From: Myxococcota bacterium
GTDB taxonomy: Bacteria; Myxococcota_A; UBA796; CAJQPC01
Length of the DNA stretch: 64,000 nucleotides
Assembly (NCBI GenBank): GCA_036229005.1
Contig: JAZAMN010000062.1
Location: forward strand, 54,257-118,256
Direction: 5' to 3'
In this document: in pieces, positions 1-64,000 of the stretch
Numbering within the stretch: the stretch's first letter is position 1
Layout of the letters: each line of letters opens with the position of its first letter
Translations under genes and position numbers: made by a program
The notes under the pieces: generated by a model
What the model saw: the letters and a program-made list of their open reading frames with translations, nothing else
Databases searched by the model: none
What the model was told of the DNA's origin: nothing

Positions 1-21
1 CACCATGGAGGACCTCCACCC

Positions 22-456
22 ATGAGCCGTCTCGTCCGAAGTCCCTCTCGCCAGGGCAGCAGCTCCGTGGAGTTCGCGCTGGTCTTCTCCATGGTCCTCT
101 TCCCTCTGCTCATCGGCACCGTCGAGGCCGGGGTCTACGTCCACCAGATCGACGCCGCAGCGGACGCTGTGGTCGTGGCCGGCCGCGCTGCAGCCGGCGT
201 GGCCCTGGAGGACGATCCCGCCGCCACCTTCGATGAGCGCATGGCCATCGAGCTCAGCGAGCGCGGCATCATGCCCAGCCCCGTCATGGACAACATGCTG
301 CTCAGCTCCTCCGTCAGCGGGGAGTCGCCCGAGCGTATGCTGGATGTCGAGGTGCAGTTCGACTACGGCGGCATCATCGGGATCCTCCCCACGCCCGACC
401 ACGTCCGGGTCAAGCGCCGCTTCCGGCTGGAGGACCAGGTAGAGTACGGGACATGA
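22..456 (+). CDS. TadE/TadG-like pilin-type protein
   Basis: N-terminal 'RQGSSSVEFALV' followed by a hydrophobic helix, typical of TadE-like pseudopilins; GGAGG RBS upstream. Confidence 0.75.
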   Translation: MSRLVRSPSRQGSSSVEFALVFSMVLFPLLIGTVEAGVYVHQIDAAADAVVVAGRAAAGVALEDDPAATFDERMAIELSERGIMPSPVMDNMLLSSSVSGESPERMLDVEVQFDYGGIIGILPTPDHVRVKRRFRLEDQVEYGT

Positions 457-782
457 GCTACGCCTACACCGTCCGCTGCCGCTTCGATGACCCCCAGGTT
501 GCGGAGCGCTGGGCACGCTGGATGGAGGCGGAGCACTTCCAGGACCTGCTGGATGCCGGCGCGCTCCGCGCCGAGCTGGTGGGGCTGCAGGGGGAGGGGA
601 CCACGCTCGAGTGCCGATACCTCTTCGCGGATCAGGCGGCCTTCCACCGCTACCAGGAGCAGCACGGGCCCAGGCTGCGCGCCGAGGGGCTCTCCCGCTT
701 CCCGCTCGCGCTGGGGCTTCACTACAGCCGCAGCGAAGGCCCGGTGCGGCTCTCCAGGACTCCGGCTCCAGGCCAGGTGTAA
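453..782 (+). CDS. DUF4286-like small protein
   Basis: 'W..WM..EH..DLL..G' and 'Y...H.PRLR.EG...F' pattern; ATGA overlap with the previous gene. Confidence 0.65.
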   Translation: MSYAYTVRCRFDDPQVAERWARWMEAEHFQDLLDAGALRAELVGLQGEGTTLECRYLFADQAAFHRYQEQHGPRLRAEGLSRFPLALGLHYSRSEGPVRLSRTPAPGQV

Positions 783-828
783 GTCCCGGGCCCTCTGCGT
801 CGTACACTCAGGGCAACAGGGAGCTTGC

Positions 829-1950
829 GTGCTGGTCTTCACACTGCTGGGTTGCTTTGGCATGGGCCCCGGGCTGGTCGGGATGCCCGAACCCTATGAG
901 CAGCTCGCCTGGCTAAGCCGGAACGTGCCGCTGGTGAGCGTAGAGGGGGCCGAGGTGATGCGCCTGGAGGAGTTCCTGGTGCCCCAGCTCTGGTACGCCG
1001 ACTCGGTGGACCCGAGCACGGTGCAGGAGTGCTTTGAGGGGGAGCGCGTCCACGAGTACATCCCGTCGACCTATGCGCACGTGGAGATCGCCTGGGACGC
1101 CATCCGCGTCGCCGATGAGTACACCGTCTCCATGAGCGGCAAGCCGGACGACTACGAGTGGAACGGCGCGCGCATCGAGAGTCTCTATGTGCGCCTGCTG
1201 GAGCTCAAGAGCCAGACCCGCCTGCTCTCTACGGCCTGCTTCCCGGACGTCGGCGACAAGCTGCTGGTCAGCGTGGACCCCGCCGCCCCCGCGCCCTTGG
1301 TTTGGGCGGTGCTCGAGAGCGCTCGGCAGGCGGGCTTCCGGGACTTCTACCTGGCGGTGGATGACCCGGTCGCCAAGGCCGACGCCGAGCGTCACCCGGC
1401 CTACCCCCGCTTTGAGCCTGGCGCCGGCAAGGCCCGAGAGCGCCCGCCCGCCCTCAGCGCCGAGGAGCTCGCCGAGGCTCGGGATCAGCTCGCGCGGGGG
1501 CTGCGCGTGAACAGCGAACAGGGGTCGTGCAGAGACCGGGCGCGGCTGCAGATCGATCCGAGCGGCTTCCGCCTGAGCCAGGAGCCGGTGCACACCACCG
1601 CACGCTGGGAGGAGCAGGCTCCCAGCCTGGAGGGCCTCAAGGATGGTGTCCCGGGCGAGGTCTCGGCGGTGTTCCTCTCGCCACAGGAGGAGGCCACCGC
1701 CACGCAGCTCCTGCAGGCTGCGGCCAACCTCCACAGCGCGGGGGAGACCCTGGCCCTCTCGCCCTTGGGGGAGGCCAACGTGGGCTTCCTGTGGGGGGGA
1801 ACCCAGCCGCGGATCCCGGTGTGGACGGGCAGCAACAGCTACGAGTCGCTGGAGGCAGAGGCCTGGCAGCCGGTGATTCACCTGACCATGCCCCTGCGCG
1901 CCAGTAGCGTGCCTTGCGTCGATGAGAGCGGGATACGTTGGAGCCACTGA
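829..1950 (+). CDS. Putative lipoprotein with ExbD/TolR-like segments
   Basis: GTG start after a GGGAG RBS, then 'LVFTLLGC' lipobox; 'LLVSVDPAAPAPLVWAVLESARQAGF' resembles the ExbD C-terminal motif; start chosen inside ORF 487..1950. Confidence 0.5.
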   Translation: MLVFTLLGCFGMGPGLVGMPEPYEQLAWLSRNVPLVSVEGAEVMRLEEFLVPQLWYADSVDPSTVQECFEGERVHEYIPSTYAHVEIAWDAIRVADEYTVSMSGKPDDYEWNGARIESLYVRLLELKSQTRLLSTACFPDVGDKLLVSVDPAAPAPLVWAVLESARQAGFRDFYLAVDDPVAKADAERHPAYPRFEPGAGKARERPPALSAEELAEARDQLARGLRVNSEQGSCRDRARLQIDPSGFRLSQEPVHTTARWEEQAPSLEGLKDGVPGEVSAVFLSPQEEATATQLLQAAANLHSAGETLALSPLGEANVGFLWGGTQPRIPVWTGSNSYESLEAEAWQPVIHLTMPLRASSVPCVDESGIRWSH

Positions 1951-1962
1951 CAGGGGCCCTCG

Positions 1963-2793
1963 GTGACCGGCGGCGCAGAAGTCTTCCTCCCGGCCGCGCT
2001 CGCTGCGGCCATGGCAATCGCCGCCACCGTCGCTGTTGAGCGCTGGGGCGGCATCATCGGCGGAGTGCTCGGCACGCTCCCAACCACAATCGTCCCGGCG
2101 GCCTTCGGCCTGCTGGCGGTCTCTCCGGACGCGGAGGCCTTCCGGGACGCGATCTACATCACGCCAGTGGGCATGTTCCTGAACGCCGGATTCCTGTGGC
2201 TGTGGCGGGTGCTCCCGCCGCGACTCCCAGAGCGTCCGCTCCCGCAGCGCCTCGCCAGCATGGTGATGTTGACTCTCAGTGCCTGGGCCATCATGGCGGC
2301 TCTGGCGGTGGGCCTCTCCCACCTCCTCAAGGGACTGGGCCTCTCCTCCCTCTTCCTGGGGCTTGGAGCCACGCTGGTGACCCTGGGCGCTGGGCTCGCG
2401 GCCACCCGGGAGACCCACCCTGCGCCCCGAGGGACCCGCAAGGTCAGCCCGCTGGTGCTCATCGGGCGGGGGCTCCTTGCGGCGACGGCGATCGCTGTCT
2501 CTGTGCTGATCGCGCGGGTGGGCGGCAGCTTCCTGGCGGGGATGGCTGCGGTGTTCCCCGCCATCTTCCTGACCACGATGGTGGGGCTGTGGCTGTCCCA
2601 GGGCTCCGCGGTGCCCAGCGGGGCGGTGGGGCCCATGATGCTGGGCTCCTGCTCGGTGCAGGTCTTCTCGCTGATCTGCGGCTGGTCGATGCCGGCGCTG
2701 GGGAGCGGCTGGGGAGCGGCCCTGGCCTGGGTTCTGGCGGCGCTGGGGGTCAGCCTGCCTGTGGCCACCTGGCTACGGCGCAAGCGGGCTTGA
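1963..2793 (+). CDS. Multi-pass membrane protein with two internal repeats
   Basis: Many hydrophobic helices; repeated 'ER.GG.IGG..GTLP' / 'RVGGSFLAG.AAVFP' halves. Confidence 0.7.
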   Translation: MTGGAEVFLPAALAAAMAIAATVAVERWGGIIGGVLGTLPTTIVPAAFGLLAVSPDAEAFRDAIYITPVGMFLNAGFLWLWRVLPPRLPERPLPQRLASMVMLTLSAWAIMAALAVGLSHLLKGLGLSSLFLGLGATLVTLGAGLAATRETHPAPRGTRKVSPLVLIGRGLLAATAIAVSVLIARVGGSFLAGMAAVFPAIFLTTMVGLWLSQGSAVPSGAVGPMMLGSCSVQVFSLICGWSMPALGSGWGAALAWVLAALGVSLPVATWLRRKRA

Positions 2794-2840
2794 GGGCCGT
2801 CTGAGGGGCTCCTGGGGCCAAGCAAGGCCGTCCAGGGGGT

Positions 2841-4112
2841 TCAGTGGCGGAAGACCCGGGTGATGCGGCCAGGCGGGTTGGCCTGGTACTCGCGGACGAT
2901 CTCGTCCAGGCGCCGGAAGCCCAGGGCGCTGGACAGGGACTCCAGGGCCGTGCGCTCCTGCCGGTTGAGCTGGGAGGCCTGGAGGACCATGGCGACGGCC
3001 AGGCGCACGACCAGCTCGATGTCGTCGGGGTGCAGGCGGTCGGCGCGGCGGCGGAGCTCGCCGGGGGCGCCGGAGACGAAGTCCAGCCGGTTCTTGACCG
3101 CGGAGTCCAGGATGTCCGAGAGCGGGAAGCTGCAGGAGAGCTTCATGTGGACATCGGTGAGGGCGCTGCGCTCGGGGGGCGAGAGCTCGCCGTCGGCCAG
3201 GGCCACGTAGACCATGGCGATCAGCGCCACGGCCTGCTGGTTGGGGTGGGAGAGGGGGCGGCTGCCGCCAGGCCCGGGGCCGCTGCGCTCATCGAGCTTG
3301 CGCAGGATGCCAGCGATCTGCTTGTCGATGCTGCGGAAGCCGCGGGACGAGAACATCGCCGCGTTCTTGCGCAGCATCACGAGGTCCAGGGCGCCGAGCT
3401 CGATGGCCTTGAAGCGGATGGGGATCATGGGGTGGGTGCGCACCCACTCGTGGCCCTCGCCTTCATCGTCGATGTGGCTGACGAGCTCGTCGTACTGGCT
3501 GCGCAGGCTGTTGAGGATCCGGGTCTGGTCGATGCCCGGGATCCCACTGCTCGTCTTGAAGAGCGCAGAGGTGGCGGCGGCCAGGTTGCCGGCGCACACG
3601 AGGCCGATGCGGTCTGCGGAGACCTCGGCGGCGCGTGACCAGGCCAGCAGGCTCTGGGCGGTGCTCGCGTCCACCCCCTGCTCGTCGCGGAAGACCTCGT
3701 GGATGGAGAAACTGGAGTGCTTGAAGAGCACGTGGCCCAGCTCATGGCCCATCACGAAGGTCAGCTCGTCCAAGGTGAAGTCCTTGAGCAGCGAGCTGTG
3801 GATGAGGATGTCGAAGCGGTCCCCGTGGGCGAACACCGAGGCGTTGTATTCAGGGGACTGCTGGACGTAGAGGTCGCCCTTGAGCTCCCCCCCCAGCAGG
3901 GAGAGGCACTCGATGTAGCGGGCGTGGACCTCGGGCAGCAGGTCGGGGGTGATGCGGACGGCGTCCCCGAGCAGGCTGCGCTTGCGCGCGTGGAACTGCT
4001 CCCGGATGACGGCCTGGCGCTTGGAGACCCGGTCGGGCCCCAGGGTGCGCTTGACGGTGTCCAGGAGCTCGGCCTCGTAGGAGAAGCGGAGCTGTTCCAG
4101 CTGCGCGCGCAT
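2841..4112 (-). CDS. M48-family Zn metallopeptidase with C-terminal TerB-like domain
   Basis: HELGH zinc motif, 'E.SADR', 'THP....R'; C-terminal 'VALADGELSPPE' TerB-type motif. Confidence 0.85.
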   Translation of the reverse strand: MRAQLEQLRFSYEAELLDTVKRTLGPDRVSKRQAVIREQFHARKRSLLGDAVRITPDLLPEVHARYIECLSLLGGELKGDLYVQQSPEYNASVFAHGDRFDILIHSSLLKDFTLDELTFVMGHELGHVLFKHSSFSIHEVFRDEQGVDASTAQSLLAWSRAAEVSADRIGLVCAGNLAAATSALFKTSSGIPGIDQTRILNSLRSQYDELVSHIDDEGEGHEWVRTHPMIPIRFKAIELGALDLVMLRKNAAMFSSRGFRSIDKQIAGILRKLDERSGPGPGGSRPLSHPNQQAVALIAMVYVALADGELSPPERSALTDVHMKLSCSFPLSDILDSAVKNRLDFVSGAPGELRRRADRLHPDDIELVVRLAVAMVLQASQLNRQERTALESLSSALGFRRLDEIVREYQANPPGRITRVFRH

Positions 4113-4115
4113 CGC

Positions 4116-5312
4116 TCAGTCCTTGGAGCCAGCGGTCCACTTGAGGCCCCACCCGTAGGTGCGGTCGCAGTCGACGTGGTCCTCGTGGAAGGTCGCGGTC
4201 TTGGTGACCTTGACGGTGCCGTCGTCCAGGAAGTCGATCCAGCAGATCGAGCAGAAGGTGCGCTTGTCGGCGGCCTTGCCCAGCTCCACGATGAGCTCGG
4301 GGCAGCCGGGCGCCTTCACGGACACCACGCCGTCGGTGTGGGCCCAGTTGGCGGCGCCCTCGTAGATGTAGGTGAACACCATGATGCGGCGGAGGTTGTG
4401 CCGCTCGGCCAGGTTCACCTTGACGTTCTCGCCCGCGGAGGCGGAGCCCGTGCGGTCATCGCCCATGTGGTAGATCCAGGGCAGGTCCTCGAAGCGGCCC
4501 TGCTGGAGGAGGCCCTGGTTCAGGGGCTGCACACAGGCCCGGACGGGCTCGTTGGTGCGGGGGTCGATGATCTTGGTCTCGAAGTAGACGCCCAGGTCCA
4601 GGTCGACGCTGTCGTCGCTGGAGAAGAGGCTGGCAAAGAAGCCCTTCTTCTCCTGGGTGGGGCCCTGGTTCCAGTTCAGGTTGATCAGCAGCTCGTCGCT
4701 GCTGCCCTTGACGACCTTGGGCTTGATTGCGAAGGAGTCGCCCTTCTGGGCCAGGGTGATCTTGGACTGGACCTTGAGCTCGCCGGCGCCGGGAACGCTG
4801 TTGCGGAAGCCCTCCAGGTCCATGACCATGGAGTCGTTGACCAACTGGGCGCCCATGAAGGAGGCGGTGAACTTGGCCAGGATGGCCACGGAGCCGGTCT
4901 TGGAGGAGTCCAGGTTGATGACGTGGGACTCGCCCTTGTCGGTGACGACCTCGACGCGGGCGTCGTAGTCGTTGAACACCTTGTTGGCCTGGCCCTGCGC
5001 GTCGGTGAAGTTCAGCGCGCAGATGTAGAGCTCCTCGATGTCGTCGAGCTTGGTGATGCGCAGCTCCTCGCGGTTGTCACCGCCGGTCGCGCCCACACCC
5101 TCGTCGCCGGAGAGCTGCATGAAGGGGAAGGCGTTCAGGTCGCCCAGGCTGCCCCCTGCGTAGTTGTCGCTGTAGACACCGCCGGTGCGTCCGTCCTTGG
5201 TCTTGTAGAAGGCCATCAGGTCCAGGTCGACCGCGCTGGTCCAGACCAGGGAGACCTTGAGCTGCTTGAAGGCGCCGAGCTGGGCGCTGGCGCCCTTTTG
5301 CTTGAGTTCCAT
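4116..5312 (-). CDS. Two-domain TerD/TerA-like stress protein
   Basis: Two TerD-type domains ('DLDLMAFY..LSGDEG..GDNREE' and 'LNWNQ..DLDLG..GDDRTG..GEN'); start at MELKQKG with GGAG RBS. Confidence 0.85.
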   Translation of the reverse strand: MELKQKGASAQLGAFKQLKVSLVWTSAVDLDLMAFYKTKDGRTGGVYSDNYAGGSLGDLNAFPFMQLSGDEGVGATGGDNREELRITKLDDIEELYICALNFTDAQGQANKVFNDYDARVEVVTDKGESHVINLDSSKTGSVAILAKFTASFMGAQLVNDSMVMDLEGFRNSVPGAGELKVQSKITLAQKGDSFAIKPKVVKGSSDELLINLNWNQGPTQEKKGFFASLFSSDDSVDLDLGVYFETKIIDPRTNEPVRACVQPLNQGLLQQGRFEDLPWIYHMGDDRTGSASAGENVKVNLAERHNLRRIMVFTYIYEGAANWAHTDGVVSVKAPGCPELIVELGKAADKRTFCSICWIDFLDDGTVKVTKTATFHEDHVDCDRTYGWGLKWTAGSKD

Positions 5313-5406
5313 GTGGACGGACTCCAGAAGTCGAAGGGGAAAGGGGCGGGTCTCGGTCCCGCGGGGCCACAACGCGCCCGGCGCTGAGGCCCTTACAGTG
5401 CAGGGC

Positions 5407-6537
5407 TCAGGCGATGCCCGAGACCTGGGCGGCCCGGTAGAGCACAAAGCCCAGCCAGCCAAAGTAGAGCGCGAAGAGGGTGAGCGCCTTGCCGCGGCCG
5501 ACCTTCTTCCCGGCCAGGAAGAGGGTCAGCACGATGCCGGTGACCACCAGCAGGCCGATGCGCAGGACCTGGACGTCCGCGGAGTCGCCGAACTCGTGGG
5601 CGAGCTCGATGTTCCCGTAGACCAGGCCGTAGGCCAGCAGGGGCAGGCCCAGGGCCACGCAGATGTCGAAGATGTTGGAGCCCACGGCGTTGGCGACGGC
5701 GTCGTCGTAGTTGCCGTTCATGGCGTCGCGCACGGAGATCACGGTGTCGGGGACCGAGGTCGCCGCGGCCGCCAGGATGACCGTCGTGAAGTAGAGGGGC
5801 ACGTCGAGCTGGTGTGCGGTCTCGACCACGGCCCAGGACAGGAAGTAGCAGGCGATGCCGATGACGGTGGTGGCCAGGCCCAGGACCACCCAGGCGCTGC
5901 CCGTGGTGAAGTCCTTGCCGCCGAAGAGCAGGGTGTTGAAGTCGAAGGTCAGCGCCGCCTTCCACAGCGGGGTGTCCTCGTCGTCGTCCTCGTCCTCATC
6001 GTCGTCGTCGTCCTCGTCGGGGACGGCGCGGCCGGTCTTGAACTGCCACATCAGGAAGGAGAAGTAGACCAGGTAGATGGCGATCAGCGCGCCGCCCATC
6101 CACCAGGTGAGCGTGGTGTCCCCCAGGAAGTAGATGAGGGCCAGCTCGGCGAGGACGAAGAAGGCGCCGTCCCGCAGGACCGTGCCCTTGTCCAGCTCGA
6201 TGAAGGCCACCTTCTTGCGGGTGCCATCGGGCTGCTTGACGCCGATGAACATCACCGCCATGACGCTCACGGCCGGGATGATGACCGCGTTGAACACGGC
6301 GGAGCCGGCGCAGGTGGCCACGCCGCCGGAGAATCCGTCTTCGTCCTTGAAGGCGAAGAGCAGGAAGGTCGCCGTCAGCAGCTCCGGCAGGGAGCTGGCG
6401 ATGGCGTTGATGGTCGCGCCCTTCACGCCGGCTGGCATGTTCCGGCCGAGGTAGCCGCTCGCGTCCTCGAAGGGGTCGCAGGCGTACATGATCACGATGG
6501 AGGCGAGGACCACGGTCCCCAGTGCGGCGAAGAGCAT
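5407..6537 (-). CDS. Ca2+/cation antiporter (CaCA superfamily)
   Basis: Alpha-1 'SSLPE...GSAVFN' and alpha-2 'TSVPD...GSNIFD' repeats; central poly-acidic loop. Confidence 0.9.
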   Translation of the reverse strand: MLFAALGTVVLASIVIMYACDPFEDASGYLGRNMPAGVKGATINAIASSLPELLTATFLLFAFKDEDGFSGGVATCAGSAVFNAVIIPAVSVMAVMFIGVKQPDGTRKKVAFIELDKGTVLRDGAFFVLAELALIYFLGDTTLTWWMGGALIAIYLVYFSFLMWQFKTGRAVPDEDDDDDEDEDDDEDTPLWKAALTFDFNTLLFGGKDFTTGSAWVVLGLATTVIGIACYFLSWAVVETAHQLDVPLYFTTVILAAAATSVPDTVISVRDAMNGNYDDAVANAVGSNIFDICVALGLPLLAYGLVYGNIELAHEFGDSADVQVLRIGLLVVTGIVLTLFLAGKKVGRGKALTLFALYFGWLGFVLYRAAQVSGIA

Positions 6538-6645
6538 TCAGTCCTCAGCGCGGCGCGGGGCCGCGGGGGAGTCAGGGGAGGGGGGGCTCCCCTCGTCGGG
6601 ACGCGGGCCAAGATCGGCCCTCGTCCCAGGCGCTGGGCCCACCGC

Positions 6646-7014
6646 TCAGGCGAGCAGGGCCTTGAGGGAGTCCGGCAGCTCGACCTTGCTGGCGAGGTGC
6701 TGCAGCAGCGCCTTCTCCAGGGGATCGACCTGCCCGTCTCCGCGGATGGACAGCTCCAGGAAGGCGGCCTCCTCGGCGTCGATGCTCCCGTTGGAGAAGT
6801 CGTCGTCGAGGACGTGGCTGGAGATGGCGTCGATGAAGAAGGGCCCCCAGCTCTCATGCGCGCTGGTCTTGGCGTCGTTGAGGGCGAAGAGGAACTTGGC
6901 CTCGTCGCGGTCGATGACGCCGTCCTCGAAGAGGATGGTGGAGATGCGCTTGACCTCGGCGGCGTCGATGACGCCGTCCTCGAGGATCTCGGCCTTGAGC
7001 TGGTTCAGGTCCAT
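6646..7014 (-). CDS. Small acidic TerB-like protein with repeated DG.ID..E motifs
   Basis: Four motifs: DGVIDAAE, DGVIDRDE, NGSIDAEE, DGQVDPLE. Confidence 0.7.
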   Translation of the reverse strand: MDLNQLKAEILEDGVIDAAEVKRISTILFEDGVIDRDEAKFLFALNDAKTSAHESWGPFFIDAISSHVLDDDFSNGSIDAEEAAFLELSIRGDGQVDPLEKALLQHLASKVELPDSLKALLA

Positions 7015-7021
7015 GTCTTCC

Positions 7022-7552
7022 TCAGCCGTTGATGATGTCGAGGAGCTGCTGCAGGTTGGTCAGACCCTTGAGCGTGCCCGCGCTGGAGGTGTTGACCAGC
7101 TTGGATCCGACGGGGCCGTTCTCGATCATGGCGATGGAGGCGACGTTGCCGAAGGTGCCGGCGTCCAGGGTCACGCTGTGGCTGTTGCCGGTGTCGTCCA
7201 TCACGGACAGGCTGATGTCCGAGTCCTGGAAGCGAGCGGGCTTGCCGGCCTGCACCTGGCCGTAGTCCCAGGCCAGCAGCCAGATGGCCTTCATGTCGTC
7301 GAGCTTGGTGATGCGAAGCTGCTCTTCGTTGTCGCCGCCGGCGTCACCCTGGCCCTCGTCGCCGGAGAGCTGGATGTAGGGGAAGTCGTTCAGGTCACCC
7401 AGATCGCCGAAGTACACCAGCCCGTAGCTGCCGTCCTTCTTCTGGTAGGCGGCCGCCAGGTCGAAGTCCGCTGCGGTGGTCCACTTCATGGTGACCAGGA
7501 GCTGCTTGAAGCTGCCGACGTTTGCGGAAGCGCCCTTCTGCTTGAGTTCCAT
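7022..7552 (-). CDS. Single-domain TerD-family protein
   Basis: 'DFDLAAAY..PYIQLSGDEG..GDNEE'; close paralog of the N-terminal domain of 4116..5312; start MELKQKG. Confidence 0.85.
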   Translation of the reverse strand: MELKQKGASANVGSFKQLLVTMKWTTAADFDLAAAYQKKDGSYGLVYFGDLGDLNDFPYIQLSGDEGQGDAGGDNEEQLRITKLDDMKAIWLLAWDYGQVQAGKPARFQDSDISLSVMDDTGNSHSVTLDAGTFGNVASIAMIENGPVGSKLVNTSSAGTLKGLTNLQQLLDIING

Positions 7553-7675
7553 TCTTCCCTCTCTGTGGGTGACGTTTTCCGGGTGGCGCCGTGCCATGGA
7601 CGCGCACCGGGTGAATCTGCCTACCACCCTGGGGTTTTGCGGACAACTCCGATCCCCCGCTGGGCGCGGGCGCGC

Positions 7676-8797
7676 TCAGAACTCCTGCTTGCGCCGCTCC
7701 GCCGCCAGCCGCTCCGCGTGGGCCAGCCGCCGCTGCCGAGCCCGGAAGGCCACCACGCCCATGGACAGCAGCCCCAGCCCCATCGCGCCCGAGAGCATCA
7801 GCCAGGTGCTGTCGCCGACGGGGGACGGCCGCCGCTCCTGCAGCCACTGCTCCGGCTCCTCCCGGCCCAGGCGCTCCAGGCGCCGCAGGGTGCGCTCCTC
7901 CCAGTCCCAGCGCTCAAGCTGGCGCAGGATGTCTTCAGGGTCGGCGCCGCGGCGGTCGCTGGTCTGCCGGCTGGGGAAGAAGTGGTTGTCGTTGTTCCAG
8001 GCGCGCAGAGGCAGGTCGCTGTCCAGCAGCGGGTCGTCGGCGGCGACCACGGCCTCCAGGACCATGCCCTTGTCCAGCCAGCCGTTCCAGCCCAGGTCGG
8101 TGCAGCCCCGGGTGCAGCCGCCGATGGTGCCGGTGCCGTCCACGTGCAGGAAGACCCGCCCCTCAGGGCCCTCGATGAGTGGGGAGCCGGCCGGGGGCTC
8201 CACGCTGCTCAGGTCTCCCACGGAGCGCAGCAGGGCGGTGCTGAGGTGACCGCCGGGGCCCTCCTGCTTGCGCCAGCGCATCAGGTAGGGCGTGTACCCC
8301 AGCTCCAACAGCAGCGCCGACATCAGGATGGCGGCGTCGTCGCAGTCGCCTTGCTCGTCGACCAGCATCTCCACGGCGTACTTGGGGTACTCCGTCCAGC
8401 CCGTCTCCGCGTCCAGGTGGTAGTCCAGGGACTGCGAGATGCCCTGGACGTACCCGACCTTGACGGCGTCGGAGGTGATGCCCTGCTCAGTGAAGAAGGC
8501 CTCCAGGGCGCGGGCCAGGGGCTCCAGGTCCTGCTGGGAGGTCGCGATGAGCTCACTGGCCTGCGCGTGGGGGCCATTGCGCCGGGCCACGTAGGCGTCC
8601 ACGGACACGCCGATCTCCACCCAGGCCAGCTCCTGGCAGGAGACCTGGTAGCTGGGGCAGAAGGGCCAGGACAGCACGTGCACGCTGGGGTCGATGCTCT
8701 CCACCTGCCCGTGGGGCTGGTCGTCGTGGAACACCGCCGCGCTGCGGATGGCCGTGGAGGCCTGCGCGCTCAGCAGGCCGGAGAGCAGCAGCCACAT
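7676..8797 (-). CDS. Exported transglutaminase-like (Cys-His-Asp) protein with C-terminal membrane anchor
   Basis: Short signal 'MWLLLSGLLSAQA'; 'GDCDD' catalytic Cys motif, downstream 'GGHL' and 'HVDG'; C-terminal TM helix plus basic tail. Confidence 0.75.
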   Translation of the reverse strand: MWLLLSGLLSAQASTAIRSAAVFHDDQPHGQVESIDPSVHVLSWPFCPSYQVSCQELAWVEIGVSVDAYVARRNGPHAQASELIATSQQDLEPLARALEAFFTEQGITSDAVKVGYVQGISQSLDYHLDAETGWTEYPKYAVEMLVDEQGDCDDAAILMSALLLELGYTPYLMRWRKQEGPGGHLSTALLRSVGDLSSVEPPAGSPLIEGPEGRVFLHVDGTGTIGGCTRGCTDLGWNGWLDKGMVLEAVVAADDPLLDSDLPLRAWNNDNHFFPSRQTSDRRGADPEDILRQLERWDWEERTLRRLERLGREEPEQWLQERRPSPVGDSTWLMLSGAMGLGLLSMGVVAFRARQRRLAHAERLAAERRKQEF

Positions 8798-8798
8798 C

Positions 8799-9728
8799 TC
8801 AGAACTCCTCGCGGGCGCGGTCCCGCTTTCGCTTGGCGAGCACCTGGGCGCCCCGGCTGCGGTTCCGGAGCACCAGCGCCCCCATCCCGAACAGCACGGA
8901 GCCCAGGCCGACGCTGCCCAGCCACCAGGCCGCGTTTCCTTGCTGGGGGACAGCCGCGGGGGCCACTCGGGGCCTTGGGGCCGGCGTCGTGGGCTCCGGA
9001 GGGGGCAAGGGCCGGGCCTCCGATGCGCCGCCCGGATCGAACCCCGGGGCCTTGGCCTGGGCGAGTGACCAGGAGGCCAGCTCCGATGCCGCCGCCTCGG
9101 GAGCCAGGTGGGCGTTGGGGTGCAGGGTGTAGAGCACGCCGCCGCCGGGCAGCCCGACAAGGACCGTGTCCGGTGGCGGGGTCCCGCCGCTGCGCAGCCC
9201 GAAGGCCACACCGGCGGTGGTCGTTGGGCAGGGGTAACGCACCAGCTCCGCCTCCAGGCCCAGCGCGTCCACCAAGGCCAGGCTCACCAGCGCGGCCGAC
9301 AGGGTGTCCGCGGACTCCGGGTCCAGGAGGAGCTGCCAAGGCTGGAGCAGCTCGGGGCCCCGCGCCAGGGCGACCTCGTGTTCGAAGCTGCCGTTCTGCA
9401 TCAGCCCGACCACCTGGGCGATCTGCAGCGGTGCGGTCTGGGCCGAGGGCAGCCCGGCTGCCCGGAGCGCGTCCAGCAGCCCCTCGATCTGCTCGGCCTG
9501 GAGCTGCTCTGAGGGGGAGGTGGCGGCGGGGGGCGCCTGGGTCCAGGAGATGGGGACCTGCACGTGCACGGTCCACGGGGTGGTGTCCGGCGGCAGGACG
9601 CGCGCGAGCTCCTCGACCTCGTGCTGGGGGACAGCGACCTCGCGGGCGGTGACGAGCCCCGGGTCCAAGCGCACAGAGAAGGCGGCGGAGGAGGTGGGGA
9701 TCAGGGCCAGCAGCATCGAGATCCCCAC
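8799..9728 (-). CDS. Exported membrane-anchored protein; probable inactive transglutaminase paralog
   Basis: Signal peptide; 'LLLDPESADTLSAALVSLALVDALGL' aligns by eye with the neighbour's 'MLVDEQGDCDDAAILMSALLLELGY'; Pro-rich linker, TM helix, basic tail. Confidence 0.65.
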   Translation of the reverse strand: MGISMLLALIPTSSAAFSVRLDPGLVTAREVAVPQHEVEELARVLPPDTTPWTVHVQVPISWTQAPPAATSPSEQLQAEQIEGLLDALRAAGLPSAQTAPLQIAQVVGLMQNGSFEHEVALARGPELLQPWQLLLDPESADTLSAALVSLALVDALGLEAELVRYPCPTTTAGVAFGLRSGGTPPPDTVLVGLPGGGVLYTLHPNAHLAPEAAASELASWSLAQAKAPGFDPGGASEARPLPPPEPTTPAPRPRVAPAAVPQQGNAAWWLGSVGLGSVLFGMGALVLRNRSRGAQVLAKRKRDRAREEF

Positions 9729-10394
9729 CTAAAGACACGCCTCCACCAGCATGCTGGCTTGCATCGCGTGGCGCAGGCGAGGTGCGTCGTCCGCCCCCTG
9801 CGGGAGATCGCTGGCGAAGGCCTCGGCCCAGCGCTCGATGGCGCCCAGGCGGTCGGCGGGGGACCAGGGCTGGGACCACCCGGCGGGCCCCACCGCGAGC
9901 TGCACGACGCTGCCCAGCAGACACGCCAGGTCCCACTGCTCGGGCTGCACCACCGTGGGGCGGGACACCGACCAGAGCCAGACGCGGTAGTCGAGCTGGC
10001 CGCTCTGGGCGGGGATGGGGCCGGCGCCGAAGGGGAAGAGGGTGCAGCGGTTCAGGCCGATGTCCACCAGGCCCAGGCGCTTGTAGAAGGTGAGGTTGCC
10101 GGGGTGGACGGCGCCGTGGTGGCGGCCGCTGGCGTGGAGGTCCTGGAGCAGCGGGTAGCTGAGCTGGAAGAGGTCGCGGGAGGCCTCCAGGCGCTGCTGA
10201 TCGTCCAGGCCCTGCACGCGCTCCAGGGCGCTCTGGCCGCGCTGACGGGGCCTCCGGAGCCGCAGCCCGCCGCGCTCGAAGGCGTAGTGCAGGATCTCCT
10301 TCTCCTGGTGCGCGGCCTCCGCCAGCGCCAGGCTCGCGCGGGTGCGCTCCACGCCGGGGAAGAAGCGCTCGATGATGGGGGGCGTGTCGGCCAA
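9729..10394 (-). CDS. Protein-kinase-like protein, probable pseudokinase
   Basis: 'LHASGRHHGAVHPGN...LVDIGL' matches catalytic-loop/DFG spacing but lacks the catalytic Asp; TTG start after an AGGAC-like element. Confidence 0.55.
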   Translation of the reverse strand: MADTPPIIERFFPGVERTRASLALAEAAHQEKEILHYAFERGGLRLRRPRQRGQSALERVQGLDDQQRLEASRDLFQLSYPLLQDLHASGRHHGAVHPGNLTFYKRLGLVDIGLNRCTLFPFGAGPIPAQSGQLDYRVWLWSVSRPTVVQPEQWDLACLLGSVVQLAVGPAGWSQPWSPADRLGAIERWAEAFASDLPQGADDAPRLRHAMQASMLVEACL

Positions 10395-10430
10395 GGAGTC
10401 CTCGCTGGGGTGTTCAGGCGATCGCCGGGG

Positions 10431-11144
10431 TCACCTGGACCCGGCAGTCCGGATCTGGGGGAAGCTGGCCCGCAGGCCGCCGAAGATGGCCTCCTCGGCG
10501 TTGGCGGTGAGGTCCTGCTGCAGGGCGATGCCGCTCAGGCGCTGGTCGACCTCGACGCGGGCGCTGCTCATGGCCTGGACCTGGACGCGCCCGTGGTAGG
10601 CGGCGGTCAGGTAGTCGAAGACATGCAGGGTGGCGGCGTAGGCGCCGGGCTCGAAGGTCTCCTCGGCCTTGGCCTCGTGGGGGAAGGCGAAGGTGTCGAC
10701 GGCCGCCACGATCACCACCTGGGCGGCGTCCAGGCTCCGCAGCAGGCTGTCCGCGCGGGCCTCCATGAAGAAGGGGGAGGTGGGCTGGCCGGCGCTGAGC
10801 TTGTGGAGCTGATCCAGGCGCGGATTGGTCTCCAGGACCAGGCTGATGGTGGGCTGCTTGCCGGAGTCCAGGCTGGGGTCCAGCAGGGCGCCGTCCGTCA
10901 CGAGCAGGGCGCTCTCGCCGATGACGACCGTGCCGGCCAGGGGCTCGATGACCTGGGTGTCCTTCTGACCCTTCACGCCCGCGAAGGCGGTCTGCAGGGC
11001 CTTCCAACGCTCCAGGTGCGGACCCAGTTGGGCGCCGTGCTCCGCCTGCCACTGCTGCTCCCACGAGGGGGGCTTGGGGGCGGGCTCGGACTCCCCGCCG
11101 CAGGCGAGGCCCAGGGCGAGGGTGAACATCAGGGGCAGAGACAT
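10431..11144 (-). CDS. Lipoprotein, unknown function
   Basis: 'LALGLAC' lipobox; 3-nt gap from the tubulin-like gene. Confidence 0.7.
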   Translation of the reverse strand: MSLPLMFTLALGLACGGESEPAPKPPSWEQQWQAEHGAQLGPHLERWKALQTAFAGVKGQKDTQVIEPLAGTVVIGESALLVTDGALLDPSLDSGKQPTISLVLETNPRLDQLHKLSAGQPTSPFFMEARADSLLRSLDAAQVVIVAAVDTFAFPHEAKAEETFEPGAYAATLHVFDYLTAAYHGRVQVQAMSSARVEVDQRLSGIALQQDLTANAEEAIFGGLRASFPQIRTAGSR

Positions 11145-11147
11145 GGC

Positions 11148-14100
11148 TCAGTCCAACGGAGGGGGCTCGTCGTCGTCCAGGGGCGGCGGCTCGTCGTCCA
11201 GAGGCGGGGGGCCCATGCGCTCGGCGATCTCGGGGACCTCGGCGGCGAGCTTCCAGGCGCGGCCGAACTCCCGGGTCCAGACCTTGTGCACGGAGTCGGG
11301 GGAGGAGGAGGCGGCGTCCGCGATGAACTGTGCCGTCTGCACCCCCTTGCGCTCTCCGTCGCACGCATAGTGGAAGGAGCTCCCGGCATCGACGAGGTCA
11401 GGCTGGCCCCCATCATCGGGGGGCGGCCCGGCGCTCAAGGCCTGCTTGACGGCGGAGAGCTCGGCGGCGTCCTTCCACCCGGACCAGCCGGTGGCGAACA
11501 CGCGGTGGCGCGCGCTGGGGGCGGCGACCACGCGCTCGGCGATCTGCTCGGCGCTCAGGCCCTGCTCCTTGCCCTGGGGGCCGGCGTACCAGTAGGTGGT
11601 GGCCGACTCCTCGAACTCGGGCAGGTCGTGGGGGGGCTTGAAGGCGCCCCAGTTCAGCGCCAGGCGGGGGAACTGCAGGGCCAGGCGGCCCATCTCGTCG
11701 CGGGACTGCCGCAGGGCGCCCATGCGGGTCATGCGGTCGATCTGCTCGCGCACCTGGGGGAGCAGGCCCCACTCGTCCACGCGCAGCTCGTCGGGGACGT
11801 CCGCGCTGCCCGGCACGGGGAGGCCAGGGGACTTGTAGATGGGCTGGGTCCACTCGCTCAGGCTGCCCATGCGCTGGATGCGGCGGGCGATGAGCTGCTC
11901 GGGAGCGATACCGGCGGCCAAGGCCATCTGGATCCACTCCTTGCGGATCTCGGAGACGGCGAGGTTCTCCAGGGAGCCGCGGGCCTGGACCACGCTGGCG
12001 CCGGACTGCTCGGTGACGTTGACCACCGGGTAGACGCAGTAGAGCCAGTAGTCGGCCAGACAGACCAGGTCGCCGTAGTCGCCGCCGGCGTCCATGAGGT
12101 CCTGGATGCGGCGCTCGATGTCGGCGGTGAGCTGCTGCACGAAGCCGCGGTCGGCGGACAGGTTGCGCAGGACGGTGGCCTCGACGCCCAGCTCCTCCCA
12201 GGCCACGTCCAGGGCGGTGGAGCGGCGGCGGCGGGTGAAGGAGACGCGCTCGTCGTCACCGTGGCGGCGACGGCGGCTGCAGATCAGCCCCAGCATCTGG
12301 GCCTGGGTGAAGAGCTTCCACGCGCGCTCGGTCCAGCGCACCTCCTGCTCCTCCAGCGGGACCATGTCCTGGAAGGTGTGGAAGTCCGTGTGGATGTGCA
12401 GCGCGGCCGGCCGGACGGGGTCGTAGAGCATGCGCTCGTAGTGAGCCTCCATGCCTCCGGCGCCGTGTACTTCGCCGATGTAGTAGGCCGCGAAGGCCGA
12501 CCACTCGGTGAAGAAGACCAGCTCGCTGGGGTCGTTGGTGCCCACCTTCTGCGGACGGAAGGGCAGCTTGTGGGGCTGGCAGGCCTTGAAGGCCGAGAAG
12601 AGCTGGTCCACGAAGCGGCCTTCCAGGGTGGACAGCCCCAGGAAGGCGTCCGCGACGGGCTCCAGGGTGGCGCCGCCGGTGGGGTCCTTGGGCGTGGGCT
12701 CGATCCAAGGCAGGCCCTTGTCGTAGAGCTGCTTGAGCAGGACCTGGACCTCGGACCAGGGCATCTGCTCCAGGGCGGCGAGCAGGCTGTAGCGATGCAG
12801 GAAGCCGGGCTGGGGCTCACTGTCCTCGCCGACGAACGCAGCCGTCCTCCCGGTCTCGTCTCCCTTGAGGGCGAAGAAGGATTCGGCCGCGAGCTGGTCA
12901 CGGAATCGATCCCGCTCTCCCCCCAGGCGGGCCTCGAGATCGCTGAGGGTGTCGATGCCCATGCGACGGAGGGCCCCGGCCAGCAGCTTCTCCAGGCGCT
13001 CCCGGCGCTGCCCCGCGTCGGCCCCCAGGTAGGGCTCCAGCAGGCCCTGCAGGCTGTCCTGCAGCGGGACCTCGATGAACAGCGTGGAGGGGACGGGGTC
13101 CGCGAAGTGGTCGCGGAAGTTGGCGTACCAGCCCTCCAGCTCCTGCATGTGGGCCACGATGCCGTCGATGCGGGTGAGCTGCTCGCGGATCAGCTTGCGC
13201 ACGCCCTCCAGCGCGTCCACGCCCTCCGCGCAGATGTACTCTGTGACGCGGGCGCGCCAGTGGCGGACGAAGGCCTCCGACGCCATCTCCAGGGCGGCGT
13301 GGTGGTTGTCGGCGCTGGGCAGCAGCCCCTTGGAGGCCTGGTGGGTGTTGCGCAGCAGGCGCTCCCACTCGGTCTTGGCCTCTTCGGCCTCGCGCTGCTT
13401 CTCGGTGCGCATGTGGCGCAGCCAGTCGATGAACAGGGCCTTGTCCCAGGGCCGCTCCAGCTCCTCCAGGATGGACTGGAGGATCTCGCGGACGCCGGTG
13501 ATCCCGACTCCTCGCCGGCGCCTGAAGGTCTCCACGACATCGGGGAGCCGGCCCCGGACAGCGCGGAGGTAGGCCTCCCGGTTCTTGGTGATCTGCAGCG
13601 CCCAGTCACCCTCGTTCCCGGCGGAGTATGGGTCGCCGAAGAGCTTGCGGACGTGGCGGAAGTGCTCCTTGGCGAGCTCCTCGGTGCTCTTCTCGTGGAA
13701 CATCTCCTCCGACAGGGAGACCAGCTCGTCGCCCAGCTCCTGGATGTGCTCGAAGATGGTGCTGGCGCTGGTGCGCGTGCCCTTCTGCTGGGCCAGGGCG
13801 TCGCGGACCTGGTAGACGCGGCTGCGGGAGCCGTCCTCGTCCACCAGGGTGCCCTGGTAGAAGCCGCACTCGACCATGAAGCGGGTGCGCCAGCCGGTGA
13901 GCACGTCGCCGAGCTGCCCGCCGTGGCCGGGGTCCAGCAGGCGCACCATCTCGGCGGCCAGGTCGAACTTGGCGTAGTTCAGAAGGCGCCAGGAGGGGTA
14001 GACCAGCTTGGAGAGGCCGAAGCTGACGAACGCGGTCTGGTACTGCTCGGCGTGGGTCTCGCGGGGCTTGCCGTCGGCGCCCTCGACCACGTAGTCGTAG

Positions 14101-15110
14101 CCGACGAAGGAGCTCAGGTACTGCTCGCGGTTGACGCGCACGCCCTCGACCCAGGACTTCATGCGGCCGCCGGCGAAGTCCAGGAAGAGCTGCTCGCCGA
14201 TCACGCGGTAGGCGTCGGCGGGGTCGGCCATGGACTCGGCCAGGGCGTTGGTCCCGGAGAGCAGCACGTAGCGGTTGTAGAGGGGGGCGGCGTCGGCGCG
14301 GGCCTGGTGGTCCCACTGCACCTGAAAGCGGTGGCTCAGGTAGTGGTTGATCTCGCGCAGGGCGGCGTAGCCGTTGGCGGCCAGCTTGGGGAACTTGGTG
14401 TCCGCGCCCTTGTAGACGCCGGGGAGCACGAAGATGCCCTCCAGGTCGAACTCGCGGCCGGCGAAGCTCGCGCGGATCAGGGCGGCCAGGTCCAGGAACA
14501 TGCCCGAGCCGGTGCCGCCGGCCAGACCGGCCACGACGACCACGCGCACCTTGCCCTTCTGGAGGCGCCCGTCGTCCAGGTTCTGGGCGGTGATCTCGGA
14601 CCAGCAGCGCTCCAGGGCGGACTGGATCAGCGCCCGGTTCTGGAAGAAGACCAGCCGCGAGAGGGGGCGGATCTGGCCCGCGCCCTTGGACAGGTCGAAG
14701 TTCCGGGAGCTGTCCAGCGCGGTGTCGTCCCACCACTCCTTGATGTGGGGGTGCCGCGCCATGTTGTGGAGCACCACGTTGAGGTCGGCGCTCAGGTTGA
14801 TGCGCTGGGTCTCGTCGAAGGAGACCAGGTCCTCGTAGGGGGACTGCTCGCTGGTGGCCTCGGGCCGGGCGGACTGCAGATCGGTGTCCAGGCTCAGGTA
14901 GGCCACGCCGGGTAGATCCACCCGGCCAAAGCGCTGCACCTTCATCTCGCGCAGGTGCTGCAGAGCCTTGGCGCCGGTGCCTCCCAGGCCGATCAGCAGG
15001 GTGCGGGGGTAGCGGCCGTGCTCGGCGGACTCGACGTAGCGCTGCAGCGCGTCGCGGTCCTCGGCGTCGTTGAAGCGGGAGAGCTTGCCCCCGGTGCGGT
15101 ACTGGCTCAT
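11148..15110 (-). CDS. Large tubulin/FtsZ-like GTPase (Tubulin_2-type) with coiled coil and two C-terminal GYF_2-like domains
   Basis: 'IGLGGTG', 'GAGQ.R..SR', 'GLAGGTGSG' signature; C-terminal 'YWYAG..G...G......VF..GW.GWK' twice; PPPLDD tail; GGAGG RBS. Confidence 0.88.
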   Translation of the reverse strand: MSQYRTGGKLSRFNDAEDRDALQRYVESAEHGRYPRTLLIGLGGTGAKALQHLREMKVQRFGRVDLPGVAYLSLDTDLQSARPEATSEQSPYEDLVSFDETQRINLSADLNVVLHNMARHPHIKEWWDDTALDSSRNFDLSKGAGQIRPLSRLVFFQNRALIQSALERCWSEITAQNLDDGRLQKGKVRVVVVAGLAGGTGSGMFLDLAALIRASFAGREFDLEGIFVLPGVYKGADTKFPKLAANGYAALREINHYLSHRFQVQWDHQARADAAPLYNRYVLLSGTNALAESMADPADAYRVIGEQLFLDFAGGRMKSWVEGVRVNREQYLSSFVGYDYVVEGADGKPRETHAEQYQTAFVSFGLSKLVYPSWRLLNYAKFDLAAEMVRLLDPGHGGQLGDVLTGWRTRFMVECGFYQGTLVDEDGSRSRVYQVRDALAQQKGTRTSASTIFEHIQELGDELVSLSEEMFHEKSTEELAKEHFRHVRKLFGDPYSAGNEGDWALQITKNREAYLRAVRGRLPDVVETFRRRRGVGITGVREILQSILEELERPWDKALFIDWLRHMRTEKQREAEEAKTEWERLLRNTHQASKGLLPSADNHHAALEMASEAFVRHWRARVTEYICAEGVDALEGVRKLIREQLTRIDGIVAHMQELEGWYANFRDHFADPVPSTLFIEVPLQDSLQGLLEPYLGADAGQRRERLEKLLAGALRRMGIDTLSDLEARLGGERDRFRDQLAAESFFALKGDETGRTAAFVGEDSEPQPGFLHRYSLLAALEQMPWSEVQVLLKQLYDKGLPWIEPTPKDPTGGATLEPVADAFLGLSTLEGRFVDQLFSAFKACQPHKLPFRPQKVGTNDPSELVFFTEWSAFAAYYIGEVHGAGGMEAHYERMLYDPVRPAALHIHTDFHTFQDMVPLEEQEVRWTERAWKLFTQAQMLGLICSRRRRHGDDERVSFTRRRRSTALDVAWEELGVEATVLRNLSADRGFVQQLTADIERRIQDLMDAGGDYGDLVCLADYWLYCVYPVVNVTEQSGASVVQARGSLENLAVSEIRKEWIQMALAAGIAPEQLIARRIQRMGSLSEWTQPIYKSPGLPVPGSADVPDELRVDEWGLLPQVREQIDRMTRMGALRQSRDEMGRLALQFPRLALNWGAFKPPHDLPEFEESATTYWYAGPQGKEQGLSAEQIAERVVAAPSARHRVFATGWSGWKDAAELSAVKQALSAGPPPDDGGQPDLVDAGSSFHYACDGERKGVQTAQFIADAASSSPDSVHKVWTREFGRAWKLAAEVPEIAERMGPPPLDDEPPPLDDDEPPPLD

Positions 15111-15132
15111 GCGAGCCTCCTGTGGGGGCGGT

Positions 15133-15504
15133 TCAGTTGCGGACGGCGACGAGGGCGTAGATGCCGTGGATCAGCCACAGCGCGCCGACCACGCCCACCC
15201 AGATCAGCAGCTTGCCGGGGAAGCAGTTGGTCACCGCAAAGGTCATCCCCACCAGCCCCAGGTTGGCCAGCAGGATGGCCAGGGAGATGCCCGTGTGGCG
15301 CGCGCTCAGGGGGGAGCGCCCCTTGTTGATGGCGGCGCGCTCGATGATCCGGGGCAGCAGGAAGAGGGCGACCACCCCCACGAACAGCGTCCCGATGCCG
15401 ATGAAGATCTGCTGGGCCTGGTTGGGAGGACAGCAGGCGCCCTCCTCGCAGGCGGCCTCGGTGGCCTCTTGGGCCCAGGCCGGGAGGGAGAAGAAGAGGT
15501 GCAT
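15133..15504 (-). CDS. Small membrane protein (signal peptide plus about 3 TM helices)
   Basis: AGGAG RBS before MHLFFSLPAWA; hydrophobic segments; first gene of the tubulin-like run. Confidence 0.65.
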   Translation of the reverse strand: MHLFFSLPAWAQEATEAACEEGACCPPNQAQQIFIGIGTLFVGVVALFLLPRIIERAAINKGRSPLSARHTGISLAILLANLGLVGMTFAVTNCFPGKLLIWVGVVGALWLIHGIYALVAVRN

Positions 15505-15718
15505 GGGGTGCAAGGGGCTCCTTGAGGGAGGGGAGAATAGCAACGGGGTGTCTTCGAGCTCTCGGGCCCACCGTCTCCACCCCTGGGTACGCGCCCCCGC
15601 CCGACGCTATTCGGCCCCAGCGAGGTGCGGCTGGGTGCGAGCCCCGTCACACATCCTCTTCCCTGGGCGTAGCGCTTGAGTGATACCGTTGTCTGGACCT
15701 TTTGAGTTGGAGGGGGAG

Positions 15719-16336
15719 ATGTTCGCGATTCTCATGCTGGTGGCCTGTGGCGACCAACCGGTTTGCAGCTACGACGTGCAGGACATCGCGGCCGACGAGC
15801 AGACGGAGTTCGGCGCGCCCCAGGAGCTGGTGGACGCCCTCAGCGCCACGGAGCTGGAGGGCCGCTGGGCCAACGGGGACCCCGTGGGGGTGACCCTCTC
15901 GGTGACCCTGGGCCAAGACAGCGCGGAGCTGTGGACCTTGGAGACCGGGCCCAACACGGGCTGGCGCTACATCGACCCCTGGTCACAGGACATCCAGATC
16001 ACCTGTGTGGAATTCCAGAAGGTGCCCGCTCAGGTGGAGATCAGCACAGACGACGGCGCCGTCAGTGAGCGCTTTGACGTCGTCCTGAACTTCAACGGCT
16101 ACGGGGGGAGCGCCGCCGCCTCGGTCCCCCTGGGCACCCGGCGCTGGGACCTGATGCGGGAGGACCCCGCGCAGTGGGACACCACCACCCTGCGGCTGAG
16201 CCTGGACCGCCTGGAGGCCCCGGTCTCCGGGAGGCTCGACTGGAGCGGCCAGGGCGGACCCGAGGACTACGGCGAGCGCCTGCTGAACTTCGATGAGATC
16301 TCCGCGGACACCGGCGACACCGGCGGTGGAGAGTGA
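15719..16336 (+). CDS. Acidic lipoprotein, tandem paralog 1
   Basis: 'MFAILMLVAC' lipobox; GGAGG RBS; shares an N-terminal motif with the next two genes. Confidence 0.7.
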   Translation: MFAILMLVACGDQPVCSYDVQDIAADEQTEFGAPQELVDALSATELEGRWANGDPVGVTLSVTLGQDSAELWTLETGPNTGWRYIDPWSQDIQITCVEFQKVPAQVEISTDDGAVSERFDVVLNFNGYGGSAAASVPLGTRRWDLMREDPAQWDTTTLRLSLDRLEAPVSGRLDWSGQGGPEDYGERLLNFDEISADTGDTGGGE

Positions 16337-16983
16337 CCCCGATGCTGTTGCTCGCGCTGAGCGGCTGCGCAGAGCACCGCACCCACAGCAAGCGCTGCGT
16401 CTACGAGCCCATCGAGATCCCCGACGATGAGCCCACCGAGCTGGGCACCGCCCAAGAGCTGCTGGCCGCCTTCGAGGGCTACTTCGGCGCGGAGGGCACC
16501 TGGGCGGACGGCGAGATCACCGGGGTCGAGCTCGAGGTCCGCCGGGCCAGCGGGGCTGCGGTCCTGGTCCAGGCCGAGCTGGTGGAGGAGGTCAGCGTCA
16601 ACGGTCGGGGCGTGCGCGAGCAGGACTACTACCCCATGGTCAACGTCCTCTGCAGCAGCCGCCTGGAGGTCCCGGTCAATCTGGCCCTGCGCAGCGACGA
16701 CGGGCGCCTGGACGTGGTGCTCGGCGCCCAAGCGCAGAGCCTGCCGGGGGCCGAGGACCCCGAGCGTCGGATCTGGGCCAACCTGCCCCTGGGGGACGTG
16801 GACCTCCCCGCCACCACGCAGGACCCCGCCGACTGGGACGTGCCCCGGTTGATATCCAGCCTTGAGCTTCACGAAGGCCTGATCGACAATGGCCGCGTGG
16901 CCTGGGAGGCCCAGCAGGACGGGGAGGCGGTCTCCGAGACAGTCCTGGAGTTTGAGCAGCAGGCGGCCGACACCGGGCACTGA
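16333..16983 (+). CDS. Acidic lipoprotein, tandem paralog 2
   Basis: 'MLLLALSGC' lipobox (alternative ATG at 16342); GTGA overlap. Confidence 0.7.
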   Translation: MTPMLLLALSGCAEHRTHSKRCVYEPIEIPDDEPTELGTAQELLAAFEGYFGAEGTWADGEITGVELEVRRASGAAVLVQAELVEEVSVNGRGVREQDYYPMVNVLCSSRLEVPVNLALRSDDGRLDVVLGAQAQSLPGAEDPERRIWANLPLGDVDLPATTQDPADWDVPRLISSLELHEGLIDNGRVAWEAQQDGEAVSETVLEFEQQAADTGH

Positions 16984-16993
16984 GGGAGGACGG

Positions 16994-17632
16994 ATGGGAA
17001 TCGGGGTGACCTTGCTGGGGCTGCTGGCCTGCAGCACGCAACTGGAGGGGGAGGGGGATGTGTGTCAGAGCGTTGGCATGGACCCCCTCACCTGGAGCGA
17101 GTCCACGGAGCTCGGTGTGCCGGAGGACGCCATCGACGGCCTCGCGCTGGACCAGTGGGTGACGGGCACCTGGTGGGACGGGGAGCCGGGCCAGGTCCGC
17201 ATCCAGCTTGAGGCGGAGACCGACGAGGAGCCCCAGTGGTTGTACTTCTCCAGGGGCGCAGGCAGAGAGGGCAAGGAGCGCTTGTTGGCGCTTCGCTCGG
17301 GAAGCGAGCCCGCCGACGACTGCAGGGACCGGATGCTCATCCCGGTGCGCTACACGCTCGAGAGTGGCGAGCGGGACTTCTACCTGCAGGGGGGCGACTT
17401 CGCCTTCATGGGCTCCATGCAGGTCGGGGAGATCAGCCACGACTCCTACCTGCTCGCCGCCATCCCGGATGGCGATGACGTGCCCATGGAGCTCGAGCCC
17501 GGCGGCGCGCTCTGGCTCATGCTGGACGTCAGCGCCGGCGAGGGCGAGATCGACAGCTTCTCCCTGCACGTGCGTCGGGAGGACCTGGAGACCGGGGCGG
17601 GCCGCTGGCAGGAGCTCTTCGAGGGGGAGTGA
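16994..17632 (+). CDS. Acidic lipoprotein, tandem paralog 3
   Basis: 'MGIGVTLLGLLAC' lipobox; GGAGGA RBS. Confidence 0.7.
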   Translation: MGIGVTLLGLLACSTQLEGEGDVCQSVGMDPLTWSESTELGVPEDAIDGLALDQWVTGTWWDGEPGQVRIQLEAETDEEPQWLYFSRGAGREGKERLLALRSGSEPADDCRDRMLIPVRYTLESGERDFYLQGGDFAFMGSMQVGEISHDSYLLAAIPDGDDVPMELEPGGALWLMLDVSAGEGEIDSFSLHVRREDLETGAGRWQELFEGE

Positions 17633-17654
17633 GGCTGCCCCAGGGCCGCTTGGC

Positions 17655-18695
17655 TCAGTCCATCTCGCGCAGCGCCACCGCTGCAGCCTCCGCCGGGTCG
17701 TCGGCGGTCCCCACCACGTACTCGGTCTGCAGGAAGCTGCGCCGGGCGTGGGGGACCTCCTCTCCGTCAGGGCGGCGGGCGATGAGCACCATGGCCTGAC
17801 AGCGCTGGACGGAGAAGCCGACCTCCGCGCTCCAGGTGACCACCAGGGGGTTGCCGGGGTCGTCCTCGCTGGGGACGTGGAGCATCACCGGCACGGCCAG
17901 GCCGTCGCTGAGGCTGGGCTGCATGCTGGGGAGCTCGAAGCCGGGGTAGGCCACCAGTCGGGCGCTCACGCCGCCGCCGGCCAGCCAGCGGCTCACCTCG
18001 GTCAGCAGGCGCTGGCTGTGCTCGACCACGTGCAGGATGCGGCCGGACTCGTCGCGCGGGCGCCAGGTCCAGGCGTCGGGATCCCAGTACTCCACCGGGC
18101 CAAGACGCAGCTTGTAGTCCATCTCCGGGGCGCCGGGCAGCACATAGCCCGGGTAGTAGAAGCGGGTCCCGCGCTCGCGCAGGGCCTGGACCTCCAGCAG
18201 CATGGTCGCGTAGCCCAGGCTGTGGCTGGCGTAGGTCGGGCAGTAGACCCCCAGGATGCTCTCGGCGGAGTGGTCACCCAGGTCGTACCAGGAGAAGGCC
18301 ACCAGGGTCTCTCCGTCGTAGATGCGGATCTCGTGGGTGTCGAAGAGGGCCTGGCCGCGGTTGCCACCCAGCACGGCCTCCAGGCGCTCGGCGCGGGTGC
18401 CGCTGGCCTCCAGGCGGTAGCGGGCGTACAGGTCCCGCTTCTCCTGGTCCAGGCGCAGAGGGCCGTGCTCCACGCGAAAGCGCCGGTGGATGCGACTGAG
18501 CAGCTTGCGCTGGCTCTTGCGCGGCGGGTTCTCCTGGACGTCCAGGCGGATCCACAGGGCGCTGCGGGGCACCCCCTCGAACCAGACGGCGCGGCAGGTG
18601 AACAGGCTGTCCCCAATGCGGAACCAGCCCTCCGCCAGGCGCTGGTCCAGCTCCCGGGGAAGGATTCGGTCCGGTCGGTGGGACTGGATCAGCAT
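17655..18695 (-). CDS. Arginyl-tRNA-protein transferase-like (Ate/Bpt family) with C-terminal extension
   Basis: 'LA.GWFR.G', 'LY.RY', 'SLG...ML.EV', 'YYPGY.......MDYK' motifs. Confidence 0.85.
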   Translation of the reverse strand: MLIQSHRPDRILPRELDQRLAEGWFRIGDSLFTCRAVWFEGVPRSALWIRLDVQENPPRKSQRKLLSRIHRRFRVEHGPLRLDQEKRDLYARYRLEASGTRAERLEAVLGGNRGQALFDTHEIRIYDGETLVAFSWYDLGDHSAESILGVYCPTYASHSLGYATMLLEVQALRERGTRFYYPGYVLPGAPEMDYKLRLGPVEYWDPDAWTWRPRDESGRILHVVEHSQRLLTEVSRWLAGGGVSARLVAYPGFELPSMQPSLSDGLAVPVMLHVPSEDDPGNPLVVTWSAEVGFSVQRCQAMVLIARRPDGEEVPHARRSFLQTEYVVGTADDPAEAAAVALREMD

Positions 18696-18696
18696 C

Positions 18697-19158
18697 TCAG
18701 TGCACCACCACCGCGGTGTCGAAGCTCCGGCTCACGCGCTTGCACTCGTCCCCGCGGCACATCTTGAACTTGACCCGGCCCTTGACCGGGTAGTCGCCGA
18801 TGCGCTCCGCGCGGAAGGGGACCCGCACGCGGAACTCCGTGGCGTCCTTGGAGAACTGGCCGTCGGCGGCGGAGAGCTTGGCCTGCCCCCACTCCAGGTT
18901 CTTGGGGGCGCCCTTCATCTTGACCTTGATGCCCTGCTCGGGGGAGAGCTCGTAGCCCTGCCGCGCTTCGACACGGACTTCTATGTGGCCCTTCTCGGCG
19001 ACACCCGCGGTGCCCCGCCGCGCGGAGATGGTGTAGGTGTCCGTCGAGACATCCTGACCCACGGTCATCGTCTTGCTCTTGCCGGAGGCCGGGGTGGCCA
19101 GCAGCAGCAGGGGGGCCACCGCGATGGCCATCAGGGTCTTGTGTGCCCGCAAGTTCAC
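18697..19158 (-). CDS. Secreted protein resembling the DsbD N-terminal Ig-like domain
   Basis: Signal-like hydrophobic stretch, beta-rich body, 'CRGDEC' near the C-terminus. Confidence 0.55.
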   Translation of the reverse strand: MNLRAHKTLMAIAVAPLLLLATPASGKSKTMTVGQDVSTDTYTISARRGTAGVAEKGHIEVRVEARQGYELSPEQGIKVKMKGAPKNLEWGQAKLSAADGQFSKDATEFRVRVPFRAERIGDYPVKGRVKFKMCRGDECKRVSRSFDTAVVVH

Positions 19159-19282
19159 TCCAGCCAGACACCAATCCTAACCCCCGTCGCCCGGGGCGTG
19201 AATCGCAGAATCCTGTACAGGGGGGAACAAGGCCCCCAGGACAGGTCTGGATCAAGGTCTGCCGGGCCTTCTCGGGCGGTGG

Positions 19283-21163
19283 CTACTGGGGCCGCTCGTC
19301 GCAGAAGCCCTCCCGGGTGCCGCTGCAGCTCCCCGAACAGGTCTGCACGATCTCCCCGTCGCGCAGGAAGCGGTCCATCTGCTCCCAGGCCAGGGGCTCC
19401 TGCCGGCAGCACACGTGGGTGTCCGTGTCGGCGTCGGCGGGCACGGCGGTGGTGGGCTCCTCGGAGATGTCCACGTAGTCCCACTCCAGGTACGCGGAGC
19501 CCTGGGGGGCGGCGCTGGACTCCAGGCCCCAGACCGGGCGGGTGGCCGGCTCCAGCAGCTCCGCACCCACGGCCCGAGCCAGCCGCTGACCGGCCAGGGT
19601 GGTGACCTGGGCGTCCCCCAGGTTGTGCTGGATCAGCAAGGTGTCGCGCTCGCGCAAGATCGGCGTCCAGCCGGCGCTCTCCGCGGGATCCCAGAGGGTC
19701 TGCATGGCCGCCAGGGCCACCTGCACGCTGCGCGGGTCCTCCAGCTCGGCCTCCAGGATGCCGGCGAAGGCTGCGAAGTTCGTGGACCGCGGGAGCAGCA
19801 TCGCGAAGGGGGTGCCCGGGACGTTGAGCACCCCGGAGTCGAGCTGCTCGGACCAGCCCAGGTAGCCGCCGCCGACCACGCCCCCCATGGAGATGCCCAG
19901 GAAGCCGTAGCGCTCGCCGTCCAGCAGCGGGGCGCCGTCCACCTGGAGCTCGGGGGCCTCGGTGAGCGCGCCGCGGGCCAGCTCCAGCAGGGTGTCCTGG
20001 TTCACCCAGGACTGCAGCAGGCGCTCGGGGACCGCGCCGAAGTCGCCGTAGTCGTCGGAGAGCAGCCCGACGATGGGCACGGTGTCCTCGCGGGACATGC
20101 CCTGCCAGTCGGTTGCGATGAGCACCCAGCCGTGGGTGTCGGCGAGCTCCCCCAGGTACTGCTTGCGGATCTCCTCGCGGTCCTGGAAGAGCCCGTGGCC
20201 GTACTGCACCAGCAGGACCTCGCCGGCGAAATCGGGGTCGAGGACGCTGCAGGGGACGCGGAGCTCGAGCGGTATGGGGACCCGATCCTGGAGCACCGGC
20301 AGACCCTCTTCGTCCCGGACCAGGAAGGCGGGGGCCTCCTCGGAGTCCAGGAACATGGGGACCTGCATCGTGCCCTCGATGTGCAGGCCGATGTGGGTGT
20401 CCGGCTGCTCGCAGTCGTAGGTGCGGGTGTCGGTGAACGCCCACTGCGGGGGCACCTCGGCGCGGGACTGGGCGGCGAGATCGCGCATGAGCAGCGGGAC
20501 AGCGGTGGTGTCTTCCTGGGACGCGGTGCGGAAGTGCCAGGCGAGCTGCAGGTCCTCGCGGGGCACGCCGGCGGCCTCCAGAGCGGGGAAGATCCGCTCT
20601 TCGTAGGCCTCTCGGCGGCCCTCCACGTCCCAGGACTCGGTGCGGGTGTCGTCGCGGAGCTGCAGGAAGGCCTCGGAGGGCTGGATTGGGGCGCCGCTGG
20701 AGTCCACCAAGCCGGCGAGCCCGACCGCGTACCAGCGGCCGTACTCCAGGCCCGCGACCGGGTGGATGAGGAGGCTGGGGTCGTCGTCGACGGAGAGCTC
20801 CGCCCTCACGGGCACCCGCTCTCCAGTGGACAGGTCCACCAAGACCACCGGGCTGTCGCCCTCCAGGCTCTCTCCCCCCTCTGTAGGCAACCCGGTGTCG
20901 GCGAGGTCATCGAACCACGCGATCAGCGGGGCGTGCAGCGAGAAGCCGTCGCGCCGGTTCCACGCGGTGGGGTCCACCGGGCCGTCGTCCACCCGGGGGG
21001 GCAGCGTCTCGGGGCCGAGATCCAGGGTCCAGCCGGCGCTCTCGCTGCCCTCGATGTGCTGGGCGCTCGGCCAGGGCAGGGCGCAGTGGTCGGGGATCAG
21101 CGGGTCGCAGTCGCTGTAGGGCGCGGGCTCGGGGCCGCCGCAGGCCAGCAGGAGCAGGAGCAT
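19283..21163 (-). CDS. Lipoprotein, alpha/beta-hydrolase (lipase-like) with N-terminal Ig-like region
   Basis: 'MLLLLLAC' lipobox; 'YGHGL' oxyanion motif; 'GISMGG' nucleophile elbow; 'GDAQV' Asp and a late His. Confidence 0.8.
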   Translation of the reverse strand: MLLLLLACGGPEPAPYSDCDPLIPDHCALPWPSAQHIEGSESAGWTLDLGPETLPPRVDDGPVDPTAWNRRDGFSLHAPLIAWFDDLADTGLPTEGGESLEGDSPVVLVDLSTGERVPVRAELSVDDDPSLLIHPVAGLEYGRWYAVGLAGLVDSSGAPIQPSEAFLQLRDDTRTESWDVEGRREAYEERIFPALEAAGVPREDLQLAWHFRTASQEDTTAVPLLMRDLAAQSRAEVPPQWAFTDTRTYDCEQPDTHIGLHIEGTMQVPMFLDSEEAPAFLVRDEEGLPVLQDRVPIPLELRVPCSVLDPDFAGEVLLVQYGHGLFQDREEIRKQYLGELADTHGWVLIATDWQGMSREDTVPIVGLLSDDYGDFGAVPERLLQSWVNQDTLLELARGALTEAPELQVDGAPLLDGERYGFLGISMGGVVGGGYLGWSEQLDSGVLNVPGTPFAMLLPRSTNFAAFAGILEAELEDPRSVQVALAAMQTLWDPAESAGWTPILRERDTLLIQHNLGDAQVTTLAGQRLARAVGAELLEPATRPVWGLESSAAPQGSAYLEWDYVDISEEPTTAVPADADTDTHVCCRQEPLAWEQMDRFLRDGEIVQTCSGSCSGTREGFCDERPQ

Positions 21164-21168
21164 GCCGC

Positions 21169-21174
21169 AGCTTA
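21169..21174 (-). promoter_or_regulatory. -10-like box TAAGCT (leaderless start)
   Basis: 5 nt before ATG 21163; no SD sequence. Confidence 0.5.
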
Positions 21175-21223
21175 GCCGACCCTGGGTCAGTTGTGCGCCG
21201 GCGATCCGGGATCCAGCGGGGGG

Positions 21224-22273
21224 TCAGTAGGGGAGCGCCGCGCAGCGCACGCCGATGGTGCCGTCAAAGTCGTGGTAGTGGCCGTTGTATGCCTCGTGGT
21301 TGGTGGCCGCGCCCCCCGAGTACCAGGCGCCCCCGCGCTTGTCGGTGAAGGGGACGCCGTCGTCTTCGTGGAGCAGGCGGACCTTGAGCGAGCCGTCTTC
21401 CTGCTGCACGCCCTGGATGGGGACTGTGCGCTCGTCGAGGGGGCGGTCCAGCTCGGACCGGACGTGGGCGTAGCCTTTGTAGGTGAGCTGCTCGTTGCTG
21501 TGGAACTGGCTGGCGTCCAGCATCAGCAGCCCCTGGGCGTCCAGGCTCCAGGTGCCCTGTGCGCCGGCGATGTCCACCAGCAGCGAGTAGCTGCTCTTTG
21601 CGCCCAGGAGCCCATCGCTGCTCTCGAAGAGCTCCAGCCCCAGCGACTCCGCCGTCTCCAGGAAGAGCTGGATGTCGGCGTTGAGCGCCGGATCCACCCA
21701 CTCCCAGGCGTTCCCGATCTGGTCGTAGGTGCCCCAGGGGCTCACGCAGTCGGGGAAGCTCCCGGTGGGCTGCAGGGCGTCGACCAGCGGGACGTTGTCC
21801 ATGGGGACCAGCGCGCAGGCCTCCACTTCGTAGCTGTCGCCGTAGGGGTAGGTCAGGCCGCCCTCGCCCACGACGCCGTCTGCGGCGTCCTCCCACTCGG
21901 AGACCGTGGGCATGTGCTTGTAGCCATAGGCGACCCCCTGGTCGTCCAGCGCCGGGGTGTTCTCGCAGGCGGCTTTGGCCTGGTCGAAGCTCATGCCGGT
22001 GCTGGGCAGCACGCCCGGAGCGGTGGTCGCCGTGGCCAGAGTGGGGGAGCCCCCTGCGGCCCACTGATCGGCGCTACCCAGGTCGCCGCTGAGCTGCGCT
22101 TCGTAGGCGTCCATGCAGAGGGCGACGGGGTCTCCGATGGCGACCATGCCCTCGGGACAGCGCCCGGCTGGAGCGCCGGTGTCGTCCTGCTGGGGTTCGC
22201 TGTCCAACAGCCCGCCAGTGTCGGTCTCGGTCTGGGCCGGGGCCCCCACACACGCAATCATCAAAAGCAGCAT
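21224..22273 (-). CDS. Lipoprotein with FGE-sulfatase (SUMF1/EgtB/PvdO) domain
   Basis: 'CPEGMV', 'PT..EWE.A', 'YPYG', 'YDQIGNAWEWV', 'RGG.W', 'GVRC'. Confidence 0.85.
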   Translation of the reverse strand: MLLLMIACVGAPAQTETDTGGLLDSEPQQDDTGAPAGRCPEGMVAIGDPVALCMDAYEAQLSGDLGSADQWAAGGSPTLATATTAPGVLPSTGMSFDQAKAACENTPALDDQGVAYGYKHMPTVSEWEDAADGVVGEGGLTYPYGDSYEVEACALVPMDNVPLVDALQPTGSFPDCVSPWGTYDQIGNAWEWVDPALNADIQLFLETAESLGLELFESSDGLLGAKSSYSLLVDIAGAQGTWSLDAQGLLMLDASQFHSNEQLTYKGYAHVRSELDRPLDERTVPIQGVQQEDGSLKVRLLHEDDGVPFTDKRGGAWYSGGAATNHEAYNGHYHDFDGTIGVRCAALPY

Positions 22274-22278
22274 GGCGC

Positions 22279-24597
22279 CTATTTTATGGCCAGCACCCCA
22301 GCCGACTCCAGGCAGCTTTGGGGATTCGTAAAGAAATTGTCTGCCCAGGCGAAGGCCACGCCCAGCGCCTCGGCGAACAGCCGGTCCGACTCCATGTCCC
22401 CCACTATCAGGCATCGCGCCCGGTCCACCCCCTGCTCGCGCAGCAGCGCCACGCCCATCCCGGGGTTGGGCTTTCGGTCCCAGGCCTGGCGATCCACCCA
22501 CGCCGAGTAGCGGTGGGGCAGGGTGCGCCCGAGCAGCGCGTGGGTGCGCTCAAAGCAGGCCTGCACCTGCGCGTGGCTGAGCTGGCCCTGCTCGATGATG
22601 CCCTGGTTGCTCGCCCCCATGAGCACCAGGCCCTGCGCGGCCAGGTCGTCCAGGACCTCCTTGCGGCCAGGGAGCAGCGCGACCTGGTCCGGGTGTCGGG
22701 GGAAGGGGGCCTTGCCCGTGGAGCGCCGCAGAGTGCCGTCGTAGTCGAAGATCACGCCCGCCCGAGCACCCCAGGGCCTGCGGGTGAAGGGCTGCCGGCG
22801 CAGCGTCGCCAGGCCCTCGTCCAGGGTGGGGGGCTCCAGGCGCGAGAACCACCCGTCGATCGCGATGGGTGGCAGCATGTTGGGGTCCTGCCGGCTCAGC
22901 TCCCGGAGCTCGGGGGGAGACAGGATGCGGCCGTGGCGCTCCAGCATGCGCTGACAGGCGTTGATCCGCGCCTCGCGCTGGGGGCAGTCCAGCCACTCCA
23001 GGTGCACCGGCAGGCCGTGGCGCTGGGCGGCCTGGATCACCTGGGCCCGCGAGGCCCGGTCCGCGTAGGTGTTGTCCAGCACGGCGAAGCGGAGCCCCTT
23101 TGAGAGGGCCTGCTCCAGCGCCTGCGCCAGGGCCTTGAGGCTGCCCCCGCGCTCGTCCCGGTTGAAGCGCCCCCAGCCGGCCTGCTCCAGGGGACGGACG
23201 AGCTGTGTCTTGCCGCTGGCAGGTGGGCCCATCACGATGCGCACCTGGCCCGCGCGCGGCTGGTCGGGACAGAGTGGCGCCAGCGAGGTCACCGGCTCCG
23301 CGGCCAGGCTGTCTTTCAGGCTCTGGGCCCGGGTGGCGCCCACGATGGGGGAGTGCCCCAGCCCCAGACTCCAGCTCAGGGCCGCGCGCTGGGGGCTGAC
23401 TCCCAGCTCTCTTGCCGCCGCCTGCCAGGGCGCCGGCCAGGCCTTGCCGATGCGCTTGTGGCCCCCCAGCGGCGAGTGCGCGAGCACCGGGATGCCCTGG
23501 GCGGTGGCCCGCTGGATCACCGGCGCGCTGCGCAGGCTGCGGGGGCTGTACTCCACCTGCAGCGCGGCGATGGGCAGGCGCGCGCAGGCCTGGTCGAGCT
23601 GGGCGCTGTCCACGTTGCAGAGGCCGATGCGGGCCGCCGTGCCCTCGGCCAGCAGCTCCGCCAGGGCGCCCAGGCTCTCGTCGAAGGGCACGCGGCGGTC
23701 CACCACGTGGAGCTGCAGCAGGGCCAGCGCGTCCACACCCAGCACCTCCCGGGCGCGGCGGGCCTGGGTGAGCAGGCGCTCCGGAGACCCATCCGGGACC
23801 CAGCGGCCGCCGGGGCGGGCCAGGCCGACCTTGGTCAGCACCAGGGCGTCGGGGTGTCCGCGCAAGGCCTCGGCGAGCAGGGCGTGGTTGTGGTGCAGCT
23901 CGCCCTCGTCCAGGCAGTAGCTGTCGGCCGAGTCGAAGCAGCGCACCCCGCCGTCCGCGGCCTGCTGGATCCGCGCCAGGGCCTCCGCGCGCACCGGCCG
24001 ACCCTGGGTGGACAGGCGCATGCAGCCCAGGACCAGGGAGGGGAGCGGCAAGGGGGCGCACGCGGCTGCCGGGCCCAACACAGGCAGCCTGTCCTCGCTG
24101 GGGACGGGTTGTTGGGGTGTTGGCGCCGGCGAGGTGCTCGGTGGTGGGGCCGGCTCCGAGAACAGATCCCACCCCTCCTCCTCCCAGTCACCGCCCTGAT
24201 CGGGCAAGGGGCGGCCGGCCAGGTTCACCAGCGTCCACCCCCGGCCCAGGCGCGCCAGGTCGGCGTCGGTGCAGAGCAGCACCTCGCGGCGGTGGCCTCC
24301 GGGGCGCACGGCCAGGTGGAGGCTGCCGTCCAAGACGGCGCTCAGGCGGGCTTGCATGCCCACGTCAGGGAGCGCGTGGCGCAGGCGCGGGGAGCTGGAG
24401 ACCCAGCGGCCCACCTCGGAGGCGCGGCCGTCGCCGGCGTCGAGCTCCAGGGCCAGGGAGAGCTCGGAGTTGCGCAGGGGAGGGGACACAGCGGCCTGGA
24501 TGCGCTGCAACCTCTCGCGCCAGAGGGCCTTGGCTTGCTGCCAGGCGGACTCTTCGGCCTGGGCGGCGATGCGCTTGGCGGAGGGGGTCAGGGGCAT
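22279..24597 (-). CDS. Fusion of unknown N-domain, aldo/keto reductase, P-loop kinase and HAD-IIIA phosphatase (PNKP-like)
   Basis: AKR 'LGCM..FDSADSY..TKVG..LLQLH..IGLCN..HSPLGG'; Walker A 'GPPASGKT' and 'VLDNT'; HAD 'FDYDGT..SNQ..KPNPGM..VGDMESD'. Confidence 0.85.
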   Translation of the reverse strand: MPLTPSAKRIAAQAEESAWQQAKALWRERLQRIQAAVSPPLRNSELSLALELDAGDGRASEVGRWVSSSPRLRHALPDVGMQARLSAVLDGSLHLAVRPGGHRREVLLCTDADLARLGRGWTLVNLAGRPLPDQGGDWEEEGWDLFSEPAPPPSTSPAPTPQQPVPSEDRLPVLGPAAACAPLPLPSLVLGCMRLSTQGRPVRAEALARIQQAADGGVRCFDSADSYCLDEGELHHNHALLAEALRGHPDALVLTKVGLARPGGRWVPDGSPERLLTQARRAREVLGVDALALLQLHVVDRRVPFDESLGALAELLAEGTAARIGLCNVDSAQLDQACARLPIAALQVEYSPRSLRSAPVIQRATAQGIPVLAHSPLGGHKRIGKAWPAPWQAAARELGVSPQRAALSWSLGLGHSPIVGATRAQSLKDSLAAEPVTSLAPLCPDQPRAGQVRIVMGPPASGKTQLVRPLEQAGWGRFNRDERGGSLKALAQALEQALSKGLRFAVLDNTYADRASRAQVIQAAQRHGLPVHLEWLDCPQREARINACQRMLERHGRILSPPELRELSRQDPNMLPPIAIDGWFSRLEPPTLDEGLATLRRQPFTRRPWGARAGVIFDYDGTLRRSTGKAPFPRHPDQVALLPGRKEVLDDLAAQGLVLMGASNQGIIEQGQLSHAQVQACFERTHALLGRTLPHRYSAWVDRQAWDRKPNPGMGVALLREQGVDRARCLIVGDMESDRLFAEALGVAFAWADNFFTNPQSCLESAGVLAIK
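22281..22286 (-). promoter_or_regulatory. -10-like box TAAAAT (leaderless start)
   Basis: 7 nt before ATG 22273; no SD sequence. Confidence 0.55.
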
Positions 24598-24603
24598 GGC
24601 GTC

Positions 24604-24609
24604 AGGCTA
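24604..24609 (-). promoter_or_regulatory. -10-like box TAGCCT (leaderless start)
   Basis: 6 nt before ATG 24597. Confidence 0.5.
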
Positions 24610-24633
24610 CATCTTCTTCCCCTGGAGCAAGGC

Positions 24634-25368
24634 ATGTCCGAGCAGTGGTCCCCCAACACCTGGGCCCCCGTCACCCTCAAGGCGCGCATCGAGCACGCCC
24701 CCGGCCTGGCCACATTCGTGCTGGAGGGGCACCGCTGCGCGTTCACGCCGGGCCAGTTCGTGCAGCTCGGCCTGGAGATCGACGGCGAGCCGGTGGGGCG
24801 CCCGTATAGCCTGAGCAGCGCCCCCGGGGCCGATCTGGAGACGCTGATCGTCCGGGTCGACGACGGCCAGCTCACCCCGCGGCTCTTTGAGCTCTCGCCG
24901 GGGGATCCCCTGTACGTGCACCGGGTGGCCAGCGGGGCCTTCGGGCTGCGGCGGGTGCAGGACGCGCCGACGCTCTGGATGATCGCCACCGGCACCGGGC
25001 TCTCGCCATTCCTGTCCATGCTGCGTGCCGGCGGATTGGAGCGCTTCGGCAAGGTCGTGCTGGTGCACGGCGTCCGGCAGGGGGCCCACCTGGTGGCTCG
25101 CGAGGAGATCGCGGCACTGGGCGCGCAGCATGTCGCCGTGGTCTCCCGCGAGGCGGTGCCCGGGGCGCTGTCGGGGCGCATCACCGAGCAGATCGCCAGC
25201 GGTGAACTGGAGCGGGTCGCGGGCGCACCTCTGGACCCCAGCGCGCAGGTGCTCCTGTGCGGAAACCCGGCCATGATCGCCGAGACCTATGGGCTGCTCA
25301 CCGACCGGGGGCTCACCCGGAACCGGCCGCGGAAGCCTGGAAACATCACCTTCGAAGCCTACTGGTAG
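24634..25368 (+). CDS. fpr: Ferredoxin-NADP+ reductase
   Basis: 'F.PGQF', 'RPYS', 'ATGTGL.PF', 'CGNP.MI', terminal 'E.YW'; GGAG RBS. Confidence 0.9.
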   Translation: MSEQWSPNTWAPVTLKARIEHAPGLATFVLEGHRCAFTPGQFVQLGLEIDGEPVGRPYSLSSAPGADLETLIVRVDDGQLTPRLFELSPGDPLYVHRVASGAFGLRRVQDAPTLWMIATGTGLSPFLSMLRAGGLERFGKVVLVHGVRQGAHLVAREEIAALGAQHVAVVSREAVPGALSGRITEQIASGELERVAGAPLDPSAQVLLCGNPAMIAETYGLLTDRGLTRNRPRKPGNITFEAYW

Positions 25369-25377
25369 GACCCCTCC

Positions 25378-26622
25378 ATGCTGCTGCTGATGCTGGCCTG
25401 CGCCACCAAGACCCTCCCCATCCCCGAGCCCATGATGGGCGCGGCGGCCCCCAAGACCCCTCTGCCGGACGGGGAGACGGCGCCGGCTGCGTACGGCAGC
25501 CTGGACTGCGGGCTCACGGTGGGCTTTGCGGGCGTGGACGAGGAGCTGACCGACCTGCTGGTCCAGGACAACGGCGAGCTGCTGGTCGTCGCGGAGGCCT
25601 ACAAGGGGCGCTACCAGGAGGCCCTGGTGATGTCCCTGCGCGACCAGGGGCCGAGCTGGTTCCAGGTGCTGGGCGCGGGCGGGGATCAGGACCGGCCCAC
25701 CGCCGTGACGGCCCTGGACGACGGCTTCATGGTGACCGGCGGGACCTGGTCCACGGGCGCCGGGCAGAACGACATGTGGCTGCTGCGCCTGGACGCCGCC
25801 GGGCAGCTCGAGTGGCAGCGCACCTATGGGCTCTACGACCGGGATCTGGCCCGCGGCTACGTCCCCAACACCGAAGGCGGGCTGGTCTATGGCGAGATGG
25901 CCGACTTCGGGGCCCTGTGGATCCAGGTGGATGCGCTGGGAGCGGTCCGGGGGCGCGGTGGAGTGCCCGGGGTTCACCTCTTGGGGGTCGAGGGGCTGCC
26001 CGACGGCTCCGCGCTGATCTGGGGCACCCGCGAGGACACCGGGTGGGCCGCTCGGGTCAACAGCGCCGGCGCGTTGGTCTGGGAGGCGCAGCTCCCCCTG
26101 GTGCCGGTGGACGCGGCCCTGGACCCTGAAGCGCGCGGCCTGTGGCTGCTGGGCGCGCAGGGGCTCAGCCACCTGAGCCTGGAGGGCCTGGTGGACAAGG
26201 GCCTGGCGCTCCCTGGGGAGATGGAGGGGCTGTCTCCGGAGGCCGTGGGCATGGGAGTGGGCGGGCCCGCGGTGGTCGGGCGCGCCACGGGGGGCAGCGC
26301 GGTGTTCCAGCTCGACGAGGCCGGCGCGGTGGTCTGGAGCCAGACCCTGCAGGCGGTGGAGGTGCGGGAGCTCGCGCTGGATCCCCGGGGCCTGGTCGTG
26401 ATGGGCGAGGGGAAGGGCAAGCAGAGCCGGGAGCTGTTCGGCGTGCGCCTGAACGCGGACACCGGGGCTTCGCTGTGCATCCAGGTGCCGCCGGTGCCGG
26501 AGCTGCCGGCCTCCGAGGCCGCGCCGGGGTCGGGGGCGGAGTCTGCGCCCGAGTCTGGGGCGGAGCCGGAGGAGGCGCCGGCCGCGCCGAGCCCCGCGGA
26601 GGGGGAGGCCGATCCGGCCTGA
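25378..26622 (+). CDS. Lipoprotein, probable beta-propeller
   Basis: 'MLLLMLAC' lipobox; repeated 'W...LD..G...W' blades; Pro/Glu-rich tail. Confidence 0.7.
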   Translation: MLLLMLACATKTLPIPEPMMGAAAPKTPLPDGETAPAAYGSLDCGLTVGFAGVDEELTDLLVQDNGELLVVAEAYKGRYQEALVMSLRDQGPSWFQVLGAGGDQDRPTAVTALDDGFMVTGGTWSTGAGQNDMWLLRLDAAGQLEWQRTYGLYDRDLARGYVPNTEGGLVYGEMADFGALWIQVDALGAVRGRGGVPGVHLLGVEGLPDGSALIWGTREDTGWAARVNSAGALVWEAQLPLVPVDAALDPEARGLWLLGAQGLSHLSLEGLVDKGLALPGEMEGLSPEAVGMGVGGPAVVGRATGGSAVFQLDEAGAVVWSQTLQAVEVRELALDPRGLVVMGEGKGKQSRELFGVRLNADTGASLCIQVPPVPELPASEAAPGSGAESAPESGAEPEEAPAAPSPAEGEADPA

Positions 26623-26710
26623 GGGCTGGTTGAGCTGCGGGTGACCTCGCCGATGGGGGGATCTGAGCGGGGTGGGCTCGCGCCGAGGGCTCGGGAGGTG
26701 GGGCCGGGGG

Positions 26711-26716
26711 TATGAT
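26711..26716 (+). promoter_or_regulatory. -10-like box TATGAT (leaderless start)
   Basis: 6 nt before ATG 26723. Confidence 0.55.
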
Positions 26717-26722
26717 CGGGCC

Positions 26723-28402
26723 ATGATCCTGCTCGCCCTCTTCTCGCCCGCTGCCCACGCTGACCCCATCTACGTCGCCATCGAAGACGGGGGCTCCAAC
26801 GGGGCGTCCGCGGCGATCGCCAGTCAGCTCAACGACGACACCTGGTACGACTTCGAGGCGACGGTGGTCACTGCGGCCGACATCGACACGGCCGCGGAGC
26901 TGGCGGCCTACGACGTCGTGATCCTGGGGGACTCCGGCTACGACGAGGTGGACTGGACCAAGGCCATGGCCGATGCCCTCAAGCAGTGGAACCATGACGG
27001 CAAGGGCGGCGTGGTGAGCGTGGGGTTCTCGGACCGGCTCAACAGCCCCAGCAGCTCGGTGCTGGAGGTGATCGACTTCGTGCAGCCCATCGACAGCTAC
27101 CCGCACTACGGCAACTCCTGCGGGGCCTCGGGCGACAACATCATCAACAGCCACGAGATCACCGCGGGGATCAGCGCGACCCTGGGCAGCGGCGCGGACA
27201 GCATCGAGGGGAACAACTACGGCACGGACGCCACCAACGGCGAGGTGCTGGGCTACACGGCCTGCGCGGGGCAGGCGAGCGTGGTGGTCGGGGAGTACAA
27301 CCTGGGCTTTCAGGTGTGGCTGGGCTTTCTGTACATGGCCCCGAGCAACTACAACAACAGCGCGCTGCGCAGCGGGGAGTGGGACCGGCTGCTGGAGCAG
27401 AGCGTGGCGTGGGCGAGCCTGGGCATCGACTCCGACGGCGACGGGGTCGGGGACGGGAAGGACAACTGCGTGGACATCGAGAACGCCGACCAGACCGACT
27501 CGGACGGGGACGGCAACGGAGATCTCTGCGATCTCTGCTGGGGCGAGGACTCCACGTATGACGGCGACGGGGACGGCTACTGCGCGGACCTGGACTGCGA
27601 CGACTGGGACGACACGGTGCTGCCTGGCGCGCCCGAGCTCTGCGACGGGATGGACAACGACTGCGACGAGGTGCTGCCGGACGATGAGACCGACCCGGAC
27701 GGCGACGGCTTCATCCTCTGCACCATCGACGCGGGGGGCTGGGACGGCGATGAGGCCGTGATCGGCGGCGAAGACTGCGCGGTGGACGAGGCGACCATCT
27801 ACCCGGGGGCGCCGGAGCTCTGCGATGGGCAGGCCAACGACTGCCTGGGCAGCATGGGCGCGGACGAGGTGGACAAGGACAGCGACGGCCGCGTGGTCTG
27901 CACCCTGGACGAGGGCGGCTGGGACGGGGAGGGGGACATCGTCGGCGGCGACGACTGCGATGACACGGAGCCTTCGGTGTTCCCGGACGCGGTGGAGCTC
28001 TGCGATGGCCTGGACAACGACTGCGACACGCTGCTGCTGGAGACCGAGGCCGACGGGGACGGGGACGGCTACGCGCCCTGCGAGACCGCGGCGGGCGGCT
28101 GGGATGGCAGCGGGGACGTGATCGGCGGCGACGACTGCGACGACGCGGACCCCGAGATCAACCCCGGGGTGGAGGAGGTCTGGTACGACGGGATCGACCA
28201 GGACTGCGACGGCCGGGACGATGACCAGGACGCCGACGGATACCCGGAGGCCGAGGACTGCGACGACCTGGACGCGTCCGTGTTCGAGGACTGCGACCGC
28301 ACCCTCTCCGGCTGTAGCTGCACCAGCCTGAGCGGACAGGGGGCCGGCTGGTGGGCCCTGGGGCTGATGGTGTTCGGGCTGGCGCGGCGGCGGCGGCGCT
28401 GA
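26723..28402 (+). CDS. Surface protein with MopE-like Cys/Asp metal-binding repeats and MYXO-CTERM-like anchor
   Basis: Repeated 'DCDD....PGA.E.CDG.DNDC'; TSP3-like 'DGDG.GD..DNC'; C-terminal 'GCSC...TM...RRRRR'. Confidence 0.85.
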   Translation: MILLALFSPAAHADPIYVAIEDGGSNGASAAIASQLNDDTWYDFEATVVTAADIDTAAELAAYDVVILGDSGYDEVDWTKAMADALKQWNHDGKGGVVSVGFSDRLNSPSSSVLEVIDFVQPIDSYPHYGNSCGASGDNIINSHEITAGISATLGSGADSIEGNNYGTDATNGEVLGYTACAGQASVVVGEYNLGFQVWLGFLYMAPSNYNNSALRSGEWDRLLEQSVAWASLGIDSDGDGVGDGKDNCVDIENADQTDSDGDGNGDLCDLCWGEDSTYDGDGDGYCADLDCDDWDDTVLPGAPELCDGMDNDCDEVLPDDETDPDGDGFILCTIDAGGWDGDEAVIGGEDCAVDEATIYPGAPELCDGQANDCLGSMGADEVDKDSDGRVVCTLDEGGWDGEGDIVGGDDCDDTEPSVFPDAVELCDGLDNDCDTLLLETEADGDGDGYAPCETAAGGWDGSGDVIGGDDCDDADPEINPGVEEVWYDGIDQDCDGRDDDQDADGYPEAEDCDDLDASVFEDCDRTLSGCSCTSLSGQGAGWWALGLMVFGLARRRRR

Positions 28403-28421
28403 GAGGGGCCCGGGCGCGGGG

Positions 28422-29408
28422 CTACTCGACCGCGCAGTAGAAGGGCTTGGCCTCGCTGCAGGTCGAGTCGTTCCACTTGCCGTTGCTGTAGTAGCCGAGC
28501 TCGGTGCAGTGCTCGGTGTCGTTCCAGTTGTTGGGCTCGCCGGCGGCCCAGTTGTAGTAGTCGAACGCGCTGGCGTCGGACCAGACCCAGGTGCCCTCGG
28601 CGTTGTAGTCGGAGAGCCCCACCCAGAAGCGCCGGCTGGCGTTGTTGTCGATCAGGAAGCGGTTCTTGTTCAGGCTGTGGATGGACTCAAGCTCGCTCCC
28701 CAGCGAACGGCAGCGCTCCTGCGCCCGGAACCAGGACAGCTCGTCGCTGCACAGGTAGGACTCGAAGCCCTGGCCGGAGACGCTGCCCTCCACGTAGCTG
28801 CAGCAGGTCTCCAGGGTCTCCATGGTGCCGTCGCAGTCGCGGTCCACGCCGTCGCAGAACTCCTGGGCGCCGGGGTGGGTCTCGCTGTCGTAGTCGTCGC
28901 AGTCCCCTCCGCGCTGGATCCAGCCCTCGCTGCCGCCGTCGCAGCGGGTCTCGGCCAGGGCATCGTCGCCGTAGCCGTCCTCGTCGATGTCGGGGTACCA
29001 GGTGGTGTCTCCGGCGTCTTCGTCGATGTCGCCGTCGCAGTCGTCGTCCAGGGTGTTGCAGCCGTCCAGGACTCCGGGGTGGATGTCCGGGTCCTGGTCG
29101 TCGCAGTCGCTCCCTTGACTGACCAGGGTCAGCTCCGCGCAGGTCTCCAGGCGCTCTCCGGCGCCGTAGCCGTCCCCGTCGTCGTCCACGTAGCCGCTGT
29201 TGAGCGCGCCCTCGTCCACGGCGCCGTCGCAGTCGTTGTCGCGGTCGTCGCAGGCCTCGGCGTTGCCCGGGAAGTTGTCGGGATCCCGGTCGTCGCAGTC
29301 CAGGTCGTGGGGGACGCCGTCGCCGTCTCGGTCACCGAGGGCGCCGCTGTCGTCCAACTGGACCTGCAGCGGGGGCATGCAGGCCATCAAGGTAGCGAAC
29401 AAGAGCAT
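28422..29408 (-). CDS. Lipoprotein with MopE-like repeats and C-type lectin domain
   Basis: 'LMAC' lipobox; three DCDD..DC repeats; CTLD motifs 'WVGL', 'W..GEPNN', 'WND..C....FYC'. Confidence 0.85.
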   Translation of the reverse strand: MLLFATLMACMPPLQVQLDDSGALGDRDGDGVPHDLDCDDRDPDNFPGNAEACDDRDNDCDGAVDEGALNSGYVDDDGDGYGAGERLETCAELTLVSQGSDCDDQDPDIHPGVLDGCNTLDDDCDGDIDEDAGDTTWYPDIDEDGYGDDALAETRCDGGSEGWIQRGGDCDDYDSETHPGAQEFCDGVDRDCDGTMETLETCCSYVEGSVSGQGFESYLCSDELSWFRAQERCRSLGSELESIHSLNKNRFLIDNNASRRFWVGLSDYNAEGTWVWSDASAFDYYNWAAGEPNNWNDTEHCTELGYYSNGKWNDSTCSEAKPFYCAVE

Positions 29409-29414
29409 GGGCGG

Positions 29415-29445
29415 AGTGTAGCCGGACCTTTGGAGGGGTTAGGAT
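29415..29445. promoter_or_regulatory. Back-to-back divergent -10-like boxes TACACT (-, 29415-29420) and TAGGAT (+, 29440-29445)
   Basis: Each lies 6 nt before its ATG (29408 on -, 29452 on +) in a 43-bp intergenic gap. Confidence 0.55.
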
Positions 29446-29451
29446 GCGCGC

Positions 29452-32400
29452 ATGGCCCGTGATGGCACCGTACTGGGCCCCTTTCGCCTGACCCGAGTGA
29501 TCGGTCAAGGGGCGATGGGGGTCGTCTGGGAAGCGCAGCACCGCGCACGCCGAAAGCGCGTGGCGGTGAAGCTGCTGCATGAGGGCAGCCTGCGGGATGA
29601 CTGGGCGGTGGCCTCCTTCCAGAAAGAGGTGCGCGCGCAGGCGGGGCTCTCCCACTCGGGGATCGTCCGGGTGCTGGACCACGGCGTGGTCGAGGAGGGC
29701 AGCCACCGCCTGCCCAAGGACAGCCCCTTTCTGGTCATGGAGCTGATCGACGGCGGTCCTCTGCACACCTACACCGGCCGCATGAGCTGGCCGCGGCTGC
29801 GGGATGTGCTGCTGCAGCTCCTGGACGCGCTCTCCCACAGCCACGCCCGCGGCGTGATCCACCGCGACCTCAAGCCGGGCAATGTCCTGGTGCTGGAGGA
29901 GCTCGGGCAGATGCCCCTACCCACGGGGAGTGGGCCCTTCCGGATCACCCTGACGGACTTTGGCCTGGCCCAGGCAGTGGACCGGGGCAGCCCCGCGGAC
30001 GGTGTGGTCGCGGGCACGCCGGCGTACATGGCCCCCGAGCAGCTCTACGGGCTGTGGCGTGACCAGGGGCCCTGGACGGACCTGTACTCGGTGGGCTGCA
30101 TGGCCTGGGCCCTGGCCACCGGGGAGCCGCCCTTTGGCCGCAAGCGCCCGGTGGCCGAGTTCCGCGACATGCACCTGCGGGCGCCGCCCCCCGCCTTCAG
30201 GCCCCTGAACCCGGTGCCGCGGGGCTTCGAGGCCTGGCTGCGCCGCCTGCTGGAGAAGCGCCCCTCCACCCGCTTCAACCGCGCAGCGGAGGCCGCCTTC
30301 GCCCTGCTGGGAATCGAGGGGGGCGCGCCCGGCTCCGGGGGGCTGACCTCGGGCAGCGTGCAGTCCCTGGCCGGGGACAAGGACCAGCTCCGGGCGCTGA
30401 TGACCCAGGCCATCGAGGCCCTGGACGAGGCCACCGGTGTGCTCCCCCTGGACGCCATCGAGCCGCTGGCGGCGCCCGCGCCGGCCCTCCAGCCTGGTCA
30501 GCCGTTGCCGCGGGTCCGCGTCCCCAGCCCCCCGGGCTGGGCGCACCCGCGGCCGCCTCGACACCCCGAGCCGCTGCCCGGCGTGGGCCTGAACCTGGTC
30601 GCCCTGCGCGAGTCCGAGGTGGTGGGCCGCAGCTCCGAGCGGGACGCGCTCTGGGCGGAGCTGCGGGAGGTGCACAGCAGCCTCAGCCAGCGCGCGGTGC
30701 TCCTGCAGGGGCCCGCGGGGTGTGGCCGCTCCCGCCTGGGGACCTGGCTGTGTGAGCGCGCGGACGAGGTCGGCGCCGCCACCGCGCTGCACGCGAGCCA
30801 CACCAAGGCCGGCGAGGGCGACGGGGTGGTGGGCATGCTGGCGCGCCACCTGCGCGCGGCCGGCCTGACCCGCCAGGAGCTCCTGGACCGCCTGCGCCCC
30901 CAGGGCGAGCTGGCCACCCCCTTGGCCGAGCTGGTGCAGCCCTCCGGGGAGCTGGGCTTCTCCTCCCGGCGCGAGCGCTTTGGCGTCATCCTGCGGTATC
31001 TGGAGCAGCTCAGCCGGCCCCTGGGGCCGCTGCAGAAGCAGGTCCCCGTGGTCCTGGTCCTGGACGACGTGCACTGGAGCCAGGAGGCCCTCGCGTTCGC
31101 CCAGCACCTGCTGGAGAGCGTGCGCAGCGTCCCCATCCTGCTGGTGCTCATCACCCAGGACGAGGCCCTGGCCGAGCTCCCCGCCGCCCGCGGCGCCCTC
31201 ACCAAGCTCGCCCGCAGCCCCCGCTGCGCGACCCTGCGCGTGGAGGCGCTCCCCGCCGCCGACCACCGGGCCATGCTGCGCGAGGTGCTGGGCATGGATC
31301 AGGCGGTGGTGGACGCGGTCGCCTCCCGCACCAGCGGCAACCCCAAGTTCGCCCTGCAGCTCGTCGAGGACTGGGCGGAGCGGCGCCTGCTGGAGGCCGC
31401 CCCCGGGGGCTACCGCCTGCGCCGCGGCGTCACCATGGACCTGCCGCCCGACCTGCAGTCGGTGTGGAAGGAGCGCGTCCAGCGCGTGCTGTCCGAGCGC
31501 ACCGCCGAGGCCGCCCAGGCCCTGGAGCTGGCCGCCGTGATGGGCGAGGAGATCGCCCTGTCCGAGTGGCGCCAGGCCTGCGAGCTGGCCAAGGTCAGCA
31601 TCCCCGCCGACCTGCTCGAGGAGCTGCGCAAGCGCCGCCTGATCCAGGACACCGGCGACGACGGCCTGCGCTTCTCCAACGTGATGCTCCGGGAGGCGCT
31701 GCTCAACCAGGCCCGCGAGCGCAAGCGCAGCCACCACTGGCACAAGGCCTGCGCCCAGGTCCTCCAGCGCCGCGCCGACCACGGCCTCTCCGTGCCCGAG
31801 CGCCTGGGAAAGCACCTGCTGCTCTCCGGGCAGCCCGAGCCCGCCCTCCAGATCCTGCTGGACGGGGGCAAGGCCGCCGTGGAGCGCGCCGAACTCGACG
31901 CTGCCGCCCGCCAGCTCCAGACCCGCGAGCGCGCCATGAAGCGCCTGCGCGTCCCCATGCAGGACCCCCGCTGGGGCGAGGGCTGGCTGGCCCAGGCCTT
32001 CCTGCTCTTCTTCGCCCGCCGCTACGAGCAGGGGGACACCATCCTGCGCCGCGCCGAGGCTGGGGCCGAGCGCTTCGGCTGGCGCATGGTCAAGGCCCAG
32101 GCCCTGCGGGAGCGCAGCCGCTTCGAGCGCCGCAACCAGGACCTGCCCGCCGCCGCCAAGGCCCTGCGTGAGGCTCTGCGGCTGGCCCCCGACGACCCCG
32201 AGCTGGCCGCCTCCTCCCGCCTGGGCCTGGGCGCCGTGCTGCTGCTGCAGGGCAACACCACCGAGGCCCGCCAGCTCCTGGAGCAGGCCCACCAGGACTA
32301 CCAGTGGGAGGGCAAGCTGGGCGGCATGGCCGACTGCGAGCTGCACCTGGCCCGCTGCGACATCCAGCAGGGGGCCCTGGACTCCGCCCTGGAGCGCATC

Positions 32401-32964
32401 CAGCGCGCCCGCTCCCTCTACAGCGAGGCCCGCTCTTCGTGGAAGGCCGCCGAGTGCCTGAACATGCTCGGGGAGATCAGCCGCTCCAAGGGTGACCTCG
32501 CTGGGGCCGAGTCCTGGTATCGCGAGGCGGCCCAGGCGCTCGAGGCGGTGGGCCACCCCGACCCCTACCTGCCCCAGATCAACCTCGGCCTCGTCCTCTC
32601 CGAGAAGGGGGAGTACGGCCGGGCCCGCGCGGTGCTGCTGCCAAAGCTCAAGACCCTGGAGCGCGGCCGCAGCCCCATGATGGTCGCTACCCTGCACCTG
32701 GCGCTGCTCACCCCCAGCGCGCACCTGGGCGAGTGGGGGGCCTGGGACCGCCACCTGGAGACCGCGCGGCGGGTGCTCAGCGAGTCCGGCTACGTCGACA
32801 TCGAGAACGCCCAGCAGGCCCAGCGGGCGGGGGAGAGCGCCCAGGCTCTGGGGGAGCGGGACCGCGCCCGGCGGGTGTGGCGGGTGGCCCTGGAGCAGTA
32901 CCGGGCCCTGGGGCGGGAGGCCGAGATGGCTGCCGCCCGGGACGCGCTGGCCGAGCTGCACTGA
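29452..32964 (+). CDS. Ser/Thr kinase - AAA/STAND ATPase - TPR protein
   Basis: 'GQGAMG', 'VAVK', 'HRDLKPGN', 'DFG', 'YMAPE'; P-loop 'GPAGCGRS', Walker B 'LVLDD'; helical TPR-like C-terminus. Confidence 0.92.
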   Translation: MARDGTVLGPFRLTRVIGQGAMGVVWEAQHRARRKRVAVKLLHEGSLRDDWAVASFQKEVRAQAGLSHSGIVRVLDHGVVEEGSHRLPKDSPFLVMELIDGGPLHTYTGRMSWPRLRDVLLQLLDALSHSHARGVIHRDLKPGNVLVLEELGQMPLPTGSGPFRITLTDFGLAQAVDRGSPADGVVAGTPAYMAPEQLYGLWRDQGPWTDLYSVGCMAWALATGEPPFGRKRPVAEFRDMHLRAPPPAFRPLNPVPRGFEAWLRRLLEKRPSTRFNRAAEAAFALLGIEGGAPGSGGLTSGSVQSLAGDKDQLRALMTQAIEALDEATGVLPLDAIEPLAAPAPALQPGQPLPRVRVPSPPGWAHPRPPRHPEPLPGVGLNLVALRESEVVGRSSERDALWAELREVHSSLSQRAVLLQGPAGCGRSRLGTWLCERADEVGAATALHASHTKAGEGDGVVGMLARHLRAAGLTRQELLDRLRPQGELATPLAELVQPSGELGFSSRRERFGVILRYLEQLSRPLGPLQKQVPVVLVLDDVHWSQEALAFAQHLLESVRSVPILLVLITQDEALAELPAARGALTKLARSPRCATLRVEALPAADHRAMLREVLGMDQAVVDAVASRTSGNPKFALQLVEDWAERRLLEAAPGGYRLRRGVTMDLPPDLQSVWKERVQRVLSERTAEAAQALELAAVMGEEIALSEWRQACELAKVSIPADLLEELRKRRLIQDTGDDGLRFSNVMLREALLNQARERKRSHHWHKACAQVLQRRADHGLSVPERLGKHLLLSGQPEPALQILLDGGKAAVERAELDAAARQLQTRERAMKRLRVPMQDPRWGEGWLAQAFLLFFARRYEQGDTILRRAEAGAERFGWRMVKAQALRERSRFERRNQDLPAAAKALREALRLAPDDPELAASSRLGLGAVLLLQGNTTEARQLLEQAHQDYQWEGKLGGMADCELHLARCDIQQGALDSALERIQRARSLYSEARSSWKAAECLNMLGEISRSKGDLAGAESWYREAAQALEAVGHPDPYLPQINLGLVLSEKGEYGRARAVLLPKLKTLERGRSPMMVATLHLALLTPSAHLGEWGAWDRHLETARRVLSESGYVDIENAQQAQRAGESAQALGERDRARRVWRVALEQYRALGREAEMAAARDALAELH

Positions 32965-33087
32965 GTCTCATCGCCGAGGGGCCAGCTTGGAGGGGCCCAG
33001 CTTCGGGTGCCCGCAGACAAGACGCGACAAGGTGCGCCGAATCCTGACCCCGGTGTCTCGTCCAAGCACGCAGAACCGGAGACTCCC

Positions 33088-33881
33088 ATGCGCTTGCTGC
33101 AGGCCTTCACGGCGACCTCGATCCCCACCGGCACCATGCTCCTGCTCATGTCCATGGGCTCGTTGGGGGCCGCTCCGCGCGTGCCTCTGGCGGCGCCGGA
33201 GGTGGAGGTCCAGGAGGAGTACTGGACCGCGCTCGCTCCGCAGACCTCGGGTCACCTCGCTGACACCCAGGTGCCCGCGCTCCCGGAAGAACACCCAGGT
33301 CCCAGCGAGGTGAACCGTCCTGAGTCCGAAGACCCCGCAGCCGCACCTCCCCCGAAGGATCCCACCCCGGCGGCTCCCAAGGCGCGGGCGCAGCGCGCGG
33401 AGGCTGGGACAGGGGGCTCGGCTGCTGGCGGGCAGAGCTCGGAGGCGCGGGAGCTGCGGGTGCACCCGGGGCGGGCGGAGCGGGACGCCCTGGCGGCCCA
33501 GGGCAAGGGCGGGCGCAAGTGTGTGGAGCCGGTGGCGGGGATCCGTAAGGCGGGGAGCGACCACTGGGCGGTGGAGCGCAGCCTGTTGGAGGCCTACGCG
33601 AAGGACCGCGACGCGGCGAGCCGGCTGGCCATGCTGACCTGGCAGACGGGGGCGGACGGTCAGGTCTCGGGGTTCAGGATCGGGCGGCTGCGCTGTGGCT
33701 CTCCGCTGCACCAGGCGGGCTTCCGCAACGGGGACGTGGTGCACGCGGTGAACGGCAAGCCCATCACCTCGTACGCGGAGGCGGCGTGGGCCTACGGTGT
33801 GCTGCGGACCAGGGCAGCCTCAAGGTCAAGCTCACCCGCAAGGACGGGAGCCCAAAGCGCCTGCGCTACACCCTGGAGTAG
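33088..33881 (+). pseudogene. GspC-like PDZ protein with an apparent 1-nt frameshift near 33806 (may be a sequencing error)
   Basis: PDZ-type 'GFRI......SPL.QAGFRNGDVVHAVNG'; a natural C-terminus 'QGSLKVKLTRKDGSPKRLRYTLE*' lies in another frame, ending at TAG 33879-33881. Confidence 0.65.
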
Positions 33882-33887
33882 GGGCGC

Positions 33888-34214
33888 TCAGGCCGTGAAG
33901 AGGCGCCGCAGGTGGTCCAGGCCCTGGAGCAGCGGAGCGAGCATGAGCAGCGCGCCGATGAGCTGGCCCAGCCAGGCGTTCCCGGTGCGGCCAGCCTCGC
34001 TGGAGTAGCGGGCCTGGGACCAGGTGGCCATGCCGAAGAAGCCGGCCAGTCCAAGCAGGGGGAAGACCAGGAGCATCGCCAGGATCGGGAACTTGGCCAG
34101 GAGCGCGAGCAGGCTGGCCGAGAGGCCAGAGCACAGCATGGACCAGAGCATCACCATGGCCCAGGAGCGGGTGGACTCGCGCTGGGGCTGGATTTGGAGG
34201 GGCTGTTCTTCCAT
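33888..34214 (-). CDS. Small membrane protein
   Basis: Three hydrophobic segments; TACGCT box 6 nt before the ATG. Confidence 0.6.
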   Translation of the reverse strand: MEEQPLQIQPQRESTRSWAMVMLWSMLCSGLSASLLALLAKFPILAMLLVFPLLGLAGFFGMATWSQARYSSEAGRTGNAWLGQLIGALLMLAPLLQGLDHLRRLFTA

Positions 34215-34220
34215 TACGTA

Positions 34221-34226
34221 AGCGTA
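34221..34226 (-). promoter_or_regulatory. -10-like box TACGCT (leaderless start)
   Basis: 6 nt before ATG 34214. Confidence 0.5.
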
Positions 34227-34336
34227 GCTTGCTGGGCCGCGTTCCGGAAGGCCAGAGCCGCCGTCATCCTCTCGGGGATCAACCCATGGCGGGCGCGGCT
34301 GTGGTCGATAGGTAGTGCAGCCAAGGGAGCGTGAAC

Positions 34337-34939
34337 ATGGCCGGCAGACAGATACTCCTCCGCTACCAGGGGCAGGAGAGCGCCTTCGGGTTCTCGCGCC
34401 TGACCCGGGACAAGCTCTACGGAAAGCGCGTGCGGCAGCACCTGGACGGCAAGGGGGAGCCCTGCACCCGGGCCAGCCTGACCAGCGACGGCGCGATCCT
34501 GATCCAGAAGGGCATGACCGCCCAGGGCTACTTTGGCCCCCAAGGGGAGATGGTCTCGATCCGCGATCTGGTGGGCCTGGATGACAGCGGCCAGCCCCTG
34601 CCCGAGCAGCCCGGCACCCTGGGCGTGCCCCAGGACCTGAGCCCGGCGGCCCCCACCGAGCTGACAGACGTGCGCGTCCACGCGGTCTACGCCCTGGACC
34701 CGGAGAGCGTCTCGCCGGAGCTGGAGCAGGCCCTGGATCGCGGTGAGCTCTTCTCCTTCACCTTCAACTACCGGGCCGACTACCGCAGCGAGCTGGGCTT
34801 TCTGCTCCGCAACGACGCCGGCCTGTTCGCGCTGATCGGCCAGCCCCAGCGCTGGGCGTGGTCCGAGCTGGCCTCCCTGCCGGACGTGGTGGACGAAGAC
34901 ACCGCCGACGACGACAGCCTCGACTTCGAGATGTTCTGA
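34337..34939 (+). CDS. Hypothetical protein, possibly Ku-core-like (A)
   Basis: GGAG RBS 7 nt before ATG; first gene of the ligase operon; acidic tail; Ku resemblance is by eye only. Confidence 0.7.
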   Translation: MAGRQILLRYQGQESAFGFSRLTRDKLYGKRVRQHLDGKGEPCTRASLTSDGAILIQKGMTAQGYFGPQGEMVSIRDLVGLDDSGQPLPEQPGTLGVPQDLSPAAPTELTDVRVHAVYALDPESVSPELEQALDRGELFSFTFNYRADYRSELGFLLRNDAGLFALIGQPQRWAWSELASLPDVVDEDTADDDSLDFEMF

Positions 34940-35649
34940 TGCCTCAGTACCGCAAGCTCCACATCGCCAACGAAGACGGCCGCGACGCCACGGTCCTCTT
35001 TGCCCCGCTCAAGGCCGACAAGCCCCCCGAGAAGGGCCTCCCTGACGGCAGCCCCGTCCAGTTCAAGCGCTACCTGGCCTCCACGGAAGGCGGGCTGCAC
35101 GAGGCCCTCCAGGCGCGCCTGGGCGAAGACTACGGGCAGGCGTTGATCGATGGCGACCCCGAGGTCGACCGCGAGCTGGTTGGCCGCGAGATCGGCGAGA
35201 CCAACCAGGTCTTCCTCTCGTCCGAGGGCGAGGTCCTCTACGCCGCCCCCCGCGTGGTCGAGCTGCTGCTGGGCCCCGACGGCCAGGAGAAGGAGCGCCG
35301 GGCGCCCGTGGACACGCCGTCCAACGTCAACGACGAGATGCCGGTGCGCTGGACGGGCAAGATGATGCCCCGGCGGGACGTGGTGCGGCGCTTCCTGCTC
35401 AGCCGCAGCCTGCAGATCCAGCACGTGGACGGCCTGAGCTTCGACTACCTGCACGCCATGGCCAAGCGCCTGGACGAGGCCGATTCGATGGTGCTGGTCG
35501 GTGGCGGCGCCAAGGGCCGGGACCCTCTGGTCTTCCAGGTCAACGGCAGCCCCTACCGCGGCTTCTTGGAGGGGCGCGTGGACGGCCAGCGCTACCTGCT
35601 GCTGCTGCACCTCTCCAACATGGAGCTCAAGCTCCCCAAGGAGGCCTGA
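34939..35649 (+). CDS. Hypothetical protein, possibly Ku-core-like (B)
   Basis: TGATG coupling to the previous gene; 'DGSPVQFKRY' segment and beta-rich C-terminal half. Confidence 0.7.
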   Translation: MPQYRKLHIANEDGRDATVLFAPLKADKPPEKGLPDGSPVQFKRYLASTEGGLHEALQARLGEDYGQALIDGDPEVDRELVGREIGETNQVFLSSEGEVLYAAPRVVELLLGPDGQEKERRAPVDTPSNVNDEMPVRWTGKMMPRRDVVRRFLLSRSLQIQHVDGLSFDYLHAMAKRLDEADSMVLVGGGAKGRDPLVFQVNGSPYRGFLEGRVDGQRYLLLLHLSNMELKLPKEA

Positions 35650-37125
35650 GTGGACTTCATCGATCGCAGCAAGGCCAAGCCCCTGGGCGAGGGCGCCTTC
35701 CTCTGCCCTGAAGGCAGCGTGCTGGACCCCGAGCTCTCCGCGCTGGCCATCGCCTACAAGCGCACCGCCGCCCGCTACCGGGCCATGACCGCCGAGGAGA
35801 TCCCCGACCTGCCCTCGGGCGAGCTCTGGGTCTCCCCAAAGATCGACGGCCACCTGTGGCTGGCGGTGTTCGAGGCCGGCGAGGTCTGCCTGATCTCCCA
35901 CCGCAACCGCGTCATCTTCGGGGACCTGCCGGTGCTCAATGAGCTGCGCGAGCGCGTGGCCCCCAACACCCGCGGCCGCACCATCCTGGCCGGTGAGCTC
36001 TTCGCCCTGCGCCGCGAGGGCCGCCCCCGCTCCGGAGACGTGGGCGCCGCCCTCTCGGGGGGACCCGCCGCCCAGACCCAGCGCCTGGGCTTCTACATCT
36101 TCGACCTCTACCGGGGGGGCGACGCCGAGAACCCCGTCGCGACCGGCGAGTACTTCGAGCGCTGGGAGACCCTGGAGCGGCTGGTCGGCAAGGGCAAGCG
36201 GGCCCAGCTCGTACCCACCACGCCCGTCAAGAGCCAGGAGGCCGTGCAGGAGCTCTTCCAGAAGCACGCCATCGACGGCAAGGCCGAGGGCCTGGTCGTT
36301 CGCTCCGCGGACGGCCGCAGCTACAAGGTGAAGCCGGCGTTCGACCTGGACTGTGCGGTGATTGGGTTCACCGAGCGCCAGGGCGACGACGGCCGCATGT
36401 TGGTGCGCAGCGTGCTCCTGGCCGCCATGCGCAGCGACCGCCAGCTCCAGATCATCGGGAGCTGCGGGAACTTCGGCGGCGACGACGAACGGGCGGCCCT
36501 CTACCAGGAGCTCTCCGGCCTGGTGGTGGAGTCCAGCTACCGCTACCCCAGCTCGTCTGGCGCCCTCTACCGCTTCGTGAAGCCCGACCAGGTCCACCAG
36601 GTCCGGGTCACCGACATCCAGTCCGAAGACGGCAGCGGCGGCGCCATCATGCGCATGGTGCTGGCCTTCGACGACGCCCAGGGCTTCCACCCCGTGCGGC
36701 CCATGCCCGGCGTGTCCATCCTGCACCCGGTCTTCCAGCGGCGCCGCCCCGACAAGGCCGTCGACCCCCACGACGTGCGCCTGGCCCAGGTGCTCGAGCG
36801 CGTCGAGCTCTCCGAGACCGAGACCGTCGCCGAGCCCGTGGAGCTGCCCGAGAGCACCCTGCTGCGCCGCCAGGTCTGGACCAAGACCACCAAGGGCCAG
36901 GTGGCCGTGCGCAAGCTGCTGCTCTGGAAGACCGAGAAGGAGGCCGTGGACAGCCGCTTCCCCGCCTACGTGGTGCACTGGACCGACTACTCCCCGGGCC
37001 GCAAGGACCCCATCAAGCGGGAGGTGAAGCCAGCCGTGAGCCTTGAGCAGGCTGAGCACACCGCCCAGGAACTGGTCGCCAAGAACATCAAGCGGGGCTG
37101 GGCCCCCGTCGAGGACACGCTGTGA
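35650..37125 (+). CDS. ATP-dependent DNA ligase-like nucleotidyltransferase with OB fold and WGR-like C-terminal domain
   Basis: Motifs I 'SPKIDG', III 'GELF', IIIa 'FYIFD', IV 'EGLVVR', V 'YKVKP'; OB-type 'DCAVIGF'; C-terminal helix 'AQELVAKNIKRGW'. Confidence 0.85.
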   Translation: MDFIDRSKAKPLGEGAFLCPEGSVLDPELSALAIAYKRTAARYRAMTAEEIPDLPSGELWVSPKIDGHLWLAVFEAGEVCLISHRNRVIFGDLPVLNELRERVAPNTRGRTILAGELFALRREGRPRSGDVGAALSGGPAAQTQRLGFYIFDLYRGGDAENPVATGEYFERWETLERLVGKGKRAQLVPTTPVKSQEAVQELFQKHAIDGKAEGLVVRSADGRSYKVKPAFDLDCAVIGFTERQGDDGRMLVRSVLLAAMRSDRQLQIIGSCGNFGGDDERAALYQELSGLVVESSYRYPSSSGALYRFVKPDQVHQVRVTDIQSEDGSGGAIMRMVLAFDDAQGFHPVRPMPGVSILHPVFQRRRPDKAVDPHDVRLAQVLERVELSETETVAEPVELPESTLLRRQVWTKTTKGQVAVRKLLLWKTEKEAVDSRFPAYVVHWTDYSPGRKDPIKREVKPAVSLEQAEHTAQELVAKNIKRGWAPVEDTL

Positions 37126-39011
37126 GCCAAGAGCGCATCGACAACCTGGCCGCCCGCCTGGAGCAGGCCAACGCCGCCTACCGCGCCGGCGAGCCCACCA
37201 TGAGCGACGCCCGCTACGACGAGCTGGTCGAGGAGCTCCGCGGGCTCGCCCCCGAGCACCCCTGGCTGCACCAGGTCGAGGCCGAGGATCTGCCCGTCAA
37301 GGACCAGGTCCGCCACCCCAGCCCCATGCTCTCCACCGAGAAGGCCTACCAGCCCGCCGATCTGGAGCGCTGGGTGGAGCGCGTGCGCAAGGCCGCCGTG
37401 GAGCAGGGCATCGACACCGACTCCCTGGTCTTCCGCATGACCCCCAAGCTGGACGGGCTGGCCGGCCGCGACGACGGCCAGGTCCTCGCCACCCGGGGCA
37501 ACGGGCGCGTGGGCTACGACATCTCCAGCGCCTGGGACAAGGGCTTGGTCGCGGTGGGCGGCCGGGGCCAGGGCGTGGGTGAGATCGTGCTCGTGGAGTC
37601 CTGGTTCAACGAGCACCTCGCCGATGCCTTTGATCACCCTCGCAATGTCGCGGTGGGCATCGTCAAGGCCGACGAGGTGAACCAAGACTTCCTGGAGGCA
37701 CTCCAGGACGAGGTCGTCCGCTTCGTCCCCTACAGCAGCTTCAACACCCAGGACGGCACCGCCTGGGAGGGGAGCGCCCAGGAGCTGCTGGAGCAGACCG
37801 CCGAGATCACCGCCCGGCTCCGGGAGGCCGTCGACTACCCGCTGGACGGCATGGTCGTCGAGGTCCTGGGAGACCCCCTGCGCGCCTACATGGGCGCGAC
37901 CTCGCACCACCACCGCTGGCAGATCGCCCTCAAGGAGCGCGGCGAGCTGGTGCAGACCGTCGTCAACCAGGTCGTCTGGCAGACCGGCCGCACCGGCAAC
38001 GTCACCCCCGTGATGGAGGTCGAGCCCGTGCGCGTCAGCGGCGCCACCGTCTCCCGCGTCACGGCCCACCACGCCGGCATGATCCGGGACAAGGGCATCG
38101 GCCCCGGCGCGAGAATCGAGATCATCCGCTCCGGCGAGGTGATCCCCAAGCTGGAAGAGGTGCTCAGCCCCGTCGAGCCCACCCTGGTCTCCGCGTGCCC
38201 CTCCTGTGGCACCGAGCTGTCCTGGCGCAACGACTTCCTGGTCTGCGAGGCCGGCCTGGAGTGCCCCGCCCAGGTCGAGGCCGCCCTGCGCCACTGGTTC
38301 CGCACCCTGCGCACCGCCGACTTCTTTGGCCCCAAGACCATCGCGCGCCTGGTCGAGGGCCGCACCGATCTGGAGACGGGGGACATCGTCCAGCGCTGGG
38401 ACCGCCTGCCCAAGGTCTACGACCTGACCGAACAGGACCTGCGCACCCTGGGCTTCGGCCCGGGCCAGACCAAGAACCTGCTGGAGGCCCTGCAGATCTC
38501 CCGCTCCACCCCGGTCGAGGACGCCCGCTGGCTCGCCGCCTTTGGCATCCGGGATCTGGGGGTGGGGGACTCCCGCAAGCTGCTGGCGGCCTTCCACATC
38601 GAGGATCTGGGCGGCATCACCGCCGAGCAGATCGCCGCCATCAAGGGCTTCGGGGAGATCACCTCCCAGAGCATCGCCGCGGGCCTGGAGCGCCGCTGGC
38701 CGGTGATCTCCGAGATGCTCAGCCGCGGCTTCAACCTGGAGCGCACCCCCCTGGCCGGCGAGGCCCCGGAGATCGAGAGCCCCGTGGCCGGTAAGCGCGT
38801 GCTGTTCACCGGCAAGATGGTCCAGGGCACCCGCGACGACATGAAGACCCGGGCCAAGGCGCTGGGCGCGGTGCTCGCCAGCGGCGTGTCCAAGAACCTG
38901 GATCTGCTGGTCATCGGCGAGAAGGCCAGCCCCGCCAAGGTCGAGAAGGCCCGCAAAGCCGGCGTCGAGGTGCTGACCGAGGCCGAGTACCTGGCGCGGA
39001 TCGGGGGCTGA
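37122..39011 (+). CDS. Divergent NAD+-dependent DNA ligase (LigA family)
   Basis: Domain Ia 'Y..GEP.MSD.RYD', 'PKLDG', 'TRGNG', 'DGMVV', 'GRTG.VTPV', 'RSGEVIP', Cys4 Zn finger, HhH motifs and BRCT. Confidence 0.92.
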   Translation: MSQERIDNLAARLEQANAAYRAGEPTMSDARYDELVEELRGLAPEHPWLHQVEAEDLPVKDQVRHPSPMLSTEKAYQPADLERWVERVRKAAVEQGIDTDSLVFRMTPKLDGLAGRDDGQVLATRGNGRVGYDISSAWDKGLVAVGGRGQGVGEIVLVESWFNEHLADAFDHPRNVAVGIVKADEVNQDFLEALQDEVVRFVPYSSFNTQDGTAWEGSAQELLEQTAEITARLREAVDYPLDGMVVEVLGDPLRAYMGATSHHHRWQIALKERGELVQTVVNQVVWQTGRTGNVTPVMEVEPVRVSGATVSRVTAHHAGMIRDKGIGPGARIEIIRSGEVIPKLEEVLSPVEPTLVSACPSCGTELSWRNDFLVCEAGLECPAQVEAALRHWFRTLRTADFFGPKTIARLVEGRTDLETGDIVQRWDRLPKVYDLTEQDLRTLGFGPGQTKNLLEALQISRSTPVEDARWLAAFGIRDLGVGDSRKLLAAFHIEDLGGITAEQIAAIKGFGEITSQSIAAGLERRWPVISEMLSRGFNLERTPLAGEAPEIESPVAGKRVLFTGKMVQGTRDDMKTRAKALGAVLASGVSKNLDLLVIGEKASPAKVEKARKAGVEVLTEAEYLARIGG

Positions 39012-39038
39012 GTCGAGGAGGAGGGGGATGGATGGTGC

Positions 39039-39803
39039 TCAGGCCGCCCGTCTCCACCGCCTCACACCCAGCAGCACCAGCACCCCCAGCACCCCCGGCC
39101 CCAGCGAGGTCACCCTGCGGCTGGTCGAGCACCCGGGGACCTCGGCGCGGGACTCGCAGTGGAGCGCCTCGCTCCACTGCTCGCTGCCGTTGGGGTCGTA
39201 GAGCGCCAGGGTCAGGCAGCGGTCGGCGCTCTGGAGCGTGCCGCTGGCCTCCAGATCCTGCTCGAAGACGACCTCGCGGGGCTCGGACTCCAGGTGGGCC
39301 CAGGAGAACCAGCTCGTGCTGGGGTCGCTCACCCGCAGCCCCCACCCGGGGTCTGCGCTCGCGGGGACCCACAGGGTGAGGGCCTCGAAGCTGTGCTGGC
39401 GGCGCCGGAGCTCCAGGCAGCTCGGGGTGGTGCGCTCGGAGACCCACCCGGTGGACCAGGAGACCGCCAGCAGCTCGGGGCGGTCTCCGGGCAGCGCCCA
39501 ATCGGTCACGGGCAGGGTGACCTCGACGGTGACGGGATCTCCGAGGTTGTGGAGCAGGTAGGTGCCCGGGGGTTGGGCCGCGTCGATGGACCACTGCCCG
39601 AGCCCGTCCCCCTCCAGAGAGACCCACTGCTCTCCATCCAGGTCGCTGAGGCCTGGGCTGTAGAGGGCGCTGCCCTCGGGACGGACGACGCCGCCTGCCG
39701 GGATGCTGTCGCCGGCGAGCGGGTAGGCGATGGGGTCGCTGGTGGGGGCCGGGGAGCAGGCCTCGGCGGGGGAGGGGAGCCAGGCCAGCAGCAGCCAGGA
39801 CAT
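39039..39803 (-). CDS. Secreted protein with MYXO-CTERM-like anchor
   Basis: Signal 'MSWLLLAWLPSPAEA'; C-terminal 'GCS...hydrophobic...RRWRR'. Confidence 0.65.
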   Translation of the reverse strand: MSWLLLAWLPSPAEACSPAPTSDPIAYPLAGDSIPAGGVVRPEGSALYSPGLSDLDGEQWVSLEGDGLGQWSIDAAQPPGTYLLHNLGDPVTVEVTLPVTDWALPGDRPELLAVSWSTGWVSERTTPSCLELRRRQHSFEALTLWVPASADPGWGLRVSDPSTSWFSWAHLESEPREVVFEQDLEASGTLQSADRCLTLALYDPNGSEQWSEALHCESRAEVPGCSTSRRVTSLGPGVLGVLVLLGVRRWRRAA

Positions 39804-40234
39804 CAGGGCTTGAGCCGCAGGCGCTGGGTGAGCTCCTCCAGAGCGGCGTCCACGAGCGGGTCGTCGTTTCGCTTGCGGTGGCGCTGGATGCGGTCCAGGA
39901 CGGCGCGGCGGTGCTCGGGCTGGTCGCTCCCGGCGCGGGCAAGGCGGCGCAGGAGCTTGTCGCGGTCGTCCGTGTCGGCCCCCAAGGCGGCCAGCACGGC
40001 GGAGAGCACCTTGGCGGCGGCCTGTCCGGCCTCCTGGGCGCGGTCCAGGAGCATCAGCTCGGCGATCTCGGCCGAGATCTCCCAGGGGGCCAGCTTGCCC
40101 AGCTTGAGGTGCTCGGTCGTGCCGGCCTCGGTGCGGACGGCGAAGGTGCCCGCGGGGATGGGGGTCCCGCTGGGCACCAGGAAGTAGCGGTGGGGTCGCT
40201 GGACGGACTCCAGGACGCGGGGACGGGCGCTCAC
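39803..40234 (-). CDS. Hypothetical protein
   Basis: GTG start overlaps the upstream stop (GTGA); stop overlaps the next ATG. Confidence 0.55.
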   Translation of the reverse strand: MSARPRVLESVQRPHRYFLVPSGTPIPAGTFAVRTEAGTTEHLKLGKLAPWEISAEIAELMLLDRAQEAGQAAAKVLSAVLAALGADTDDRDKLLRRLARAGSDQPEHRRAVLDRIQRHRKRNDDPLVDAALEELTQRLRLKP

Positions 40235-40812
40235 TGCCTGCAATCCTGGAGCGTGACGCCGTGCTGAGCGGGGAGGGTGAGCCCGCCGATCTGGCAGTTG
40301 CTGAGGGTCACGCCGGCGAGCTTGGCGCTGCTCCAGTCCACGTCCAGGAACTCGCAGTCCTGGAAGTGGGCGCCGCTGAGGTCGGTGTGGCCCCACTTGC
40401 CGCCGTCGAACTGGACGCCGACAAAGCGGGCATCCGTCCACCGCGCCCGCTCCATGTCGCAGTTGGAGAAGCTGCTCTGGTGGACCTTCACCCCCGGCGC
40501 CTTGGAGAGGGCCAGGAAGCAGCCCTTGAAGGCGCTCTGGTGGATGAGGGCCTGGTCCAGCTTGGCTGAGAGGAACACGCAGGCCATGAAGGTGCAGCTC
40601 TCGAGCTCGGCCTCCTGCATCCGGGCGGAGCGGAGGACGGCTTCGACCAGCTCGCAGTCGGACAGGCGGATCTGTGCGAGCTCCTGTCCGGCCAGCGCGA
40701 CGGACAAGAGGCGGAGGTGGCTCCGGTCGATCCGGCCCTCGCCTTGTCGGCCACGCTCAAGCCAGGCCCGATGGGCGCGCCCGGCGGTCCCCAGGATGGT
40801 GTCGGTCTTCAC
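40231..40812 (-). CDS. Pentapeptide-repeat protein
   Basis: Continuous A/C-x-F/L-x-x periodicity ('ARFVGVQFDGGKWGHTDLSGAHFQDCEFLDVDWSSAKLAG'); starts 2 nt after the giant gene. Confidence 0.9.
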   Translation of the reverse strand: MKTDTILGTAGRAHRAWLERGRQGEGRIDRSHLRLLSVALAGQELAQIRLSDCELVEAVLRSARMQEAELESCTFMACVFLSAKLDQALIHQSAFKGCFLALSKAPGVKVHQSSFSNCDMERARWTDARFVGVQFDGGKWGHTDLSGAHFQDCEFLDVDWSSAKLAGVTLSNCQIGGLTLPAQHGVTLQDCRQ

Positions 40813-40814
40813 GC

Positions 40815-43800
40815 TCAGTTCCCCATGTTCTTCTTGTTGTCCCGCCCGATGCCCTGGTAGGCGCGAGAGGCCTCCTCCAGCCGCTGGATGTCGAAGCGCT
40901 TCTGCACGCGGGGGCCCAGGTCCTTGTAGAGGATGTCCTTGCCGTCGATCTTGATGGCGACGTCGCCGTCGACGAAGGCCTCGATCATGTCCTTGGCCTG
41001 GTTGTACTCCTGGTGGAGATCGGTGTCCATGACGCCGCCGGCGTCGGTGTTGATGGACACGTCCAGGTTGAAGTAGAGCGCCCTCAAGAGGGGATGCTCG
41101 GCGTAGTCCTGGATGGCGTTGGTCTGCTTGTTCGAGCCGATGTTCATCTCCACGTGGATGCCCATGGACTTGAGCTGACGGAGCTGACTGTCGGTGGCGT
41201 GGGTGATGTGGCCGGCGCGGATCTGCAGCTTGTCCTTGTCGTTCCCGAGCGCCTTCTGGACCTTGGCCACGGAGTCGATGAAGCCCTGGATGTTGTGCTG
41301 GGCCTTCTTGATCTCCGCCGCTCGGTCGACGCCCTCCGTGAAGTAGCCCTCACCGACGTGGACCCGGAACACCATCTCCTGGCCCTCGGCCAGCTTGCCT
41401 GCCTGCTCCAGACAGCAGTCGACGAACGCGTCCTGACCGCCCTGCTGGAAGAAGGGCTCGGCGCCCAGGTAGTCCACGCCGACGTGCAGCGGCATGTCCG
41501 CGTCCTGCGCCAGCGTGATGCCCTTGGCCCGGTCGCCCTCCTTCTTGGGCACGCCCATCGCCTTCTTCTTGGCGTCCGCCTGGTCCACGTTGCCCATGGT
41601 CTCCCGAGACCGGATGGAGGCCAGGAAGCGGACCTCGACCCCGGTCTCGTCCATCACCTTCTTGATGGTCTCCGGGTCCACCTTGGCGGAGTAGCCACCG
41701 GTCAGCTCGATGTAGGTGATGCCCTGCTTGGCGAGCCGCTCCAGCAGCACCCGGAAGTACTGCTCGGAGTCCGGCCTCGCGCCCTTCGAGGAGATCAGAG
41801 CGCGGATCTTGTAGACCTGGTCGTAGTCCAGCGTCCCCGCGACCAGCAGGTCATTGAGCAGCAGGTCTTGGCTCAGGTCTTCCGTGACCTGGTCCCGCTT
41901 GGCCAGGGTCTGCTCGATGGTGGCCTTGATCTGCTCGAACTTCTCGATCTCCGCGCGGGCGCGGTCCTTGGCGTCGGCAGCCGCGTTGGGGTTGTCGATC
42001 ACCTGCTGCTGCCGGTCGATGAGCCGGTCGAAGTGCTCCTCGTAGTTGTCGTCGATCAGCTTGAGCAGCTCCGTCTTGCCCTGCTCGTTGTCCCCGGCCT
42101 GGGTGTGGAGCTTGAGGATGTCGGAGGCCTCGAACACGCCGTTCTGGTGGTTGTGCAGCTCCGAGCGGCCCTTGATGGTCTTCCAGATCCGATCGGACAG
42201 CTTTGGACCGATCCCATCGACCTTCTGCAGGTCAGCGGGGCTGTTGAAGGGGCCGCCGTGCTTCACGATCTCGCCCGCCAGGTGCGGTCCGATGCCATCC
42301 ACGCCCATGAGCGCGGTCTTGAGGGCGTCGCCCTTGAGGTACTGGAGCGCGACGGGCACACCGTCTCGCTTGGTGTCGTTGGACTTGTCCTTGTGCTGCT
42401 GCGCGATGTCGTCGAGGCGCTTGTCGGTCGTGCTGACCTCTTCGCTGCCGCCGGACTCCGTGTGGGTCTCCGGCCCGTCGACGTGGAGCTCGCTCTGGGG
42501 CGCCTCGGTGTGCGGGGTCTCCGTGTGTGGGGTTTCGGTGTGGGTGGTGGTGGTGGTGTGGTCCCCCTGGTCCACCGCGTCAAAGTCCAGCTTGAGCTGG
42601 CCAGCGTCCTCCACCACATTGGGCTTGGTGGTCCCGCCGCCGGTCACATCCTGGACGGTCTTGTCGCCGCTCTTGTCATCCGAACCGCCATAGGTCACGG
42701 CCTCGGTGGGGTCGAACATGTCGAGCTGCACGCTCTCGAAGTCCGGCTTGCTGAACTTGTCTGGGTGCTCCTGATGCAGCGTGAGCTGGTGGCCCGGCGC
42801 CAGGCGGGACTGGATGTCCGCGGCCGCGTCGTCGGTGATGTTCCCCATGTGGTCGACCGTCTCCTGGGGGAGGTTGACCAGGCGGTTCATCTTGCGGACC
42901 TGAGACTGGATGGAGATCTCGGCGCCGCCGGCCCCGGCGAACTTCTCCAGGGTCTTCTGGAGCAGGGCCAGGTGCACGTCGTCGCCGGACATGACCACCG
43001 GATCCGAGACGATCTCGGTGATGGTCTCGCCCATGGCGTTCACCCACTTCTTGCCCGGGTCGGCGACCTTGTCGGCCAGGCTCTCGTTGGCGACGCCGCC
43101 GACGGAGCCCACGACCATCTTGAAGGAGGACACACCCAGGATGGCCAGGAACTCGTCCCAGTCGCCGGTCCAGGTCTTCTCGTCCATCAGGATGCCCTGC
43201 AGCTCGCCCGGAGCCGAGGAGATGATGCCCGCCAGGACCTTGGCCTTGAGCCCCTGCTCGCCGAGCTCCTGCAGGAACTTGCCGAACTGCTTGAACTTGC
43301 TGGGGCCGATGCCCGCCGTGGCCATGCCGATCAGCGCCTCACCCGCCAGCATGGAGAAGTCGGTGAGGGCCTCACCCGGGCCGTAGGCGGCGCCCTTCAT
43401 GGTGGACTTGATCATCATGTTGACCGCCGCGGCGCCGGCGCCGATGGCGATGCCCACCCACAGGGGCCCCAGGGCGCCCGCGGTCACGATGGTGGAGACC
43501 ACCGCCGCGATGGTCGTGATGACCGAGGTGATGCCGTTGACCAGGGTCTCCCGCTGGTCCTTGTAGATGCCCCCCATGGTGTCGAGCAGCTCGGTGTACT
43601 TCTGCCACTCGGCGTACTTGTCGCCGGTCAGGTCGTGGGGGGTGCCGGTCTCCGGGTCGTACCAGCTCGTGTCCGCCTTGAGCTCCTTGAGCTTCTCCCA
43701 CTTGGCGTCCAGGTCGTTGCCGGAGTCCGAGTAGATGTCCATCAGGCCGTTCGAGATCAGGCCCTGCTTCCGGTACCACTCCCACTTGGTCTGCGCCCGG

Positions 43801-52316: not shown

Positions 52317-53744
52317 TCAGTCCCCGGGGTGGAACGCCGCGCTCCTGGGCCCGAGGCTCTGTGCACAGGCCTGCGTCCGCTCGACCTCGTTGTCGGGGGT
52401 GAGGCTGCCCGCGCGCACCTCGATCGCCGCCCGGAGCTGGGCCACGCCGGGGGACCAGCGCTGTCGCCAGGCTGCATCGGGCGCCAAGGGGGAGGGGAGG
52501 AGCCCGTAGACCGCCAAGGCCAGCAGGCCCACCCCCAGCACCTGCGTGGCCCGGACGGCGCGCCCGCGCCTTGGATCCCGACACCCCCAGGCATCGGCGA
52601 GGAACTGCGCAGGCAGCGCGAGGCCCACCCCCAGCAGGACGGCCAGCGCCGGGGCGATGTGGGACAGGAAGCGGAGCTGGAGATCCAGGCCGTTGAGCGC
52701 GCCGTAGAGCGCCACCCCAAAGGGCAGCAGGCTCAGGGTGAGTCCGGCGAGCACCCGGGGACGACGCACCAGGAACACCCCGCTGCTGAGCAGAGCGAGC
52801 AGGGCGGGCCAGCGCCAGGGCAGGACGTGGGCGTTGCGGGCACCGGGGGGCTGGAGGCGGGCGTTGTCGGGGATCAGGGCCAGGGCCTTGTCGCGCTCGG
52901 TGAGCAGGGTGCGGGCGCTGTCCAGCCACTCGCTGGGGGGGCTGGAGCCCCAGACGAACCCGCTCATCAGGTCTTCGCCGAACTCGGGGGTGTTGGTGAG
53001 GTTGGAGACGTCGAGCTGGCCTTCCAGGGTGACGGCGTGCTCGGGGTAGGCGAGCTCGGCCACGGGCCAGCTCAGGGCGACGGGCAACAGGAGCAGGACC
53101 AGGGCCAGGGGGCGGCCCCAGCGTCGGGCACCCCAGCGGATGTCGGAGAACCCGACGGCGGCCAGCCCGGAGAGCAGCGCGGGGACGGCCCAGAGCGCGC
53201 CGCGCACATCGACCAGCAGGCAGGCACCCACGCTGAGACCCAGGCCCAGGAAGTCCTGGGGGCGCGCCCGGGTCCAGGCCATCGCGACCATCAGGCCGGC
53301 GAACACCATGGTGGCCGTGAGGGTGGGGTAGAAGCTGAGCATGCGCAGGGCGCCCATGTTGGGGCCCATGGCGACCCCCAGCAGGACGGCGACGACGCCC
53401 GCCAGGGGCCCGGCCAGCGACCGCGCCCACTGGTAGATGCCGGCGCCGGTGAGCACCAGGGCGAGCTGGGTGCCCATGTAGAGCCCTGGGACGACGCCTC
53501 GGCCCAGGAAGGGCCAGCTCAGCAGAGCCGCGGCGCGGGAGCGGCGGTCGGGCCAAAGCTCCAGGGCTGGATCCTCCAGGGTCGCCATGGCCAGGCAGTA
53601 GTCCAGGAAGTCCGACGAGAAGAACGCGGGGTGGACGTGGAAGGCGGACAGGCGGAACGCCGACCACAAGAAGAGGCCCCCCATGGCCCAAGGCATCAGC
53701 CACTCGGCTGCTCTGGCCCCGCGCGCTCGCCAGGTCTGCGACAT
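52317..53744 (-). CDS. Polytopic membrane protein, GT-C glycosyltransferase-like
   Basis: Many TM helices; acidic 'SSDFLDY' in the first outer loop; TAGACT box 7 nt before the ATG. Confidence 0.6.
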   Translation of the reverse strand: MSQTWRARGARAAEWLMPWAMGGLFLWSAFRLSAFHVHPAFFSSDFLDYCLAMATLEDPALELWPDRRSRAAALLSWPFLGRGVVPGLYMGTQLALVLTGAGIYQWARSLAGPLAGVVAVLLGVAMGPNMGALRMLSFYPTLTATMVFAGLMVAMAWTRARPQDFLGLGLSVGACLLVDVRGALWAVPALLSGLAAVGFSDIRWGARRWGRPLALVLLLLPVALSWPVAELAYPEHAVTLEGQLDVSNLTNTPEFGEDLMSGFVWGSSPPSEWLDSARTLLTERDKALALIPDNARLQPPGARNAHVLPWRWPALLALLSSGVFLVRRPRVLAGLTLSLLPFGVALYGALNGLDLQLRFLSHIAPALAVLLGVGLALPAQFLADAWGCRDPRRGRAVRATQVLGVGLLALAVYGLLPSPLAPDAAWRQRWSPGVAQLRAAIEVRAGSLTPDNEVERTQACAQSLGPRSAAFHPGD

Positions 53745-53751
53745 CGGGGGA

Positions 53752-53757
53752 AGTCTA
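53752..53757 (-). promoter_or_regulatory. -10-like box TAGACT (leaderless start)
   Basis: 7 nt before ATG 53744. Confidence 0.5.
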
Positions 53758-53760
53758 CCA

Positions 53761-54270
53761 ATGCGCCTGTCGGCGGACGGGGCCGCCTTGGGGTATGGGG
53801 ACCGGGTGACCGCTCTCCTCTCCTCGCTGCTGGGCGACCGCGCCCGCCCGATCCTGGCGTTGGTCCTGCTGGCCTGGCTGGGCTTCATGGGGTGGCACTA
53901 CGCGCAGGTGACCACCACCCGCAGCGCCCAGGTGGCCGAGTGCAGCGCGGACCCCAGCGCCTGCGACAGCGAGTTCGTGTTCCTGGCCCTGGTCGAGGTG
54001 GAGGCGGTGGAGCCCCAGGTGCGGGTGCGCAAGTCAACGCGCCTGTACACCCTCACGGGCCTGACGGAGACCCTGAGCCCCGGCGAGGTCATCTCGGTGG
54101 TCGCCCACATCCCCGAGGACCCGGCCCAGGGCTACGTCGTGGAGACCCTGGAGCGCCACCCCCTGCGCAAGTGGAAGGTGCGCCTGAGCACCTTGGGGCT
54201 GGTGGTCTCGCTGGGCGTGCTGCTGGGGGGCTTCCGCTGGGAGCAGGGCAGGGTGGTCGAGCGTGGCTGA
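53761..54270 (+). CDS. Membrane protein with periplasmic beta domain
   Basis: Two TM segments flanking a small domain; start uncertain (53761 ATG or 53806 GTG). Confidence 0.55.
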   Translation: MRLSADGAALGYGDRVTALLSSLLGDRARPILALVLLAWLGFMGWHYAQVTTTRSAQVAECSADPSACDSEFVFLALVEVEAVEPQVRVRKSTRLYTLTGLTETLSPGEVISVVAHIPEDPAQGYVVETLERHPLRKWKVRLSTLGLVVSLGVLLGGFRWEQGRVVERG

Positions 54271-54766
54271 CCTCATCACCCACATCTCGTCCGCGCTGCT
54301 GCTCAAGGCGGCCTTTGGGCGGCGGCACACGGCCTCGTTCACCCTGGGCAACGTGCTGCCGGACCTGCTCGGGCGCGTGCCGGGCATGGCGCTGGTCAAG
54401 CTGGCCTCGATGGGCTTGCCGGTCCCCGAGGGGCTGACCTACGCGCCCGGTGTGCTGCACATGCCCTTCGGGATGTTGCCGCTCTCGGTGCTGCTGGCCC
54501 TGGCCTTCCCCGAGCGGCAACGCCTGGCGGTGGCGGCCAACCTCTTCGGCGGCTGCATGCTGCACCTGGGCATCGACCTGCTGCAGCACCACACGGGCAC
54601 GGGCTACCCGCTGCTCTTTCCCTTCTCGAGCTGGCACTGGGAGCTGGCCTGGATCGGCACGGAGGCCACCGTGCTGGTCGCCCCTGTGCTCGCGCCGCTC
54701 TCGGTGCTGGCCTTCTGGGCCAGAGGCCGCTGGGACGCCCGACGCGCACCAGCGACCCTGCCCTGA
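54263..54766 (+). CDS. Membrane-bound metal-dependent hydrolase (YdjM-like)
   Basis: 'D..TH', 'LPD', 'LH.P', 'HL.ID', 'LFPF' motifs. Confidence 0.7.
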   Translation: MADLITHISSALLLKAAFGRRHTASFTLGNVLPDLLGRVPGMALVKLASMGLPVPEGLTYAPGVLHMPFGMLPLSVLLALAFPERQRLAVAANLFGGCMLHLGIDLLQHHTGTGYPLLFPFSSWHWELAWIGTEATVLVAPVLAPLSVLAFWARGRWDARRAPATLP

Positions 54767-54771
54767 GCGCA

Positions 54772-55158
54772 TCAGAAGGGGATGCTCGCCTCGACGGGCA
54801 CGCGGGCCTGGGCCGGCTGGCTGCGCTGGGGGCGCCCGATGATCGAGACGCGCTCAGCGGTGACCCCCGCCTTGGTGCGCTTGCGGCCCTCGGGGTCCTC
54901 CCACTGGTGGTACTGGAGGCGGCCCTCCAGCGCGATCATGTCGCCCTTGCGGGCGTGGGTGAGGATGTTCTCGGCGGTCTTCTCCCAGGTCGTGATCTGG
55001 TGCCACTCGGTCTGGGTCTCCCAGCCGCCGTCGGGCTGGCGCACGGCACGGTCGGTGGCCAGGGAGAACCGGGCCAGGGTCTTGCCGCTCTTGACCTGCC
55101 GACGCTCGGGATCCATCCCGATGCGCCCCAGCAACATCACCTTGTTCATGGTCTGCAT
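54772..55158 (-). CDS. ssb: Single-stranded DNA-binding protein
   Basis: 'MNKVMLLGR.G.DPE', 'TEWH', 'EGRLQ...W', C-terminal 'IPF'. Confidence 0.95.
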   Translation of the reverse strand: MQTMNKVMLLGRIGMDPERRQVKSGKTLARFSLATDRAVRQPDGGWETQTEWHQITTWEKTAENILTHARKGDMIALEGRLQYHQWEDPEGRKRTKAGVTAERVSIIGRPQRSQPAQARVPVEASIPF

Positions 55159-55378
55159 CTTGCTCGCTCCTGTTGTCGGGCGCTCCAGTGCGCCTCACCC
55201 CCCTCCATGCCAAGAGCGTGCCAGCCGCAAGTTGTTGGAATCCCGAGTTGTCAGCCCGCCCCCTGTCGAATGGTTGACACCCCTGACGGGGGACTGACGC
55301 CCCCCGGGACTGGCAGGACGGGCCGGCGCGTTATGGTGCGCGGGTCGGTGGGCACGCCGACTCTCACTGGAGCAGCGG

Positions 55379-56086
55379 GTGAACCGTTTCCTGGTCATCG
55401 AGGGCCTCATCGGCGTGGGCAAGACCACGCTCTGCAAGCTGGTGCGCGATCGCTACAAGGCCCGTCTGGTCCTGGAGCCTTGGGCGGAGAACCCCTTCCT
55501 CGCCAGCTTCTACGACGACCCGGAGCGCTTCGCGTTCCCGGCCCAGATGTTCTACCTGGCCAACCGCTACCAGCAGCAGCAGACCATCCGCCAGCAGGAG
55601 CTCTTCGAGCAGTTCGTGGTGGCGGACTACCTCTTCGAGAAGGACCGCCTCTTCGCGGAGCAGACCCTGGGGGGTGTGGAGCTCGAGCTCTACGATCGCT
55701 TCGCCGGCCTGCTCTCGGAGGGCCTGCCCAATCCCGACCTCATCATCTTCCTGGACGCGCCGACAGAGGTCATCCTCAAGCGCATCGCCATCCGGGGCAT
55801 CGAGGCCGAGCAGCAGATCGAGCCCGCGTATCTGGACTCCCTGCGGGAGCGTTACTACGCTCTGTGGGCGCGGTACACCGCTGCGCCGGTGCGCATCCTC
55901 CGCACCGAAGAGCTGGACTACGTCAACAACATGGCCCATCGGGAGCAGGTGCTGGAGCTCATCCAGTCCTGGCTCGAGGGCACCCCGGGCCCTGGGGTCC
56001 CTGCATCCACGCTGGCGCAAGCCAAAGCGGAGCGGGAGACCCAGCCGAGCCTCTTCGGCACCCCGGGGCAATCCCCCCAGGAGTGA
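55379..56086 (+). CDS. Deoxynucleoside kinase
   Basis: 'IEGLIGVGKTT', 'ENPFL..FY', 'DY...KD..FA'. Confidence 0.9.
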   Translation: MNRFLVIEGLIGVGKTTLCKLVRDRYKARLVLEPWAENPFLASFYDDPERFAFPAQMFYLANRYQQQQTIRQQELFEQFVVADYLFEKDRLFAEQTLGGVELELYDRFAGLLSEGLPNPDLIIFLDAPTEVILKRIAIRGIEAEQQIEPAYLDSLRERYYALWARYTAAPVRILRTEELDYVNNMAHREQVLELIQSWLEGTPGPGVPASTLAQAKAERETQPSLFGTPGQSPQE

Positions 56087-56094
56087 TAGAGCAA

Positions 56095-56931
56095 ATGGCA
56101 CGAAAGACAGCGTTGGACCTTCGCAAGATGAAGGCCGACAGCGAGCGCATCAGCATGGTGACGGCCTACGACTACAGCACGGCCCGGATCGTGGACGCAG
56201 CGGGCGTCGACATGGTCCTCGTCGGCGACTCCCTGGGCATGGTCTTCCAGGGGCAGCCCGACACCCTCTCCGTCACCCTCGATGACATGGCCTACCACGG
56301 CCGCTGCGTGGCCCGGGGGCTCTCCCAGGCGCACCTGACCGTGGACCTGCCCTTCATGAGCTACCAGGTCTCCCCCGAGCAGGCCCTGCAGTCCGCAGGC
56401 CGCCTGGTTCAGGAGGGCAAGGCCCAGTCCGTCAAGCTCGAGGGCGGCTCTCGCTCCGTCCCCGCCGTGCGCCGCATCGTCGACGCCGGCATCCCCGTGG
56501 TGGCTCACCTGGGCCTCACCCCCCAGTCCGTCAACCAGCTCGGCGGCTTCCGCGTCCAGGGCCGGGGTGACGACGCCGCCACCCAGCTCATCGACGACGC
56601 CATCGCCCTTCAGGACGCGGGCGCCTTCGCGGTCGTGCTGGAGATGGTCCCCCAGGAGCTCGCCGCCGAGGTGAGCGCCGCCCTGCACATCCCCACAATC
56701 GGCATCGGCGCGGGCCCCCACTGCGACGGGCAGGTGCTGGTCATCAACGATCTGCTGGGCTTCGACCTCTCCTTCGCGCCCCGCTTCGTCAAGCGCTTCG
56801 CCGAGCTGCAGCCCACCATGGAGCAGGCCGTAGCCCGCTACGTGGCCGAGGTACGGGACGGCAGCTTCCCTGGGCCCGAGCACAGCTTCAAGCGCCGCGG
56901 CGGCAAGGCCAAGGTCGCCAAGCTCTACTGA
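56095..56931 (+). CDS. panB: 3-methyl-2-oxobutanoate hydroxymethyltransferase
   Basis: 'TAYD', 'LVGDSLGM', 'VKLEG', 'HLGLTPQS', 'IGIGAG..CDGQVLV'. Confidence 0.97.
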   Translation: MARKTALDLRKMKADSERISMVTAYDYSTARIVDAAGVDMVLVGDSLGMVFQGQPDTLSVTLDDMAYHGRCVARGLSQAHLTVDLPFMSYQVSPEQALQSAGRLVQEGKAQSVKLEGGSRSVPAVRRIVDAGIPVVAHLGLTPQSVNQLGGFRVQGRGDDAATQLIDDAIALQDAGAFAVVLEMVPQELAAEVSAALHIPTIGIGAGPHCDGQVLVINDLLGFDLSFAPRFVKRFAELQPTMEQAVARYVAEVRDGSFPGPEHSFKRRGGKAKVAKLY

Positions 56932-56943
56932 ACGGAGCGCCCC

Positions 56944-57777
56944 ATGCAGATCATCACCAGCACTGAGCAGATGCAGGCCCAGGCCCTGCGCTGGCGCGCC
57001 GAAGGCAAGCGCATCGGCTTCGTCCCCACCATGGGCTTCCTGCACCAGGGGCACGCCAGCCTCATGGACATCGCCCGCCCGCGCTGCGATGTGCTGGTGG
57101 TGAGCATCTTCGTGAACCCCACGCAGTTCGCCCCCAACGAGGACCTGGACCGCTACCCCCGGGACCTGGCCGGGGACCAGCGGGTCTGCGAGGAGCACGG
57201 GGTGGACTGTGTGTTCGCCCCCACCGACGGCTTCTACCCGCCCGGTCACAGCACCATCGTTCGGGTGGAGGGCCTCAGCGAGGGCCTCTGCGCCGGGGAT
57301 CGGCCCACCCACTTCCAGGGCGTCAGCTCGGTGGTCGCCCGGCTCTTCGGCGTTGTGCAGCCCAGCGTCGCGGTCTTCGGCGAGAAGGACTACCAGCAGC
57401 TCGCCATCCTGCGCCGGATGGTCCTCGACTTGGCCATGCCTGTCGAGGTTGTCGGGGGCCCACTGGTCCGAGAGGTGGACGGCCTCGCGATGAGCTCCCG
57501 AAATGTCAACCTCTCCTCCGAACAGCGGCGCCGGGCCCTGAGCCTCTCCGCTGCCCTGCGTGGGATCGCCGCTGCCGCCGCCCAAGGGGAGTCCGACTGC
57601 GCGGCCCTCATCGCCCAGGCTCAGGCCGCCGTGGACTGCGACAAGCTGGAGTACCTGGAGATCCGGGACGCCCACAGCCTCGCGCCCCTGCAGACCCTGG
57701 ACCGCCCGGCCCGCGCCTTCATCGCCGCGCGCTACGGCGGAACCCGGCTCATCGACAACCTGTCTGTGCGGGACTGA
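56944..57777 (+). CDS. panC: Pantoate-beta-alanine ligase
   Basis: 'VPTMGFLHQGH', 'SIFVNPTQF', 'FGEKDYQQ', 'GLAMSSRN', 'RLIDN'. Confidence 0.97.
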   Translation: MQIITSTEQMQAQALRWRAEGKRIGFVPTMGFLHQGHASLMDIARPRCDVLVVSIFVNPTQFAPNEDLDRYPRDLAGDQRVCEEHGVDCVFAPTDGFYPPGHSTIVRVEGLSEGLCAGDRPTHFQGVSSVVARLFGVVQPSVAVFGEKDYQQLAILRRMVLDLAMPVEVVGGPLVREVDGLAMSSRNVNLSSEQRRRALSLSAALRGIAAAAAQGESDCAALIAQAQAAVDCDKLEYLEIRDAHSLAPLQTLDRPARAFIAARYGGTRLIDNLSVRD

Positions 57778-58133
57778 TGGATCCGGACATCCTGGTCATG
57801 GGGGCCTTCGGGGCCCTGCTCGGCAGCAACTACCTGGTGTTCGCCGGGCAGAACTGGCACCGCCGCCTCTGGCTCTTCTGGACGGTCCAGGTGCTCAACC
57901 TGCTGGCCGCCTGCTTCTTTGTGCTCTGGGGGGCGCCTGGTTTCCGGGTGCAGTGGCCGATCGCGAACTACCTGTTCGCGGCGATGCTGATCGCGCGCAG
58001 CCTGTTGAACGGTCGGAGGCTCCAGGCAAACTACAGGGAAGCCCTGGAAGACGAGGCAGAGGGCCGGGAGCAGGTCCGACAGAGCATCATGGAAAGGCTC
58101 GCCAGATCCGATGAGGAGGGCAACAAGGATTGA
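57777..58133 (+). CDS. Small membrane protein
   Basis: Three TM segments; TGATG coupling to panC. Confidence 0.6.
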   Translation: MDPDILVMGAFGALLGSNYLVFAGQNWHRRLWLFWTVQVLNLLAACFFVLWGAPGFRVQWPIANYLFAAMLIARSLLNGRRLQANYREALEDEAEGREQVRQSIMERLARSDEEGNKD

Positions 58134-58137
58134 CCCA

Positions 58138-58626
58138 ATGCTCCTCAGTCTGCTCTTGGCCCTGACCTCCGAGAACGAAGCACCGAGCACCGGAGAGGCC
58201 CGCGCTTGTGTGAACAACCACGTGGCCGAAGACTACGGCGACGGCTGGCGCGTCCGAAACGTCGGCGCCTTCGAGGTCAGCGAAGACAACAACCGCTACA
58301 TGCTGCTGACGCTGGTCTCCGAGGTGGAGTACCGCTTCGTGAGCTGCGGCGATGCCCGCGCGCACATGGTCCGGATCGTGGTCTACGACGAGAACGGTCG
58401 GCTGATCGCGGACACGCGCCCCGAGGATGGGACCGTCCATGAGGGCCGCCAGGCGGAGATGAACTTCACGCCCGAGCACTCCGGGAACTACTTTGTGGGG
58501 GTCCGCTTGATCGAGGCCACCCCTCCGCCGCCGGAGACTGGAAAGTCCGGCCGCCGGCGGAGCAAGGGGCAGGAGGAGGAGCAGGCGCCGTCAGCAGCGA
58601 TCGGGCTGGGTGTGCTCTACCGCTGA
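58138..58626 (+). CDS. Secreted beta-sandwich hypothetical protein
   Basis: Short hydrophobic N-terminus 'MLLSLLLAL'; beta-rich 'G.Y.VGV' pattern. Confidence 0.6.
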   Translation: MLLSLLLALTSENEAPSTGEARACVNNHVAEDYGDGWRVRNVGAFEVSEDNNRYMLLTLVSEVEYRFVSCGDARAHMVRIVVYDENGRLIADTRPEDGTVHEGRQAEMNFTPEHSGNYFVGVRLIEATPPPPETGKSGRRRSKGQEEEQAPSAAIGLGVLYR

Positions 58627-59852
58627 GCCTGGAAGGCCACCACGATCGCCTGGATCTCGTCTTCCTCCAGCAGCCGGTTGGTCTGCTTGGCGTGCTCGAA
58701 GATCGCCTGGGCCAGGCCGTCCTCGACCTCGTAGCCGCGGCTGGCCAGCCACGCGTGGACGTTGGACATGCCCGAGTAGTGGCCGATCTCGATGGCCTGC
58801 TTGAGGCCGAACCAGCCCGCGGGGACGCCCGAGTAGATCCGGTCCGCCAGGTAGTCGTCGCCCACCTTGAGCGCCTTGACGATGGCGGAGGCGTGCACGC
58901 CGGTGCCAGTGCGGAAGGCGTCCTTGCCGAACACCGGGTAGCTCACGGGGATGGGGACACCGCAAGCCTCGGAGACAAGCTGCACCAGCTCGTTGAGCTT
59001 GGTGAGGTCGCCCTGGTGCTCCCCGAGCAGCGCCAGGTTCACCAGCACCTGGTCCAGGCTGGTGTTGCCCACGCGCTCGCCGATGCCCAGCATGGTGCCG
59101 TGCACGCGGTGGACGCCGGCCTCGATGGCGTAGAGCGTGTTGGGGACGGCGTGGCCGCGGTCGTTGTGGCCGTGCCAGTCCAGCTCGGCGTCGTAGCCGC
59201 CCGCGCGCAGGATGTCCTTGGTGAAGTGCACCAGGTTGAACACGCCGTCCGGGGTCGCGTGGCCCACCGTGTCACAGAGGGTCAAGCGCTGCGCGCCCTC
59301 GTCCAGGGCGGCCCGGAAGAGGCGGGCCAGCAGGCGGGGGTGGGAGCGGACGGTGTCCTCGGTCACGAAGTTGAACACCTGCCCGGCCTCGACGGTCATC
59401 TTGGCGGCGGTGCGGGTGCGCTGCTCCAGCAGGTCCTCGTCCCATCCCTCGGCGTAGAGTCGGATGGGGGAGGTGCCCAGGAAGGCCATGACCTCGATGG
59501 GGACGCCGGTCTTGGCCGAGATGTTCAGGATGGGCTCGATGTCCCGGGGGTGGGTGCGGCCGGCGCAGGTCAGCTTGATGTTCAGCTTCTCGTCGCGGAC
59601 CAGCTCGGCCATGACGGTCACATCGTGGACCGCGCGCTCGCCGGCGCCGGGGAGCCCGACGTCAGCCGTGTGCACGCCCACCTGGTCCAGCAGCCGCAGG
59701 ATGCGCAGCTTGTCGTCCAGGGAGGGGTCCTTCACCGACGGGCACTGGATGCCGTCCCGCAGCGTCTCGTCGTGGTAGTGCACCGCGCGCAGGGGCGGGG
59801 AGACCCGGTCGCCCTGGGTGTTCCAGTCGTAGACCAGCTCGTTGTCGCTCAT
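58617..59852 (-). CDS. LeuA-family (DRE-TIM) 2-isopropylmalate/homocitrate-synthase-like enzyme without regulatory domain
   Basis: 'DETLRDGIQ', 'LCDTVG', 'HGHNDRG', 'GIGERVGN', 'GVHA'; about 411 aa; AGGAG RBS. Confidence 0.88.
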   Translation of the reverse strand: MSDNELVYDWNTQGDRVSPPLRAVHYHDETLRDGIQCPSVKDPSLDDKLRILRLLDQVGVHTADVGLPGAGERAVHDVTVMAELVRDEKLNIKLTCAGRTHPRDIEPILNISAKTGVPIEVMAFLGTSPIRLYAEGWDEDLLEQRTRTAAKMTVEAGQVFNFVTEDTVRSHPRLLARLFRAALDEGAQRLTLCDTVGHATPDGVFNLVHFTKDILRAGGYDAELDWHGHNDRGHAVPNTLYAIEAGVHRVHGTMLGIGERVGNTSLDQVLVNLALLGEHQGDLTKLNELVQLVSEACGVPIPVSYPVFGKDAFRTGTGVHASAIVKALKVGDDYLADRIYSGVPAGWFGLKQAIEIGHYSGMSNVHAWLASRGYEVEDGLAQAIFEHAKQTNRLLEEDEIQAIVVAFQAQR

Positions 59853-60012
59853 CGGGTGCTCCTGCTTCGGCCCGCTGGGGCCTGTGGCCTCTATCCTTGT
59901 GTCCCGCGGCGTCCTCTGCAAGAGGCAGACCGCGCCGCGGGACCGGGCTGCGAGAACAGCCCGCCAGGGGGCGCCCCTGGGCGCTTCGGGGGGCGGGGCC
60001 CCCCGCCGTGAA

Positions 60013-61221
60013 TCAGAACGCTTCGACGACGACGGCGATGCCCTGACCACCACCGATGCAGGCGGAGCCGACGCCGTACTTCTTGCCGCGGCGCTTGAGC
60101 TCGTAGAGCAGGTGGGTGGTGATGCGGGTGCCGCTGGCAGCCAGGGGGTGACCGATCGCCACGCCGCCGGAGTTCACGTTGGTGATCTCGCGGTTGAGCT
60201 CCAGCTCGCGCTCGCAGGCGATGTACTGGGTGGAGAAGGCCTCGTTGATCTCGACCAGGTCCATCTGACCCAGGCCCATGCCGGCGTGCTCCAGAGCCTT
60301 GCGGATGGCGTAGACGGGGCCGATGCCCATGTACTTGGGATCCACACCAGCGACGCCGTAGCCGACCAGGCGGCCGAGGGGCTTGAGGCCCTTGGACTCG
60401 GCGAACGCGGAGCTCGCGAGCACCATCGCGCCGGCGCCGTCGTTGATGCCCGATGCGTTGGCGGCGGTCACGGTGCCGTCCTTCTTGAAGACGGGGCGCA
60501 GGCCGGCCATGGCCTCGCGGGAGAAGCGGTCCCGGAACTTGGCGGGGCGCAGGGGGCTCATCTGGGGGTGCTCGTCCACGGAGACCACGGTGTCGCCGCG
60601 GCGGCCGGGGATGGTCACGGGGGCGAGCTCGGCGTCGTAGTAGCCGTTCTCGTTGGCGTTCACCCAGGCCATCTGGCTGCGGAAGCCGTACTCGTCGGCG
60701 TCCTCACGGCTGATGCCGTACTTCTCGCCCAGGTTCTCGGCGGTGATGGCCATCTCGCAGCCCGCGAAGGGGTCGTAGAGGCACTCCTTGAGGCTGTCGG
60801 TGAACTCGGCGTGGCCCAGCTTGAAGCCCTGGCGGCTGCCGCGGACCACGTGGGGGGCCTGGGTCATGTTCTCAGCGCCGCCGGCCAGGATGGCGCGGGC
60901 CTCGCCCAGCTTGATGCGCTGCGCGGCCTGGATCAGGGACTCGAAGCCGGAGCCGCAGAGGCGGTTCACGGTCACGGCCGGGACCTCCTGGGGGATGCCC
61001 ACCTTCAGGCCGATGTGCCGCGCGCAGTAGATGGCGTCACCCGAGGTCTGCAGCACGTTGCCGAAGATCACGTGGTCGATGTCGCCCATCTCCAGGCCGG
61101 ACTGCTCCATGGCGGCCTGGGAGGCCACCACGCCGAGCTCCGTCGCGGAGGGCTTGGAGAGGGCACCCAAGAAGGTGCCGAAGGGGGTTCGCTTGCCAGC
61201 CAGAAAGACGACGTCGGACAT
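60013..61221 (-). CDS. Acetyl-CoA C-acyltransferase (thiolase)
   Basis: 'NRLCGSG', 'NEAF', 'GHPL.ASG', 'CIGGGQG'. Confidence 0.96.
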   Translation of the reverse strand: MSDVVFLAGKRTPFGTFLGALSKPSATELGVVASQAAMEQSGLEMGDIDHVIFGNVLQTSGDAIYCARHIGLKVGIPQEVPAVTVNRLCGSGFESLIQAAQRIKLGEARAILAGGAENMTQAPHVVRGSRQGFKLGHAEFTDSLKECLYDPFAGCEMAITAENLGEKYGISREDADEYGFRSQMAWVNANENGYYDAELAPVTIPGRRGDTVVSVDEHPQMSPLRPAKFRDRFSREAMAGLRPVFKKDGTVTAANASGINDGAGAMVLASSAFAESKGLKPLGRLVGYGVAGVDPKYMGIGPVYAIRKALEHAGMGLGQMDLVEINEAFSTQYIACERELELNREITNVNSGGVAIGHPLAASGTRITTHLLYELKRRGKKYGVGSACIGGGQGIAVVVEAF

Positions 61222-61246
61222 GGTCGCTCCGTAGAAAGGGATGGGG

Positions 61247-62296
61247 TCAGGAGAGGTGTTGGATCACTGCGTCGCCGACTTGCGCGCAGTTCAGGGTCCC
61301 GCCGAGCTCAGCGGTGACCTGCTGGGTGTTCAGGCAGTGCTTCACAGCGCCCTCGAGCGCGGCCTCCAGCTCGGGGTGGCCCAGCCAGGACAGCATCATC
61401 CCGGCCGACAGGATCGCCGCCAGGGGGTTGGCGATGCCCTTCCCCGCGATGTCGGGGGCCGAGCCGTGCACAGGCTCGAACATGCCGATGCCGGCCTGGG
61501 GGTTCAGGTTCCCGCTGGCCGCCAGCCCAATGCCGCCCTGGAGCTCCGCGCCCAGGTCCGTGACGATGTCCCCGAACAGGTTGTTCGTCACGATCACATC
61601 GAACTGCTCGGGCCGCCGCACCATCTGCATGGTGAGCACGTCCACGTAGTAGTGCCGGGTCTCGAGCCCGGGGTACTCCGCAGCGACCTCCCGGAACACG
61701 CGCTGCCAGAGCTCGTGCCCGTGGCGCATCGCGTTGGACTTGTCGGACATGCACACCCGCTTGAGCCCACGCTTCTCGGCGTGCTCGAAGGCCGCGCGGA
61801 TGATGCGCTCCACGCCCTTGCGCGAGTTCATCTCCGCCTCGATGGCGATCTCGTCCGGCGTGCCCCGCTTGAACTGCCCACCGACCCCCGTGTAGAGGCC
61901 CTCGGTGTTCTCCCGGAACACCACAAAGCGCAGGTCTTCGGGCTCCTTGGCCTTGAGGGGGCAGTAGCGGCTGTCCAGCAGCTTCACCGGGCGCAGGTTG
62001 ATGTACAGGTCGAGCTGAAAGCGCATGCCCAGCAGGATCTCGCGCGCGTGCACGTTGGACTTCACCCGGGGATCTCCCAGGGCTCCCAGGTAGATCGCGT
62101 CGTAGTCCCGCAGGCCCGCCATCTCCTCGTCCGTGATGGACACCCCGGTCTCCAGGTAGCGGTCCGCGCCATAGGGCAGGTGCTCGAACAAGAGCTCCAG
62201 ACCGTGGGTGTCGCTGAGGTGCTGCAGCACCCGCTGGCCCTGCTCCAGGACCTCATGTCCGATCCCGTCACCCGGGATCACGGCGATGCGCGGCAT
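61247..62296 (-). CDS. leuB: 3-isopropylmalate dehydrogenase family
   Basis: 'IPGDGIG', 'RENTEG.Y', 'DKSN', 'NLFGDI..D', 'EPVHGSAPDIAG'. Confidence 0.85.
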   Translation of the reverse strand: MPRIAVIPGDGIGHEVLEQGQRVLQHLSDTHGLELLFEHLPYGADRYLETGVSITDEEMAGLRDYDAIYLGALGDPRVKSNVHAREILLGMRFQLDLYINLRPVKLLDSRYCPLKAKEPEDLRFVVFRENTEGLYTGVGGQFKRGTPDEIAIEAEMNSRKGVERIIRAAFEHAEKRGLKRVCMSDKSNAMRHGHELWQRVFREVAAEYPGLETRHYYVDVLTMQMVRRPEQFDVIVTNNLFGDIVTDLGAELQGGIGLAASGNLNPQAGIGMFEPVHGSAPDIAGKGIANPLAAILSAGMMLSWLGHPELEAALEGAVKHCLNTQQVTAELGGTLNCAQVGDAVIQHLS

Positions 62297-62321
62297 TCAG
62301 GCCTCCTGTGGACCAGTGCGC

Positions 62322-62327
62322 TATCAT
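62322..62327 (+). promoter_or_regulatory. -10-like box TATCAT
   Basis: 8 nt before ATG 62336. Confidence 0.4.

Positions 62328-64000: not shown

Follow-up and report, generated by a model that had tools for sequence, protein, structure and literature searches.

Three adjacent genes of a Myxococcota bacterium, designated A, B and C, probably encode a cryptic DNA end-joining system in which a heterodimeric Ku works with an ATP-dependent ligase free of the processing domains of LigD (probability about 0.62). The genes lie in a window of 64,000 nucleotides, the whole stretch of DNA that was analyzed, and are followed directly by a fourth gene, D, for a NAD-dependent ligase. At the level of sequence, this reading starts from the conserved trio, the intact catalytic motifs of C, the absence from C of the polymerase (POL) and phosphoesterase (PE) domains, and the near-exclusion of canonical Ku from genomes that carry the trio.

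Gene organization

The genes and their notable segments are listed below by position in the window.

34337-34939, + strand: gene A, 200 aa, predicted as a minimal Ku core ending in an acidic tail
34877-34936, + strand: acidic tail of A, residues 181-200
34939-35649, + strand: gene B, 236 aa, predicted as a minimal Ku core that has a longer ring arm
35650-37125, + strand: gene C, 491 aa, ATP-dependent DNA ligase
36847-37110, + strand: conserved C-terminal domain of C, residues 400-487
37122-39011, + strand: gene D, 629 aa, compact NAD-dependent LigA

The four open reading frames had been described in the original prediction as having overlapping or abutting stops and starts, and the junctions were found at the positions given for them: TGATG at 34937-34941 (A/B), TGA followed by GTG at 35649/35650 (B/C) and GTGA at 37122-37125 (C/D, an overlap of 4 bases). 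Gene A starts with ATG at 34337, with AAGGGAG 7 nt upstream, and an in-frame GTG is also present at 34331. Genes A-D have a GC content of 0.70 and a GC3 of 0.94-0.96, resembling the genome. Homologues were recovered for both A (210) and B (1792), and both were therefore taken to be real genes. No sigma-70 promoter match was returned by the promoter scan. In one metatranscriptome 0.06 of words were found, and two short contigs, of 199 and 254 bases and 95-99% alike, fell on C and D; these matches are proof of neither transcription nor habitat.

Structure prediction for A and B

Neither A nor B matched any family in Pfam (E ≤ 1), NCBIfam, PHROGs or PADLOC, and the Ku profile PF02735 gave no match to either above its cut-off. 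AF2 models were obtained for A (pLDDT 80.6) and B (pLDDT 83.2), the arms being the lowest-confidence regions of both single-chain models. The beta-barrel and ring arm of Ku are present in both predicted models, occupying residues 1-174 of A. The best Foldseek matches of A were the Ku proteins of B. subtilis and M. tuberculosis (E 1e-4 to 4e-4), and VIA aligned it to bacterial Ku at Z 9.9 (155 residues, rmsd 7.1) and Z 9.6 (151 residues, rmsd 4.4). For B the best four Foldseek matches were bacterial Ku (E 4e-6 to 7e-6), the VIA alignments were to Ku80 (Z 12.8, 127 residues, rmsd 3.2) and M. tuberculosis Ku (Z 12.5, 167 residues, rmsd 4.0), and the only two viral matches at probability 1.00 were both phage Ku. 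TM-scores of the two models to Ku were 0.40-0.50. SPOC and related barrels were matched at Z 7-11; the alignments to bacterial Ku spanned 151-167 residues, whereas those to barrel-only SPOC domains spanned at most 118. In agreement with the Ku-core layout first proposed for both reading frames, the models matched Ku first in Foldseek and VIA, and A and B are predicted to adopt the Ku core fold.

In sequence, comparison with 30 canonical Ku proteins by hhalign gave a probability below 1% for kinship of A or B to Ku, and profile comparison of A with B gave 0.4-21%, which is not significant. A profile search of PDB sequences returned nothing meaningful, the best match being a phage head-closure protein for A (E 0.026) and one at E 1.5 for B, and the ESM Atlas returned only unnamed clusters, below 0.9 by features, with the Ku entries for A falling below the bar. 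Both proteins are net acidic (pI 4.45 for A and 5.49 for B; canonical Ku cores have a median charge of -2). Conserved basic residues are R4, R21, R24, K26, R31, R33 and R146 in A, clustering where the arm starts, and R44, R120, K141, R156, R213 and K231 in B.

The alignments stop at residue 188 of B. subtilis Ku and residues 174-178 of M. tuberculosis Ku; beyond this limit B ends and A adds only a 26-residue acidic tail, mostly of low confidence. Both proteins lack the helical arm and the LigD-binding tail that form the C-terminus of bacterial Ku; in B. subtilis Ku, helix alpha-3 is described as including residues 206-217 (PMC12784961). Residues 181-200 of A have a mean net charge of -9 and end in a conserved D-F-x-M-F motif, with DF located within 6 residues of the C-terminus in 218 of 241 A homologues. 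Residues 183-200 fall outside the confident residues of the A-B interface described below, and the tail may be a peptide on which a partner docks, possibly the ligase.

Predicted A-B complex

Complex prediction agreed with the pairing that had been suggested for A and B: the two scored 0.78, against 0.00 for the best of three controls, a score that may owe part of its height to likeness to solved Ku dimers. The mark used for this score was reached by 116 of 157 solved pairs and 2 of 215 mismatched pairs. Among the A+B runs at least 85% of contacts agreed, partner pLDDT was at least 77 and 315-349 contacts were formed; the pLDDT of A was 81-82 with B versus 56-58 with unrelated partners. A and B are thus predicted to pair with each other.

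Ligase C

Gene C encodes a nucleotidyltransferase domain (PF01068, E 2e-8; residues ~52-225, catalytic K64) followed by an OB domain (PF04679, E 1e-7; residues ~251-369), and Pfam searches found no LigD polymerase or phosphoesterase domain in the protein. The profiles for such domains, PF21686 and PF13298, had no match in this 94%-complete genome, in which C is the only PF01068 match. Among 103 aligned ligases, KxDG and the other nucleotidyltransferase motif residues are retained in 94-103 and the catalytic lysine in 100; three ligase homologues have lost the catalytic motifs. The earlier description of C as an ATP ligase with an OB fold and no LigD processing domains is borne out.

Its description as having a WGR-like tail held in part. 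Residues 400-487 form a conserved domain (65% mean column identity, 42 members), and comparison with 10 WGR domains by hhalign gave 84.6% (E 6.8e-6) in an alignment restricted to the final 46 columns, the likeness being confined to the last helix and the K-x-G-W end. The Pfam WGR profile (PF05406) matched none of the 42 tails, the W-G-R residues are absent from the tail consensus, and the best PDB match of the tail was no better than E 0.56.

Gene D

The LigA domain set (adenylation domain with KxDG, OB, zinc finger, HhH, BRCT) is present in D in a compact form, as expected from its original assignment to the LigA family, with two of the domains weak: the adenylation, OB and BRCT domains scored above the Pfam cut-off, and HhH (E 1e-4) and the zinc finger (E 0.36) below it. 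The protein scores 316 bits against a TIGR00575 cut-off of 444. This compact type occurred in 8 of 26 genomes and was the sole full-length match in each of those 8. D had been taken for a second, dedicated NAD ligase; no other LigA was found in the 94%-complete genome, and only 3 of 54 loci have a NAD ligase after the trio. It is therefore likely the cell's ordinary housekeeping NAD ligase, a local neighbor outside the conserved unit that stands downstream of the trio in this small lineage only.

On the same two observations the proposal of a ring that loads two ligases with different cofactors was left unsupported and was rejected, and nothing was found to support the further suggestion of a counter to NAD or ATP depletion. 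A four-gene system of that kind is very improbable. The overlap of C and D and the recurrence of the arrangement in four relatives (G211, G306, G307, G311) allow for D being transcribed with C and being put to some use at breaks. Against a dedicated role stand also the D-type LigA of genomes in which B was not found (G106, G309, G310) and the genomes in which B is present and an ordinary LigA lies on another contig (G019, G171).

Conservation and distribution of the trio

At all related loci examined (77 of 77), the ATP ligase comes next after B. Of 70 loci, 64 have A ahead of B and 6 have it set apart, and further samples contained A in 39 of 40 loci and in 13 of 13; in five incomplete genomes that were searched for it, A was not found in two and lay elsewhere in the genome in three. 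The linkage that had been expected is thus tight across many genomes, and it involves three genes, not the block of four first described. No fourth conserved partner was detected in 80 loci, where no other gene adjoins the trio in more than 13 and no processing enzyme travels with it. The larger clusters of other reading frames, considered as partners, were rejected as opposite-strand or off-frame shadows. Distances among A, B and C are correlated at 0.81-0.86, values not used as evidence because they are expected from shared descent.

A candidate Ku-fold pair is carried at 525 places in the GTDB collection. Among 301 genomes of this phylum, B was found in 41 and canonical Ku in 62, with an overlap of 0 versus 8.4 expected; among 301 genomes of a second phylum the counts were 11 and 41, with an overlap of 0 versus 1.5 expected. 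Kinship inflates this exclusion statistic, which does not reach significance in the second phylum (P 0.19). In 7 of 50 other trio-bearing genomes canonical Ku is also present; PF02735 had no match in the genome studied here. Single matches are the rule (39 of 41 carriers sampled in the phylum), one genome (G023) having nine copies that have diverged, with a serine recombinase, DUF2924 or Fic gene next to several of them, and another (G493) three. Degenerate or missing ligases beside B were seen at L055, L149, L152, L151 and L188; at L151 B is fused to the ligase tail and no ligase lies nearby. One mobile sub-clade has a ligase with a fused AAA+ ATPase (L118). Searches of IMG/VR and of phage and plasmid collections did not find B, no mobility gene was present among the neighbors scanned in the window, and PADLOC gave no defence-system match for A, B or C.

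Comparison with known systems

Canonical bacterial NHEJ, in which a Ku homodimer (PF02735) works with LigD (B. subtilis, M. tuberculosis; PDB 9vnq, 9i91, 8v53), resembles the trio in its barrel and ring-arm fold (predicted for A and B), in the linkage of Ku genes to a PF01068 + PF04679 ATP ligase, which in the trio has intact motifs as in conventional NHEJ, and in its sporadic distribution. Unlike that system, A and B are two dissimilar subunits with no PF02735 sequence match; they end where the Ku C-terminal helix and LigD-binding tail begin and lack, by eye, the GLVNIP filament motif, and C lacks POL and PE and has a C-terminal domain of its own. A heterodimer encoded by neighboring genes has been proposed from genetics for Ku3-Ku4 of Sinorhizobium meliloti, acting with LigD4 (PMC6379672), so a bacterial Ku heterodimer is not new as such. 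Ku3 and Ku4 are treated in that account as ordinary Ku orthologues working with LigD (PMC6379672), whereas Ku profiles do not detect A or B, which can hardly be aligned with each other and are associated with a different ligase. In "nonconventional NHEJ", described as Ku plus a ligase domain only (PMC7719229), and in the Lig C systems (PMC7470946), a ligase without polymerase or phosphoesterase likewise stands alongside Ku; C differs from the ligases described there by its extra conserved C-terminal domain.

Eukaryotic Ku70/Ku80 shares the heterodimeric architecture predicted for A-B, and the Ku80 core is among the top structural matches of B, tied with bacterial Ku. The vWA, SAP and DNA-PK-binding domains are absent from A and B, and nothing was found that would place them nearer to Ku70/80 than to bacterial Ku. 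The WGR-bearing ATP ligases of delta-proteobacteria and planctomycetes occur in similar taxa and carry a WGR-type appendage; as described, they use OB-2 (PF14743) and a WGR domain recognized by Pfam (PMC7470946), whereas C has PF04679 and a tail that the Pfam WGR profile does not match. No published description of the trio was found in a literature search.

Proposed mechanism and alternatives

In the reading preferred here, A and B are stripped-down Ku cores that would pair into one ring and load on a broken DNA end, with the DNA threading through the ring via the conserved basic residues of both subunits. The ring would bring in C to seal the break, recruitment possibly proceeding via the D-F-x-M-F tail of A or the C-terminal domain of C, either of which would stand in for the C-terminal arm found in ordinary Ku. 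Such a system would favor clean ends that can be ligated directly, for example those left by nuclease cutting.

Protection of DNA ends from exonucleases is a role of phage Mu Gam and of phage Ku, and the A-B ring might chiefly do the same, with the ligase sealing nicks or element ends in the service of mobile DNA or recombination. The multiple copies in G023 and G493, the recombinase, DUF2924 and Fic neighbors and the degenerate or missing ligases would fit such a role, but it is unlikely in view of the single match in nearly all carriers of the phylum, the native GC, the lack of mobility genes among the scanned neighbors, the failure to find B in the viral and plasmid collections, and the retention of the catalytic lysine. 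The same barrels could alternatively be protein-binding adaptors that form no DNA ring and aid nick sealing by C in a LigC-like excision repair. The acidity of A and B, the SPOC matches and the low-confidence arms would suit adaptors, and minimal Lig C ligases are described as acting mainly in base-excision repair (PMC7470946); this is nevertheless quite improbable, since A and B keep a long arm that SPOC lacks and align to Ku across it, the conserved basic residues of A gather at the start of that arm, and a shared role is in keeping with the near-exclusion of canonical Ku.

It is also improbable that A and B form two separate homodimers, or that B alone is a Ku with A as a loose accessory. 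Known bacterial Ku structures are described as homodimeric (PMC12784961), and A is apart from B at some loci and was not found in two of the five incomplete genomes; yet it was present elsewhere in the other three, the stop and start codons of A and B overlap, the predicted interface is large, and the pLDDT of both chains is higher together.

Beyond the heterodimeric end-joining system preferred here, a wider proposal is offered tentatively. The trio may represent a separate, widespread prokaryotic branch of end joining that replaces Ku-LigD in hundreds of species and whose core is an obligate, asymmetric Ku heterodimer, too divergent for Ku surveys to pick up. The ligase would be docked at one side of the ring by the tail of A, and the fused AAA+ ATPase would clear the trapped ring from the DNA once the ends are joined, much as p97 removes Ku80 in eukaryotes.

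Significance

Surveys have reported recognizable Ku in about 22% of genomes (PMC7719229). The survey is described as seeking homologues of known Ku and LigD domains (PMC7719229), so genomes carrying the trio would probably have been scored as Ku-less. If the A-B-C system is what it appears to be, many "NHEJ-negative" genomes have been misclassified, given 525 places in GTDB and 41 of 301 genomes of the phylum, and A-B, at about 440 residues, would be the smallest two-subunit Ku. It would let one ask what is gained from a heterodimer and how a ligase is recruited without the Ku C-terminal arm. A, B and C together could serve genome editing as a compact three-gene joining kit, and the AAA-fused variant would make post-ligation removal of Ku in bacteria directly testable.

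Gene content of the locus

Re-reading of the sequence agreed with the original prediction on all four ORFs and their junctions, and the GC content and codon bias of the genes are those of the genome (G000; 6.4 Mb, 94% complete).
34337-34939, + strand, ORF, A, unannotated protein (200 aa)
34939-35649, + strand, ORF, B, unannotated protein (236 aa)
35650-37125, + strand, ORF, C, ATP-dependent DNA ligase (491 aa)
37122-39011, + strand, ORF, D, NAD-dependent LigA (629 aa)

A and B gave zero family matches in Pfam, NCBIfam, PHROGs and PADLOC. Both are real, unannotated families, with 210 (A) and 1792 (B) homologues in 90% clusters; the A profile retrieved 811 representatives (50% clustering), and a GTDB pattern scan yielded 525 stretches encoding a B relative. 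The best-matching loci come mostly from genomes labelled Myxococcota, Deltaproteobacteria or uncultured proteobacterium; lower ranks include Acidobacteriota, Planctomycetota, Actinomycetota and other groups. The viral, phage and plasmid collections searched gave no B match. Upstream of A (34215-34336, and in its closest relatives, L001-L004) short common words such as GCGTA and GATAGG/AATAGG were seen by eye and are a possible regulatory site. Further downstream (40815-47519, - strand) lies a 2234-aa protein that combines annexin repeats and helix-hairpin-helix motifs with an adenosine-deaminase-like domain at its C terminus; the protein may be a polymorphic bacterial toxin.

Conservation of A, B and C

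Loci were compared using the best 80 of the 525 stretches. C lies immediately 3' of B in all 77 loci with enough DNA, and A immediately 5' of B in 64 of 70. In the other six, A is within 5 kb in two and elsewhere in the genome in three (one split in two pieces); the genome of the sixth gave no A match. Of forty further loci from 32 genomes, some shared with the first set, 39 carry A and all carry C or its tail, and all 13 loci (10 genomes) of a second phylum carry A and all or part of C. A fourth conserved partner was sought in the 80 loci, and no other gene was present in more than 13, the most frequent neighbour cluster (13/80) resembling a protein kinase by eye. On gene order, the conserved unit is A-B-C.

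C contains PF01068 and PF04679, lacks the polymerase and phosphoesterase domains of LigD and is the sole PF01068 match in G000; its catalytic lysine is retained by 100 of the 103 ligases aligned. The tail of C, originally described as WGR-like, is conserved and is WGR-like in part only. An RNase H-superfamily protein (PF13482), possibly an end-processing nuclease, lies close to the trio in five loci (L049:938-2398, L059, L072, L075 and L079), and a DUF4062 domain occurs inside the ligase homologue span at L075:8750-10606.

Predicted structure and pairing of A and B

AlphaFold models were built from 120-row alignments (pLDDT 80.6 for A, 83.2 for B). For both, every Foldseek match listed was a Ku-containing entry, headed by the Ku proteins of B. 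subtilis and M. tuberculosis (best E 1e-4 for A and 4e-6 for B; TM 0.40-0.50 in the top rows). Independent VIA comparison aligned A with B. subtilis Ku (Z 9.9, 155 residues, rmsd 7.1) and M. tuberculosis Ku (Z 9.6, 151 residues, rmsd 4.4), and B with Ku80 (Z 12.8, 127 residues, rmsd 3.2) and M. tuberculosis Ku (Z 12.5, 167 residues, rmsd 4.0); unrelated folds gave Z of at most 3.8. Barrel-only SPOC relatives aligned over at most 118 residues, so the longer Ku match takes in the ring arm. Both alignments end at the start of the C-terminal helix of bacterial Ku. Profile comparison against 30 canonical Ku proteins gave a probability of <1% for A and for B, with no detectable sequence homology, although A is colinear with the Ku profile over 156 columns; A and B themselves are barely alignable. 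The Ku-core layout first proposed by eye is supported by structural matches of the models and not by sequence, and a Ku fold is predicted for both proteins.

Modelling also predicts that A and B pair, as in the proposed heterodimer: the A+B complex scored 0.78 (best control 0.00), a mark that 116 of 157 solved complexes attain as against 2 of 215 mismatched pairs; this pass may stem from likeness because Ku dimers have already been solved. Runs agreed in at least 85% of contacts, with partner pLDDT of at least 77; the interface (315-349 contacts) involves both barrels as well as the two arms (A 22-88; B 20-49 and 85-115), and the pLDDT of A was 81-82 with B and 56-58 with B swapped out. A bacterial Ku heterodimer is not a new idea, since Ku3-Ku4 of S. 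meliloti was put forward from genetics (PMC6379672).

A and B are net acidic, yet basic residues are conserved in A (R4, R21, R24, K26, R31, R33, R146) and B (R15, R44, R120, K141, R156, R207, R213, K231). Those of A appear, by offset rather than residue-level superposition, to occupy positions similar to the DNA contacts described for B. subtilis Ku in PMC12784961 (ring start, L48-S50, K60, Y61 and K79; barrel, H19-K23, K36, R126, Y128, R161 and R188). A also carries an acidic C-terminal tail that closes with D-F-x-M-F, and in 218 of 241 homologues DF falls within the last six residues. This tail lies outside the confident interface and is likely a partner-docking peptide.

Proposed mechanism and alternatives

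The favoured reading, to which we give a probability of about 0.6, is that an A-B ring would load onto a double-strand end and hold it, recruit C, and have C seal ligatable ends with ATP, end processing being left to other enzymes. A-B-C would by prediction work as NHEJ does, but its sequence, the missing C-terminal arm and the missing LigD domains place it outside PF02735 Ku and Ku-LigD. An A-B ring serving end protection or a mobile element is unlikely, though end protection is supported by degenerate or missing ligase domains beside B at five loci: catalytic motifs are lost at L055, L149 and L152, the whole nucleotidyltransferase part is gone at L188, and at L151 (4554-5735, - strand) a B homologue lying beside A is fused straight to the C-terminal domain of the ligase, and the surrounding 10.7 kb contain no ligase domain. 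This fusion hints that the C-terminal domain works with the Ku-like ring. Separate A and B homodimers are improbable, set against the predicted complex, and a role of A and B as a protein adaptor for nick sealing is slightly more so.

Least probable is the four-gene system with two ligases originally proposed. Linkage to the ATP ligase held, but D follows C in only 3 of 54 loci and is the sole LigA found in G000, which does not support a second, dedicated ligase. Compact D-type LigA (55-100% identity) is the only full-length match in 8 of 26 related genomes, the other 18 having a more distant match (~31-42%, partial in two). B is nearby on the same contig in five of the eight and gave no match in three, and in two B carriers the LigA is of the ordinary type and lies on another contig. 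This makes the four-gene string a local arrangement of two genera, with D outside the conserved unit. D scored higher against phage ligase phrog_3869 (390 bits) than against TIGR00575 (316 bits).

Long forms of C

C is longer at the loci listed here, and in all 13 long forms scanned an AAA ATPase (PF00004) follows an uncharacterised region with several cysteines.
L118-L126, genome G023
L127, genome G047
L128, genome G029
L178-L182, second-phylum genomes G493, G654 and G585

G023 has nine diverged trio copies, whose A proteins share 60-96% identity with that of the first, and G493 has three; several G023 copies adjoin serine recombinase, DUF2924, Fic or SNF2 genes, which suggests a mobile element. 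Eukaryotic p97, an AAA ATPase, takes trapped Ku80 off religated DNA, according to PMC5577460; by analogy, and speculatively, the fused ATPase might similarly remove a Ku-like ring.

Distribution relative to canonical NHEJ

A literature search, with most subscription journals outside its coverage, found no publication on the A-B-C family, which appears new. G000 gave no match to Ku, LigD polymerase or phosphoesterase. The 301 genomes sampled from its phylum include 41 with B, 62 with PF02735 Ku and none with both (8.4 expected; nominal P 4e-5, overstated since kin are not independent); among 301 of the second phylum the counts are 11, 41 and none (1.5 expected, P 0.19). Exclusion is not absolute, canonical Ku being present in 7 of 50 trio-bearing genomes drawn from the 80 loci. 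From these genome counts, the distribution of B fits replacement of canonical NHEJ.
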